From: an uncultured Planctomycetota bacterium
GTDB taxonomy: Bacteria; Planctomycetota; Planctomycetia; Isosphaerales; Isosphaeraceae
Direction of reading: 5' to 3'
Length of the DNA: 64,000 nt
Assembly (NCBI GenBank): GCA_963823665.1
Contig: CAWGMQ010000010.1
Location: 2,144,001-2,208,000, forward strand
Positions 1 to 64,000 of this stretch are shown here, piece after piece. Each line of letters opens with the position of its first letter. Within the stretch, counting starts at the first letter, position 1. A program made the position numbers and the translations under genes. Under the pieces are notes generated by a model that saw only the letters and a list, made by a program, of their open reading frames with translations, was not told the DNA's origin and did no database searches.

Positions 1-1086
1 GAAACCCGTCGCATAATATACTTAGCGCGATCTCGATTGCCGACACTGGAGTCGGCGCGACGGGCGCCCACCTCTCTGGAACCGGGAATGATTGCTTCGT
101 TTGCTCGTGCGCGTGCTCGAGGACCTCAGCTCGGCCTGACCAGGCCTGTGCCGTGGGAAAAATGGGGCCGAACTGCGCCCGGAGAGGGGGATCGGTGCGC
201 GATGAAATCTTCCCGAATTCTGAGCTGTGCCGAGCGCGGACAGGTTCGGACCACGAACAGGATGAGTTTTCATCGTTTCATAGCGGACGGCTGCTGGCCA
301 CTGGCCGCTTTTGAAAGCCGGCGATTTACACTGATGTACAAATGCTGGAAACCCCTCGTAAACGCGCCACTTTGCGCCACAATCCGCCACTTGTCGGTGG
401 CCCTAAGACACGGGCTCTATTTCTCCACAAATCAAGTGAAGATAAGATGATAGGGTACGATCCCGATGCGGCCTGGCGATCAAAAACACCTCGTGGCGCT
501 AGTCAGGTCAAACCCGCCGCTCTGAATCTCTTAGTTTGTTCACTATTTCCATACGGCTTCAAGGCGTTGCGGCGAGCCATCGGATGGGGTTCAAGACAGC
601 AAGCGAGTTGAGACTTTTTCGGGGTCAAGAGTCCCATTTAGTTCCATCCACTTCTACTTATTTGGAGCATGCGATACATGTCTCGAGAGCCGGAACGAGG
701 AATGCGAAAGGGGAGAACTTGCACGGGGAGAAACTGGTCGGAGCAAACAGCGGACGGGAGGAGTCGGATCGATGACCGGAGGATGTCGTGAAAGTGTGTC
801 AAGTCGACTTGCGTTTTGTGACGAACGAACCCAATTCCGCTCACGTGGCTGGGAATGCGTAACTTGGAATTAGAGTGAAGGTTGGATCACGAAAACACCC
901 ATGAACGGTGACTTGACAACGTGGCTGAAATGCGCGAACGAACCCAAACTTCGCCCCGCTGGGGCGGGAGACGTGGCCTGGGTGCGGCCGACAGGGGGGT
1001 CGGGCCTACGGCGACTGGCCCGGGGAGGAGCGCGACCGATGATCGACGTCGCTGGGTTCTCGGAGTCGGAGAGAGATATGAGGCTA

Positions 1087-1143
1087 AGATTGGGATTGGG
1101 ATTAGGATTAGGATTAGGAATAGGATTAAGATTGGGATTTGGA
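1087..1143. repeat. Hexamer microsatellite, about 9 imperfect units of GGATTA/GGATTG
   Basis: Reads agattgggattgggattaggattaggattaggaataggattaagattgggatttgga. It produces the LGLGLG and IRIRIR runs in spurious ORFs. Confidence 0.85.
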
Positions 1144-1416
1144 TGCCGCCGGTTTACACGAGTGCACGGATGCTGGAAGGCCCTCTAAACACTGCCACTT
1201 TTTGCCACTTTTCGAGGGCGTCGGCAATTGCTCCGGGTGTGTGGCGTCTCTGTCTTTCCTGCGTGCGAGCCTCCCCGGGGCCGCCTGGGGCGGGAGCTCG
1301 CCCACGCAGGGGGAGGAATGTTTGGCGTTCCCTTAATCCTTATGGGGAAAGGACGCGCGTCGAATATACAAAACGAAATGGGGCGCGGTTCAAAGGCGGA
1401 TAACACCCGCGGCATG

Positions 1417-1471
1417 CTAGCCCGAAGCACAAGCGACGGTGAGCGGAACCCTCGCTGGCGCTTCGGGCTAG
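1417..1471. repeat. REP-like imperfect palindrome of planctomycete type
   Basis: CTAGCCCGAAGC (1417-1428) pairs with GCTTCGGGCTAG (1460-1471), and the stem extends imperfectly inward (aagcga / tcgctg). Confidence 0.75.
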
Positions 1472-1603
1472 TGTGGTCGCTGGGTCGAGCGCGCAACGTG
1501 TTGCCCAGTCAGCCGCACGCATGACCGAGGCCCGAAACGCTCGGTCAAGGTGCGGCTGGAGCCCGACGCCGGCGCCTTCCGCTTCTCCTTTCGGCGGGCG
1601 GGT

Positions 1604-1631
1604 TTGACCGTTCCCGAGCGTCGCCTACAAT
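1604..1631 (+). promoter_or_regulatory. Putative sigma70 promoter upstream of the aminotransferase
   Basis: TTGACC (1604-1609), 16-nt spacer, TACAAT (1626-1631). RBS GGAGGAG at about 1782-1788 precedes ATG 1794. Confidence 0.5.
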
Positions 1632-1793
1632 GACACTGTGTGCGCCTGCTCCACTCGATCTCGTCGATCACGCGTGCATGCTGACTGAGACCGAGCCTGG
1701 TTTGGCGAGGCTCACTCGAGAGCAAAACAGGCGCGTTGTTACGCCGCACGGAACACCTTCAGCGCGAGCCAGGGCCCGCCGGGAGGAGATGGA

Positions 1794-3144
1794 ATGATTC
1801 CACTGCACCGAGACGAGCCGCGGATCAACTTACCGTTGCCGGGGCCTCGCAGCGCGGGGTGGCTCGAGCGCGACCAGCGCGTCATGTCGCCTTCCTATAC
1901 GCGCATGTATCCGCTGGTCGTCCGAAGGGCGAAGGGGGCGATGATCGAGGACATGGACGGGAACCGGTTCCTCGACTTCACTGCGGGCATCGCGGTGACG
2001 AATGTCGGTCATTCGCACCCGCGCGTGGTCGCCGCGATTCGTCGCCAGTCGCGCCGATTGATTCACATGTCGGGGACGGACTTCTATTACGTGCCACAGG
2101 TTCGCCTGGCCGAGCAGCTTGCGGCGCTGGCACCGGGGAATGAGCCCAAGCGGGTGTTTTTCACCAACAGCGGGGCCGAGGCGATCGAGGCGGCGCTCAA
2201 GCTGGCGCGGCGTCATACAGGGCGCAACTGCGCGCTAGCGTTCGTGAACGCCTTTCACGGCCGAACCTATGGCGCCATGTCGCTTTCCGGGTCGAAGCCG
2301 ATGCAGCGCCGGGGCTTCTCGCCGCTGGTGCCGGATATCCACCACGCGCGGTATGGCGACCTCGAGAGTGTGCGCGCTGTTGCGCACGATCTGTCCGGCC
2401 GAAGAGCTGGCGGCGATCTTTGTCGAGCCGATCCAGGGGGAGGGTGGCTACATCGTGCCGCCTCCTGAGTTCCTGCCCGGTCTGCGCGAGCTTTGTGATG
2501 AGCACGGCGTGCTGCTGGTCTTTGATGAAGTGCAAAGCGGCATGGGCCGCACGGGCAAGATGTTTGCCTCGGAGCACTGGGGGGTGGCGGGTGACATCGT
2601 GTGCCTGGCCAAAGGGATCGCGAACGGACTTCCGCTGGGAGCGATCGTGGCTCGCGCCTCGGTGATGGATTGGCCGAGCGGGAGCCATGCGTCAACTTTC
2701 GGCGGGAATCCCGTTGCGTGTGCGGCATCGCTGGCGACCGTGCAGCTTCTGGAGGGCCGGTACATCGCCAATGCGCGGCGGCGGGGCCGGCAGCTCAAGG
2801 ATGGGCTCGAGGATCTCGCCCGTCACTTTCCGTTCGTTCGCGAGGTGCGGGGGCTTGGCCTGATGATCGGACTGGAGATCCAATCCGAGAGCGGCGAGCC
2901 CGCTCCCGGCCTGCGGGATTGGCTGATTGATCTGGCATTTCATCACGGCCTGCTGCTTTTACCGTGCGGGCCAAGCACCATTCGGTTCTGCCCGCCGTTG
3001 TGCCTGACGCGGCGGCAGGTGGAGATCGGTCTGCGACTACTGGCGGTGGTGATGTCGGCTGCCGTCGAGGAAAATGCGCGGTCGAGGAACGGGATGAGTG
3101 ATCCGACGCAGGCCTGCGAGGATCTCGAACCCGAGCCGGCGTGA
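1794..3144 (+). CDS. Class-III PLP aminotransferase (GABA/acetylornithine/lysine aminotransferase family); apparent frameshift near 2370-2390
   Basis: ORF 1794..2468 has DMDGNRFLDFTAGIAVTNVGHSHP, FFTNSGAEAIEAALK and AFHGRT. ORF 2269..3144 has EPIQGEGG, FDEVQSGMGRTG, the PLP lysine in LAKGIANG, and STFGGNP. Confidence 0.92.
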
Positions 3145-3226
3145 TTGCGGGCTCTCGCGTGAGACGACTCGCGGGGCCGCACACGCCCCGAGCAGGACGA
3201 CACAATTCAAGAGGAGGCGACAACCC

Positions 3227-4653
3227 ATGACTGCAACAGCCGAAATGACGGCCCCCCCGCACTTCGAATGGAAGCGCTGGCCGGAAACCGACGACTTGCT
3301 TGACGAGGCGATCAAGCTGGCTCTGGAGGGCAACAGCCTGGCGGCTGCGCTCGCGAGCCGGATGCCGCGGGAGACAGGCACGCAGTTCAAGGTCTGGATT
3401 GACCACGTTGTGTTGCGAGGTGGACGGGCGCTTGCGGGCCGGCTGGTCGATCTGGGCTATGAGCGACAGGCGACACCGTATTCGGTGGGCGTTCCGCTGT
3501 TCGCGCATTCGGGGGGGATGTTTCCGCCGATTGCCCTCGAGGCTGCGAAGCCGGGTAGCCCCCATCCTGAGGATCTGCAGGTCCCGGAAATCGCCCTCAA
3601 GGTTGAGTCGGTGGCCGATTTTTCTCGAGCGCACGACCTGGGCCTGCGAATCGCGGGTTATGCGATCGGCCCGTACCGGGTGGCGAAGATCGCGGGGACG
3701 GGGACGACGCTGGCGGTGGTCGAACGGCGCGGTTATCGCGGATTCGAGCCTTATCCCGGCGAGCTGGCGCGCGAGGGACGCATGAAGCCGCACGCCGCAC
3801 GCGATGCACTCGCCGCGCGCGATCTCTGGCATGGCCGCCGGCGCCGATTCGATGATGACGAAGAGGGAATCGCGGCGACCGAGGCGACGCTCGAGCAGGT
3901 CATCGAGCTGGCCGGTTCAAGGGATCTGGCGTGCCATTTGATATTTGAAGCCGAGCGGTCTTACTGGGAGTCGCGCAATCGCGCCGTGCGCGTGCAAAAG
4001 GCGCGGCAAGACCGATTGGGACTGGGATGGGCGAACCATGACCATCACACGTTTCGCTGCTCGCGGCGGTTTTTCCCGCGGATCATGACGATGTTCAAAC
4101 GATTGGGCTTTGCGCTGCGGAGCGCTTTCACGCGGGCGCACACGCGGGCTGGGGGGCGCAGATCCTCGAGCACCCGACGACCGGCATTGTGATCTTCGCG
4201 GATCTCGATCTCGCACCTGAGGAAGCGACGGAGGATTTTGCAACTCAAGTGCTTCCGGAGCTGCCGCGTCCTGGAACGGTTGGACTCTGGGTGGCGCTGC
4301 ACGGCGAGTCGATACTTGAGGCTGGCATGCATCATCTTGAAGCGCAGTTTGATTTTGAAGCGTTGCGTGAAGGGATCAAGGCCGAAGCCGGCATCGAGAC
4401 GATGCCGCCGTTCTCGAACTTTCCATTCCTGCGGCAGGCGTTCACGGCGGGGGAGCGCTGGAATGTCTCGGCGCATCGCGCGGACCGGGCACTTGCGCTC
4501 GGGTGGATTGATGCCGAGCAGCATCAGAAGTTTCTCCGGGAAGGCACGATCGGCAGCCATCTGGAGAACCTCGAGAGGCGCGAGGGCTACAAGGGCTTCA
4601 ATCAGCAGGCCGTGAGCGCCATCATCGCGGCGACGGATCCGCGGCTGCATTGA
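3227..4653 (+). CDS. Conserved hypothetical protein, probable VOC/HPPD-HglS-like Fe(II) enzyme; frameshift near 4120
   Basis: RBS GAGGAGG at 3211-3217 before ATG 3227. ORFs 3098..4192 and 4189..4653 join through ERFHAGAHAGWGAQILE. Motifs NHDHHTFR, GMHHLE and ENLERREGYKGFNQ. Confidence 0.7.
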
Positions 4654-5120
4654 CTCTGGAGATCAGTGAGATGGACGTGCGGTATCTGCTCATCGCCCGA
4701 TACGCAGAAGTTGTGCAAGACGGGTCCGTCAATTTGATCGGTGCCGGTTCGGATGTCCATTTGACTTCGGCACTTCCCACCGCCTTGCCGATGTTGTACG
4801 TTGTCGCTCAAGTGGCATTGGACATGGAAGACGCTGCGAGTTCGCACACGCTGAAGATTCGGGTTGTCGATCCGCAAGGCGGGCAGATTGCCGAGACCGA
4901 TATGATCAATATCGACGCGCAAGCGAATGTTCCAGGCGATCGAGAACACCTCGGTGCGAAGATCGTTTTAGGATTGCAAAACATCGAGTTGAAAGTGTAT
5001 GGCCGCTACCGAATTCAGCTCTATTATGATGAAGGCATCGTGAAGCAAGCCCAATTGCGAGTCGATCCGGTTCAGGGGGACGCACCAGCGAGTTCTGGTG
5101 CCCAGGGAGCGGATGCGTGA
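4650..5120 (+). CDS. Hypothetical protein, DUF6941-like beta-sandwich
   Basis: YLLIARYAEVVQDGSVNLIGAG ... IRVVDPQG ... GRYRIQLYYD resembles the DUF6941 pattern. Overlaps the upstream stop codon. Confidence 0.6.
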   Translation: MTLEISEMDVRYLLIARYAEVVQDGSVNLIGAGSDVHLTSALPTALPMLYVVAQVALDMEDAASSHTLKIRVVDPQGGQIAETDMINIDAQANVPGDREHLGAKIVLGLQNIELKVYGRYRIQLYYDEGIVKQAQLRVDPVQGDAPASSGAQGADA

Positions 5121-6005
5121 ATTGCTATCAAAAAACGATCGATCTTGGGCGGCTGCGACGGGGCGGCGAGAGCCACCAACCAGATTCCGCGGTGGCATTC
5201 CTCCCGGGTCCGGTGGCGGCGGTGCGAAGGGGCGACGCCTGCACGCCCAGCACGCGAGTGATTCGAAGTAAGGTTGAACGCTGGACCTTCGCATCGCAAC
5301 GCTTGGAGGATTTGGTCGTCGCGCGCGACGACATAGTCGTGTTCATTTCCGTCAAGGGACGTTCACCGCGGTCGTTTGGACAGGCTTGGTTCTCCGGATC
5401 GAAGTCGAGCCCGGAATCCTTCTCGCTTGGCGTTCCGCTGAATGATCCGACGGACTCGCCGAGTGTCCCACCATTGTCCAAGCGCGACCGCGAAGAGTAC
5501 GAGAAGCTGTACGGCCAACTCGGATGGTGGAAGGGGCCGTTCGCTTCGCCCGAGGCGCAAAACGCCACACGTGATTTCTGGATCAAGAAGGGCGCCGCGG
5601 GAGCAGAATGGCTTGCCGAGCGGGTTCGCAGCGAAACTCACACTGATGCGCTCGAAGCCGTGGGCAACCTGATCGCCGATATCGGGTGCGCGGCCATCGA
5701 CCCAATCATTCGCAAGCTACGAAATGCGACGAGTCGCGATCAGTCCGAAGTCCTGCTGAAAGCGCTAAGCTGGATTGAGAAGACCCAAGATGCGCCTGCC
5801 CTCGATCTGGAGCTTCTTGAAAAGACTCTGGAGAAGTATTTCCTGGATCAGGACGCCGATATTCGAGCGGCGGCGTACGCCGCCACAGGGATCCTTCCGC
5901 GAGATCGAGCGATCGTTCGACTTGATAGGAGACGACCCCTCGAGCGAGAACCCCTCAGCCCTCGAAGCGCTTGACGAAGCACGCGACGCTCGACTCACGC
6001 TCTGA
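5117..6005 (+). CDS. Hypothetical protein with a HEAT-like helical C-terminal half; probable frameshift near the 3' end, start uncertain
   Basis: AAIDPIIRKL, VLLKALSWI and DQDADIRAAAYAATG are HEAT-like. ORF 5117..5974 appears to continue in another frame as ENPSALEALDEARDARLTL, ending at 6005. Confidence 0.55.
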
Positions 6006-6507
6006 ACCAGTGGGTTTGGTTCTACGGTTTATCAGGAAGAATCGATGGGAGAACAAGAACCCGGATTCGGAGGACGACGTCGCGACAGCCGCCGCAGACT
6101 TCAAACTTCGACCGAACGAAAACGCCCTCTCGTTTTATCTGGTACTGGACGAAGAGGAGGGTCGCCGGATCGCGACGGCGTTCAAAATGATTCAAATGGA
6201 TAAGCGGCCGGATTTCGTAGATTTCATGGTGTTGCCCAGGTCGCTCCTCGCCGAATTCGGTGTCTCGCTCAAAGATCAGCCTGAACCCAAACTTCCCGCG
6301 ATCTTGTCCTCTCGTCATCTAGAAACGGTCGGGCCGCAGCACGAGGCCGAGAGTGCTTTAATAAGGAAGCTGCTTGATCCGAGTAATGGTCGAATCTTTC
6401 GCGTTAAGCGAGAAGAGGCCATCCAGGTTGCCAGGACACTGGTCGCGGAAGACCCTGACTTGCTCGAGCGGCTCGGAGCGCATTGGCGGAAGGCGATCGG
6501 GCGCTGA
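5971..6507 (+). CDS. Hypothetical protein, possible ADP-ribosyltransferase/RES-like fold
   Basis: 178-aa ORF with an early Arg (LRFIRKNRW), ADFKLRPNENALSFY and a late His (SRHLE). The fold is an inference only. Confidence 0.5.
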   Translation: MTKHATLDSRSEPVGLVLRFIRKNRWENKNPDSEDDVATAAADFKLRPNENALSFYLVLDEEEGRRIATAFKMIQMDKRPDFVDFMVLPRSLLAEFGVSLKDQPEPKLPAILSSRHLETVGPQHEAESALIRKLLDPSNGRIFRVKREEAIQVARTLVAEDPDLLERLGAHWRKAIGR

Positions 6508-6559
6508 GACATTCATTCCAACGACAGCCTCTGAGATCAGACCGGAGAAGTGAAATCCC

Positions 6560-8204
6560 GTGACCGTTGTGCCGGCAAAAACCGCGGCTCCTCAGCGCTC
6601 GAACGCCGACCTTCGCTCGCTTACGAGTGAGCTTCTCGTCCAGGCGGAGCAATTGCGTCAGGGAGGGGGCAGGGGGGCGATCGAGCGCCAGCACGCCAAG
6701 GGCGCAAAACGGCGCGTGAGCGGATCGCAGCGCTCTTCGATCCGGGTGCTCCCACGCTCGAGATCGGCCTCTGGGCGGGGTATCAAGTCTATGACGAATG
6801 GGGCGGCGCACCGGCGGCGGGGGTTGTCACGGTGATGGGATCGGTGGCCTCGCGGCGCGTGATGGTTGTCGCTAATGATGCGACGGTCAAGGCTGGTGCG
6901 TGCTTCCCGATGACGATCAAGAAGATCCTGCGCGCCCAGTCGATCGCCGCCCAGAACCGGCTTCCGCTCGTCTACCTCGTCGACTCTTCGGGAGTGTTTC
7001 TGCCGATGCAGGACGAAGTCTTTCCGGATGAGGACGACTTCGGCCGCATCTTTCGCAACAATGCCGTGCTGTCGGGGCAGGGGATTCCCCAGTACGCTGC
7101 GATCATGGGGAACTGCGTGGCGGGCGGAGCCTATCTGCCGGTGCTTTGCGACACGGTGCTCATGACGGAGGGATCAGGCTTGTATCTGGCCGGCCCGGCG
7201 CTGGTGAAAGCGGCGATCGGCCAGGAAATCTCGCACGACGAGCTGGGCGGCGCGCGGTGCATTCGGCGATCAGCGGCACGATCGACTATCACGAGAAGGA
7301 TGACGACACGTGCTTGGCGCGGCTGCGCCGGCTGATCGGTCTCTTGCCGCCGGACCCGATTCCGCCGGTGGCGGCAGCCACGATCGAGCCGCCGGGCCGG
7401 CCCGCCGAGGATCTCTATGACCTGGTGCGCTCTGATCCTTCGGCCCAGTATGACGTGCGCGAGCTGCTTCGCGCGATCCTGGACGGCGGCCGGCTCGACG
7501 AATATCGGGCTGAGTATGGCCGAACGCTCGTCTGCGGCTTCGGCGCAGCTCGGCGGAAATGCGCTGGGAATCGTCGCGAGCCAGCGACTGAGGTTTCGGC
7601 CCGAGGGAGGCGGCCCGATCCAGTTCGGCGGCGTGATCTATGCTGACAGCGCCGACAAGGCCGCACGGTTCGTGCTCGAGTGCAATCAGACGCGGGTGCC
7701 GATCCTTTTTATCCAGGACGTGAACGGGTTCGACGTCGGCCGCGATGCCGAGCGCACCGGCATCATTCGCCGGGCGCAAAGCTCGTGAGTGCGGTGAGCA
7801 ACAGCAGGGTGCCCAAGATCACGTTGATTGTGGGCCATTCGTTCGGTGCAGGCCACTACGCGCTCTGCGGCAAGGCGTTCGATCCCCGGTTCATCTTCGC
7901 CTGGCCGGGCGCACGCTATGCGGTGATGGGTGCACAGCAAGCCGCCCGCACGATGCTGGATGTGAACGTGGCGGCGCTCAAGCGCGAGAAGAAAGAGATC
8001 GACGACCGCGAGCAAGCAGCGATGGCCGAGCAATTGCGGCAGCGCTACGACCGCGAGACCGACATTCGCTACGCCGCGGCGCGGCTGTGGATCGACGCGA
8101 TCATCGACCCGGCGCAGACGCGTGAGGTGCTCTCGCTGGCGCTTGACACCGCCGTGAGACAACGCGAGCTCGAGCCGATTACCACGGGAGTGTTTCAGGT
8201 GTGA
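6560..8204 (+). CDS. Acyl-CoA carboxylase carboxyltransferase (beta) subunit, MccB/AtuC-like; several frameshifts
   Basis: Successive frames give GGGRGAIERQHAKG, VANDATVKAGA, LVDSSGVFLPMQDEVFPD, GNCVAGGAY, QFGGVIYADSADKAARF, QDVNGF, SFGAGHYALCG, YAAARLWIDAIIDP and GVFQV. Confidence 0.9.
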
Positions 8205-8276
8205 TTTGGCGAGCCTTCTGTTCTGAGCTAACCTGCAGGCTGGGTTAATTTCACGATATCGTCGAGATTTATCGCT

Positions 8277-9710
8277 TTGATATCCAATAATCAAATTAAT
8301 GATTCTCGTTCCTTGCGAGTCGGCAACGGGGCCGGCTTCTGGGGCGATAACCTGGACGCGCCCTTTTTACTGGCCCGCGACGGCGAGATCGATTTCTTGA
8401 CGCTGGAATACCTCGCCGAGCTGACGATGGCGATCCTCAGCCATCTTCGGTCCCGGGACGCGGCGGCCGGCTTTGTGACTGATTTCCCGGAGCTGCTCGA
8501 GCGTCTAGCTCCGCTCTTGAAGGAGCAAGACGGTCTTCGAGTGGTGACGAACGCCGGCGGGCTCAATCCTCCGTCCTGCGCGGCCCGCTGCGGAGCCATA
8601 CTCGAAGCGGCGGGATTGTCCGAGATTCCGCTCGGGATGGTTACCGGCGATGACGTGCTCGATCGCGTTGCCGGCGGTGGGTCGAGCAGGGCATCGATCT
8701 CTCGCATCTGGAGACTGGCGAATCGATCTCGACCGTCTCTGACCGGCTGGTCGCAGCGAACGTTTATTTCGGAGCGCGGGGGATTGCTGCAGGCGCTCGC
8801 GGGTGGTGCTCGCATCGTATTGACCGGGCGAGTGGCGGATGCCTCGCTCACGCTGGGGCCGGCGGTCGCGCATCATGGCTGGGGGTGGGACGATTGGAAT
8901 TCGCTGGCCGGCGCCTCGACGGCGGGGCATTTGATCGAATGTGGGGCACAGGCGACTGGTGGTCTCTGGCACCGCTGGGAGCAGCTCGCCGACCCTGCGG
9001 GAATTGGTTATCCGATCGCGGAGATCGAGGCTGACGGCTCGTGTGCGATCACCAAGCCCTCGGGAACTGGCGGGCTGGTGAGCGTCAATACGGTTGCCGA
9101 GCAGTTGCTGTACGAGATCGATGATCCGAGTTGCTATCATACGCCCGATGTGGACGTCGATTTCACGAGTCTGGAATTGAGCCAAGCCGGGCAGGAGCGG
9201 GTGTCGGTCAAGGGCGCGACGGGGCGGCCGCCGTCGGACAGGCTCAAGCTGGTGGCGGTCTATCGAGACGGGTGGACTGCCAGCGGAATGGTGGCTGTTG
9301 TGGGCCGGAATGCGGAAGCAAAAGCGCGGGCGGCGGGGGAGCTCGTTCTGGAACGGGTTCGCCGGGCGGGTGTCACGCTGTCGGCCTCGCTGGTGGAGTG
9401 TTTGGGGGCAGGCGACGTGGCGCCGGGCGTGCTGGCGCCGGCAGCGCCGCCGTTTGAGGTGGTGCTGCGGGTGACAGTGCGCGACGCCCAGCGTGCGGCG
9501 GTGGAGCGGTTCTGCCGGGAGCTGGCGCCGCTTGTGACGGCGGGCCCGCCGGGAATCGTCGGGTATGCGGCGGGAAGGCCGGCACCGCGGCCCGCGTTCG
9601 GGTACTGGCCTGCGCTTGTGCCGCGGGCGATTGCGGAATCTCGAACGCGGGTCGAGGTCAGGGGTGCGTCAGAGTGGGCGAAGGCATTGCGTCCATCGAC
9701 CAAATCGTGA
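8277..9710 (+). CDS. atuA: Acyclic terpene utilization AtuA family protein (DUF1446); compensating frameshifts near 8670-8780
   Basis: RVGNGAGFWGD, LEYLAELTM, NAGGLNP, TGRVADASL, GHLIECGAQATGG and EQLLYEI. Confidence 0.88.
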   Translation: MISNNQINDSRSLRVGNGAGFWGDNLDAPFLLARDGEIDFLTLEYLAELTMAILSHLRSRDAAAGFVTDFPELLERLAPLLKEQDGLRVVTNAGGLNPPSCAARCGAILEAAGLSEIPLGMVTGDDVLDRVAGGGSSRASISRIWRLANRSRPSLTGWSQRTFISERGGLLQALAGGARIVLTGRVADASLTLGPAVAHHGWGWDDWNSLAGASTAGHLIECGAQATGGLWHRWEQLADPAGIGYPIAEIEADGSCAITKPSGTGGLVSVNTVAEQLLYEIDDPSCYHTPDVDVDFTSLELSQAGQERVSVKGATGRPPSDRLKLVAVYRDGWTASGMVAVVGRNAEAKARAAGELVLERVRRAGVTLSASLVECLGAGDVAPGVLAPAAPPFEVVLRVTVRDAQRAAVERFCRELAPLVTAGPPGIVGYAAGRPAPRPAFGYWPALVPRAIAESRTRVEVRGASEWAKALRPSTKS

Positions 9711-9748
9711 ACAATTCAGGGCGAAGCCGCAGAGTGAGGGAGCCGGCG

Positions 9749-10087
9749 ATGTCACATGAATCACCAAAAATCCGTCTAGGCGAGCTGGCGCACACGCGAA
9801 GTGGCGACAAGGGTGATCGATCGAACATCGGCGTCATTGCGAACGACGCCGCAGACTACCCGTGGCTGCGAACGCACTTGACCGAGGAGGCCGTCGGAGC
9901 ATTCTTGCGTCCGATGGGGATCGGCAAGGTCAAGCGTTTTGAGCTGCCGAGGCTGCACGCGTTCAATTTCATCATTGATCATGCTCTGGCAGGGGGTGCG
10001 AGCCGGTCGCTTCGAATCGACACGCAGGGCAAGGCACTGGGGACGATTCTGCTCGAGCTCCCGATCAAGAGCCCCCAAAAAGACTGA
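9749..10087 (+). CDS. Small AtuA-related protein (stand-alone AtuA C-terminal-like domain)
   Basis: LAHTRSGDKGD ... ALAGGASRSLRIDTQGKALG. Start MSHESPK at 9749. Confidence 0.85.
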   Translation: MSHESPKIRLGELAHTRSGDKGDRSNIGVIANDAADYPWLRTHLTEEAVGAFLRPMGIGKVKRFELPRLHAFNFIIDHALAGGASRSLRIDTQGKALGTILLELPIKSPQKD

Positions 10088-10113
10088 CGCCAATCTCGGA
10101 AGGGTTCCCATCA

Positions 10114-10908
10114 ATGAGCACACATCTCACACTTCGGGAAGATCGAGGACCGATTGCGATTCTGACTCTGAATCGTCCCGATCAACGCAACGCCCTTTCT
10201 CGCGCGCTCGTGGCCGCGCTTCGCGATCGGATCGACCAGATTCGCGTGGAGGAGCACACGCGAGTCGTGGTGCTCACGGGAGCCGGCGCGACGTTTTGCT
10301 CGGGAATGGATTTGAAAGAGGCGGCCGCGGTTTCTGAAGGTGCCGATGGCGAACAGACGACGATCGCGATCCTTCAGCAGTTTGCGGACCTGCTGCAGTG
10401 CCTGCACGCGCTATCCAAGCCGACAATCGCCGCGGTGGCCGGGGATGCATTCGCGGGTGGGGCGGGTCTGATGGCGGCGTGCGACCTGGTCGTGGCGGCC
10501 GAGAGTGCACAGATCGGTTATCCGGAGATCAAGCGCGGCCTGGTGGCTTCGATCGTGATGCATGACGTGTCCCGTCAGATTGGGGATCGTCGCGCACGCC
10601 AGTTGCTTCTGAGTGGCGAGCCGATCTCGGCTGTGGTCGCGAAGGAGTGGGGAATGGTCAATGTGGTGGCGCCCTTGGAGAGCTGTCTGGCGGAGGCGAT
10701 CCGGCTGGCCGAGGGCCTACTCCAAAGCGGCCCGCAGGCGATCGGCACGACGAAGCGGCTGCTCGACGAAGCGTTTCGGCGGCCGCACGACCTCCGTGGC
10801 GCCGCGGCGGTCAGCGCGGCCGTGCGGGTTTCTGACGAGGCCCGTGAGGGCATCCGTGCATTTGTCGAAAAACGCCTCCCCACGTGGGCCTCGTCCACTT
10901 CCCGTTGA
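10114..10908 (+). CDS. Enoyl-CoA hydratase/isomerase (methylglutaconyl-CoA hydratase-like)
   Basis: LNRPDQRNAL, FCSGMDL, AFAGGAGL, PEIKRGL and EAREGIRAFVEKR. Confidence 0.93.
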   Translation: MSTHLTLREDRGPIAILTLNRPDQRNALSRALVAALRDRIDQIRVEEHTRVVVLTGAGATFCSGMDLKEAAAVSEGADGEQTTIAILQQFADLLQCLHALSKPTIAAVAGDAFAGGAGLMAACDLVVAAESAQIGYPEIKRGLVASIVMHDVSRQIGDRRARQLLLSGEPISAVVAKEWGMVNVVAPLESCLAEAIRLAEGLLQSGPQAIGTTKRLLDEAFRRPHDLRGAAAVSAAVRVSDEAREGIRAFVEKRLPTWASSTSR

Positions 10909-10992
10909 AGCTGATTGGACCATGGCACAGAAAACGAGCCGCTCCAGGTCTGGCAGGTCATCTGGAACCGCTGGGACGAGGACATTCATCCC

Positions 10993-12681
10993 ATGAATCG
11001 AGCAGCGGGAGACGTGCAACCCTGGGTATGGAATGAGACGGTTGGCGGTGTGCTCGCGCGCACAGCCGGCCTTTATCCCGATCAGGACGCCGTGGTGTTC
11101 CCGCAGCTCAATCTGCGCTGGTCCTGGCGAGAGCTTGATGAGCGGGTCAATCAGGTGGCGCGCTGGTTCATCGAGCTTGGTGCCCTTGCGGGTGAGAATC
11201 TGGGCATCTGGTCGATGAACGTGCCGGAGTGGGTCGTCACTCAGTTTGCGGCTGGGCGAATCGGCGCGGTTCTTGTAAATGTCAATCCAGCCTATCGTGT
11301 GCATGAGCTTTCGGACGCGCTGCGTATGGCCGACGTGGCGACCCTGATCGCCGGCAGCCCGTTCAAGGGCTCGAATTTCGTCGCAATGGTCGAATCCCTG
11401 TGTCCGGAGGTGGCTTCCGCTTCATCACGTGACTGGACCTGCGAGCGATTTCCCCGCTTGAAGCGAGTGATTTCACTGGGAGACCGGCCGGGGCCGGGCT
11501 GGATTACGTGGGCAGATGGGCAATCAGGACCGCTTGCGGGCGCGGATGGGCTGGAGGCACGCACTTCTGCCGTGCGGGCAGAGGACGTGCACAACATTCA
11601 GTTCACGTCGGGGACAACCGGGCTGCCCAAAGGAGCGATGCTCACTCACCGCAACGTGCTTCTGAATGCGTTCTACACCGGCGAGCGCCTTCGCTATTCC
11701 TCGGCCGATCGAGTCTGTGTGCCGGTGCCGTTCTACCATTGTTTCGGGTGCGTGCTGGGGAACCTGGTGTGCGCCGTCTACGGCGCGGCGATCGTCGTAC
11801 CCGCTCCGTCGTTTGATGCCGGGGCGACGCTCGCGGCGATCGACCGCGAGCGATGCACGGCGGTGTACGGTGTTCCAACGATGTACATCTCGCAACTCGA
11901 ACACCCTGACTTCCCGCGGTTTGATCTCTCGAGCCTTCGTACTGGAATCATGTCGGGGGCGCCGTGCCCGCTGCCGCTGATGCAGAAGGTCGTCTCCTCG
12001 ATGGGTATCCGCGAGATTTGTATCGGATACGGCCAGACCGAGGCGTCGCCGATCATCACTTTCACATCGGCGGACGACGCGCTTGAAGTCAGGGTGGGAA
12101 CCGTCGGCGCTCCCATTCCTGAACTCGACGTCAAGCTGGTCGACACCGTCTCCGGTGCCCTTGTACGCTCGGGCGAGACCGGCGAGCTTTGCGTGCGCGG
12201 CCACTGCGTGATGGCGGGGTATTACAATAATCCCGAAGCGAGCGAGCGAGCGATCGACGCCGCCGGCTGGCTGCACACCGGTGACCTCGCTCGGTGCCGC
12301 GACGACGGGAATTACAGGATCGTCGGAAGAAGCAAGGAAATGATCATTCGTGGAGGTGAAAATATCTACCCAGCCGAGATCGAGGAATTCCTGCACCGGC
12401 ACCAGGGAGTCGCCGAAGTTGCCGTGGCCGGTGTGCCCGACCCCAAATACGGCGAGGTGGTGGCTGCGTGGGTCGTGCCCAAGTCCGGGGCTTCCCTCAC
12501 AGCCGAAGATGTGAAGTGCTACTGTCGCGATCAGATCGCGTATTTTAAGATACCACAATATGTTATGCTTGTTGAACAGTTGCCGAGAACCGTCACCGGC
12601 AAGATTCGCAAGCACGTGCTCAAGGAGCAGGCGATCGGCGAGCTGGGATTGAGTGAAGCAGCACGGGTCGAGACAGCTTAG
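10993..12681 (+). CDS. AMP-binding acyl-CoA synthetase
   Basis: QFTSGTTGLPKG, YGQTEASP, GWLHTGD, IIRGGENIYP and TGKIRK. An alternative start exists at 10915. Confidence 0.94.
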   Translation: MNRAAGDVQPWVWNETVGGVLARTAGLYPDQDAVVFPQLNLRWSWRELDERVNQVARWFIELGALAGENLGIWSMNVPEWVVTQFAAGRIGAVLVNVNPAYRVHELSDALRMADVATLIAGSPFKGSNFVAMVESLCPEVASASSRDWTCERFPRLKRVISLGDRPGPGWITWADGQSGPLAGADGLEARTSAVRAEDVHNIQFTSGTTGLPKGAMLTHRNVLLNAFYTGERLRYSSADRVCVPVPFYHCFGCVLGNLVCAVYGAAIVVPAPSFDAGATLAAIDRERCTAVYGVPTMYISQLEHPDFPRFDLSSLRTGIMSGAPCPLPLMQKVVSSMGIREICIGYGQTEASPIITFTSADDALEVRVGTVGAPIPELDVKLVDTVSGALVRSGETGELCVRGHCVMAGYYNNPEASERAIDAAGWLHTGDLARCRDDGNYRIVGRSKEMIIRGGENIYPAEIEEFLHRHQGVAEVAVAGVPDPKYGEVVAAWVVPKSGASLTAEDVKCYCRDQIAYFKIPQYVMLVEQLPRTVTGKIRKHVLKEQAIGELGLSEAARVETA

Positions 12682-13589
12682 CCAGAATAAACGGGGCCCG
12701 TGCTGCTGGGCTTCTTGCTGATCTCGATCGTCGACGGTTCGAGCGTGGCATCGGCCTTGGCCACGATGAGCCCGTCGGTCGAATACGTCTCATCGAGATC
12801 TGCGCTGGCCATGATGAGATAACCGTAGGACTTGAGAATCTCCACGCATTCGTAATGGAGCTTGTTGCTGTGGGTCGAGATGAACACCCAGTCGGCGGCT
12901 TTTCGCCCGAGCAGCATCTTCGCGCCGGCGAGCATGTCGACTTCACCCCCCTGAATGTCCGCGTGCAAGATGGCGAGATGCTCGATCCCGTTCCGCTGGC
13001 AGAAGGGATCGACGGCCACGAATCGGTTGCCTTCTCGATCCGTTCTCTCCGATGACCCGACAAATGCCTGCGTGAAATCGCCGCGGGCGCCATTGATCTC
13101 GAAGTTCCTCTCGCCGGAGCGGAGGTTTTCGCGTATCGGTTCCACGAGGAAGCAATGTGCATTTCTGACCGTCTTGGCAAACCACAACGAATAATAAGCC
13201 CAGTAGGCTCCGAGCTCGAGCATTGTGCTTCCGGGGCCCAGGTGCGGCAGCACTTCGCCGAAAGCTCGCTCTTCTTGCGGCTCGTGCACTCCGCGGTTCT
13301 CGAGCAGCATCTTCAAGATGCCGGCTCCGTAGTACCCGAGGCCGACTACGCGGGTGCCGTTGTGCATCACAACCTGGTCATCGACGAGCTTGCCCGCCTC
13401 CGGTACGCGATCAATATACTGGTTATCGGGACAAGCGATTACATCATCAATTCGTTGTCGCCAGTACTTCGCATCATTGCGCCGGCTCCAGAACGAGAAG
13501 ACGTTGCGAGCGGAATCGATGGCCGACCGTGGCAGCGCCTTCTTGAGTGCGGATTTGAGGATGCTCATGGGCGGATTGGAGGGGCTCAT
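12678..13589 (-). CDS. FkbM-family SAM-dependent methyltransferase
   Basis: HEPQEE, MLELGAYWAYYSLW, VEP, ILHADIQGGE and FISTH. Confidence 0.8.
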   Translation of the reverse strand: MSPSNPPMSILKSALKKALPRSAIDSARNVFSFWSRRNDAKYWRQRIDDVIACPDNQYIDRVPEAGKLVDDQVVMHNGTRVVGLGYYGAGILKMLLENRGVHEPQEERAFGEVLPHLGPGSTMLELGAYWAYYSLWFAKTVRNAHCFLVEPIRENLRSGERNFEINGARGDFTQAFVGSSERTDREGNRFVAVDPFCQRNGIEHLAILHADIQGGEVDMLAGAKMLLGRKAADWVFISTHSNKLHYECVEILKSYGYLIMASADLDETYSTDGLIVAKADATLEPSTIEISKKPSSTGPVYSG

Positions 13590-13897
13590 TGGGTGCCGCC
13601 TTCCGATAGCGCCGGACGCACGAGCATCCGAGCTCTTAGCACCCCTGTAGTCGGGTCTCGGTCGGCGGGTAAGGCTAATGGTAATTTGAACGACTGCGAC
13701 TGTAAAGCCTCACGGACCGAGCGGGTGGGTTGCGAACTTGTCGCGGCCCGCCGCGCCAAGCGGCCGTTTTGCGGACACAGCTTTCACATTGGCTCCAAAC
13801 TCGCCAAAGATCGCGGCGTGAATGCATTGCGATCTCCCTCACCGAGATGTTACAAACCGGGTACTTGATCATTCCTTCAATTTCGCGGAGTTTACTC

Positions 13898-14218
13898 ATG
13901 CCCTACGATGACACGCTGGTCGTCGGATACGTGCGCCAGACCCATAGCACAACTCTGCTCTCCGAGCGAGAAAAGCACTTGATCGGGCTCGCGGTGACGA
14001 TGACCCGGGGCTGCCAGGTCTGCACGCGGAACCGGATCGAGAAGGCGCGTTCAGCCGGCATCGGCGACGACGTGCTCAATGCGCTTGTGAGCGTTGTGTC
14101 CGCGGTCAACGCCGGGGTGACTGCGGCCACGGCCCGCGAGGGGTTCCGGCTCGCCGACGCTGCTGCCGAAGAGGCACTGTGCGGCGACGTTTGCGCAGCG
14201 GAACCCGGCCGGAGATGA
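13898..14218 (+). CDS. Carboxymuconolactone decarboxylase / AhpD-like protein
   Basis: LSEREKHLIGLAVTMTRGCQVC carries a CxxC motif. RBS GGAG precedes ATG 13898. Confidence 0.8.
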   Translation: MPYDDTLVVGYVRQTHSTTLLSEREKHLIGLAVTMTRGCQVCTRNRIEKARSAGIGDDVLNALVSVVSAVNAGVTAATAREGFRLADAAAEEALCGDVCAAEPGRR

Positions 14219-14254
14219 AGCCGATCGCGGGAGCACGGCTCCCGTGACCCGTCG

Positions 14255-16642
14255 TCATTTCGATGCGGCGGAATTCGCGGTTGAGGCGAGCCCACCCTTG
14301 CCCTGTGCGGCCGCCGGGCGCTTCTGCTCGATCACCAGTGAATCGAGCTCGGATTGCAGCAACTTCACCCTGGCGAGTGCCGCATCCAGCGGCGCCTTCT
14401 TTTCCGAAATGGCTTTCTCCGCGCCGGCTTTGGCGGCACTTACCTGGGCGTGCTCTTTCTTCACCGCAGCGAGCGCAGTATTCACGCTTTGCAGGGCAGC
14501 CTGACCATCCGTGAGAGCCTTGTCCGCGGCCGCTTTCTCCTGAAGGGCCCGGTTGGTGAGGTCGCGTGCAGAAGTCGTCGCAAGGGTTGCAGCTTTGGCG
14601 GTCGTGCGGGCCGCAAGAGCCGTCAGCGGAGCGGCATTTTTCGCTGCTGTCGCACGGGCCAGGGCCGAAGAAGCTGCCGCCTGCTGTCGTGCCCGCGTCC
14701 GCAAGGACCTGCACGAGCGAAAGGGTCTTCTGAGCCTGTTTTACCAGCTCGGCCGCGGCCGCTGCCGTGGCTTCGGGAGTCGTCGCACCGCTTAAGTGCA
14801 GCAACTGATGCCATCAGTGACGGGTCGTTCGCAGTTCTTATCTGCCAGCGCTTTCTCGGTGGCCGTTTTGGCAGCGGCGAGCGCGCCCGCCGCCGATTTC
14901 TCGGCGTCTGCGGACTGCGCGATCGCTTTCTCGGCCGCGGTCTGGCCGGCCGCAAGCTGGGCCGCCAGTGCGTCGGCAGCGTTCAGGGTCACGCTAGCCT
15001 CGTTAACCGCGGCCGCCTTCGCCTGCTGCGCCTGATCGAGCTGCTGGACCAAGGCAGCCTGCTTCGCTGTGGCCGCCTCGGCCGCGGTCAGCCTGGTCTG
15101 AACTGCCGGCGAGAGCGGAATTCATCGGGGCGATCGCGTTCTGGAGCGGATCAAGCTGCTTCGCAAGCGACTCGAGCCTCGGCCCGAGCGGCTGCCAGCG
15201 TCTGCTTGACCTGTTCGATCCGGGTGGCGATCGGGGCTGGATTGACGGCAAGGTTGGCTAGCCGTCGCCCGTCCTTCGCATCCCACACGCGGATCTCACC
15301 GGTCCAGTCTGCGGCAAAGACACGCGAATCGTCGTGACTGATCACCGCCTCGAGCGCAAGGTCGCCGAACGGCTCGAACTCGCGCTGCTTGCCGCCGTTC
15401 TGGTCCCACAATCGCACGATAGCGGTCGCGCCCGGTCGTCAGAAGCCGTCCGTCCTTGGCGAAACGGACCGACGCCACGCCCGGACCGTGAGCGCCGATC
15501 GTCCGGATGTTGCCGCCGTTCTCCATCTCCCATAACCGCACGCCGCCGTCTTCGCTCGAGGATGCCAGCACGTTCGAGTCCAGCCGCCAGCTCACGTCGG
15601 TGATCGCCGCCTGGTGGCCTCGCAGGTCGAAGAACTCGCGGCCGGTCTGGGCTTCCCAGACGATCAGCCCGTTATTGCGGTCGCCGGTGGCCAGGAGCAC
15701 GCCGTCCGGGCTGAACTCCGCCGCCGTGATCCATTCCGTGTGCTTGCGCATCTCGGTCGCCAGCGAGCCGTCGGACGTGTTGTAGACCCGCACGACCTTG
15801 CTGGGACCGCCCACGACGACCTGGCCGTGGTCGGGGCTCATATCCGCCGCCAGAACCACGTCGTATTCCTTGCCGACCTCGAAGACCCGAGTCCCCTTCT
15901 TCACGTCCCAGGCCACCGCGATTCCCGATTGCCCGCCGCGGCCACCGCCGGCCAGGAGCAGGTCGCCGTTGCGGCTGAATTTCAGCACGTAGATCGCCCC
16001 CTCGGGGAAGGGGAGCACACCCATCAGATGAAAGTCTGTCGTCCGGTACAGGAGCACCTGCTTGTGACCCGCCACCGCGATCAGAGGCGCCCACGGGCTC
16101 GCCGCCATCGCCACGACCGCGCTCGGCTGCGCCTCCGGTACGAACGGCTCGGTCGAGAGATTCTCGGGCATCGCCGGCGTGCCCGACGGTTTGCCAAGCG
16201 ACGCCGGATCGAGCTTGAACTCGAACTTGGGCTTTGTGCTGGCAACCGCCTTGCTGCCGGAATTCTCGAGCGCGCCGCCGGCGATCCACTTGCGAATCAC
16301 CTCGATTTCGGCGTCGGGAATCTTGGGCGAGTTCGGCGGCATCTTGGGCTCTTCCTTGTGCGAGATCACCAGGAAGAGCGTGCTGCTCTCGGCGTCACCG
16401 GGCTCGATCACCTTGCCCGACCCGCCCCCTTGCATCGCCGAACCGTAGTTATCAAGGTTCAGCCCGCCCTTCTGCTTGTCGGGGTTGTGGCACGAGCCGC
16501 AGCGATTGCGAAAAATCGAAACCACGTTGTCCTGGTACGTCACCTTCTCCTTGGGAGCGTCATCCACCATCTCCGCCGAGACGGCACCCAAGGCCAGGGA
16601 CAGAATCGCAGAGAAAACGACGGCAACGAGCTTCGATTGCAT
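14255..16642 (-). CDS. Planctomycete cytochrome c domain + WD40 propeller + Ala-rich coiled-coil protein; several frameshifts
   Basis: Signal peptide; NRCGSCHNPDKQKGGLNL ... MPP ... IRKWIAGGA; WD repeats (HTEWITAAEFSPDG, GHQAAITDVSW). An Ala/Lys-rich tail is split across ORFs down to 14255. Confidence 0.85.
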
Positions 16643-16741
16643 GGTCTCGAATCTCACAAGAACTGGCCCTCAATGTTGCGAAAAGCTCCACGCTCGACGG
16701 AGGAACCGAGGGCTCATCGAAAGCGCTCCGTGGGCCGTCGA

Positions 16742-19264
16742 TCAATGGTTAAACAGGAATTCACGGCTGTTAAGCAACGCCCAGAAGATGTCTTCAAGCG
16801 CCTGGGACCCGATCCTTGGCGGTGGCAATAAGCGGCGTGAGCTTCGCAAGCTCCTGCTTGTCCGGCTTGCGCGAGAAACAGCGCACGTACAGCTCGGTGA
16901 TCCTCTCTTCGGGCGGCTTCTTGCCCGAGGAAAGCTGTGCGACCAATCCGCCCTGGCGGATCTTGTCGGTGACCGTTCCCCCATTCAGCAAGTGCAGGGC
17001 CTGCGACAACGTCGGCTCCATCTTGACCTCGCAGGAACACGGCGTCTCGCGCGTCGCCCGGCCGAATGTCTTGAGGAAATACGTCGACCGCGTGCCGTCG
17101 GCGATCTGCACAGCCCGCGCCCCCACCGGCAGACCGTCGAACTTATCCTTGGTGTTGGTGACGGCACTGATCGTATCGAGCAGGTTCTCGGCCTTGATCC
17201 TCCGCACCAGAGCATGGGCGAAATTCTTCTCGTCGCTCTCGTTACTGTCGTTTCGCCGCGTCGTTCGCTGATAGGTTCTCGAATTGCAAATGTCGCGCAC
17301 CAGCGCCTTCAAGTTGTACTTCGTGTCGGTAAAGTGCTTGCCGAGAGCCTCGAGCAGCTCCGGATTCGAAGCAGGGTTCGATACCCGGAAATCATCAACC
17401 GGCTCGACGATTCCCACTCCCATGAAGTGGGCCCAGACCCGGTTGGCGAATGAAGTCGCGAACCACGGGTTCCGCGGCGACGCCAGCCATTTGGCCAGCA
17501 CGACGCGGCGGTCCTTTCCTGCCACATCGGGCGCCTCGGCCCCCAGAAACTTGGGCGGCATCACCCTGCCACCGACCGGATGAGTCACCTCGCCGCCACC
17601 CGAATTGAAGATGATCGTCTCGCGATAATCTTCCGCTTGCTTGCGGCCGATCTGCGCGAAGAACGCGGCGAAGCTGTAATAGTCGTTCTGGGTCCAGCGA
17701 TCGAACGGATGGTTGTGGCACTGCGCACACTGCACGCGAATCCCCATGAAGACCTGGGCCACGTTCTCGGTGAGCGGCAAGGTCTCGTTCGTAATCTGGT
17801 AGAAGTTGGTCGCGGCGTTCTTGAAGGTTCCACCGCTGGCGCCGAGTAGCTCCTGAACCATCTCGTCCATCGGCATGTTCTTGGAGAGCTTGTCAACCAG
17901 CCAGTTATAATAAAGGAACATCGCCTTCTGGCTCACGTTGCGCGTGGGGTCGGTGCGCACCTGCAACAGCTCGGCCCACTTCGAGACCCAGATCTCGGAA
18001 AACTCCTTGCGCTCGAGCAGCTCGTCAATCCACTTCGACCTCCTGGCAGGGTCGGTCGATTTCATGAAGCGATCGTATTCTTCCATGGTCGGCGGCAGCC
18101 CGACGATATCGAGCGCAACCCGGCGCAAGAATGTCTCGTCGTCGCACTGGCCCGACGGGGCAATCCTCAGCTTCTTGAGCTTTTCGTTCACCAGCTTGTC
18201 GATGTAATTCGGCTCAGGCTCATCCGCTGGGAAGGTGAATTTAAGCGCGTGCGGCAGCACGATGAACTGCGAGCCCACGGTATGCGTCTCGAACCGGGCC
18301 ATCACGAACGCCTCGCCGCGCTCCCCGCCGTGACCAGACCGCTCGTGCTCACGGGCGCCGAGACGTCGTTATTGGTGAGAAATACTGCCAGGCTCGTCAC
18401 GTCGCGATCGGTGCCGTCGGAATAGCGTGCGCGAACGGTCAACTGCTGGGTCGATCCCTTCCCGTCGAGGACGCACTGCTTCGGATAGAGGTCGACGCCA
18501 ACCACGGCGGGAACCTTCGCCACATCGTCGTTCAGCGCTCCGGACTGGATCCACGTGTGCAGCGTGTTGTACAGCTCGCTCGAAGGCTCGAATCGCTTCC
18601 CTCCAGTGTGGGGAACAGCCCCGGTGGCCTTCTCGAGCAGCGTGCTTTCGGCCGGCACGGCTCGATTGATTCGCCTGCCGACCATCTCGCGCGTCAACCG
18701 GAAATGGTCACCTTCGGGGTCAAACCCGAACAGCGAGATCCGGAATCCATCCTTGCCGCGCGCCGCCCCGTGGCAGCTCCCGGTATTGCAACCCGATCGC
18801 ATGAACACGGGCATCACATCGAGCCGGAAGCTCAGCGGCGGCGAGACAGTCGCCTGCGCGACCTTCACCGGCACGCTGACGGTCTTGCCGCCAAAGCTCA
18901 CGGTGAGCGCCGTGGCGCCGTCGGCTGCGGGATAGAAGATCGCCCCGTCGCGCCTCGCGGGCTTGGAATCAGCCAATGCCAAAGTCGCTTCCCTGGTCAC
19001 ATCCCGCGTGATCCCATCGGCAAAAGTCGCCTGCACGACGACCGACTGCCGGTCGCGCGCGGTCGTGAGATTGATCTCCGACGGGTAAACCGCCAAGCTC
19101 GCCAGAGGCGCGGCTTTCCCCGTGGCGAAAAGCGGTTCTGGTAGGTTCGGCAGTTTGCCGTCACCGGCCAAAGCCGCTCTGCCGGAGACGAGAAGCAGGA
19201 AGCAGCACAGTTGAACCCGGAAATTCGAGGATGACAGAGATATCATCGCGAAGGAGTCCTTCAC
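16742..19264 (-). CDS. DUF1549/DUF1553 protein with Ig-like domains; frameshifts near 18310 and 16800
   Basis: SFRLDVMPVF..GCNTGSCHG, YSDGTDRDVT, FLRRVALDIVG, CAQCHNHPFDRWTQ, NRVWAHFMGVGIVEPVDD, and C-terminal LEDIFWALLNSREFLFNH. Confidence 0.9.
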
Positions 19265-19323
19265 TGAGAGACTGGTCCAGGGCGGAAAGCCCTTTTTACC
19301 ATTCCTTTGTTTCTCAATTCAGT

Positions 19324-21757
19324 TCATTTGCCCGTCTTGGCTTGTTTGGTGTCGAGCCTCAGCTTCTCGAGCCGCGTCAGCGGCTTGGCCGCCGGAGCCG
19401 CCGGCTTGGGCGCAGCCGCAACCGGCGCAGGCGCGGCGGCACTGGGCTTCGGAGGGAGCGGTACGTCGATCCGGAGCGCTCCCGTGCCGATGTTGTGCAC
19501 GATCGGCTCGCCGTTCTGGGTAATCACCACCTGGCAGAACAGGCTGGCGTGATTGCCGGCCGGCGAGACCTTGTCGGTCTTGATATGGAACATCAGGTCC
19601 GTGGTGTCCTTGGTGATCTTCTTTACGTCCGTCGTCACCTTGTTGGGCAGCCCGATCAGGGTGACGGTCGCCTCACCCGGAAAATCGACCGCCTTGGCAA
19701 CCTTCACCGCCATGTCGACCTCCTTGCCCTGCTCGACACTGGCAGCCGTGTAAGCCAAACCCAGGTAAGGAGCGGCGATCGTCAAATTGGCAAGCTGCGA
19801 CGAGACACTGATCGGGCCCGACGCAACTCCCGAGGCGCCGTTGACGACAATCTTCCAGGTCCGCAGCTCGGCGCCGCCGTCCGCGTTCATGGGAATCACC
19901 GCCTCGTTCTGTTTCTCCGGGATCTGGATTCCGCCGCCGGAGCCCACGCCCGGTGGATTCCACGGCAGATAAACCGAGATCGGCGCCGTGAACCCCGCCT
20001 TGCGGATCGCCCGCACTTTCAGCCCCATCGACCCACCGCGCACCAGTGGCACCTTGGGCTCGACGATCTCGATCGTGTAGGGACATTCCTCCGTCACCGC
20101 CACGGCAAGCCGCTCGACTGTCCGCGACCACACGTTGACGTTGTTCTGCCCCAGCACCAGGACCGACATCTGCTCGAACCGCGACGGCACGATCAGCTTG
20201 GCATCGGTCGGCTTACCCGCGACGTCCGCCAGCGTCACCGCAAGTGCGGCGTCCGGCTTGGCAGAGAACAACACCGGAACCACCACCTGGCTGGCGGCGA
20301 TCGTCGGGGCCTCGACCGAAACCCCCGCAGGCAGCCCAGCAACGCTGAGATTCAGTTCGCCGCCGAAGTCGGACCGATTGCCATACAAAAGGATCGCCTG
20401 CCGGTTGCCCTTCGGCACCGCAAGCGACATCACTCCGGTTCCCAGCGGGATCTGTTCCGCGTTGGTCGTCACCACGAGCTGCGGCTCGACCGGTGTCACC
20501 TCGATCCGATACGCATAATCCGGCCCTCCCTTGCCGAGCTGGTCGATCAGCCAGATGGCGTACTCGGCATCTTCGGGGGCTTGAAAGCGGAAGAAGCTGT
20601 CAGGGCCGAACGAGTCGTCCGCGCCCAGCATCGCGCCTCCCCCCTTCTTCCCCAGGTACATCACCGGGTCCAGCGGCGAACGGATTCGCCTCGCGTAGCA
20701 GTGGATGTCGAAAACCTGCCCCTTCGTCGCCTTGAAGATGAACTGGTCCACATCGCCGGGCTTCTCGATCACGCCGTTCAAGGCCGCAGGCGCCTGAAAG
20801 ACCGTCGCGTGCGCCTGGTCCTCATTCGGCTCTTTCTCGAGAACGTTGCGAAAGCGCCGTCAGCCGGAATGCATTGGGGTAGGGCGAAATTCCCTTCTCG
20901 TCCTGGCGCTCAATGCCGAACTCACGGTCGGCTTTCTCAGGAAGCTTGATCGTCGTCGTGACATCGCCGGTCGGGTCGCCAATCCACCGCACCTGCAGCG
21001 TCTCGCCCGGCTTGCCGCCCCCGGGCAGCACAGCCGTCGCTCGCGGGAAGTTCCCCACGTGCAAACGGTAGATGCACGCTCCGTTCCCGGCGTAGGCGCT
21101 CTCCCGCACCTGAATGATGTACTTCCCGTCCTCAGGTGCAAGCACCGAGGTGAACCCGTCGCGCCACACGAGCGCGGCATCATCGCTGACTCCCAGCTCG
21201 AATCGCTTCGCGTTCAGGATCGCAACACAGGGATCGAATTCCGTGATCCCCAGGCGCAGGCCCTCCACCTCCGCCGAGATCCGCTCCCCTTTCTTCGCTT
21301 GCACCACGAAGTAATCGACGTCTTCGTTGTCGGCGATGCCGGTCACCGTCACGTTCATCGCAATCGCTTGAGGAGCCTGGAAATCGTTGTTGGGTTCGAC
21401 TTCCGCAATCTCCTTGAGCGCCCCTACGCTGAACGTGCGCAGCTCGCTGATCCCGCTCGCCGTCCGCACCCGCAGGTCGTGCAGACCTAGCGGGCAGTCA
21501 GCGGCAATCTTGATCTTCGCCTTGACGTTGTTGTCGTCGACTTTCTTGAGCGAAAGCGTCGCGATCCCGCGCTGATAATAAACGATCTCCTGCGCGTCGC
21601 CGAGGCGCGCGCCCGAAAGCGTGATCTCCAGTTCCGTGCCGCGCTGGCCGCCGACCGGACGAATGGCCCCCAGTGACGGCGTGGCCGCGCAGACCTCGGA
21701 CGAAAACGAGAAGTAGAACACGATCGCGACGCTGCACAGCAAGATGCGAAATCGCAT
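19324..21757 (-). CDS. Secreted PPC (pre-peptidase C-terminal-like) repeat protein of the DUF1501 module; frameshift near 20850
   Basis: Signal peptide MRFRILLCS..., GGQRGTELEITLSG, EVEPNND, EDVDYF and GDVDQFIF. Confidence 0.85.
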
Positions 21758-21798
21758 GAACCTACCTCTAAGTGACTTCAAGCGAGCAGTAAGTGATT

Positions 21799-23109
21799 TC
21801 AAGCCAGCAGGTCCTTGACCACTTTGCCGCCGTCGACGATCTCGATGGGCCGGTTGCCGGGCGCCATGAGCTCCTTGTCCGCGACGATCCCCATGAGGTG
21901 ATAAACAGTCGTGGCCAGGTCCTCCGGGCCGAGCGGGTCTCGCTCCGGCTCGCTGGCCGTCGCGTTCGACAACCCGTAAATCGCCCCGCGCTTGATGCCG
22001 CCGCCGGCCAGCACCACGCTGAAAACCTTGGGCCAGTGGTCGCGCCCTGCATCCTTGTTGATCTTCGGCGTCCGGCCAAACTCGCTCGAGACCATCACGA
22101 CCGTGCGGTTCAACAGCCCCGTGCGATCGAGATCGCGAATGAGCGCGGAAAATGCCTGGTCGAACGGCGGCATCTGGCCCTTCATGCCGGCGACGATCTG
22201 GGTGTGCATGTCCCACCCGCCGTAGTCCACCGTCACGAATCGCACCCCGGCCCCCACCAACCGCCGCGCCAGTAGCATTCTCTGGCCCGCGGCGTGACGC
22301 CCATACTCGTCGCGAATCTTGGCAGGCTCCGCGCCGATGTTGAACGCCTCCCGGGCCTTCTGCGAGCTGATCAGGCTGTAAGCCCGCTGATAGAACGTGT
22401 CCATCGCCGAAATGTTGTCACTCTTCTCACGTTCCGCAAAGTGAGCATTCACGGCATCCAGCACCGTTCGCCGGGTGGTGAATCGCGTTTCATTGATCCC
22501 ACCGGGCAAGTTCAAGTCCTGAACCTGAAACCCCGGATCGGCCGGATCACGCCCCAGAGAAAATGGAGAAAATGACGAGCTCAGGTAGCCAGTGCCGGCG
22601 TACGTGTTCGGCTGGTTCGGAATGCAAACGTAAGGCGGAAGGTTGTTTTTCGGGCCATATTCGTGGGAGACCACACTGCCCATGCTTGGGTACTGCAGCG
22701 CGGGGCTCGGCCGGTAGCCGGTGAACATGTTGTGCGTGCCGCGCTCGTGGGCGGCTTCGCCGTGCGTCATCGAGCGGATGACGGTGAGCTTGTCGGCGAT
22801 CTGGGCCGTCTGAGGCAGTGTCTCGCTGAACTTTTCGCCCTCGATCTTTGTAGCGATCGAGCCCATGTCACCCCGGTATTCGATCGGCGCGAACGGCTTG
22901 GGATCAAACGTCTCCTGGTGGGCGATGCCGCCGGGCAGGAAGATATGAATCACCGAGTCGGCCTTGGCCGTGATGGCCGCATAGGTTTTCTGGTCGGCAC
23001 GGGCCTCGAGCCGGAGCAAGTCGGCCAGTGTCAAGCCGCCAAGTCCGATCGTACCGACCGTCAGGAATCCGCGGCGGTTCAGCGTGTTGCGAGATTGGCC
23101 GATTGCCAT
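21799..23109 (-). CDS. DUF1501 domain protein with Tat-like signal
   Basis: LNRRGFL, IFLPGGIAHQETFDPKP, LLARRLV..GVRFV, GWDMH, EFGRTPKIN..GRDHW and AGGGIKRG. Confidence 0.93.
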   Translation of the reverse strand: MAIGQSRNTLNRRGFLTVGTIGLGGLTLADLLRLEARADQKTYAAITAKADSVIHIFLPGGIAHQETFDPKPFAPIEYRGDMGSIATKIEGEKFSETLPQTAQIADKLTVIRSMTHGEAAHERGTHNMFTGYRPSPALQYPSMGSVVSHEYGPKNNLPPYVCIPNQPNTYAGTGYLSSSFSPFSLGRDPADPGFQVQDLNLPGGINETRFTTRRTVLDAVNAHFAEREKSDNISAMDTFYQRAYSLISSQKAREAFNIGAEPAKIRDEYGRHAAGQRMLLARRLVGAGVRFVTVDYGGWDMHTQIVAGMKGQMPPFDQAFSALIRDLDRTGLLNRTVVMVSSEFGRTPKINKDAGRDHWPKVFSVVLAGGGIKRGAIYGLSNATASEPERDPLGPEDLATTVYHLMGIVADKELMAPGNRPIEIVDGGKVVKDLLA

Positions 23110-23754
23110 CGAGACTTCTCCTTTTGTTCCCAAGGTTCATGAGGCGAATCGAACATTGACGCTGCAACTTGAGCGCCAGTGACTGCAAAAGAATCGAGGT
23201 TTGAGCGAAAAACTCCAGAACGTCTTGGTGGTCCGGTCATTAGGGCGGAATGAGTCGGGCCGTTCAGGCGCGCCGTCACGGGAATCGCGAATTCATGATC
23301 ATCGCGGATAATCACCCGTGCAATCGGTCTGAAGTCGGGAAAGCTCAAGATGCATTGGCACCATAAATCTCGAAAGATACGAATGTTAGGCAGGATTCTC
23401 CAAGCATCGGGAGCGGTTTGCCACCCGAGTACCCAAAGAAGCGGAGAGCGGTTGTTGAGGTCGAAGCAACTCATGCCATGGAGTGCTGGTGCAACTCTCG
23501 CGTGCGTTCGGCCACGATCTACGGGGGCCCCGATTGGAAGTATCGATCCCAGATGTCACGCGGTCGAGCCATTGCGATGGTCCATACATCCATCGAGGTC
23601 ATAATATAACGCCCAGCTGTGAAAGTTGCACCCCTTCTTTTGAGATTCATCGGGATTTCATTTCCGAACGGAACTTCTTTGGAAATCGTGATCGGCACGT
23701 GTTAGCATCAGACTCCAACGACATTTGACCGTCATCCGAGAGGGGGCATGCGTG

Positions 23755-25678
23755 ATGAACACAGCCACCAACCTCGTCATGGGCCTTGTAAGCCTCCTCT
23801 TCTTGGCGGTTTCGGTCGTGCCGGCACACTCGGAAATGACGGAGTATGACGGGCCTGGGCCAGGCAATTCCGGCAAAGCGGATCCGCACTCCTACGGTAA
23901 CCCCGAACAAGTGCAGATTCAGCAGTTCGAGCTCGACCTCACCGTCGACTTCCAGAAGCGGCGGTTGAGCGGAATCGTCATTCTTGACATCCGGCGACGA
24001 GAAGGCGCGCCAGACGCCGTGACGCTGGACCTCGATACCCGCGGGCTCACGATCGAACAGGTCGACGCGCACCGGCTCGACCCGGTCCGCTTCGATCCAT
24101 TCAAGGTGGTACCCTTTCATCTCGGCCCGCTCGACCCGATCCTGGGGTCGAAGCTGTCGATCGAGCTCACGCCCGCCGCGATGCAAGTTCGCATCCGATA
24201 CCACACTTCGCCGGATGCGAATGCGCTCCAGTGGCTCGACCCCGCGCGCACCGCCGGGAAGAAACAGCCGTTCCTCTTCACCCAGTCGCAGGCGATCCAC
24301 GCTCGAAGCTGGATTCCGCTTCACGATTCGCCGGGCGCCCGCGTGAGCTACACCGCAACGATTCGTGTCCCGCCGGGAATGACGGCCGTGATGGCGGCCG
24401 AGCCGCGGCTCAATCCCAGGGAAACGGCCAGGGGCATCTTCCGCTATCGCTTGCCGCAGTCGATACCACCTTACCTTGTTGCGATGGCCGTCGGTGACCT
24501 GGCGTTCAAGTCGCTCGGCCACCGCACCGGCGTCTGGGCCGAGCCCGCCATTCTCGAGGCCGCAGCCAGCGAGTTCGCCGACGTCGAATCGATGCTCGCC
24601 GCCTGTGAAAAAGACTTCGGTTTCTATCGCTGGGGCCGCTTTGACATCCTGGTCCTCCCTCCCAGCTTTCCGTTTGGTGGCATGGAAAACCCTCGTCTCA
24701 CCTTCGTCACCCCCACCATCCTGGCCGGCGATCGTTCCCTCGTCTCGCTGATCGCGCATGAGCTCGCTCACTCGTGGTCCGGCAACCTCGTGACAAACGC
24801 CACCTGGCGCGACTTCTGGCTCAACGAGGGGTTCACAACCTACATAGAGCGCCGGATCATCGAATCCGTCTACGGCCGCGACCGCGCCGACATGGAAGCC
24901 TTGCTCGGCTTCTACGAGCTTCGCAGCGAGCTTCCCCGGCTCAAGAAGGCCGACCAGATCCTCCACATCGACCTGACCGGCCGCGACCCGGATGACGGTA
25001 TGACGAGCGTTCCCTACGAGAAGGGGGCCCTCCTGGTGCAAGCAATCGAACGGGCCTTCGGCCGCGACCGCTTCGACGCATTTCTCCACGATTATTTCAA
25101 CACATTCCGATTCCAGAGCATCACGACTGCCCAGTTCGAGGAGTTCCTGCGCCAGGCTGCTCGGTGATGACTCCGAATCCGCCCGCATCGTCGACTTGCG
25201 GCTCTGGCTCGACACGCCCGGCCTTCCCAAGATTGTTGTCGCGCCCCAATCCGCCCGTCTGGACGCGGTCGCTCGCCTGGCATCGAGCTGGACCGATCAG
25301 TCCACTCCGACCGAAGAACTCCGCGCGGTGGACTGGTCGACCCAGGAATGGGTCCGTTTCCTTCGCGTTCTCCCCGCCAACCTCCCGGTCGAGCGCCTCG
25401 CCGATCTCGATCGCCAGTTCGGCCTGACCCAGCGCGGCAATGCCGAGATCGCCCACGTCTGGCTCCTCCTGGCGATCAACCACGGCTATCACCCCGCCGA
25501 CGCGCGGCTCGAGGCGTTCCTGACCACGATCGGCAGGCGCAAGCTGGTGCTCCCGCTCTACCAGGCGTTGATTGCAACCCCCGACGGCCGTCGACGCGCC
25601 GAAGCAATCTACGCCAAGGCGCGGCCGTTCTATCATCCCATCACGATCGAGTCGATTGATCGGATCATGAAACAATAA
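23755..25678 (+). CDS. M1-family aminopeptidase / leukotriene A4 hydrolase-like; frameshift near 25160
   Basis: Signal peptide, GGMEN, HELAH followed by the NEGF zinc ligand, YEKG, and an LTA4H C-terminal domain (IGRRKLVLPLY) in ORF 25196..25678. Confidence 0.93.
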
Positions 25679-25680
25679 AA

Positions 25681-26163
25681 TCACTGCGCGTTATTCCCAG
25701 TGGGCGCGGCGGGCGGGAACTCCGGCAAAGCCTGGCCCTGATGTCCATGCTCGGCCGCCTGCGGGCTCGCCTCCGTTCCGCGCGTGTCCTGAGCGCGATG
25801 CCCAAGCCGCTTTTCAATCTCGCCCACGCGCTTTGCCATTCCTGTATATTTCGAGGGGGCGAGGTTGCCCCTGCGGATTGCCCGGTACGCGCTCAGCCGC
25901 ACCGAGTCGGATTTCGCATTCTTCGCGATCTCGATGATTCCTGCCGCAGCCCACTCAGCATGTTTGGACATCAGGCTGACCGCCTCTTCGAGTTTGCGGC
26001 GGCGATAAGCCGCGACCTCGCGCCGAACCGCAGGCTCATCCGCCCATCTGTAGGCCGTCGCCCGGGCCACTCCGTTCGCCTCGGCCCATTTGATAATGCA
26101 TTCGCCCTGCGCAAGCGCTAGGGCGAGTTGCGTTTTCGCGCTCTTGCAATGTTCTTCACTCAT
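25681..26163 (-). CDS. Hypothetical protein with N-terminal HTH (phage small-terminase-like HTH type)
   Basis: LALAQGECIIKWAEANGVARATAYRWADEP forms the HTH, followed by SDSVRLSA. Confidence 0.65.
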   Translation of the reverse strand: MSEEHCKSAKTQLALALAQGECIIKWAEANGVARATAYRWADEPAVRREVAAYRRRKLEEAVSLMSKHAEWAAAGIIEIAKNAKSDSVRLSAYRAIRRGNLAPSKYTGMAKRVGEIEKRLGHRAQDTRGTEASPQAAEHGHQGQALPEFPPAAPTGNNAQ

Positions 26164-26334
26164 GGTACGAAATGGTACTCCGTGGTACGAAATTCAAGAA
26201 ATTCCTCGTCGCCTACTCAAAATCGCGAGCCGGCGCCCCTGGCGACCTCCAGCACGAATTCGACGCTCAAACAAACGCCGTGATTGGTCACGACGCTGGC
26301 ACCAAGCTCCGGCGAAACCCCCGCACCTCCCTTT

Positions 26335-26365
26335 CCCCCCCCTTGCAAAGGGGGGCCAGGGGGGG
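26335..26365. repeat. C-rich/G-rich hairpin repeat (REP-like)
   Basis: CCCCCCCCTTGCAAAGGGGGGCCAGGGGGGG: a poly-C arm pairs with a poly-G arm between two co-directional genes. Confidence 0.6.
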
Positions 26366-26420
26366 TGAAGGGCGTCACCCGCCAGTGATCCGCTCGCCGC
26401 GCACCAGCCCCCACATTCGC

Positions 26421-28433
26421 TCACGGCCCACGCACGTCCTGCGGCGCCATCCCTTCCCCCGCCGCCCCACCCGCACCGGCCCCAGCGTTCATTCCCCCGG
26501 CATTCAACCTCGCCAATCGCTCCCGCGCCTCCTTCTCCGCACGTTGACGAATCCACTCCCGCCGCCTGATTTCCTTCCACGCGTCCCGTCGCTCGTAGTC
26601 CGTCAAGGCACGTGCAACCGGCTGTGTTGTCGAACCTCCACTTCCACCCGCCTCCGCACCCCCCACCGGAATTGGCTTCGTTTGCAAAATTGGCTTCGTT
26701 TGACAATCGTCAAGTCCCGAAACACCGCCGGAATTCGTCGGAACTTCAATAATATCTTCATGTTGTGCTATGCACGCGTCATCACAAAAATTGGCTTCGT
26801 TCGGCGCTTTTTCACCGATTTGACTCTCGTCGCCGCCGGCGGCAACCTCTTCTTCCCGCCCTCGATCAGCAGCTTCCGCCAGTTGCTCTTGAGTGACTTC
26901 GCTCGCACCTCCCGCATTCAGTTCGATGTCGCACCGCTCGGCTTCCTCCGATTCTGCACCCACCGTTTTCGAGTTCGGTACTTCATCTTCCAGGGCAGCC
27001 CCAGGCGCCGACTCGCCGTCGCCGTCGCCCGCAGCGCCAACGTACTTCTCAGGAAGATACCCACCACACGCCAGAACGTCCGATTCCTCGACCACAACCG
27101 ACTCCCACCCCCGCCCCTTCTCATTCGAAGTAGCAGGCACACTCCGTGTGCCGTCTGCCTGAGGCTCACGGCCAATCTCAACCGCCGCGCCCGAACCACT
27201 ACCCGCGAGTGGCCCGCCGCTCCCACAGTCACCCGAATCCGCCTCCCCATCCGCGTGTTGGGCGCGAGTCTCCTGACCCCGCCCTCCCCGCGACCGCAGG
27301 TCTCCCTTCTTCCCACCCCCCACATTCTCCGCCCACCAGGCCGCCGGCCGCCCATCATATGGGCTGATAACATCTTTCCCAGGCACCGGCGGCAATCCCT
27401 GCGCATCGCTATCCGCCTTCCGCGCCCGTACCTCCTGCCGAATGACCTTGCCCCCCCGCTCCACCGACCCCTTGGCTCTCAAGAAGTATCGCCGCATCGC
27501 CTCAGCTTCCTTGGTATAAACAAATCCCTTGCGTCGCCTCGTCCGCGCAGGTTCATCCTTGATATGGGTGTCATGTTCCGCCGCAATGTCCCACACCCGC
27601 TCGATCTCGCCCTCCACCAGCTCGATCAGGCTCTGCCTGGCCTTCTCCTTTTCACCGCGCTGCGATAGGTCAGGCCACAACGCCACGACCGCCTTCACGT
27701 GGGCCTCGAGCATCAGCTCGTTCATATCGCTGAGCAGATCGTCAAACGGTTTGCCCATCGGCCGAAGCGCGTGGCTCGCCGCGAAAACCTCAGCGACCCG
27801 CCGGTCTGCGGGGCCGTCCACAGGATTCCGCCCCAGCAACCGTAGCATCATCAGCCGATCGCCGGAGGACCAAAAACGTTTGCGAGCCCGTTCCAGCAGT
27901 TCCTCAAGAACCTCAAGGATCCAGTAGCACCCCATCGCGCTCGATTCCAGTTTGCGCATGAGTTCGTCGGGCTTGATTGCCGGCGCAGTTTCGCTACCCC
28001 ATGACGGCCCCCCTGGTTTCTTGTTGTTAAACCGACGGGTGCCGAACAGCGCAACCGGCACGCCTCGCGAATCGGTGAACAGCAGGTCGCCCGTTTCGCG
28101 CACCTCTTTGATCTCGTCGTCCTCGGCGTTGTCGATCTGGCTTTGAGTGAGTTCCAGATAAGCGCCCCTCACCCGATCCATGTCCGACGCCAGGAACAGG
28201 TTGGCATTCAATAGAAACTCCTCGGGGTCACTCTCCACCCCATAATGCGCGGACCAGCGAAAGTATCGCGCTTCATACGCAATGCTTTCCTCCCGCGCGA
28301 GCTTCTCCCGCTCCGCCCGAAGACCGTGCTTCCGACTATTTCGAGCGCTTTTTGCCCGGGTTTCTGGAGTTTTCGGCCCGGTGGAGCGCAACGCATTGCG
28401 CCGATTCGCATTGATTTGTGCGTCAGAGGCCAT
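26421..28433 (-). CDS. Hypothetical protein of the 'ANRRNAxxSTGPxT...KHG' family with a low-complexity C-terminus
   Basis: Begins MASDAQINANRRNALRSTGPKT...RNSRKHGLR. The 670-aa frame is open and ends in NEANF and QTKPI repeats. Confidence 0.75.
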   Translation of the reverse strand: MASDAQINANRRNALRSTGPKTPETRAKSARNSRKHGLRAEREKLAREESIAYEARYFRWSAHYGVESDPEEFLLNANLFLASDMDRVRGAYLELTQSQIDNAEDDEIKEVRETGDLLFTDSRGVPVALFGTRRFNNKKPGGPSWGSETAPAIKPDELMRKLESSAMGCYWILEVLEELLERARKRFWSSGDRLMMLRLLGRNPVDGPADRRVAEVFAASHALRPMGKPFDDLLSDMNELMLEAHVKAVVALWPDLSQRGEKEKARQSLIELVEGEIERVWDIAAEHDTHIKDEPARTRRRKGFVYTKEAEAMRRYFLRAKGSVERGGKVIRQEVRARKADSDAQGLPPVPGKDVISPYDGRPAAWWAENVGGGKKGDLRSRGGRGQETRAQHADGEADSGDCGSGGPLAGSGSGAAVEIGREPQADGTRSVPATSNEKGRGWESVVVEESDVLACGGYLPEKYVGAAGDGDGESAPGAALEDEVPNSKTVGAESEEAERCDIELNAGGASEVTQEQLAEAADRGREEEVAAGGDESQIGEKAPNEANFCDDACIAQHEDIIEVPTNSGGVSGLDDCQTKPILQTKPIPVGGAEAGGSGGSTTQPVARALTDYERRDAWKEIRRREWIRQRAEKEARERLARLNAGGMNAGAGAGGAAGEGMAPQDVRGP
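26670..26802. repeat. Three copies of AATTGGCTTCGTT inside the orphan gene
   Basis: Copies at 26670-26684, 26688-26702 and 26789-26802. Confidence 0.85.
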
Positions 28434-28807
28434 ATCAGTATAAATTCCTATTCAAATGAGCTTGGAAGCCCGGCCCGAAGTCCCGCGACCCCGAGAATTT
28501 CCCCAAACTTCCCAAAGCCCTCTACAGAGATGATCTACAAACCCGCTTCTTTTTTTGCCCAAAATGGGCCGATCCCAAGAAAAGTTTTTCCGCCCGCCCG
28601 CATAATCGGACCTGGCAATACGTTGCCAATCGGCTCGTCGACCGGACTTGCTCTTCGGCGGCGGGGACGATCGGCGGCAGAAGTTGAAGCCTCGTTCCGG
28701 TGGCATTAAGCTGTGTTGCAGCAAAACCAACCGGGATATCCGGCATTGATGGCCATGAGCGCAAGGCCCATGACGTGCGCCTGCAGATTCGCGACCGGAA
28801 GGCGACC

Positions 28808-29910
28808 ATGACGGCGACCAGGATCAACGGGCTCCATTGGAAGATGATCACCGACGCGATCCGCGCCGGAACCTGCGTCCCCTTTCTGGCGCCGCCGTCA
28901 ATGTCAAGAGCCGTACCAAGGGCTACGAATACAAAGGACTGCCCCTGGGGGCCGACGTCGCTCTCCGCCTGCTGAAGGAGCTGCTCGACGACGGTTTCGA
29001 AGGCGTCGCGGTCGAAGAGCTTCAACATTACGCTGGAGCTGCCCGGGCTGGCTGGCGATTGCTTGAAAAGATCCTGGGCGACGAGGTCCCCGGACTCGAT
29101 GGCCAAGCCATCAAGGCACGGCTTGCTGGACAGCCGGAATACGCCCAGCTATTGGCCTACGAGAAGGTCGAGCTGGCTGGGCTCGACGACGACCTCAAGC
29201 GCGTCGCGATCGTGAATCTGCCCCGCGTAGCCCTGCACTTTGGACTGAAAGCGAAGTGGGACTACACCTTCATCAAGCAACAGCTTGAGTCCATCCTGAT
29301 GGAAGAGGAGGCCGATCCTTCGAAGCTCCTCTCGACCCTCGCCGCTCTGCCGCTGCGAATGATCGTCACCACAAACTTCGACCGCCTGATGGAGAAAGCG
29401 CTCGACGCAGCGGGCATCACCTATCGGGTCGTCGTCCAGCCGATTGAGGGCTTCAACACCTCCAGCGGCCGCAAGCAGGTCACTGAGCTGGCAAAGTCGG
29501 ACGGCCTGATCCTCTACAAATTCCACGGCGAGTTCGGCGACAAGGCCACCGGATCGCCTACGGGCGGCGGACCCTCCTCGCCTCGGATCATCCTGACCGA
29601 GGAAGACTACATCGAATTCCTCAGTGTCCTGGGTAAAGATGGCGCCGTCCCCAACTTGATCACGGAGCGGCTGGCGGACAACACCCTGCTCTTCCTCGGC
29701 TACAGCCTCGAGGACTGGGATTTCCGCACGATGCACAAGATCCTGATCGACCGCCTGGTCAAACACAGCCAGCGCACCTCGTTCGCGATCCAGAAGGACC
29801 CGCCGGAGTTCTGGGTGCGCTACTGGGAGTCCAAGAAGGTCCTGATCTACAACGTCGACCTCTACGAGTTCGCGGACCAATTGAAGGAACGCCTGGCGCG
29901 GGTCCGTTGA
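28808..29910 (+). CDS. Stand-alone SIR2-like (SIR2_2) protein, putative NADase; frameshift near 28890
   Basis: AIRAGTCVPFL[G]AAVN, IVTTNFDRLME, LYKFHG, IILTEEDY and LLFLGYSLEDWDFR. Confidence 0.88.
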
Positions 29911-29947
29911 CCATGATCGCGGCCCGAGAACGGGTTGGGGAGCCAGT

Positions 29948-32656
29948 ATGTCAGGCACAATGCCCTATCGATTTCTCGACTCCTACCAGCTTGGAGATGA
30001 AGCCCTCTACTTCGGCCGCAAACGCGAAACCCGCATCCTGTTGGCCGACATCGTGGCCAACCGGCTCGTCGTTCTGTTCGCCCGGACCGGTACCGGCAAG
30101 ACCTCTCTTATCAACGCCGGCGTCCGCCCGCTCCTGCACGAGCGCGGCTATGCGACGCTGCCTGTCCGCGTCCGAAAAGATCCGGTCGAATCCATCCTTT
30201 GGACGCTTCGCACGAGGGACGAAGGCCCCATCGTCCCGACCGGAGAAACCCTCTCCGCGCAGCTCGAGAGTGTCGCCGACCAGCTCGACCGGCCTGTTGT
30301 GTTCTTTCTCGACCAGTTCGAGGAGTTCTTCGTCTACCACCTCGGGCAGCAGCCCGAACAGGCGGCGAGCTTCATCGAGGAAATGGCGACCATCTGTGAG
30401 CGCACCGAGTCACGCGTCCACATCGTCATGTCGATGCGCGAAGAGTTTTTCGGTGGGATGGACGCCTTTCGAGACGCCATTCCAACGATCTTCCACAACG
30501 AATCAAACCTTCGGCTCCGATGGTTCGACCTCGAGCAGGCGCGCGAGGCAATCGAAGGCCCACCACGCGTCTTCGACGGAACAACTGTCGCCGAAGATCT
30601 CGTCCAGCGTTTGCTCGCCGACCTGGCGGAAGACGGTGCAGTCGAACCCGCCAAGCTTCAGATCGTTTGCGATTCGCTCTGGCGGGAGGAAGTGCGGCGC
30701 CGGACATCCCGGCCGGCCGGTCCGCTGACGCTTGACCACTACGAAGTGCTCGGCCGCGACCGCGGCAGGAGCCGGATCTTCGAGCACATCATCAACCGAC
30801 GGCTGGAAGACCAGTTCGCGCGGATCGACTCGGAGCAGCAGTTAAAGCTCCTGGAGCGGCTACTCCCTCGCCTCCGAACCCGACGGGGCACGAAGTACAT
30901 CTGGGACCTCGCGCTCCTCGCGAAAGTTCTCGAAACCGATGAAGGTTCGCTGGGCGAGCTGCTCGAGCGCTTGAGCGAGTCGCGCCTGGTGGCGCTGAGC
31001 GCAAAGAGTGAAGGAGGTGCCCAGCTCTTCGTGGAGCTCACGCACGACTACCTGGTCAATCGCCTGCCCGATCTCCGCCGTCGCGTCCGCCTCATCTGGC
31101 CTCGCCGCGTTCTGGAGTCGGCAATCGGAGACGGGGTTGATCGCTCGCCGCCCATCGACGAGCTCGCGTTGGCAACCATTCTTCAGCACGGAAAGCGGCT
31201 GAGCCTGACGGCCCCGCAGGCCGAGCTGCTCTTTCGCTCGGCCCTGCTGTACGGCGGAGGCAGGAGCGCGTCGTGCTTCCGGCTAGCCCGGGCCAGCGGC
31301 GTTGACGTCTGGGGGATCCTCGCCCAGAGCCTCGCATCCCCCGACTCCCGTGAGGCCATTCCCGCCCTGAACTTCCTGGCCCGAGTGCAAACGAAGAGAG
31401 CCTTCCGGATGCTTCAGCAGGCCTTGGGCCGCGATGAGCTGGCGAGGCACCTCAAGGAGACCTTCCTCCCGAAGCGATCGCTGGCGGTGGTCAACTTCCT
31501 CGAGGCACTGCTCGATCACCCGGGTCTCTCGTCCCGGGCCCGCTCTTGGCTGGAGCAATTCGCGAATGCCCCATCGAAGCTCGAGCCCGAGGTATCGGCT
31601 CGGGCCGCGACAGCCCTCTCCAGCCATGCTCCGCCCGGCGGTTCGCGTTCCACGTTCGAGCAGTCAACCGACGCGAGTGCACATCCGACCGCGCAGGCAG
31701 AGGACACAGCCGCCACGCGCACCGACCTCGGCTCCCGTCTGACCGGCATTTCCACGGCCATGACCAGAGGTCGTCTGGTCCTGATCTTAGGCGCCGGTAT
31801 CCACGCTGCGGGGAGGCCTGTCTCGGATACGTGGCACCCTGACAGCTCCAGGTTTTTCCCGCTCGAGTGCGAACTATCGGCCTATCTAGCCGCGAAGTTT
31901 GGTGCTCCCGACGAAATTCGCCACAATCTCGCGAGCGTCGCCCAGTACGTGGCCACAAATGCTGGAACGGGCCCGCTCTACGAAGAGTTGCAAGAGATAG
32001 TCGACCGCGACTATCAACCCACGATCGCTCATCGCTTCGTCTGCCAGCTCTCGGAGACAATCACCCGAAGAGTTTCCGATGATTCGAAACGGCTGGTTAT
32101 CGTGACCACCAACTTTGATGATCTCTTGGAGCGGACATTCGAGGCGCAGGCGCTCCCGTACCATCGAGTGTCCTACATCGTGGAAGGACGTGATTCTGGC
32201 CGATTTCTCCATCGTCCTTCCGGCGGCACTCCCACAGTCGTCCAAGAGCCGAATAGTTATCCCGGGCTGCTTCGCGACGCTTACCCGGTGGTCATTAAGC
32301 CCTTCGGCACGATCGATCGCGAAAGTACGAGAGGCGACGGATTCGTGATCACAGAAGACCAGCACTTCCGGCTCCTGACGGGGTCACCCCATTCGACATT
32401 GCTGCCGGTGCCGCTGCGACAAGAACTTCTTCGCAGCGGGACTCTCGCCTTGGGCCTCGCCCTGCGTGAATGGACCAGCCGAGCAAACTACTATCAAATT
32501 TGGGGCGATAAGAAACGGACCTTCCGATCCTGGGCCGTCCTGCACCGGCCGCGGGAGTTTGATAGGAGATATTGGCAAAACTACAACGTCGAGATCATCG
32601 ATGCCGATCTGCGCGACTGCATCGCCGAGTTGCAGGCCCAAATGGTGTCTAGCTAG
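29948..32656 (+). CDS. nSTAND1-type P-loop NTPase + helical repeats + C-terminal degenerate SIR2 domain
   Basis: PYRFLDSY...YFGR, Walker A ARTGTGKTS, Walker B FFLDQFEE, SMREEF, LQIVCDSLW and ELTHDYL. From about 31740: LVLILGAG, IVTTNFDDLLE, VIKPFG, VITEDQH and LALGLALREW. Confidence 0.88.
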   Translation: MSGTMPYRFLDSYQLGDEALYFGRKRETRILLADIVANRLVVLFARTGTGKTSLINAGVRPLLHERGYATLPVRVRKDPVESILWTLRTRDEGPIVPTGETLSAQLESVADQLDRPVVFFLDQFEEFFVYHLGQQPEQAASFIEEMATICERTESRVHIVMSMREEFFGGMDAFRDAIPTIFHNESNLRLRWFDLEQAREAIEGPPRVFDGTTVAEDLVQRLLADLAEDGAVEPAKLQIVCDSLWREEVRRRTSRPAGPLTLDHYEVLGRDRGRSRIFEHIINRRLEDQFARIDSEQQLKLLERLLPRLRTRRGTKYIWDLALLAKVLETDEGSLGELLERLSESRLVALSAKSEGGAQLFVELTHDYLVNRLPDLRRRVRLIWPRRVLESAIGDGVDRSPPIDELALATILQHGKRLSLTAPQAELLFRSALLYGGGRSASCFRLARASGVDVWGILAQSLASPDSREAIPALNFLARVQTKRAFRMLQQALGRDELARHLKETFLPKRSLAVVNFLEALLDHPGLSSRARSWLEQFANAPSKLEPEVSARAATALSSHAPPGGSRSTFEQSTDASAHPTAQAEDTAATRTDLGSRLTGISTAMTRGRLVLILGAGIHAAGRPVSDTWHPDSSRFFPLECELSAYLAAKFGAPDEIRHNLASVAQYVATNAGTGPLYEELQEIVDRDYQPTIAHRFVCQLSETITRRVSDDSKRLVIVTTNFDDLLERTFEAQALPYHRVSYIVEGRDSGRFLHRPSGGTPTVVQEPNSYPGLLRDAYPVVIKPFGTIDRESTRGDGFVITEDQHFRLLTGSPHSTLLPVPLRQELLRSGTLALGLALREWTSRANYYQIWGDKKRTFRSWAVLHRPREFDRRYWQNYNVEIIDADLRDCIAELQAQMVSS

Positions 32657-32683
32657 CCCTTCGGAAAGCGAGATTGATGGAAT

Positions 32684-33538
32684 ATGGCGCTCAGGACCTT
32701 CGCAGGAGCCGTCGCCATCGTCACCGGCGGCGCTTCGGGGATCGGCCGTGCGCTCGGAGAAGCGTTGGCACGGCACGGGGCAACGGTTCTCCTGGCCGAC
32801 CGGCAAGTCGATCTGGCCCGGCAAGTCGCCGCCGGGATCAGGGAGGGCGGCGGTCAAGCAACCGCCGAGGAACTCGATGTCACCGACTTCCCGGCAATGA
32901 ACCGGCTGGTCCAGAACACGTTCCAGGAGACCGGACGCCTCGACTATTTCTTCAATATCGCGGGGATCGGCATCGTGGGCGAGGCCCGCCACTACGAACT
33001 CGAAGACTGGTATCGCGTCCTGGACGTCAACCTCCGCGGCGTCGTGCATGGCGTGCACGCCGCGTATCCGATCATGCTCCGCCAAGGGTTCGGGCATATC
33101 GTGAATATGGCCTCAGTCGCGGGCTTGTGGCCATCGCCGTTCGTCGTGAGCTATTGCGCCACGAAGCACGCGGTCGTTGGACTATCGACGTCCTTGCGCA
33201 TCGAGGCGGCGCCGGCCGGGGTTCGCGTCAGCGTCCTCTGTCCGGGGCCCGTTCGAACGCCGGCGCTCGCCGGCGAATCAAGGTTTGGCAAAGTGCTCCC
33301 ATCGATCCCTGCGGAGGTTCTCCAGAAGTTGGTCGAAAGCCAACATCCCATGCAGCCCGACCGTTTTGCCGCCCAGGCGCTGCGAGCCATAGCCAAGAAC
33401 CGGGCGATCATCGTCATCCCGTCCTGGTGGAAGATCGTATGGTGGCTCAACCGTTTGTCACCGAGTCTAGGGCTCTATCTGGGGCGGAAGTCGCTGGAGA
33501 TCGTGAACCGGGCGGTGGAACGGCTGCCTTCCGGTTGA
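32684..33538 (+). CDS. Short-chain dehydrogenase/reductase
   Basis: TGGASGIG, NIAGIG, NMASVAG and catalytic YCATK. Confidence 0.94.
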   Translation: MALRTFAGAVAIVTGGASGIGRALGEALARHGATVLLADRQVDLARQVAAGIREGGGQATAEELDVTDFPAMNRLVQNTFQETGRLDYFFNIAGIGIVGEARHYELEDWYRVLDVNLRGVVHGVHAAYPIMLRQGFGHIVNMASVAGLWPSPFVVSYCATKHAVVGLSTSLRIEAAPAGVRVSVLCPGPVRTPALAGESRFGKVLPSIPAEVLQKLVESQHPMQPDRFAAQALRAIAKNRAIIVIPSWWKIVWWLNRLSPSLGLYLGRKSLEIVNRAVERLPSG

Positions 33539-33644
33539 AAACAAGAGATGGAAGATGCATTGGCTGCCGATCGTTTGGAGCACGCGTGCGAGAACCAGCC
33601 CCACATCTCTCTCCAATCCAGATTCCGCTGCGGAGGCACACAAG

Positions 33645-34306
33645 ATGGTACGGTCAGCCAACCTCGACTTCTTCGCCGCCGAGACCGACCAGCGAGCGCT
33701 GCTCGACTTCCTGTTCGGTTCAACCGATGTCCGAGTGTTCGAGTCGTACTCAGAATTCGACACCGAGCTGCGCGAATTCCGCTCGACAGACGATCTGGCG
33801 TCGGCCTTCCCCCAGGCTCGGACCCGCACGGCAACGGCGCCGCGATCCTGTTGCTACTCTGGTCGCCGTCGGTCTTGCGCAAACCTGATATCGTTCGGAT
33901 CGACCTGATCCCGGAGAAATGCGGCGGCGCCACGTTCCGCTATTCCATCGAAGGCCATGGGCTGATGCAGCTCTACCTCGGAGGCGTCTGCGGACAGGTC
34001 ATTACCAAGTCGAACTTCGCCCACTCAAGCAGCCTCTGGGCGGAGAGGGAGGGGCTAGAAGGAATCGACTGGGAGGCATACAAGAAGATCTCCAACCGCA
34101 TCCAGTACCATATCCGTAAGCGGCTCGCGGTGGGCAAGGTCCCCAGTATTCCAGTGCTGCCAGAGGCAATCAGGTTGGCGAAGGCCGGTTACGCGCTCAA
34201 ACAGATGGTCAACAGTCCGTTCCAATACGAGCTGCAATCCGAAGGGGAGACGGCCTGGCCCCGCCCCGCGGCAGACCCGGCGCGGCGCGTTTGCGGTGGA
34301 GAGTAA
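33645..34306 (+). CDS. Conserved hypothetical protein; frameshift near 33810
   Basis: RBS GGAGG before ATG 33645. NLDFFAA...VFESYS...LREF joins to RIDLIPEKCGGATFRYSIEGHGLMQLYLGG. Confidence 0.65.
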
Positions 34307-34435
34307 ATCACGGGAGCTGATAGTCGTGCACTTCCTGAAGACGGCTTCTTGGTTGGTCGTCATACGACCGAAGAGGACGTTGCGGCCGGTCGTGCCATCT
34401 TCGTTTCAGCGCGAGCGATTCGGACAGACAGACGC

Positions 34436-35110
34436 TCAGTTCTTGCGGGCGGCGAGTTTCCTCACGAACGCCGCATGCTCGGCCGACCGCAGGCCGCGTC
34501 CCAGAGTCTGCAAGAGGCGGGCCACATCGTACTTCCAGAGCGCCGGCCCATCGAGCCACAGGCCAGGAAAGACTCGGGACCGAAAACCGCCCTTGGACGT
34601 CGGCTGGCACAATTCGTATACGCCCTTGACCAGGCGATGCCAGCGGATCTCCTCTTCCGCCATGAGAATCGCCACGTATTCACGCACTCCCGCCCTCTGA
34701 TAGAGCGCCTTCTTCACACCCAGATCATAAGAAGCGCTCGTAAAACAAATCTCCGCAGCGAGCTCCGGCGCCCCTACGTGATATTTCCCTTGAATCGCCG
34801 ATTGTCCGCCATATTCAGGACGGATCCAAAGATAAGAATCAGGCTGCGGCGCACTCTGAAGCATGAGCCACGTTGACTGGGTGCCCGCATCGCAACTCGG
34901 CGTACTTGCGATGTACGTTCCAAGCCACACGTCGATTCGAATCTCGGCGCGCCCGTGGGCGCTGGTTTGCGGTGAGGGCAAGTAAACCACCCCGTCGATC
35001 AGCTCCGCGAACTTGAGTTCCGGCATCGCCTCCCACCGGAGAAGGAATTCCTGCACCGTCATTCGTTGTCCCGCGCGAAGTGGTGTGATTGCGCGTTCGG
35101 CGATTGACAT
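34436..35110 (-). CDS. Uma2 (DUF820) family endonuclease-like protein
   Basis: AELIDGVVYLPSP, PQPD, GAPELAAEI, YDLGVKKALYQRAGVREY and SRVFPGLWLD. Confidence 0.92.
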   Translation of the reverse strand: MSIAERAITPLRAGQRMTVQEFLLRWEAMPELKFAELIDGVVYLPSPQTSAHGRAEIRIDVWLGTYIASTPSCDAGTQSTWLMLQSAPQPDSYLWIRPEYGGQSAIQGKYHVGAPELAAEICFTSASYDLGVKKALYQRAGVREYVAILMAEEEIRWHRLVKGVYELCQPTSKGGFRSRVFPGLWLDGPALWKYDVARLLQTLGRGLRSAEHAAFVRKLAARKN

Positions 35111-35280
35111 GACCAGAGCCTCCAATGACGACGCTAACCCATTCTACTTGGTCGCGGGTATCATCTCACGATTAAGGGCCAGGGCGCAGGAAAGTCCCTG
35201 GACATGCAACTGCGCCGCAGTCGAGTGGAGGCCATTGCTGCCGCCAGTTGCCCAGGGCGAGGGGCAAGGCAACCGTGTGG

Positions 35281-35850
35281 ATGCGTTTCGCGGAAGGAGG
35301 TGGCCGGTTGCCGACGATCTACGAGCGCGTTCTGCAGGAGCGATTCGGATCGCTTGATCCGTCGCTACGCCGCTTTCTTGGTGAAGTGCGCGGCGGCCGG
35401 GCGGTCGGACTTCTGCGGGTAACTCGCGGCGACGGTCCGCTTCGGAACGCCATCGCTGCGGGAATGGGTATCCCACCTGCCGGGGAATACGATACCGCGC
35501 TCGAAGTGACACCGCTCAAAGAAGGGCAGCGGTGGAGACGCCTTTTCGGGATTCATGCGCTCGAGACCAGCCAGAGAGAGTATCGCGGGCTGCTGCTTGA
35601 GTCATCCGGGCCGGCGAGCATCGGCTTTGAGCTGGTTGTGGAAGAGGGCTCGCTGCTCTTCTTGCCGCGCCGCGCCTGGGTGTTCGGGATCCGATTGCCC
35701 CTCTGGTTGGCGCCACGCATCGAGGCGGAGAACTTGCCAGGCGAGTCTGGCGGCTGGCGCGTTCGGGTTCGATTCGGCGTGCCGTTGCTCGGGCGCATCG
35801 CGGAATACGAAGGCGATGTGATCGCGGAAGATACCTCGCTTCGCCGCTGA
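35281..35850 (+). CDS. DUF4166 domain protein (start uncertain)
   Basis: IYERVLQERFGSLDPSLRRF, QRWRRLFG, RLPLWLAP and PLLGRIAEYEG. Confidence 0.8.
   Translation: MRFAEGGGRLPTIYERVLQERFGSLDPSLRRFLGEVRGGRAVGLLRVTRGDGPLRNAIAAGMGIPPAGEYDTALEVTPLKEGQRWRRLFGIHALETSQREYRGLLLESSGPASIGFELVVEEGSLLFLPRRAWVFGIRLPLWLAPRIEAENLPGESGGWRVRVRFGVPLLGRIAEYEGDVIAEDTSLRR
35798..35828 (+). repeat. 31-bp direct repeat, copy 1 (3' end of the DUF4166 gene)
   Basis: TCGCGGAATACGAAGGCGATGTGATCGCGGA, identical to 44007-44037. Confidence 0.92.
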
Positions 35851-35887
35851 GCAAGCCACGGACCAACTGGGGACAAATCGCACCAGG

Positions 35888-38800
35888 TCATCGAATCACA
35901 TGGACCGGTTTACGAGTCGCAAGGTTCTGTGCTTGGACGTCGCCGTGGATCACGTGAGAGCCGTGAGCGTCCTGCTTCAGCCCCGGCTTGACGACGACCT
36001 TGACGTGAAGAACGGAATGCCCCCGCCCGGCGATCGATCGTTGGACTTTGAATGCCGAATCCCGGCTGCTGACCGGCGGTATATGTTTGGGCAAGACCAC
36101 GTTCTTCCAGTTCAAGATCGTGTGGTAATTGCTTCCCGGTACTCCCGTGTTCTTGCCGTCGAGCAGGAGACCCTGCGAATCCGACACCCCGTTGGGACCA
36201 GCTCCGATAACCGTTAGCTTGTAATTGTGGTGGAGGTTCACCCGCCGGGCTGGGTGCAGAGTCACAGTCTGCGTCGTCGGGTCGTACACCGCCGACCGGA
36301 TCCGGTCGCGATGGCCACCTGGGCCGATGATGACATAATTGCTCACGTTCTGGGTCGTGGACGGATCGAGCGGCTGATCGAAACGGAGCACCAGCGTGGT
36401 TGGTTCCCAGTGAATCCCGTAACGCAAAACCTGAATAACCTGCGGCCCATCAGTGGCGGGAGGAGTGACGACTCCGGAGGTGACAGTTGCCGTGGCGGTG
36501 GCGACGATCGATCCGTTACTCAGCGATTTCACCTCCACGGTGACCGTGCCTTGCCCGATCGCGGCAAGATTCGTCTGGAGCAAGATCGTGCCGGTGGAAA
36601 GGCCAGGGATGCGGAAAAGAGGAACGGACTGTGTGGGAAGTCCGTCCAGACCGACCAGGTTCGCGGTGATCGGGCCGCTCGTGCTCACGATGAAGGCTGT
36701 GTAGAGGTCTTCGGTATTGCCGGTGTTGTTGACGACAAGAGTGAAAGTCGCGTTTCCGGGTGTGCCGAGATTCTCGGAGGACGGTGTCAGCGCCGCCGAA
36801 ACGCTCTGGGTCGAGGGAACGCTGAGACTCGCGGTGGCTTCGCCGTTGACGGCGCGATTGCCTTGCGAGACGGCCATCGCGGTCAGGTCGAGGTTTCCCG
36901 CCACCGCGAAGCTCGCCGATCCGGTGGTGATCGGTATGATCCGGGACGCGCCGGGGGCGAGAGCAATCTGGTTCGTGGCGAGGCTCGCGACCAACGCGCC
37001 GGGACCGATGAGCGACAGGTTGTAGGTATCCGACACGCTTCCGGTGTTGGTGACCGTCAACTGGAATCCGCTCCCTGTCGCCCCGGACGGCGGGTTCAGC
37101 GACACGACGACTCCTTGCGACGTCACCTGGAGCGTCCCCGTCGCCGAATCGCTCGCGGTGGAGTTGGTCGTCGAGGCCACGCTGATCGTGAACGGATAAT
37201 CCGCCGCCCCGGTTCCTTGGCCCGGCGTGAGGGCAGGCGTCACGTCACGGAAGTTGCTCGCTCCAGGCGGGACTTCCACAGTGGTTTGTCCGAGAGACGC
37301 AGCGATCGACGCGGGCAATCCGCTCGTCGCGACCGTGAATTCGTCTTCCGCGCTTCCCGTGTTGGTAACCTGGATGACATAGTAGGCGGCTGTGCCCGGT
37401 CCCGCGATGCGCCTGTGAGGGAACAACCGTTACCACCACGCCATGCGATTGCGTGTCGGGAGCCACGGGCTGTCCCTGAAGAATGAGATCGCCCAGCACC
37501 GAGGCCGAGGCGCCATTGTCGCCACTTGCCAGCACGGTGAACCCTTCGTCATCCGGAACCGCGGCGGAGTTTGATGTGAGAGTCAGTGGCACGTTCGCCG
37601 ATCCGTTCGCCGGGATCGTGATCGAAGAGGCCATGTCTACCCACTCGGTCGGAATACCCTGCACCGAGAGGGTATACGTCACGGGACTGGCTGAGGGATT
37701 GGTGAGGTTGACGGTATAAGCCGCCGGCGCTCCAGGCGCAACAGTCTGCGTCGTCGGGCTCAGGCCGATGATCTGGTCACCCACGACGTACTGGTCGGGA
37801 AGGTTCAACGTGGCGGATGTGCCCTGGCTGGTAAAAGCCACCGATGCGGCCTGCGCAACGGGGACCGACTGGCCAGGCTGCAAGCCGGTGACAGTCTCGC
37901 CGAACTGGATCGCCTGGCTCACGCTCGCTCCGGAAAGTGTCAGGTCCCAGGTGAGCGTCTCGGACGTGGTGCCCGTCGTGATGTTTGTCGGGGCGATGCT
38001 AAAGCTATTCGGGTCGACTGCCACACCGTTGTTCGTGGGGACCGTGATCGTGGCAGTCACTGGAACGGCTTGCGATGTTCCGATGTTGTAGATCGTAAGA
38101 TTCGAGCCATCTGTCACCAACAACTGGTTCGCGGCGACGGCAAAATCATCCAGGTAATCGGGGACCGTGTTCGGGACCGCGATCGGAGTCACCACGACAT
38201 TGTTCGAGTCACTCGCGTCGAACAGCAGCAATTGGGGCGAGCCGTTGGCACCCGCCGTACTCGTCGTGACGTACAGGCCATTTCCCAGACTGGAAACGTA
38301 GCCCATGCCGACCGAGGGAATGTTCAAAGTCTGCGTCGAAACGATTGTGGGGCTTTGCGGGTTGGTCAGGTCAAGCGTGGCCACGACGACGTCGCCTCCG
38401 AGCCCCGAATAGGCAGTCTGGAAAGTCTCCGACGAGCCGATCACGAATGCCTGGTTTCCCTGGACCGAGATGCCGGTTACCACTCCCATGCCGGGGATCG
38501 CCAGCTTCTCCAGGACCGTGGGACTTGCGGGATTGCTCGTGTCGACCACCATCACGAGTCCCTGGACGTCCGACCCGACATCGGTGCCGCTGGCTGTCGT
38601 GGTTCCGACCAGCAAAACGTTGTTGCCCGCGGGCGCGAGTTGCCAGAAGTTGGAGGTTCCCTCGTTGGAGAAGTAATCCGAGGGGTTGGGTGGATTGTTG
38701 TAGATCACTCCATCCACCGTGGGTGACGCGGGGTTGGTGATATCGATGTCAAAGCTTTCCCCGTACTGTTCAAAAATCTCGCCGCTCGAAGTGAAGAACC

Positions 38801-41800
38801 GAGAATGGTGCGCCGTGGTGTAGACATGCCCGTTCGAGATCGTGAATCCCGCAAGGCTGTAATCATCAGTGGCCGATTGATACGCGATCGGGGTCTGGCC
38901 CAGAAGGGTTGGACTGGTGGGGTTGGCCAGCGAGTAGATCAAAAGAGTCGAGGGTGCGCCGCCGGGCTGCTGGGCGAGGACGACCAGCTCGTTGTTGTAG
39001 ACCTGGAGGGCGATAACCGACGCGCCGCCAAGATCGCCGGCGCCGAACGTCGAGAGGACGTTGGGCTGCGCGGGGTTTGAGATGTCCACGATGTCGATCC
39101 CGCTGCCGGCGCCAACGTAAGAATCCGTACCCAGGATTGCCACACCGCTCGCACCAGCGACCGGGGTCGTGCTCACCACGCCCAGTGGCGTGCCGCCCTG
39201 CGTGGTCTGGCTACTGATCTCCAGCGTCGTCGTCACGGTCCCGGTTCCGGCCGGGAGCGTGGCCGGGGTCGTGCTCAGGGTTGCCGTCACCGGGATGCCG
39301 ATCTCGAGCGTCCCGGTGCCGGTCGCGCCCGCGATCGGGTTGCCGGAAGCATCGGTTACGGTCACGTTGATCGTGTCGTCACCGATCGCGAAACCGGTCG
39401 TGTCGAAAGTGCCAAGGTCGACATTCGTGAGCGCGGTGAGAACCTGAAGCGCGGTTGTGACGGGTGTCGATGTGAAGAGAACACTTCCCGATGGGTCCGA
39501 GACCGTGTACGAGACCATGGCCTGTTGTTGTTCGTTGACGGCGTTGAGAATCTCCGCCGAGACGTCGACCTGGCCTCCCGGCTGCGTGAACGTCGGGCTG
39601 GGAGTGACCGACGCGACCTGCACGAGTGCGGCGCGAGAGATCAATGAGCCGGTGGTCGACTGGGTGAGCTCGGTCGCCCCATCGACCGTCGCGGTGACCT
39701 GGAAGCTGAATGGCGAGAGATTTGTTGTCGAGGAATTCGTGAGCGTGACGGTGACCTGCGGCACGCCCATCGTCCCCACGGTGTCCTGGCCGGGCTGAAG
39801 CGTGATCGAAGGCTGGGAGAACGAGGCTGTGACGCCGCCCGGCAGGCCGGTAATGCTCAGATCATAAGTCGTTGCCTGTGAGCCCGTGTTCTGCAAGTTG
39901 ATCTGGAACGTCGCGGGCGACAGCGGCGCTTCGACCTGGCTGTTCGTCAGGAGGGAAAGCGTGAAATTGTGCGCGGCTTCATCGGTCAAGATCGAGTCGA
40001 GCGAGTCCAGAGACGTGCCGAGCGTGCCGGCCGCGGCGAGCAGTTCGGTGGGCGTCGTCGCGCTTGCGATCGCGGCCCGAGCCGAAGCGAACTGGGGGAG
40101 CAATGACGTGAGGAAAGCATCGGCGCCGAGCAGGCCGGTCACGGCGTCCAGGCTGGCAAGCGTCTGGCTTTCGGCGACCGGATCGGCCGGGTTCTGAACC
40201 AGACTGGTGAGCGCCGTGCTGAGATCATCGAGCTGGGCGGCCAGCGCGGTGTTTCCGAACTGGGCGGCCGTCGCCGAGGCGTCGGCGATCGCACTGGCGC
40301 CCGGTACCTCGACGGCGACGGGGATCGTGAGCGTTTGCGTCAGCGGCGATCCGGAAGGACCGAAGGTCGCGGTCACCGTGGCGACAAGCTGGCTATTCAG
40401 TGGCGTCGACTCGGCCGGTGTAAAGGTGACCGTTTCGGTGGTCGACTGACCCGGTTGCAACGAGACGGGGCTCAGGCCGCTCAGGGCCAGACCCGACGAT
40501 TGGACCGATGTCAACGTCACGTTCGACTCGGTCACGTTACCGGTGTTGGTGATCGTCAAGGTGTCGGTGACCGGTGTCCCGGGAATGGCATTGAGCGACG
40601 TCGTACTGCCGGTGACGGTCACGGCATCAATGGAAGGAACGGTGAACGACTCGGTGGCCGAAGCGGTGTTGCTGGTGGTCGTCGCGCTGGTTGCGGTGAC
40701 GTCGAACGACACATTCGTGCCCGGCGCCGGGAGCGTGCCCGAGGGTTCGAGAACAAGCCCGACTTCGGCCGTCGCGCCGGGCTGGACGTCGATCTGCGAG
40801 ACGCTGGTCAGCGCCGTGAAGCCGGCCGGCACACTGGTGACGCTCAGGTTGTACTGGTCTTCAGTCGTCCCCTCGTTTTCGATGCCGACGCGGAACACAG
40901 TGGGAAGCTCCGCGCCGCCCGAGGGAAGGGTGAAGAGCGAGTCGGGGGCGACGGCCACGGCGAGGGAGCCAGGGCCGGAGAGACTTGCCAGGGCCGGGTC
41001 GGGCGGGGGCGAAACCAGGAAATCAGGGAGGGGCGGATCAAACAGGGTGGCGAGGCTACCGAGAGCTAGACCACCCCCAAGCCCGAACACGACTGCGCTC
41101 AGATAAAAAGCTCCTGGTATGAAGATAATTGCAACTCCGACAATGGCGAGAAGGGCCCCATATGCTGCATCGTTGAGCCCTTTCGTTCGGACGTACTTCT
41201 TGAACGCCGCCGGGTCGAAATATGATCTGTAGTCGAGATCAAGCTTCTCGATGCCGTAGAATACAACGCCCGAGACCAACGCGGTGACGCCGGCGACCGC
41301 GGCATACTCTGTAAGTCCCTGGTTCCCCCCGTCCTGGGTCACGCCGATGGTCTGCCCTGTGGTCGGGTCGATCTCGTACCAGGCGACAGTGGCCGCGCCA
41401 TTCACCAGCACGCTCTGGCTCGGCACGATCACGAGCTGACCCGCGTCGACTTCCGTCGTGATCTCGGCCTTGGCATCGGCCGAGATCGCGAGCGAACCAA
41501 GCACCGACAGGTTCGCCGCGGTGATGGCGACGATTGCGATCCCCTGCGATTGCGCCTGCTGGATGATGCTAGCCGAGTTGACGGGCGTCGGCTGGGTGCT
41601 ACCTGGCGCCGCGTTGAGCGTCAGGACCTGGGCCTCGGCCAGGTTCTCGAAGAGACCGTAATCCAGGTTGAACGCCACGATCGCGGCCGTGTTCTGGCCG
41701 GGATAGGCGATTGCCTCGATCGCATCGTTTCGCAGATCGATCGCAAAGGTGAGCGTCGGCGTGGTCGAACCGGCCGGGGTCGTGAGCACTCCTGAGGAGA

Positions 41801-43595
41801 TCACGACGCGCGGGCGGGCATAATACGCGGTGATCAGTCCTGCCTGCTCCAGACCCAGGAGCGAGATGTTCGAGGCGAAGAAGAAATCGTCGGCATTCAG
41901 CTCGGTTGTCAGCATGACATCACGTTGTGCGAGGGCTTCCTCGCCCGGATCGACATTCCCCGCCGCCTGATCGGCTGAGAGCTGCTGCTGAACCTGCGTC
42001 AGCTCGTTGATTATCGTGCCGACGGCCTGGGTCGCCACGGGGCCGGGCTGGACGTTGACCGTCCAGACAGACAGCGGCGAGACGCTCGGCCCGCCGGCGG
42101 GATTGATCGAAGTGGAAGAGCTTCCTCCATTCTGACGTGCCGCGTAGCCGATCGCGTCATAGAGCGCTCGCTCGTAAGACTGGGTCGGACCCTCTGGCCC
42201 GCTTTGATTGATGGTCAGGAAGAGCCCCGTCAGAACCTGGCTGCTAAAAGGAAGGGTCGTGAGCACCTCCTGAAAAGACGTGCCGCGGATCAGGTCCGAC
42301 TGGGTCGAGGGATAGGCGTCGTCGTTCTGAGCGATGAACGGCGAGTATGTGTTGGTAGTGGCCGAGGCAAACAGGGCCGAGACCGAGTTTGTGCTGACGA
42401 AGTTGCCGATCGAGAGCGGCCGTCCCACGAGGTCCACGTCATTGAATGTCTGGTCAAGGACGGTCGTGTCGGTCTGCCCTGACTGTCCAAAAAGGCTGCT
42501 GGCGGTGTTGGTGATCTCGGCGACGAGCTGGATCTCGGTCGTCTCGCGGAGGCTGTCGGGAACCTCGGCAAAGGTCGTGGACGCGGTGGTGAATGACTGC
42601 CCGGCCGTGGCGCCAGCGATCAACGGATCGGCGTCCTGCATGCCGCTGCCCGTATTGAACTGGAACCAGTAGTGATTCTCCGTTTCAGACAGCAGCTCGG
42701 GGTCGTTGGCGGGATCGGAGAGCGTGGCCCCAGCCGGGATGAGTCCCGAGATGCGATCGGGCTCCGGAAACATCGAAAGGATGAGCGATTGCGCCTGACT
42801 CTGCGACAGCGTGCCCCCGACATACTGGGCCGGTACGCCCGAGGCGCGCATCAGGGCGATGCCCAAGCTCGCGACGTCGAGCGAGTTGCCGGCGTCGGCC
42901 CAGAGCGTACCGCGGGCCCCTCGAACCGAGCCAATGTATGAGTTGTAGCCGATCTGCGTGTGCAGAAAGTCGAAGATCTGGGTCGGGTCGTAGTTGAGCT
43001 CCGCCGCCTCCTCCTGGATGAACGGGTCAGTGGTGTTGGCGTCGGGCGTGGAGGCCAGCAAGCTGGAGTCAACGTTGCCGGGACTGAGCACGGCCGCGGC
43101 AGTTGTATTCGAGACGGAGGCTCCATCGAGCGTGGCGACTGCTTGCGCGCCGGCATCGAGTTGCGTGGTCGAGGGCGCGGGCAGGTTGACAGTCAGCGTC
43201 ACGCTCGATCGCTCAAAGCCGGCAATCGTGCCCAGGTTCCACGCCAGCTTCTGCCCACTCTGGACAGGCGATTGCGAGTCACTGGCGATCGTCACGCCCG
43301 GTGCCAGGGTCGTCGTCAGCAATACACCGGTTTCGGGGTCCGCCTGCTCGTTGTAGACGGTGTATGTGATCGCGACTTGATTATTTTGCACCTCACCGAC
43401 GAAATACGAAGGTAAGGCAGGAGTAGTCGATGACGTTGGCTGCGGAACACTGAGCGTTCGCCCCACGACGATCGTCGACGGAAGGCCCGAGTCCAGCATC
43501 AAGCGATCTTCCAGCCGCTCGAACGATGTCCGATGCAGTCGCCGCAACATCGCCTCGCGATTCCCTTTGCGCTTCCTCGGCGCACGATATACCAT
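35888..43595 (-). CDS. Giant (~2,570 aa) exoprotein: planctomycete leader, transglutaminase-like domain, hydrophobic insert, Ig-like repeats, LVIVD-like propeller; frameshift near 37410
   Basis: FERLEDRLML leader; RGARGTLW..AGNSLDVASL..ALMRASGVPAQYVGG, HYW and DADP; repeated 'VTNTG..D.Y.L' Ig units; DI(S/T)NP.(S/Q)P repeats. ORFs 37245..43595 and 35888..37426. Confidence 0.85.
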
Positions 43596-44006
43596 CTCGG
43601 TATTCTCCGGCGGAACAGCATGTCGTCGTGCACACGCCGTCAGCAGTTCCGGTAATGTTCAGTATTGCAATGTTCATAGAGATCGCGCTGGAAGCACGTT
43701 TCATTTCATGCAAGCCATCCATTTTTCCAAAATTCGGTGATTTTCCGCAAGGAAGAAATCTATGGATGCTTGAGCACTTGCTTGTGCCCGTGCATGCAGT
43801 TTGAGCGGTCTCTGTAGCTTGATGCCGGGCAAACACGCTAGATCTTGGCCTGCGCGGGCTGTCTAGCGGACCATCTGCGGCTCAACCCATCGCCGAGCAT
43901 CGAGGGCGCCACTAACTGGCCTCGGCTCACAATCCCACTGGCTAGGCGCACGGTCAGGCTGCACTCCCCTCAATAGTCGAGATACACATGGGTGTCTGCT
44001 TTCTCG

Positions 44007-44037
44007 TCGCGGAATACGAAGGCGATGTGATCGCGGA
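44007..44037 (+). repeat. 31-bp direct repeat, copy 2
   Basis: Identical to 35798-35828. Confidence 0.92.
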
Positions 44038-44124
44038 TTATGCCGCCGGGGATGCCGCGTCACTAACCGCCCCCGGCACCGGGGAGGGACCCGTCCAGGT
44101 TCCGGTGTAATCGATTCGCGAATT

Positions 44125-44374
44125 AGCGATTCAGACAGACGCTCAGCTCTTCCGGGCGGCGAGTTTTTTCACGAACGCCGCATGCTCGGCCGAGCGAAGG
44201 CCGCGTCCCAGAGTCTGCAAGAGGCGGGCCACATCGTACTTCCAGAGCGCCGGCCCATCGAGCCACAGGCCAGGAAAAACTCGCGAGCGAAAAACGCCCT
44301 TGGACGTGGGCTGGCACAATTCGTAAACGCCTTTGACCAGGCGATGCCAGCGGATCTCCTCTTCCTCCATGAGA
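44125..44374 (-). pseudogene. 3' remnant of a second Uma2 gene
   Basis: MEEEEIRWHRLVKGVYELCQPTSKGVFRSRVFPGLWLD...KKLAARKS closely matches 34414-34667, including sequence past the stop codon. The 5' two-thirds is missing. Confidence 0.88.
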
Positions 44375-44491
44375 GAGGTATGGGAGCCAGCCCGGCAACG
44401 GAATATCCACCGGGTTTGTGCGAATAGCTTCCTGGCGTGGCTTTTTGTTGTGCGATTGCGATCGGCGATCTTATAGCCGAGGAGTTCCACC

Positions 44492-45070
44492 ATGACGGCC
44501 GAGCGATTCAGTCCCCGCGACGACACTGATGGCCGGCCGGAAGACGAGTTTCGTGGTGGCCGGCGCGATTGGCGACGCTGGTGGGACGACAAGGCAGAAG
44601 CCTTGGACCCCGAAAGATGGAAGGCGATGGCGTCCGCCTGGTCGTGCCTGTGGCAAGATGCGGTCAAGAGAACAGAAACCGAGCAAGGGTCGCGCACGGC
44701 GACCAAGACCTGTCCCTACTGCGCCGAAGAGATCAAGCAAGCGGCAATCAAGTGCAAACATTGCGCCACCTGGCTGGTCCCGGTGCCGGAGTCGGCCCGA
44801 TCCGAAATCTTCTCGGGTCATCGCGAAGTGGACCCTGCCCTCCGCAAAGGTTACGCACCGCCACGGCTCACTCGCTCCACCGCGGATGCGACGGCAGCCG
44901 GCGTCTTGAGTGGTTTGGGACATTTCTTCGGGGTGGACCCAACCTGGCTACGGATCGCCTACGTCGTTGGGACGATCTTCACGGCCATCATCCCCGGCAT
45001 CGCCGTTTATGTGATACTGGCTGTCCTCATCCCCCGCGATGCTCCCGCCGATGGCCTGGGTATGGAATAA
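44492..45070 (+). CDS. Zinc-ribbon + PspC domain membrane protein (start uncertain)
   Basis: CPYCAEEIKQAAIKCKHC zinc ribbon, then LTRS....AAGVLSGLGHFFGVDPTWLRI...YVILAVLIP. Confidence 0.82.
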   Translation: MTAERFSPRDDTDGRPEDEFRGGRRDWRRWWDDKAEALDPERWKAMASAWSCLWQDAVKRTETEQGSRTATKTCPYCAEEIKQAAIKCKHCATWLVPVPESARSEIFSGHREVDPALRKGYAPPRLTRSTADATAAGVLSGLGHFFGVDPTWLRIAYVVGTIFTAIIPGIAVYVILAVLIPRDAPADGLGME

Positions 45071-45333
45071 CTAGCAAGAAGCACCTTCCCACGGAACTCA
45101 GCGACAGCCTCGACGATGGCGTGCTTTAGATTCCGAGCAAATGCCGTGCGATCCAACATGGCCCCACCGCTAGATTTCAGCGGCCCGCCGCGAAGGCGAT
45201 TCCGCTTGTCGTATTACAAATTGATCGGCCGGGAACTCCTCGCACGATGGCTGCATATCCAGCGCTCGGCCTTCCCGACCTGATCTTCAGCAGGGCCCTG
45301 GTCAGCCTCAGTCGCTCGTCCGGCAACAATCTG

Positions 45334-45630
45334 TCACGTTCGTGTCACTCGTTTTCGACTAGTGTACGTCATCCTCTCTCGAGTGAATGGGTTGACACTC
45401 TCCTTCGTCAGAACCTCGACATTCTCCTCTGAAAAGAGAACCTTTCCCTTGAGCCACATTTCAAAGAACCCAGTCAGCGTATACCGTTCCGGCCACACGC
45501 CGAAGTCTTCGTACGTGAAGATATGATGGGCCGCATCAGCACAGTCCACACAGGAGAAGATATGACAGCCCCAGTCAGAAAACGGTAACAGGCCATGCTT
45601 CCACGGACCTGTCTTGTATTCGCTTCCTGC
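45334..45630 (-). pseudogene. C-terminal fragment of an SMI1/KNR4 (SUKH) immunity-like protein
   Basis: WKHGLLPFSDWGCHIFSCVDC...TLTGFFEMWLKG. The N-terminal LPxxY..NGG part is not visible, and the segment is more AT-rich than its flanks. Confidence 0.6.
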
Positions 45631-45666
45631 ACTAGGGTCCCGTCTTGGAGCCTGGCCGGCCAACTT

Positions 45667-46311
45667 TCACGGCCGACCGACCCGAAAAGAATCCCAAAAA
45701 AGAACACTGATGATCCACGCGAAGGCCAGCAGCATGGCAATCGAATAGCCGGCCCGCCCGGCAACCGACATCGCCGCCGCCCGCCGCCCGCCAATTTCGA
45801 TCTCCTGGGCCAACAAAGCTCTCCGGTATCCCGCGAGGAGCATCAGCATCAGCACGATTGCCCCCGAGATGATCCACGTTAGATCAAATCGAATCAGCCA
45901 GAGACCAAACGAAATCAACCCGATCACAAGCATCACGTGGATCGTCTTGATCCGGGTTCGTCCCATGGCCTGCACGGCTAGCCGTCGCATGGCAATCCGC
46001 GCGACGCCCAGTACCAGTAGACTGATCCCCACGCTGGCCGCGACCGGCCACCACACCTGCCAGAGGCCGATCGCCGATGTCGGCTGGACCACGACAGGTC
46101 CAATTCGGCCTCCGGTCGGAGGATAGATGTACTTCACGACGCTGCCATCGGGCAACTGGCGAATCGAGGTACCGCTAGTGCCTGGTGCTGTGGCGGGTAT
46201 CCACGTCCACTTCGGCTCCAGGGCCGCACGGAGTGCTGCCAGGTTCACCCCGACGATCAGGATCGCGACCAGCAGCCACCCCAGCCAGACGTGCACGCGA
46301 GATTGCCCCAT
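45667..46311 (-). CDS. Hypothetical membrane protein
   Basis: About five hydrophobic segments in a 214-aa ORF. Confidence 0.65.
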   Translation of the reverse strand: MGQSRVHVWLGWLLVAILIVGVNLAALRAALEPKWTWIPATAPGTSGTSIRQLPDGSVVKYIYPPTGGRIGPVVVQPTSAIGLWQVWWPVAASVGISLLVLGVARIAMRRLAVQAMGRTRIKTIHVMLVIGLISFGLWLIRFDLTWIISGAIVLMLMLLAGYRRALLAQEIEIGGRRAAAMSVAGRAGYSIAMLLAFAWIISVLFWDSFRVGRP

Positions 46312-46522
46312 CGTCGTGCCTCGATTTACATTCGACGGGTTAGCCGAGCCGCAGCCACAGCCCGATCAGGCCGATCTCCCTGCAGCCACGTTCAGAATTG
46401 CAGGGCCCGTCTTGCATGTAAAGACGTGCGACGATTGCCGGGAGCTCGTCTGGTAAACTGGTGTTCGACCTGTCAGGCTTATTGCAGGTCGCCATCACCG
46501 ACGAAAAGAAAGGGACCGAACA

Positions 46523-47926
46523 ATGCCACAACGGTTCATCCTCGGCCTCACGATTGCTATGTCCGTCGCCTTCCCGGCTCCGCAAGTCGGAACTCTGCCG
46601 GTTCGCCCGAGTGCGCAAGACAGCAAGGCTCGATTCGACGTTTCGGACATCTCTTATCTCTGGCCGGTCCCGAAGACTCCGGCAGAAGTCGCCGCCTTGA
46701 TCTCGGCCGACACAGCCAGCAATGACACAAAGAATCCGATCTGGGACGACACCGCGTTCAAGCGCATGCTCGAGATCGTGACGAGCGACGAAGCCGCGAT
46801 CAAGCACCCGAACGGCGCGACGCGGCGGATCGGTCTTCGGCCCGAGTTCCGCGACCGAAAGAACTGGAAGGTCGTCGCTTTCCGCGCCGACCCGAGCGCA
46901 CCCGGCGGGCATCCGTCAATCGTCGAGAAGTTCGGTTCGACACCGCAGCTCCGCCTGGTCCTTCAGCCAGTCACCCTCGAAGCAGGCAACGTGAAAGTCC
47001 ATGATTTCACGGTGCACCTCGTCTACTCCTACTTCACGCCCAAGGAAGCCCCCAAGCCGGGCTTCGTCCCCCCGGCGAACGCAGACACAAACAAGTTCCG
47101 CCAGATCCTCGATGACCTGGCCGCACTCAAGGCCAAGCTCAAGGACAAGGGGATCGATACACAAGGCTTGCCGCTTGGTGTCCACCCTGGGCTGAAGGAT
47201 AATGCTGGTGGTTCTAGCTTCTCGAGTGGCGTCCAGGCGCTCCTGACGCGGCACGTCAACGTTCAGAACTTGAGCGCGATGGCTTTCATGGGGCTTCCCG
47301 ACTCCTCCCCCCAGCCCTGGATCTTCGTGGCGGCCCGGAACCAGGGCGATGCGACATTCGCCCCATTTGATCTCCCGACCATCGCGCTCAAACCAGCGCA
47401 GATGTTCGACCGGTCAGACGGCGACCCGGTCGTCGTGCCGACTCCGCTTCCCGACAATCGCAGCCCGATCACCAACTCACTCGGAACGCCGGTCGCCGAT
47501 CGCCGCGGCGTCGCCACGCTCGCTCTCTTCGAAAAACAACTCAACCTCCACAGCTCGGCGCGCGTCAACGGATCCGGCCCCCCCATCCTCGACGCCGACG
47601 GGCTCGCGAATCAGGAGATCGCCGATTTGATCGCCAACCCCGAGAAGGCCCACTTCTTCAGCACCGACTGCTTCAGTTGCCATTCCGAGAGTACCCGCCG
47701 CGCCATCCTCTCTCTTCCGGCGAGCGCCGCATTTGGCTACAAGCGACCCAGCGGCATCTCGGGTGTCGACCCTGCGTTGCTGCCGAGCAATATCTGGATC
47801 GTTCGAAACTTCGGCTGGTTTCCCTCGGGTAGCGGCACCGTCAGCCCGACCGTCACCCAGCGCACCGCCAACGAAACGGCCGACTGCGTCCACTTCATCA
47901 ACAGAGTTTACTTCGGCAACCCCTGA
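46523..47926 (+). CDS. Secreted hypothetical protein with one C-terminal CxxCH motif
   Basis: Signal peptide MPQRFILGLTIAMSVAFPA; DCFSCH, RNFGWF and TQRTANET. Confidence 0.75.
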   Translation: MPQRFILGLTIAMSVAFPAPQVGTLPVRPSAQDSKARFDVSDISYLWPVPKTPAEVAALISADTASNDTKNPIWDDTAFKRMLEIVTSDEAAIKHPNGATRRIGLRPEFRDRKNWKVVAFRADPSAPGGHPSIVEKFGSTPQLRLVLQPVTLEAGNVKVHDFTVHLVYSYFTPKEAPKPGFVPPANADTNKFRQILDDLAALKAKLKDKGIDTQGLPLGVHPGLKDNAGGSSFSSGVQALLTRHVNVQNLSAMAFMGLPDSSPQPWIFVAARNQGDATFAPFDLPTIALKPAQMFDRSDGDPVVVPTPLPDNRSPITNSLGTPVADRRGVATLALFEKQLNLHSSARVNGSGPPILDADGLANQEIADLIANPEKAHFFSTDCFSCHSESTRRAILSLPASAAFGYKRPSGISGVDPALLPSNIWIVRNFGWFPSGSGTVSPTVTQRTANETADCVHFINRVYFGNP

Positions 47927-47933
47927 GATAACC

Positions 47934-47957
47934 AAAAAAAGGTGTCAGGAACCAAAT
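47934..47957. repeat. Single arm of an AAAAGGTGTCAGGAACC-type planctomycete intergenic repeat
   Basis: AAAAAAAGGTGTCAGGAACCAAAT lies just after the stop at 47926. No complementary arm is nearby. The family call is from recall. Confidence 0.45.
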
Positions 47958-48308
47958 ACAGGCTTTCTTATTCTGAAAGACGTCTCGCGCGGCCGCCGGC
48001 CCCGCTTGACTTGACTGGAGCTGGCATCGCCCGGTTCCGAATCGACGTGCACGGGATTAACCTTGGCCTGTTGATTTTCCGACGCGAGATTCGGCACCGG
48101 TCTGGTCGAACGTGTGCCTCTGGCGATATCATGAATCCCGGCAGTTTATCGTCCAGACGAGAATAATCTGGCCGACGACATCGCACGGAATGCGCTGGAG
48201 ATTTGATTTCGTCAATCGTCGTGAGCGACACCGCGCCGTTGGCAGCGCTCGTTCATCTGGACCTCCTCGGTTAGCTCGGGAACTTGTCTGGCGTCGGAGT
48301 ACTTCCAA

Positions 48309-50024
48309 ATGGCGGTTTTGAAGCACGCGACCGGAGACCTTGCCGGCACGCTGGTTCAGTTGAAAGACGACGTGACGGTGATCGGGCGCTTACCGGAATG
48401 CCAGATCATTCTGGCTGCCAACGGCGTCAGCCGGCGCCATGCCGAGATCCGCAAAGTCGGGCCGGCTCACTGCGTGGTCGATCTCGAGTCGCGGAACAAG
48501 ACATTTCTCAACGACACCGAGTTGAAGGGCGGGGTGGAGCATCCTCTCAAGGAGAAAGACCGGATCACGATCTGCAACATCGAGTTCGTCTACCACGCCG
48601 TCGATCCGTCGTTGGCCAGGGATCCAGCTCTCTCCGCCGACGTCATGACGATCACCGACAGCGACAGCAAGGAAGGTCCGGATTTCCGGACGCTCGAGGC
48701 CTCGCGCTCGGTCACGATGCTGAGCGCGGTTCGTCCGGAGGTAAAGCTGAAGGCGATCCTGGAAATCACCCGTAGCCTCTCCAACGAGTTGCGGATCGAC
48801 GCTGTCGCCCCCAAGATCCTCGACTCCCTGATGGAGATCTTCCCCGGCGCCGAGCGGCTCTTCCTGATGCTGCAGGATCCCGCGAGCAAGCGGCTGATCC
48901 GAAAAGCATTCAAACACCGCCCCCAGAAGCGCACCTCCTTCTCCCGGGCCATGCCCGAGGACGAAGTCCCGACGAGCATCAGCCGGTCAATCGTTGACTT
49001 CGTCCTGGGTCAGAAGAAGGCGGTGCTCAGCCAGGATGCCGGCGAGGACAAGAACCTTCCGGCCAGCGCCTCGATTTCCGACTTGAAGATCCGCTCGGTC
49101 ATGTGCGTTCCGCTCTTGACGCCCGACAACAAGGCGCTCGGAATCATCCAGCTCGACACCAGCGACCGCCGCCAGTTCAACGAAGACGACCTCGACGTAC
49201 TGGCGGCCGTCGCCAGCCAGGCGGCGATTTCCATCTCCAACGCGTCGATGCTCGAGTCGCTGCTCGAGCGAGAGCGACTCAACCGCGATCTGAAAATCGC
49301 CGAGCAAGTGCAGAAGCGGTTCTTGCCGCAAGTCGTGCCTTCGGTCCCGGGCTACGAGTTCTTCGCTCATTACCAGCCGACCTACCAGGTCGGGGGCGAC
49401 TATTATGACTTTGTTTCCCTCGGTACCGACCGCGTGGCCCTGGCCGTGGGCGACGTCTCCGGCAAAGGTGTGGCGGCCGCACTCATGATGGCCAAGTTCT
49501 CCGGTGACACGCGGTCCTCCATCCTGACCGAGAGCGGCCCCGCGACCACCGCCGCTCGTCTTAACACCCTGCTCTGTGCCGCCGGGATCGAGGATAAATT
49601 CATCACGCTCGGCCTGTGTGTGCTCGATTTTGCCACCCGCAAGCTCACGCTCACATCAGCGGGTCACACGCCCGTGATCGTCCGTCGCGCCGATGGCCGG
49701 GCCGAGGAAGTCGGCCAGGATTTCTCCGGCCTCCCGCTCGGCATCATGGAGGATTCCGAATACCAGCAAACCGACATCCAGCTCGATCCCGGCGACGTCG
49801 TCGTGCTCTACTCCGACGGCGTGACCGACGCACGAAGCCCTTCTGATGAGCTGTACGACTCGCAGACCAACCACCGCTTGATCAAACGAGTGGCCCAAAC
49901 ATCCGGCGGTGCGGCCGCCGTCGGCAAGGCAATCCTCCAGGATATCCGCGAGTTCTCCGCCGGCCACTCCCAGGCCGACGACATCACGTTGCTCTGCCTC
50001 GGGCCGACGCCCGCTGGCTCTTGA
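48309..50024 (+). CDS. FHA + GAF + SpoIIE/PP2C phosphatase
   Basis: IGRLPEC...VSRRHA...SRNKTFLN (FHA); IRSVMCVPL (GAF); VGGDYYD, GDVSGKG, YSDGVTD and DDIT (PP2C). Confidence 0.94.
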   Translation: MAVLKHATGDLAGTLVQLKDDVTVIGRLPECQIILAANGVSRRHAEIRKVGPAHCVVDLESRNKTFLNDTELKGGVEHPLKEKDRITICNIEFVYHAVDPSLARDPALSADVMTITDSDSKEGPDFRTLEASRSVTMLSAVRPEVKLKAILEITRSLSNELRIDAVAPKILDSLMEIFPGAERLFLMLQDPASKRLIRKAFKHRPQKRTSFSRAMPEDEVPTSISRSIVDFVLGQKKAVLSQDAGEDKNLPASASISDLKIRSVMCVPLLTPDNKALGIIQLDTSDRRQFNEDDLDVLAAVASQAAISISNASMLESLLERERLNRDLKIAEQVQKRFLPQVVPSVPGYEFFAHYQPTYQVGGDYYDFVSLGTDRVALAVGDVSGKGVAAALMMAKFSGDTRSSILTESGPATTAARLNTLLCAAGIEDKFITLGLCVLDFATRKLTLTSAGHTPVIVRRADGRAEEVGQDFSGLPLGIMEDSEYQQTDIQLDPGDVVVLYSDGVTDARSPSDELYDSQTNHRLIKRVAQTSGGAAAVGKAILQDIREFSAGHSQADDITLLCLGPTPAGS

Positions 50025-50443
50025 GCCACGCCGCCTTTTACACCCGGTCGCCCCGCCCGGTTGGACCGGATGCGGCGCCAGGAGATTGGCCAACCACGAC
50101 GGCTCCCGAGCATCACGTCGACGCCGCTGATGACGTGACCGTGCGCCCCGTGCCAATTGCAACAGGTGTCCTGTCCTCCCAGCGCAGAAACGACTGAGCA
50201 AACCCCTGCCGATGGGCCGATGATGGCTTCGGTTTCAGACCAGCAGTCATTGGTCAGCCGAAATCGGGCAATTCGCATCGTGGCGGTTAGCGGGCCTGCA
50301 ATGCCGATCCGCTCGCCTGCGACAGCCGCGCGTCTCGAATAACCCATACAAGACGACGAAACCGCAGACACACGGAATCCGGCAACAACGCCAATGTTGC
50401 ACGTTTCGACCCTGAAGCGGGTCGTGGTGCCAGGGACAACAAC

Positions 50444-52133
50444 ATGCCGATGCGCACAGTGCACCGAGAGTCTGCCAGCAAGTATCCAGGCTCGAGATTC
50501 ACCGCCCGCCACGCGCTCTGGGCGTTGATCGCCATCTCGACGATCCTGCGGTTGGCTTGGTCTGCCAGCCTGGGGGCGGCGTTTGATGAGCCTTATTACA
50601 TCCAGTACATCCAGCACCCTGCGTGGAGCTACTTTGACCACCCGCCGATGGTCGCGCTGCGTCGGCGCACTCGGCCTCGCAGTGACGGGAGACGCGTTCT
50701 CCGTCTTCGGCCTGCGGCTCGGCTTCATCCTCCTGTTCGCCGGCTCCATGTGGTTGATGGCACGTCTCACCACCCGGTTCTACGGCGAGAAGGCCGGCCT
50801 TCTCTCCGCCCTCGCTCTGAGCGCCTCCGGTTACTTCGGGATGGCGGTCGGCACCATCGCCCAGCCGGACGGGCCGCTCCTCTTCTTCTGGCTTCTGACT
50901 CTCGACCGCCTGGCCGTCGCGCTCGACGACCCAGAACGGCTCGCGCCCTGGCTGGCCTTGGGTGCCGCCTGGGGTGGGGCGATGTTGAGCAAGTATCACG
51001 CCGTTCTCCTGCCGGTCGGGGCGCTGCTTCACATCGTCTGCTGGCCCCAGGCCCGCCAAGCCCTCCGCAAACCGGGGCCTTACATCGCCGCGGCAATCGG
51101 CTTGATCCTCTTCGCGCCCGTGATCGCGTGGAACGCCACGCACGGTTGGGCCTCGTTCTTGTTCCAGGGTGGTCGCGCGACGGTCTCGCATCAGCTCCGG
51201 CTCGATCAACTTGGTGCGACCTTGGGCACCGAGGCGCTCTTCCTGTTCCCGTGGCTCTGGATCGTCATGCTCGGATTACTCGTCAAGCTCATCTGGCGTG
51301 GGCCGCGTGCCTGGACCAAGGGTGAGTCGTTTCTGATCTGGCAGGCATTACCGGCGCTGGTGTTGTTCCACGCGATAGCCTCCCAGCGGTGGATCATGCC
51401 CTACTGGCCGCTGTTCGGTTTCATCGCGCTCATGCCCCTGCTGGCACGAGCCTGGGAGAAGCGCCTCGAGACCCACCCCGCCAGCCATCGACGGCGGATC
51501 GCAGCCATCTCGCTATTCCCGGTCTTGCTGGCGGCTCTCCTCTCTGCCCAGGCTGACTTGGGCCTGCTGGAAGACAGCCACGGCCGGCTATTGGGCCTGA
51601 TCGCGCCCAAGCACGATCCGAGCGCGAACCTCTTCTGCTGGAACGAGGTCGCCGGCGAGCTACAGCGGCGCGGGCTCCTCTCCGAGCCGGGAACCTTCCT
51701 GTTCACGGACTCCTGGGACCAGAGCGCCCGTCTCGCTCTCGCCACTCGCGGCGAAGCCCCCGTGGCTTGCTATCACATCGAAGCCCGATCCTACTCATTC
51801 TGGAGCCGCCCCGAAGATTGGGTCGGCCGCGACGGAATCTTCGTCGAGAGCGCCCGGGCTCCGGGCGCGCTCTCGAATTTTAGACCGTTCTTTGCCCGGT
51901 ATGAGTCGATCGGAACCGTGCAAATCGTCCGCCGCGGCGTTCTCGTGCGCGAGGTCTACCTCTACCGCGGCACCTGTCAGACCCGGCCGTTCCCGTTCGA
52001 CGGCCGCTTCTGGGACCGCACGAAGCGCCCGAACACCGAGGGTAGCACCCTGGCCCCCACCGCGCTGGCACGACGCAATGACACCCGCCCTGGATCATCG
52101 CCCCCGGCGACGCAAACGCGCCGTACCAGGTAA
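50444..52133 (+). CDS. Glycosyltransferase, family 39/83 (ArnT/PMT-like); frameshift near 50660
   Basis: DEPYY...YFDHPPMV, PDGPLL, LSKY, WNATHGWASF.FQ and multiple TM helices. Confidence 0.88.
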
Positions 52134-52205
52134 TCTCACTCGCCAATGATTGGCGCAGCTTTTACTCGACCAGTTTCATCACCACGGCAGACGGCCCCGC
52201 CGCGA

Positions 52206-54659
52206 CTAGCGATTGCTCGCGCTCCTGCGAATTCCGCCTCGAGCGTCTTCGGGAAGCTCGATCATCTGCCCGACAACGAGCTGGCCCGGGTCGTCGATCA
52301 CGCCGCGATTGAGCTCGAGGATCTCATTCGCTCGCCGCGAGTCGTCCAGCATGTCGTGCGCGATCGACCTGAGCGTGTCATACGTACGCACCCGGTAGAT
52401 CGGTCTGCTCGATCCGCCTGCTGCGGATCTGCGTGAGCGTGCGGCCGTGCGCACATCCTGATCGTCTCCCGCTTCATCGCCGTCAAACACCTTGGCCGCC
52501 GCGGCGCTCCTCCCCTTGTAAGCCGTCGACCGGTCGCCTGCTGACGCGGTCACGGAAGGTGCCGAGTCGTCCTCGTATTCCGATCGACTGGCACGTCGCG
52601 CAGGCACATCGCCCCGCCCGGACGCCTGGCGAGTTTTCCCCGGCGCCGGTGCGAGAGCAGCTTCGGAATCGCCACCACCGGTTTTCGACCCTCGGCCCGC
52701 TCGGCGCGAGATGCCCAGCGACGCCTCCCACTGCGGTGAAGCCGTCCTGCCTGGCGCCAGGATGTAGTCGGGGTTGAGGTCCTCGATCGCCGGCACGACG
52801 ATCACGTCGCCTTCGTGCAACACGTCGATATAGGGATGATTGGCGGAGTTTGCCCTCCAGAGCGCGGCGAAGTACCGCCCCGACCCCCAGTACTGGCGCG
52901 AGATGATCCAGTAGTTCTCGCCCCGCTCGACCACGTGCTCCGTCGCCTCGACCCGTTCCATGTGCGAGGCCGCGCGCGGCTGTTGCTCGGCCGCATCCGT
53001 GGCCGCGCTCCGCGAGGGACGCGATGATGAGTTCGTTGCCCCGCCTTCCCGGTGCGACGACTGGCTCGGCTCCGGCTCGAAGTCAATCGAGCGCCTGGCG
53101 TGAAATCGGGAATCGACCGCTGCCGTCGCCGGCCCCGAGCCGCGCTCCAGACCGCCGGCAACGGGTGGCTCGGCCGCTTTCTCGGTCGGGTCGACGGGAA
53201 GGCTGCCCGAGTTGGGAATCGGAATCCAGCCGGGATCGCTTCCCGTCCTGGGCGTCTGCTCCGCCGGCTTCGATTCGATCGGCTCCCCCGACGGCATCGG
53301 GATTTTCTCGCCGCTCGGCACAGGCGCTGGCCGTTCAGGTGCCGTCGCGTTCACTCGCTCCGGCGTCGGCGCGGGATTGGAAGCCGCAGACGGCGTCTTC
53401 GGCTCGTCCGGCTTCGGAGGAATGACGACTGCCGGAGGCTCGGACGCGCCGCTTGAATCGGGTGCCGATTCGACAGACGGCTTCGCCGCTGACTCGATCG
53501 GTGGCAGCGCCGGTCCGTCGATTTTCTTCGGTTCGTCGAGTGGTTTGCTTTCCCCGGAGGGCGGTGCCCCTGGACCAACTAGCGGTGTTGCAGGTGCCGG
53601 TGCAGGTCCCTCTGTCGCTGGTCCCGGCTCGCCCTTCATGGATTCCTTGGGTTTCTCTGCGGCCGCTTTGTTCGCGCCTTCGGGAAGCCAGAGATCCGCG
53701 GGTGGCTCCGGCATCGGGTTTGTCTTGGCGGCTTGCTCTCCCGCGCCGGTGGGCGAGGCCGCCGGTGGCTGCGATGCCGCCGTCTGATCGGTCGGGGCTC
53801 GACCGATTGCGCTCGAATCAGCATTCTTTTTCTCATCGGCCGCAGCCGACGCCGGGGCAGGGGGCGTATTCCCGTGCTCCTGCGCCGCGGCCGAGGAAAG
53901 GAGTGTCGCGGCCTTCCCCGCGTCTCCGGTGGGTGCCGGAAGGGGAACCACGGCAGGCTCGGCGCTCGTGATGGCCGGCTGCGCCGCCACCGCCGCCGGT
54001 ACCGGTGCAGCTCCCGGCTTCGTCTCGTCTTTTTTCTGCTCTTCGCTCTGCGCGAGCGACCCGGGGGGTGCAGCGTCGTGCTCGGTTGGCTGCGGCTTGT
54101 CGTTCGACTGCGCCTTCGGAGGGGCACTCGAGGGCTGTGTACCGGGTTCAGTCTGCGCGATCGTCGCATCCGTTTTGTCGGCCTTGGGGGGAGCTGCCGG
54201 GTCGGTTGCCGAAACAACTTCCTTGGCGGCCCCTTCACCCGCCTTGGTGTCGCCGGCGACCTTGGTTCCACCCTCGGATTGTGGTCCTTTCGCTTCGGCA
54301 TCCCCCGGCGATTTGTTCCCGGAAATTGCGTTCGTCACATCGCGCCGAGTCGTCCCGGAGCGCGACTGTGAGTAGATAATCCCACCCAGAATCAAGATCG
54401 AGGCCAGCGCGGCGATCGAATGCCGCGGGTAGCGGCGAGCCACCGCCACGAGCACCGACACCACGGCCCCGATGACCCGCTTGAGCAGCGACGCCGCCAG
54501 CCCCACGATTCGCAAAGCGGCGCCAGCAGCGGCCCCTCTTTTCTTCGAGGCCGCGGCGGCCGCGGTAGCCTGGGTTTCCTCCGCAGCGGCGGTTGTTTCC
54601 CCCGCCTCGGGATTCGCCGGCCCTGTGGCCGGCCCGATGATCACGACGGGTTCGGGCAT
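52206..54659 (-). CDS. Bitopic membrane protein with a long Pro/Ala-rich linker and two LysM domains
   Basis: TM helix SIAALASILILGGIIY; LysM1 HVVERGENYWIISRQYWG...LWRAN; LysM2 YRVRTYDTLRSIA...ILELN...LVVGQMIELP. Confidence 0.88.
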   Translation of the reverse strand: MPEPVVIIGPATGPANPEAGETTAAAEETQATAAAAASKKRGAAAGAALRIVGLAASLLKRVIGAVVSVLVAVARRYPRHSIAALASILILGGIIYSQSRSGTTRRDVTNAISGNKSPGDAEAKGPQSEGGTKVAGDTKAGEGAAKEVVSATDPAAPPKADKTDATIAQTEPGTQPSSAPPKAQSNDKPQPTEHDAAPPGSLAQSEEQKKDETKPGAAPVPAAVAAQPAITSAEPAVVPLPAPTGDAGKAATLLSSAAAQEHGNTPPAPASAAADEKKNADSSAIGRAPTDQTAASQPPAASPTGAGEQAAKTNPMPEPPADLWLPEGANKAAAEKPKESMKGEPGPATEGPAPAPATPLVGPGAPPSGESKPLDEPKKIDGPALPPIESAAKPSVESAPDSSGASEPPAVVIPPKPDEPKTPSAASNPAPTPERVNATAPERPAPVPSGEKIPMPSGEPIESKPAEQTPRTGSDPGWIPIPNSGSLPVDPTEKAAEPPVAGGLERGSGPATAAVDSRFHARRSIDFEPEPSQSSHREGGATNSSSRPSRSAATDAAEQQPRAASHMERVEATEHVVERGENYWIISRQYWGSGRYFAALWRANSANHPYIDVLHEGDVIVVPAIEDLNPDYILAPGRTASPQWEASLGISRRAGRGSKTGGGDSEAALAPAPGKTRQASGRGDVPARRASRSEYEDDSAPSVTASAGDRSTAYKGRSAAAAKVFDGDEAGDDQDVRTAARSRRSAAGGSSRPIYRVRTYDTLRSIAHDMLDDSRRANEILELNRGVIDDPGQLVVGQMIELPEDARGGIRRSASNR

Positions 54660-55548
54660 TTCTCAACCACCCTCAGTTTGGCACTACGGGCCCGCGGGTT
54701 CTCGGCAGTTTCCCGGGCCCCCGCGGTGACGGGTTTCCTTGTCAGAACAGAGAGCTCCGGGTGTCTCTTGAAGGCCCATTTGACGCGCCGGTCTTCCAGC
54801 GAATGAAAGCTGATGATTGCGGCTCGCCCCTGCGGCAGGAGCAGGCCCGGAATCGCTGCGAGTGCTTGCTCGAGTTGGCCGAGCTCGTCGTTAACGACGA
54901 TCCGAAGCGCCTGGAAGACGCGGGTCGCCGGGTCGATCGGTCCGTGCCGTGCGTGGCCCGGAATCGCGCGACGCACAATCGCCGCGAGCTGGGCCGAGCT
55001 TCGGATCTTATCCAGCTTCCGCTCTTCCACCACCCTGCGCGCAATGCGCCGGCTGAATCGCTCCTCGCCAAACTCATAGAACAGATCCGCCAGCTCGGCT
55101 TCGCGAAGCTGATTGACGAGATCGGCCGCAGTTGGCACGTCTTCACCCGCGTCGAATCGCATGTCGAGCGGCCCCTCCGACGCGAAGCTGAACCCGCGGT
55201 CAGATGCCGCAAGCTGGTCGGATGAGAGACCCAGGTCCAGGATGATCGCATCCACCGCCTCGATTCCCATTTGCTCCAGCACGGCACGCATATCGCCGTA
55301 CGCCGCGTGCACCAGAGTGACCCGGTCCGACAATTCCGCGAGCCGAACGGCTTCTTTGGCCTCCACCAGCATGCTCGGGTCGCGGTCCAGCCCGATGGCT
55401 CTCCCGCCCTCTCCGAGCCGCTTCGCCATCGCCACGAGATGGCCGCCGCCCCCCACCGTCCCGTCGACGACGATCGCGCCGCGCGCAGAGCGACAGGAAG
55501 CCACGAGGCAATCTCGTCAACCATCACCGGCCGGTGAACCGATCCCAT
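54641..55548 (-). CDS. rsmH: 16S rRNA m4C1402 methyltransferase RsmH (MraW); frameshift near 55490
   Basis: HRPVMVDE, VDGTVGGGGH, DLGLSSDQL, RGFSF, GPLDMRFD, ATRVFQALRI.VNDEL, ISFHSLEDR and NPRARSAKLR. Confidence 0.95.
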
Positions 55549-55618
55549 GGCGGCCTTCGAACAAAGAAAAGAAGGGACTGTTCCTGCCGCGCCCGGGTCC
55601 AGACATGGTCAACAGGAT

Positions 55619-55646
55619 ACTCTAGCCCGACAGCCAGAGCTGTCAA
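55619..55646 (-). promoter_or_regulatory. Putative sigma70 promoter of rsmH-LysM
   Basis: On the minus strand: TTGACA (55646-55641), 16-nt spacer, TAGAGT (55624-55619), about 70 nt upstream of the rsmH start. Confidence 0.5.
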
Positions 55647-55681
55647 GGGCGGTATTCGTCTCTGATGGATCCCTGTGTCCT

Positions 55682-56776
55682 TCACACTGCATAGCGCCTG
55701 ATCGCGTCCTCGTTCCACCGGATCCCGCTGCCTGGTACATCCGGGATCATGAGATGGCCATCCTGCAGCTTGAACGGTTCGGCAAGTATCGGGTAGGCCC
55801 AATCTTGCCACTCGAGCCAGTGGGCCGTTTCCGTTACGCACATGAGGTGGGCCGCGAACTCAGGATAGAGATGTGTGGACATCGGAATACCGGCAGCGCC
55901 AGCCACTGCTGCCGCGCGCAGCCAACCCGTCACGCCGCCTATTCGCATCAGGTCGGGCATGACGAAGTCCCCGGCGCCAGAAACGATCGCCTGGAACAAA
56001 ACTCGCGGGCCGTAGAAGTTCTCCCCGAGCTGGACTGGCGTCTTTAATTCGCGAGTGAGCCGGATATAGCCAGCAAGGTTGTCGTAGACGACCGGCTCCT
56101 CGAACCAGAACAGGCCCTCGTCATCGAGCGAGTGACAGCGCTCGAGCGCGTCACCAAGCGACAGTCCTTGGTTGAAGTCACACATCAGCTTGACTTCCTC
56201 GCCGGCCCCTTGGCGGACGGCTGCAATGGCGGCAAGATCATCGGCGAGCCGGTCCCGACCCAGACGCAGTTTCAGCGCCGTGAAGCCGCCCTCCTGAACC
56301 AGTTCTTCGGCCCCCTGTCGGAGACTCTCTGCCGGGTTAAGCCAGAGCCCGTTGCTGTTGTAGGCGGGCACGGGGCCGATCGCCCCACCCAGAAAGACGG
56401 CCAGCGGCATGCCGGCGGCCTGAGCCAGCGCGTCCCAGGCAGCCATGTCGAGCCCCGCCACGGCGATCAGCGACAGACCTTCGCGCCCAACCAGGTGCAG
56501 CGCATTGAGCCCCCGGCGGAAAAACTCAAACGGCGCAACCGGCTGACCTCGGAGCGCCTCGGCCACATCCATGATCACCGGCGTCAGATAGCGTGCCGCC
56601 TGCTTGAGATATGGCTCCAGGTAGCTGCGCCCGACGATTCCTTCTTCCGTGTAAAGATCGATGAGGATCATCGGCCAATCATCGAAGAATCCGACCTTCG
56701 AGACGATGGGATGGCGTAGCGGCAAGACGACCAGCCGAACCCGGACGGTCTTCAAAGTCAGTCTGGAATGTGTCAT
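55682..56776 (-). CDS. Mandelate racemase/muconate lactonizing enzyme family protein
   Basis: DMAAWDALA, ALKLRLG, CDFNQ, WFEEP, GENF, MPDLMRIGGVTG and STH. Confidence 0.92.
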   Translation of the reverse strand: MTHSRLTLKTVRVRLVVLPLRHPIVSKVGFFDDWPMILIDLYTEEGIVGRSYLEPYLKQAARYLTPVIMDVAEALRGQPVAPFEFFRRGLNALHLVGREGLSLIAVAGLDMAAWDALAQAAGMPLAVFLGGAIGPVPAYNSNGLWLNPAESLRQGAEELVQEGGFTALKLRLGRDRLADDLAAIAAVRQGAGEEVKLMCDFNQGLSLGDALERCHSLDDEGLFWFEEPVVYDNLAGYIRLTRELKTPVQLGENFYGPRVLFQAIVSGAGDFVMPDLMRIGGVTGWLRAAAVAGAAGIPMSTHLYPEFAAHLMCVTETAHWLEWQDWAYPILAEPFKLQDGHLMIPDVPGSGIRWNEDAIRRYAV

Positions 56777-56870
56777 GCGATCACCCCCCTTTCGGCCTAT
56801 GGGTTCCGTCTGGTTCGAGTCGATCACGGTTGCTCGGCCCCACCTGCTTTATCGCGCCTGGCACTCACGC

Positions 56871-57707
56871 TCAACCCACGGGCGCCTCCAGATCCAGTTG
56901 CAGCGGCGCGAGGGGTACCCCCGCAGGCTCCACGCGGTAGGATTTACCGCGGCACAGGCGGGGCAGCGCCGTGAGCGTGCCAGTGGCGATCACCTCGCCC
57001 GGCAAGAGCCGCGGAGCCCACGACTGGGCCGCCAGCACGCGCGTCAGAAAGCCAAGCGCGAGGAGTGGGCTGCCCAGAGCGTTGCGTCCCGCCCCCTCGG
57101 CCGCGAAGTCGTTTCCGCCGCGGAGCGTGACTTTGAGCGTCTGCAGGCTTGTGGCGAGGTGTCGAGGATCCACGGAATCCACACGCCAGGGAGTGCCCAC
57201 CACGAGCGCCGCGTGAACCCCGAAGTCGGCGACGGCCTCCGAGGCGGTAAAACGCCAGTCGGCGTAATGAGAATCCACGATCTCGAGCCCGAGCGCCGCC
57301 CATTCGAGACAGCCCGCCAATTCCTCCATCGATGGATCGCCGCCTGGAACCGCATGGCGCAGCTTGAGCACCACCTCGGGCTCGAGCCGCGGCGCCACCA
57401 TGCCGTCCAGCGGTAGACGCAGATAACCTCCCTGCGCGTAATGGACAGTCTCGGTATACATGTGTGCCCAGATTGGTTGTTTCGCATCGAATTGTGCCCA
57501 CATGGCGGGATTAGTGAAGCCGATCTTGCGGCCGGCGGCTCGGTATCCTCGCCTCAAGAGGCACCCGTGGAGTGCATGGCCGACGTGGTAGCCCCTCTCC
57601 AGATCGAAGCCGATGCACCGCTGCGACGGTGATGGAGTGATTCGCGCGGCATTACGCGCCTGAAGCAGGTCGGTTACGAGCCGCTCGTCTTCCCGGGCAT
57701 CTTGCAT
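56871..57707 (-). CDS. 2-keto-4-pentenoate hydratase-like (FAH family) protein
   Basis: GRKIGFTN, PRLEPEVV, LEIVDS, ADFGVH, ALGSP and GEVIATGTLT. Confidence 0.88.
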   Translation of the reverse strand: MQDAREDERLVTDLLQARNAARITPSPSQRCIGFDLERGYHVGHALHGCLLRRGYRAAGRKIGFTNPAMWAQFDAKQPIWAHMYTETVHYAQGGYLRLPLDGMVAPRLEPEVVLKLRHAVPGGDPSMEELAGCLEWAALGLEIVDSHYADWRFTASEAVADFGVHAALVVGTPWRVDSVDPRHLATSLQTLKVTLRGGNDFAAEGAGRNALGSPLLALGFLTRVLAAQSWAPRLLPGEVIATGTLTALPRLCRGKSYRVEPAGVPLAPLQLDLEAPVG

Positions 57708-57767
57708 CGGCAGACTCCGAAAAGCTCCGCGCGACGGGGCCAGGCTCCGCACGGGAAGGATCGCGGC

Positions 57768-60700
57768 CTAGCGCGCGCTCCCGGCAAGGACGCGTGCTGC
57801 TCGCTCAGGATGGCGGCGCCGGAATTCCTGCCAGCGCTCGAGCCACTCGTCGTCGGTCAGGTTCGTGACACCGCCGCCTTCATGAATGCGCTGGCCGGAG
57901 AGCAGCTCGGCGCCAAGACACAGGTCATCGACGTCGAGCTCGTCCTCGTCAGCCGCGTAGAGGTCATCGAGATCCATGATGTCGAGTGCATCGGAGAATC
58001 CTCCGATCACGACTCGCCGGCCGTCTGGGCTGACCGTCACGTTCAAACCCTTGCCGCGCAGCGCGAAGGGCGGAGCCACTGGCGTGCCAGTGCGCCAATC
58101 CCAGACGCGAGCGGTCTTGTCCAGACTGGCGGTCACCATGAATGAGCCGTCGGTCGTGAACGCGGCAGCGTGCACCTCGTCGCTGTGCTCGAACGCCGGG
58201 CTTACCAGCCGGCCCGACTGCCAGTCCCAGACGCGGGCGCGGCCGTCCCGGCAGGCGGTAAGCAGGTGCTGTCCGTCTGGATGGAAGTGCGCGTCGAATA
58301 CCCAATCAGGATGCTGGATCGGCGTGGCACCCGGCTCGCCGGTTGCGTAATCCCAGACGCGTGCTTTCTTGTCGTAGGCTGCGGTGACGACATGCCGCCC
58401 GTCCGGCGAGAAAACCACGCTATGACAGGGCTCTGCGTGCGCGAGCTCATACCGCACCTTCCCTGTCTCGACGTCATATGCAGGCACTTTTTTCGCTAAC
58501 CCCCACACGAACACGGTCCGGCCGTCGGGGCCGAAACGCACGACGCCGTTGCCGTGCGTGTAGGCGCCCGAATCCGAAAGCTGGCGCGCCGTGCGCCACC
58601 GTGCCGCCACCTGGCCGTTGACTGTCTCGATCAGCAAGAGCTCGCCGTCACCACAGATCACGGCCAGGCGCTTCCCATCCGGGCTGTAGTCCAACCAGCG
58701 AGGATCGGAGGGAAGCGACGCGGGGGCGAGCGCCGGCTTTCCCGACCGCCAATCCCAGAAGTGAGCGAGCGGCGGCTGGCCCCGGCGGCCGCTGAGCATG
58801 GCGACGTGGCGACCATCGGGGGCAAAGGCCGCCCCCAGTATCACTCCTCCGGGCTGGAGTCGCGGCCCGGCGGGCTGGCCCGTTCTCAATTCGTAAACCC
58901 GAGTGCTGGCCATGGTGCAGCCACTCTGGTTCATTCCCGCCGGAAGCAGGTGCTTGCCATCGGGGCTGATCTTCCCGAATGAATACTGACCGTCGAGCGC
59001 GAGCCGGTAGCTCGACGGGTTTTGACGAGGCAGCGCCCACACCCGGATCATGCCGCCATCCTGAACCGTCGCGAAGGACCGGCCGTCCGGCGCGAAGCCC
59101 ACATGGTAGATCCCCGCTGGGTGAGTCAGAGGCTGGCCGATGAGCTGGCCGGACCGCACGGAACGGATCTCGGCAGTGCGATCTGTTGAACCGACCAGCA
59201 GCCGCGTGCTGTCGGGGCTGAAGGCGATCGGAGCAACGAGATTGCGGTACTCGAACGTAAAGAGGGCGCGTCCCGCCTCGGCTTCGAAAAGTTGAGCGAT
59301 CCCCAGGCCGGCTCTCCCTTCGCCGACCGCGAGATACTTGCCGCTGGGGCTAAGCGTCATTGCGACTCCCGCGTTATCGAGAAGCGGAACGGACTTGTTG
59401 TGCACCTCGGCATCGTAGGTCCTATCCAGGAGCGACATCCGGTCCATGTATTCGCGCCGAACGGACCGGATCTTCGCCCCGCTCTCGGCGTTCCACCACA
59501 ACAGATCTTTTTCGCTTCGTGTTACCAGGTCCCGACCATCCGCAACGAACAGCGGCGGAGTCGCCTTGGCGCCGGGGACAATGCCCGGTCGCTTGCTCAC
59601 GTGCGAAACCGGGGCAAATAACGGTTCGGCTGAGTCATGCGCAAGGGCGTAGACACGGCATCGACCGTCCCTGCAGGCAGTCGCCAGGCGATCGCCCCGA
59701 GGGTTGAAGATCACCGCGTCCAGTCCGGCGGGATGGCGAAGTTCCTGCGTGGCGAAGGTGCGAGCCTGGCAGTCCCAGACGCGCACCGTCGAGCCGGCGG
59801 CGATGGCCAGAAGTCGCCCGTCGGGGCTGAACGACAGCCACGACACCGGGGAATCAAACAGGAACTGCTCCTCCACATCGCTGCCCGGGAAGCTCGCCAC
59901 GGTGACGCTACCGGAATTGTCGCCGAATGCCAGTTTCCGCCCATCCGGACTCCAGGTCGCGCTACTTGCCGTGGCGGTCGCTTCCGGCAAAGGCAACGGC
60001 TGCTCACGTTCAAGGTCCCAGATACCCAATCCGCTTGGGAGATCGGGCCCCTCCCTCTTGGGCCCGCCCTGCACCAGCAGGTAGCGGCCGCCGGGGTGGA
60101 AAGAGAATTGCTCGAATGCCCCATAGTCGCCCGCGCGGCGGAAGCCGTGCAGCGGAGTGAACGCGCCGCGCGCCCAGGTCCGGGCGCGGATGCGGTTCAA
60201 GCGCTGGCGGCCTGGATCTTCGCTGGCCAACCGCACAGCGTTCGCAAACCAAAGGACGGCCTGGGCTGGATCTCCGCGCTCCCCGGCCACCAGCCCTTGA
60301 GACGTGTGCATGTCAGTCAATGCGAGAGCCAGCTTGCGGCTGGCTGTCTCGACGTGCTCCTTCGCCTGCATGGCCTTGGATCGTTCCACGTCCCGGTCTG
60401 CCGCCAGCAGAGTCTGCACCTGGGCTTGCTGACGAAAACGCTCCAGAGCGATTCCCACACCCGCAAGTCCCAAAAGCACCATCAGCCCGATCACTACCAG
60501 CGAAGTTGCAACCCCTGGATGGCGCCGGGACCACCGGGAGAAGCGTTCGAACGCTGAAATCCGGCGGGCCTTGATCGGCTCGTCGTTCAGGAACCTATGC
60601 AAGTCGGCGGCCAGCTCGGCGGCGGTGGCATAACGGCGTGCTGGATCGCGGTCGATGGCTTTATGGATGATGGTTGCCAGATCACGCGGCACCGCTCGGT

Positions 60701-61976
60701 TCGCCAGGCCAAGCCGGGTGGGCTCTTCCTGGATCACTTGCTTGATCAGCCGGTGCCGCTCGCGCTCGGCAAATGCAGGCCGAAACGCGAGCATTTCATA
60801 GAGCGTGAGTCCCAGGGAATACGTATCGCTGCGAGCATCGGTCTTGCCCTCAAAGGCTTCCGGCGGCATGTAGCGCAGCGTGCCGAGCACATCGCCGGTT
60901 TGAGTCAGGTTCTGCTGGTCGTTCACCTTGGCCAGACCGAAGTCGGTTACCCACACGGTTCCATGAGTGTCGAGCAGCAAGTTTGACGGTTTGATGTCCC
61001 GATGATTGATCCCTTGCTTGTGGGCGTACTCAAGCGCGTCGGCCACCTGTACACCGACGGAGGCCACGCTCTGCCAGTACGTCTGCTTCCGGCTGCTCGA
61101 CTTGCTCCTGTCGCGGCCCATCCCCGCGAACACCAGTGACGACGATGTGATCATGAACGAATCAGACAACACCGGCGTGCGATGGCCGTCCGACCTTTGG
61201 CCTATCGCGCCAAAGACGCCCGGCCGCTCCTCGAGTGGGCCCTCTCCGTGTTGTGCATCCCTGGTCGGCTCGAATTCTCCCACGAAAAGCGAGTGCGCAA
61301 TCTCCGCCGCCGATAGTTCGCCGCGGCGCCGGTTTCCCGGCCCGCCGTTTGATTCTACCGCAGTCTGCGAGACCTGCCCCGCATTCATCACCCCGCCGAG
61401 CTCGCCCTCGGCGCAGCCGCCCCCGTTGGTGTTACCCGGTTGCAGCTTCTTCAACTCTTCGAGCACCTCATCCAACCCCAACCCCTGGATGAATTGCATC
61501 ACGTAGTACGGCATGCCGTCCTGCTCGCCGACGCCGAAGACCGGCACAATATTGGTGTGGTGCAGCTTGGCGGCCGATCTGGCCTCGCGCTCGAACCGGC
61601 TCTGGGCATTCGCGTCGTGCAGCCGGCTCTTGGGCAAAACTTTTAATGCCACGTGCCGGCCGAGCGATACTTGCTCGGCCTCGTAGACGACGCCCATGCC
61701 GCCGCGGCCGATCTCGCGGATGATGCGATAGTCTCCCAGTCGCCCCAGCGGCGGCAACGGGCCGGAAGGCGCCGGCTCGCCGGCGATCTCGCGATCCTCC
61801 TTGACCTGCTCCATCTCAACCATGGCCGGGAAGAATTCCCGGATAAGGTCGGCCAGCTCCGGGTGCCGGTCGATGTACGATTGCAGGGCCGGTCGTTCGC
61901 CCCGCCGGTAGCGCTCCGCAAACTCGTCCGCCAGATCGTTGAGCATAACAAAACGCTCGGAGCTTTCACCGGACAT
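57768..61976 (-). CDS. Ser/Thr protein kinase with a TM segment and many WD40 repeats
   Basis: IGRGGMGVVY, VALKVL, HRDIKPSN, DFGLAK and GTLRYMPPE; TM VATSLVVIGLMVLLGLAGVGIAL; repeated FSPDG units. Confidence 0.95.
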   Translation of the reverse strand: MSGESSERFVMLNDLADEFAERYRRGERPALQSYIDRHPELADLIREFFPAMVEMEQVKEDREIAGEPAPSGPLPPLGRLGDYRIIREIGRGGMGVVYEAEQVSLGRHVALKVLPKSRLHDANAQSRFEREARSAAKLHHTNIVPVFGVGEQDGMPYYVMQFIQGLGLDEVLEELKKLQPGNTNGGGCAEGELGGVMNAGQVSQTAVESNGGPGNRRRGELSAAEIAHSLFVGEFEPTRDAQHGEGPLEERPGVFGAIGQRSDGHRTPVLSDSFMITSSSLVFAGMGRDRSKSSSRKQTYWQSVASVGVQVADALEYAHKQGINHRDIKPSNLLLDTHGTVWVTDFGLAKVNDQQNLTQTGDVLGTLRYMPPEAFEGKTDARSDTYSLGLTLYEMLAFRPAFAERERHRLIKQVIQEEPTRLGLANRAVPRDLATIIHKAIDRDPARRYATAAELAADLHRFLNDEPIKARRISAFERFSRWSRRHPGVATSLVVIGLMVLLGLAGVGIALERFRQQAQVQTLLAADRDVERSKAMQAKEHVETASRKLALALTDMHTSQGLVAGERGDPAQAVLWFANAVRLASEDPGRQRLNRIRARTWARGAFTPLHGFRRAGDYGAFEQFSFHPGGRYLLVQGGPKREGPDLPSGLGIWDLEREQPLPLPEATATASSATWSPDGRKLAFGDNSGSVTVASFPGSDVEEQFLFDSPVSWLSFSPDGRLLAIAAGSTVRVWDCQARTFATQELRHPAGLDAVIFNPRGDRLATACRDGRCRVYALAHDSAEPLFAPVSHVSKRPGIVPGAKATPPLFVADGRDLVTRSEKDLLWWNAESGAKIRSVRREYMDRMSLLDRTYDAEVHNKSVPLLDNAGVAMTLSPSGKYLAVGEGRAGLGIAQLFEAEAGRALFTFEYRNLVAPIAFSPDSTRLLVGSTDRTAEIRSVRSGQLIGQPLTHPAGIYHVGFAPDGRSFATVQDGGMIRVWALPRQNPSSYRLALDGQYSFGKISPDGKHLLPAGMNQSGCTMASTRVYELRTGQPAGPRLQPGGVILGAAFAPDGRHVAMLSGRRGQPPLAHFWDWRSGKPALAPASLPSDPRWLDYSPDGKRLAVICGDGELLLIETVNGQVAARWRTARQLSDSGAYTHGNGVVRFGPDGRTVFVWGLAKKVPAYDVETGKVRYELAHAEPCHSVVFSPDGRHVVTAAYDKKARVWDYATGEPGATPIQHPDWVFDAHFHPDGQHLLTACRDGRARVWDWQSGRLVSPAFEHSDEVHAAAFTTDGSFMVTASLDKTARVWDWRTGTPVAPPFALRGKGLNVTVSPDGRRVVIGGFSDALDIMDLDDLYAADEDELDVDDLCLGAELLSGQRIHEGGGVTNLTDDEWLERWQEFRRRHPERAARVLAGSAR

Positions 61977-61977
61977 G

Positions 61978-62616
61978 TCAGACCCCTTCACTCGCGCCGG
62001 GCAGGGGCGCAAGGAGACGCTTGAGGCGTTCGAGAGCACGGAAGTAACGTTTGGCAGCGGCCGACTCCTCGATGCCCAGGACCCTCGCGGTCTCGGCGGC
62101 AGTCAGCTCCTCGAAGTGGCGCAGCGAGAGGATCTCCCTGTCGATTGGCTCGAGGGCATTGAGCGCATCCTGCAGGCGGAGCGCCCGCTCAGCACGCACC
62201 GCGGCCTGGGTCGGAGAGGTGTGACGGCCCAGCAACTGGGCAGCCAGTGCCGCCGAGCTGGCCGCCGGCAAGGCGCCGTGAAACAGGGAGATCTCCCGGC
62301 CAGCATCGCGCATCTGGGTGCCGAGATGGTGCCGGTGCAGCTTCATCAGCCGCTCGCCGACCACAAGCCGTAACCACAAAAACAAGGGGAGCTTCGGGTC
62401 GCGAAGATACTCGCCCATGCGCTCTGCTACCTCGACATACGCCTCCTGGACCACGTCGGAAGCGTCGAAGCGTGCCTGCAAGCGGGCGTCAAGCCGCATC
62501 TCCACCATGCGCCGCAGACGATCGCGGTACCGGCGCAGGAGGGAGTTCATGGCCTCTCGGTCCCCCACCCGCATACGCCCTATCAGATCCGCTGAGTCGG
62601 CCACATTGTTTTCCAT
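61978..62616 (-). CDS. ECF sigma factor (planctomycete kinase-associated type)
   Basis: DASDVVQE, WLR, TSPTQA, DREILSLRHFEELT and KRYFRALERL. Lies 1 nt upstream of the kinase start. Confidence 0.93.
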   Translation of the reverse strand: MENNVADSADLIGRMRVGDREAMNSLLRRYRDRLRRMVEMRLDARLQARFDASDVVQEAYVEVAERMGEYLRDPKLPLFLWLRLVVGERLMKLHRHHLGTQMRDAGREISLFHGALPAASSAALAAQLLGRHTSPTQAAVRAERALRLQDALNALEPIDREILSLRHFEELTAAETARVLGIEESAAAKRYFRALERLKRLLAPLPGASEGV

Positions 62617-62852
62617 CAGTGCCCCTATACGATATTACCTCCGCAGCCCGACGCGTTCTGGACAGGCGAGCCGCGTTTTTTTTAATCCGCGATCGTCTCT
62701 GAGTCCCGTTTCCCTCGATCTTGCTTCTGACTGTCACGCCATCGTCCTCGAGCCTGGCGCGAAATGTCGCGGGCAAGGCCGCGGAAATCGCGCGGAGACG
62801 GATCGTCGCCTTCCTCCAAGAGGCCCGAGCCTGGCGCGAGAATCACGCGCGT

Positions 62853-64000
62853 CTATCGTGATCGATCGCACGATCGCCGCCAGAGCGATTCATAGGCGGT
62901 TTCCAGATTCTGCGTGAACGACCGGCCGTCGCACAGTCGCGAGCCTCGCATTTGCTCGCCGAGGCCCGCGCAACTGTGCGAGCCCGGCCCGGTCTGAAAC
63001 CAGCCTGGACGCAGCCTCGATGTATTGCTCGGGCGACCCGGCGATCATTTCCTCAAGACGCATCATCGCCAGCACGCTTGCCGTCATTCGCGACGAGCGG
63101 CGCAGGCCCGCGAGGGTCACGACCGGCACACCCATCCAGAGCGATTCACATGCCGTCGTGTGGCCGCACCACGGGAAGACGTCAAGCATGACGTCGATCG
63201 ACGCGAAGATGGCCCGGTGTTCCTCGGGCCTCCAGTCGTGCCGGATCTCGACACGTCCGGCGCCAACTCCGCGAGCCTCGAAGTACGCGAGAATCTCGTC
63301 CCGCCTGCACCCGCGCAAGCTGTCGCGGAAGAGCAGCAGGCGCGCACCAGGAATGGCCCGCAAGAGCGCCGCCCAGAGATCGAGAACGCCGGGGTTCAGT
63401 TTCGGCAGCTTGTGCAGCGATCCAAACGTGGGGGCATTGTCGCGCAGCATCGGCAGCGGCGCGACCTCGGGCGCGTCAGATGGAGGGGCATAGCAGTAGG
63501 AACCGCCAGGGAGCCGCAAAGGCTCCTCGGTGGCTTGAGCCGGCCCGCCCGGCGGATCCATCGTCGCGTCGGTCAACATCGCGTCGAAGGTCTCGAGCCC
63601 CGTCGTGCTTGGGTAACCGAGGTAGGTAACCTGCACCGGAATGGGCTTGCGAGCGAAGATCCGCAGCCGGTTGTGAGCCGTGTGACCCGCCAGATCAACC
63701 AGGATGTCGATCCGATCGTGCCGGATCAGCTCCTCCACTCGATCGTCGGAGAGGTGCCGGATCTCGCGCCATTCATGCGACAGCGAGCGCAGTCGGGCGG
63801 TCACGGCGTCCGGCGACTCCAACATCGGCATAACAGATCGGCAGAACCCGGCGGTGGTCGTGGTTTGCAAGGATCGGCTCGAAAAAGAACGCCACGGCGT
63901 GCTTGCGGAGATCGGGTGAAACATACCCGACGCGAAGCGGCCGGCCCCCTGACCGGTCGTGGCTTTCGTGCGACCGGGCGATCGCGCCGGCCGCGAGCGC
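62853..64000 (-). CDS. SPINDLY-type O-GlcNAc transferase (GT41) catalytic part; starts beyond the window edge, frameshifted
   Basis: IDILVDLAGHT, PVQVTYLGYPSTTGL, FGSLHKLPKLN, LDVFPWCGHTTACESLWMGVPVVTL. The tail FTQNLETAY is in a shifted frame ending at 62853. Confidence 0.9.

What the first reader, a model, noticed from the sequence alone, without database searches (positions are those of the whole stretch)
28808..32656. Candidate new defence system: active SIR2 plus STAND NTPase carrying a C-terminal pseudo-SIR2
Seen: gene A is a stand-alone SIR2 with intact TTNFD, KFHG (His codon 29524-29526) and GYS motifs. Gene B starts 37 nt later and has an N-terminal nSTAND1 NTPase, a helical region and a second SIR2 domain. 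In that domain KxHG is KPFG (32297-32308) and FLGYS is ALGLA. Established: SIR2 NADases are abortive-infection effectors in Thoeris, DSR, SIR2-HerA and Avs systems and need the conserved His and oligomerisation. Avs and NLR-like STANDs normally carry the effector N-terminally and TPR/WD40 sensors C-terminally. Here the order is reversed and no WD40/TPR array is visible. Inference: the dead SIR2 works as a homotypic adaptor that nucleates or restrains the free SIR2 when the STAND oligomerises, or as a decoy sensor for phage anti-SIR2 proteins or NAD metabolites.
Basis: partly seen in the sequence, partly recalled or inferred. Interest (0 to 1): 0.85.

Follow-up and report, generated by a model that had tools for sequence, protein, structure and literature searches.

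The report
Candidate immune relay with dead sirtuin
A soil-type bacterium carries an NAD-destroying enzyme next to an immune-receptor-like ATPase whose tail is a probably inactive copy of a similar enzyme; related gene clusters suggest that the tail plugs the pair into a separate sensor protein, an untested two-step alarm resembling sensor-helper receptor pairs of plants and animals.

Summary
A (28808-29910) is a SIR2_2 sirtuin with intact motifs but a one-base frameshift at ~28888, probably an assembly error. B (29948-32656) is nSTAND1 + HEAT-like helices + a C-terminal SIR2-like domain with His→Phe.

The pair is a real family: B-type STANDs follow A-type SIR2 in 27 of 27 other informative loci. 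A keeps its His in 119 of 119 relatives; B's tail keeps it in 33 of 128.

B's tail tracks C's STAND (Mantel rho 0.86), not B's own STAND (0.08), and is not A's kin. A fold of a homologous tail with C's STAND gave weak support (0.46, best control 0.00). This window lacks C, but the genome has a cognate sensor on another contig.

Best reading (~0.5): a sensor→helper→NADase relay, with the pseudo-SIR2 as a swappable plug for C. Main rival: integrated decoy (~0.2). No named system matched and no description was found in print. Defence activity is untested.

The parts
28808..29910 (+). Gene A: stand-alone SIR2_2 sirtuin (predicted NADase), about 367 aa in intact relatives; one-base frameshift at ~28888 in this assembly
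28808..28888 (+). 5' part of A in the other frame (N-terminal helix and first Rossmann strand, ...CVPFL), matching intact relatives P0222/P0223
29524..29526 (+). Catalytic His codon of A (KFHG)
   Evidence: His kept in 119 of 119 A-family proteins
29948..32656 (+). Gene B (902 aa): nSTAND1 NTPase, HEAT-like helices, flexible linker, SIR2-like tail; proposed helper STAND
29948..31100 (+). nSTAND1 module of B with Walker A (ARTGTGKTS, 30080-30106) and Walker B (VFFLDQFEE, 30299-30325); no N-terminal effector
31101..31627 (+). HEAT-like helical region of B (approximate bounds)
   Evidence: secondary structure; HEAT_2/HEAT_PBS in homologues
31637..31720 (+). Disordered linker (residues 564-591, pLDDT under 50)
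31721..32653 (+). C-terminal SIR2-like domain of B: GAG (31790) and TTNFD (32105) kept, His replaced by Phe in KPFG (32297-32308), FLGYS replaced by ALGLA
   Evidence: the nearest row in the tree, P0020/L193, also reads KPFG

Best explanation
A and B are the effector and helper halves of a two-tier STAND (NLR-like) immune relay. A separate effector-less nSTAND1 sensor C (WD40 or TPR repeats; next gene in half of the loci, elsewhere in the genome here) detects infection and oligomerises [inferred by analogy with Avs/NLR]. Its STAND module normally recruits a cognate stand-alone SIR2; B's tail is a captured, usually disarmed copy of that SIR2 and docks there instead [ancestry shown; docking weakly supported by a fold]. 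Engagement of the tail releases B's own STAND, which oligomerises and recruits the dedicated active sirtuin A [pairing shown; binding and activation inferred]. Clustered A depletes NAD+ and aborts infection [established for related SIR2 proteins; not tested here]. The tail is a swappable plug that sets which sensor clade feeds the conserved A+B output. In this genome the candidate input is the SIR2 + nSTAND1-WD40 locus at G000:C6:293943-296203.
For: Across 21 A/B pairs mean identity is 49% for A, 54% for B's STAND and 29% for B's tail. C follows B in 9 of 18 loci, and in those 9 only 1 tail keeps the His. Among the 9, tail identity tracks C's STAND (Mantel rho 0.86, p 0.0002), not B's STAND (0.08, p 0.28); clades match 5 of 5 and 4 of 4. 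The tail clade changes 8 times on a 120-row B-STAND tree, where 2 is the minimum. His-less SIR2 also joins other effectors to nSTAND1 genes: 3 of 31 X-SIR2 and 6 of 62 N-fused copies keep His; X is CHAT in 13 of 25 scanned, and otherwise caspase, trypsin, kinase, BTAD, DUF4062 or unassigned. In 196 His-less copies the NAD-contact residues erode (Asn 35%, Ala of GAG 20%) while core residues stay at 82-100%. Fold of the L034 tail with the L034 C STAND: weak support, 0.46 against best control 0.00; runs agree in at least 86% of contacts; partner pLDDT at least 86. That mark was reached by 116 of 157 solved and 2 of 215 mismatched pairs, but at 0.60 or under by only 18 of the 157 and by both mismatches. 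A clade-matched C-type STAND is in 4 of 5 B-bearing genomes searched, against 3 of 60 relatives of this genome that lack B.
Against: No experiment. C is absent next to B in 9 of 18 loci, including this window; genome G061 (L193) shows no cognate C (completeness not given). Where C lies in trans it already has its own His-intact SIR2, so a relay is not needed there and a decoy fits as well. The clade match is in effect two clusters of kin and shows cassette co-inheritance, not binding. The fold was on a homologue, with my own alignments, in the weak band, and may echo solved SIR2-STAND fusions such as Avs5. 33 of 128 tails keep His and 6 have Asn, an active variant in Avs5. A-to-B binding was not modelled; the one A-B fusion (P0170) is a truncated singleton that looks error-prone. 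Distance-matrix tests among the 21 A/B pairs were all weak (A vs STAND rho 0.20, p 0.055). The window is not a defence island, and A is frameshifted as assembled.
Confidence: 0.5

Rival explanations
1. Integrated decoy or guard: B's tail mimics the cell's other SIR2 effectors. A phage protein that binds or blocks them binds the tail, switches on B's STAND and fires A, a different sirtuin clade that escapes the inhibitor.
For: The tail sits in the C-terminal sensor slot, diverges fast (29% against 49% for A) and has been swapped repeatedly. In G000 and G062 it resembles resident His-intact SIR2 effectors (39% to the C6 SIR2). Other B-type STANDs carry Macro+TIR (P0055), TPR (L113) or WD40 (P0165) in that slot. 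G000 has 13 SIR2_2 matches.
Against: In 9 loci the tail stays beside its clade-matched sensor C, with no other SIR2 between them. His-less SIR2 is also fused to unrelated effectors upstream of nSTAND1, which suits a plug better than bait. The one anti-sirtuin whose paper I read, DSAD1, binds the sensor domain of DSR2, not its SIR2 (PMC10981675, passages). The two models can coexist.
Confidence: 0.22
2. Homotypic adaptor for A: B's tails, clustered by the STAND, nucleate or cap a filament of A; HEAT repeats do the sensing.
For: SIR2 NADases are switched by self-assembly (Avs5 PMC11897194, DSR2 PMC10981675; passages), and two paralogous SIR2_2 proteins cooperate in FAM118A/B (PMC12700824, passages). 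Tandem SIR2+SIR2+nSTAND1 loci, and pseudoSIR2-STAND beside pseudoSIR2-effector genes, exist.
Against: A and the tail are in different clades. Homotypic adaptor pairs of the EAD type are usually each other's closest kin (PMC7159879, passages). Tails of several clades serve one A clade. FAM118A/B need both active sites.
Confidence: 0.13
3. No relay: B's tail is a by-product of A+B inserting in front of, and fusing with, an ordinary SIR2+STAND pair. It is a second effector in some lineages and decays in others, and this window's locus may be a dying copy.
For: 33 of 128 tails keep His, and 16 of 130 keep GAG-type, Asn and His together. The window's tail has a long end branch (0.83); A is frameshifted and C is missing. 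A subfamily of about 800 aa has a barely recognisable tail.
Against: The fusion is kept across 128 proteins with tails near 29% identity and an intact fold core, arose or was exchanged several times, and the window's frameshift fits the assembly's indel background.
Confidence: 0.1
4. Metabolite sensor: the disarmed tail binds NAD+, ADP-ribose or a cyclic ADPR signal and gates the STAND.
For: The window's tail keeps GAG and TTN; the His is most often replaced by Tyr (37) or Phe (26); a Macro domain replaces the tail in P0055; His-mutant DSR2 still binds NAD+.
Against: Across His-less copies the pocket residues are not conserved (Asn 35%, Ala of GAG 20%).
Confidence: 0.05

Closest known systems
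Avs5 / SIR2-STAND (AVAST type 5)
   Same: SIR2 NADase controlled by a STAND ATPase; activation by assembly (PMC11897194, PMC12931631; passages).
   Different: Avs5 is one chain with N-terminal SIR2 and its own sensor. Here the effector is a separate gene, the STAND is nSTAND1, and a second, mostly His-less SIR2 is C-terminal.
nSTAND1 conflict systems and the EAD adaptor principle (Kaur et al. 2020 PMC7159879, 2021 PMC8195603; passages)
   Same: nSTAND1 core, swappable effectors (TIR, caspase/CHAT, trypsin, kinase), WD40/TPR/FGS sensors, coupling by adaptor domains.
   Different: The adaptor here is an enzyme-derived SIR2 fold that appears to pair with a STAND rather than with a copy of itself. 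SIR2 occurs 0 times in the 2020 text and once in the 2021 text.
Sensor-helper NLR pairs (plant helper NLRs: search listing only; NAIP-NLRC4: recalled)
   Same: One STAND senses, a second STAND relays to the effector.
   Different: Analogy only; eukaryotic AP-ATPase/NACHT clades, no pseudo-enzyme plug.
Thoeris ThsA, DSR2, SIR2-HerA, KomC
   Same: Same SIR2_2 fold and motifs; closest solved relatives of A and of B's tail.
   Different: No SLOG/Macro on A, no TIR ThsB, HerA or Kongming partner in the window; scores far below family level.
Human FAM118A/B (PMC12700824, passages)
   Same: Two SIR2_2 proteins acting together.
   Different: Both need intact active sites, and no STAND is involved.

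Membership tests
SIR2_2 antiphage-type sirtuin (gene A) | Pfam SIR2_2 over cut-off with GAx, TTNxD and HG motifs | tested here: met
   88.7 bits vs 24.5; motifs; the GAA motif lies at the frameshift
SIR2_2 antiphage-type sirtuin (gene A) | NADase activity upon activation | not testable with these tools
   needs an enzyme assay
nSTAND1 clade of STAND NTPases (gene B) | Pfam nSTAND1 over cut-off, Walker A and B, STAND fold | tested here: met
   150.7 bits vs 27.1
Avs5 / SIR2-STAND | SIR2 fused N-terminally to the STAND in one chain with a C-terminal sensor | tested here: not met
   A and B are separate ORFs 37 nt apart and separate in the other loci; no AVAST model among the PADLOC hits
Thoeris | ThsA with C-terminal SLOG or Macro plus a TIR ThsB | tested here: not met
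   ThsA models match the SIR2 part only (E 2e-14, 68-226 of 478); no TIR among window ORFs scanned
DSR1/DSR2 | Full-length match over the NCBIfam cut-off (1400 bits) | tested here: not met
   19.9 and 11.2 bits
SIR2-HerA | Adjacent HerA ATPase | tested here: not met
   the neighbour is nSTAND1; no HerA among window ORFs scanned
EAD-type homotypic adaptor pair (A with B's tail) | The two neighbouring copies are each other's close kin | tested here: not met
   A clade separate (100*), tail in other clades; 29% identity over the matched part
Pseudo-enzyme (B's tail) | Loss of catalytic residues and of activity | tested here: inconclusive
   His to Phe plus other losses, but GAG and TTN kept; activity not assayed; an Asn variant is active in Avs5
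Sensor-helper STAND pair | Helper is engaged by an activated sensor STAND | tested here: inconclusive
   co-inheritance and weak fold support on a homologue; no binding or genetic test
Any named DefenseFinder/PADLOC system | System-level rule match | not tested
   only PADLOC-DB 2.0.0 and NCBIfam profiles were scanned; neither program's system rules were run

The most novel reading that the evidence does not exclude
Bacteria run sensor-helper NLR-like networks in which a disarmed sirtuin fold is a general docking adaptor, like a CARD or PYD. It plugs effectors (CHAT/caspase, TIR, trypsin, kinase, or a whole second STAND with its own NADase) onto clade-matched nSTAND1 sensors, also in trans, so a newly acquired A+B module can be wired to sensors already in the genome.
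Probability: 0.4. Interest if true: 0.9.

Novelty: new variant of a known kind. Interest (0 to 1): 0.74.

Why it matters
The bacterial STAND defences in the papers I read are single-chain receptors with the effector built in. A STAND-to-STAND relay would be a bacterial counterpart of sensor-helper NLR wiring, and a sirtuin fold reused as a swappable adaptor would explain a large set of His-less 'SIR2 family proteins' beside nSTAND1 genes that would otherwise be read as NADases. The two clade-matched tail/sensor sets give a direct swap experiment.

Tried and rejected
Assembly artefact for the B fusion or for the missing C: rejected; 128 homologues carry the fusion, and two public contig pieces with 0 differences cross B's stop into the SDR gene (32480-32877 and 32562-32924). 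The frameshift site and the KPFG codons were not covered by those runs (shares of words 0.05-0.12), so they give no evidence either way. SDR gene as a member: not found after B in the loci whose downstream genes were scanned. Phage origin: no match for the tail in phage records or for A in viral contigs. Promoter/terminator and repeat scans: nothing above chance. ESM Atlas on the helical region: top score 0.78, uninformative. Mantel tests among 21 A/B pairs: inconclusive. Earlier scan notes: none returned. Not in print as far as searched: nSTAND1 + SIR2, 1 paper; 0; 1; 0 for pseudo-SIR2 terms; no SIR2 or nSTAND1 term in the 7 supplement files of PMC13581612, though its 589 clades are numbered and may include this family unlabelled. 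Most subscription papers and bioRxiv supplements, including the source tables of the NACHT preprint, were not visible. Rows dropped: 12 proteins with truncated, non-SIR2 or barely scoring tails (P0046, P0055, P0070, P0146, P0163, P0168, P0169, P0171, P0173, P0174, P0175, P0178) and domains under 200 aa were left out of the tree; duplicate loci were counted once; L118, L331 and L332 end too soon to score; L130 is a B fragment with no upstream SIR2 hit, the one exception seen. One A row (L034) shows no His through misalignment; it reads KLHG.
Full report
Observation. B folds confidently into a STAND module, a helical region, a disordered linker and a sirtuin Rossmann fold. A carries a one-base frameshift at ~28888 that cuts off its first strand. 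Two relatives at 85% and 77% identity are intact at 368 and 367 aa. Ordinary genes in the window show similar window-specific indels or are split across frames, so I read it as an assembly error (inference; not covered by reads). The host looks like a planctomycete from DUF1501/DUF1549/DUF1553 genes (that association is recalled). B was not found in 60 relatives searched; their matches cover only the SIR2 part. The neighbourhood is not a defence island.

A conserved pair. B belongs to a family found; 128 proteins with a scorable C-terminal SIR2 entered. A has 249 relatives at E<=1e-20, of which 120 were listed; all 119 other than itself keep the His (108 by pattern, 11 read from the printout). 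In 27 of 27 other loci where an A-type gene has downstream sequence, a B-type STAND follows; one B fragment (L130) had no upstream SIR2. Named hosts include Acidobacteriota, Anaerolineae, Actinomycetota and Verrucomicrobiota MAGs. A forms one clade (support 100*, FastTree).

The tail. 33 of 128 tails keep the His; replacements are mostly Tyr and Phe, and the state changes 24 times on the tree. So His loss is common and repeated, not fixed. Tails diverge far faster than A (29% against 49% mean identity in 21 pairs) and are scattered among stand-alone and effector-fused SIR2 clades; their clade changes 8 times on the B-STAND tree, against a minimum of 2. Caution: Asn can replace His in active Avs5 (PMC12931631, passages), and the window's tail keeps GAG and TTN, so 'dead' is likely but unproven.

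The missing third gene. In 9 of 18 loci with a full B and downstream sequence, the next gene is an effector-less nSTAND1, C: WD40 in L034 and L035, TPR in L314 and L326, no recognised repeat in L114, L318, L327 and L330, and broken in L325. A tenth, L316, has an nSTAND1-WD40 gene divergently upstream. Only 1 of the 9 tails keeps His. Tail similarity follows C's STAND (rho 0.86, p 0.0002), not B's own (0.08, p 0.28), with two clades matching 5 of 5 and 4 of 4; these are kin, so the effective sample is small. The same tail and STAND clades occur as ordinary SIR2 + nSTAND1 gene pairs (104 pairs, Mantel 0.44, p 0.001). The tail is therefore the cognate SIR2 of a sensor cassette onto which a STAND-HEAT module has been fused. 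The same slot is taken elsewhere by CHAT (13 of 25 scanned, out of 31), caspase, trypsin, kinase, BTAD or DUF4062 domains, and there only 3 of 31 keep His. In 196 His-less copies the pocket erodes while the core stays, which fits a binding module better than a ligand sensor.

Fold test. One job, on homologue L034: tail with C's STAND scored 0.46 against a best control of 0.00; runs agreed in at least 86% of contacts; partner pLDDT at least 86. The tool calls this weak support: the mark was reached by 116 of 157 solved and 2 of 215 mismatched pairs, but at 0.60 or under by only 18 of the 157 and by both mismatches; my own alignments were used, and likeness to solved SIR2-STAND fusions may contribute.

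This window. C is absent; an SDR gene follows, and public contigs confirm that junction. The genome has a clade-matched SIR2 + nSTAND1-WD40 pair on C6: its SIR2 is the best in-genome relative of the tail (39%), its STAND is 45% identical to L034's C, and matching pairs occur in G001 and G033. Clade-matched STANDs occur in 4 of 5 B-bearing genomes and 3 of 60 relatives without B; G061 has none, and genome size and kinship confound this. Because the in-trans sensors have their own His-intact SIR2, a guard or decoy role is as natural here as a relay.

Mechanism. Most likely (0.5): sensor C oligomerises, engages B's tail, B's STAND switches on and clusters A, and A depletes NAD+. Shown: domain content, pairing, tail ancestry and swapping. 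Weakly supported: tail-C docking. Inferred: sensing, order of steps, A-B binding, anti-phage role. Rivals: decoy 0.22, homotypic adaptor for A 0.13, neutral fusion or second effector 0.10, metabolite sensor 0.05.

Comparison and novelty. It works like Avs5 or an NLR but is not a member of Avs5, Thoeris, DSR or SIR2-HerA; system-level rules were not run. Papers seen: passages of PMC12931631, PMC10981675, PMC11897194, PMC12700824, PMC7159879, PMC8195603 and bioRxiv 2022.07.19.500537; abstract, one section and passages of PMC12803255; a term search of the supplements of PMC13581612; listings only for the plant helper-NLR reviews. None of what I saw describes this arrangement or a pseudo-SIR2 adaptor (searches); unseen subscription papers and supplements may. 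Verdict: a new variant of a known kind, interest 0.74.

Noticed in passing
G000:C6:293943-296203 (L002, L274): His-intact SIR2 followed by an effector-less nSTAND1-WD40; candidate in-trans sensor for B; matching pairs in G001 and G033.
   Followed up: partly
G000:C3:1269986-1272325 (L023, L276): Tandem SIR2 (His kept) + SIR2 (His-less) + nSTAND1-WD40; a similar SIR2+SIR2+STAND layout, with His in both SIR2, occurs in L255, L258, L259, L263 and L264.
   Followed up: partly
L055:9396-11747, L201:10033-12213, L176:5416-8184, L046:8294-9640: His-less SIR2 fused to TIR, TIR+PNP phosphorylase, CHAT or guanylate cyclase next to a His-less SIR2-nSTAND1 fusion: possible homotypic pseudo-SIR2 coupling.
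   Followed up: partly
L059, L058, L073, L091, L167, L173, L180, L192, L247, L158: A clade of CHAT(-TIR)-pseudoSIR2 genes directly upstream of nSTAND1; a candidate protease-effector system in its own right.
   Followed up: partly
P0055, P0165, L113:6590-9037: B-type STANDs with Macro+TIR, WD40 or TPR in place of the SIR2 tail; by eye P0165 seems to hold a second winged-helix segment, as if B and C had recombined.
   Followed up: partly
P0163, P0168, P0169, P0171, P0174, P0175, P0178: Subfamily of about 800 aa whose SIR2-like tail is degenerate below Pfam detection in the three scanned (P0163, P0168, P0169).
   Followed up: partly
window 26421-28433 (-): 670-aa ORF with no Pfam or NCBIfam hit; about ten similar copies (72-81% DNA identity) in same-genus genome G001, so probably a multicopy or mobile element just upstream of A.
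   Followed up: no
window ~20848, ~25150, ~33814; also 1689-3141 and 6631-8201: Frameshifts splitting ordinary genes (M1 aminopeptidase, aminotransferase, carboxyl transferase and others): the assembly is indel-prone.
   Followed up: partly
window 34436-35125 (-): Uma2 putative restriction-endonuclease gene 1.8 kb downstream of B; similar DNA occurs in G001, G030 and G033.
   Followed up: no
window 35888-43595 (-): Large Ig-like repeat protein with a transglutaminase-like core, split in two frames; 91% DNA identity to G001.
   Followed up: no
G000 whole genome: 37 nSTAND1 matches (33 over cut-off) and 13 SIR2_2 matches in one 16.5-Mb genome: a large NLR-like repertoire.
   Followed up: partly
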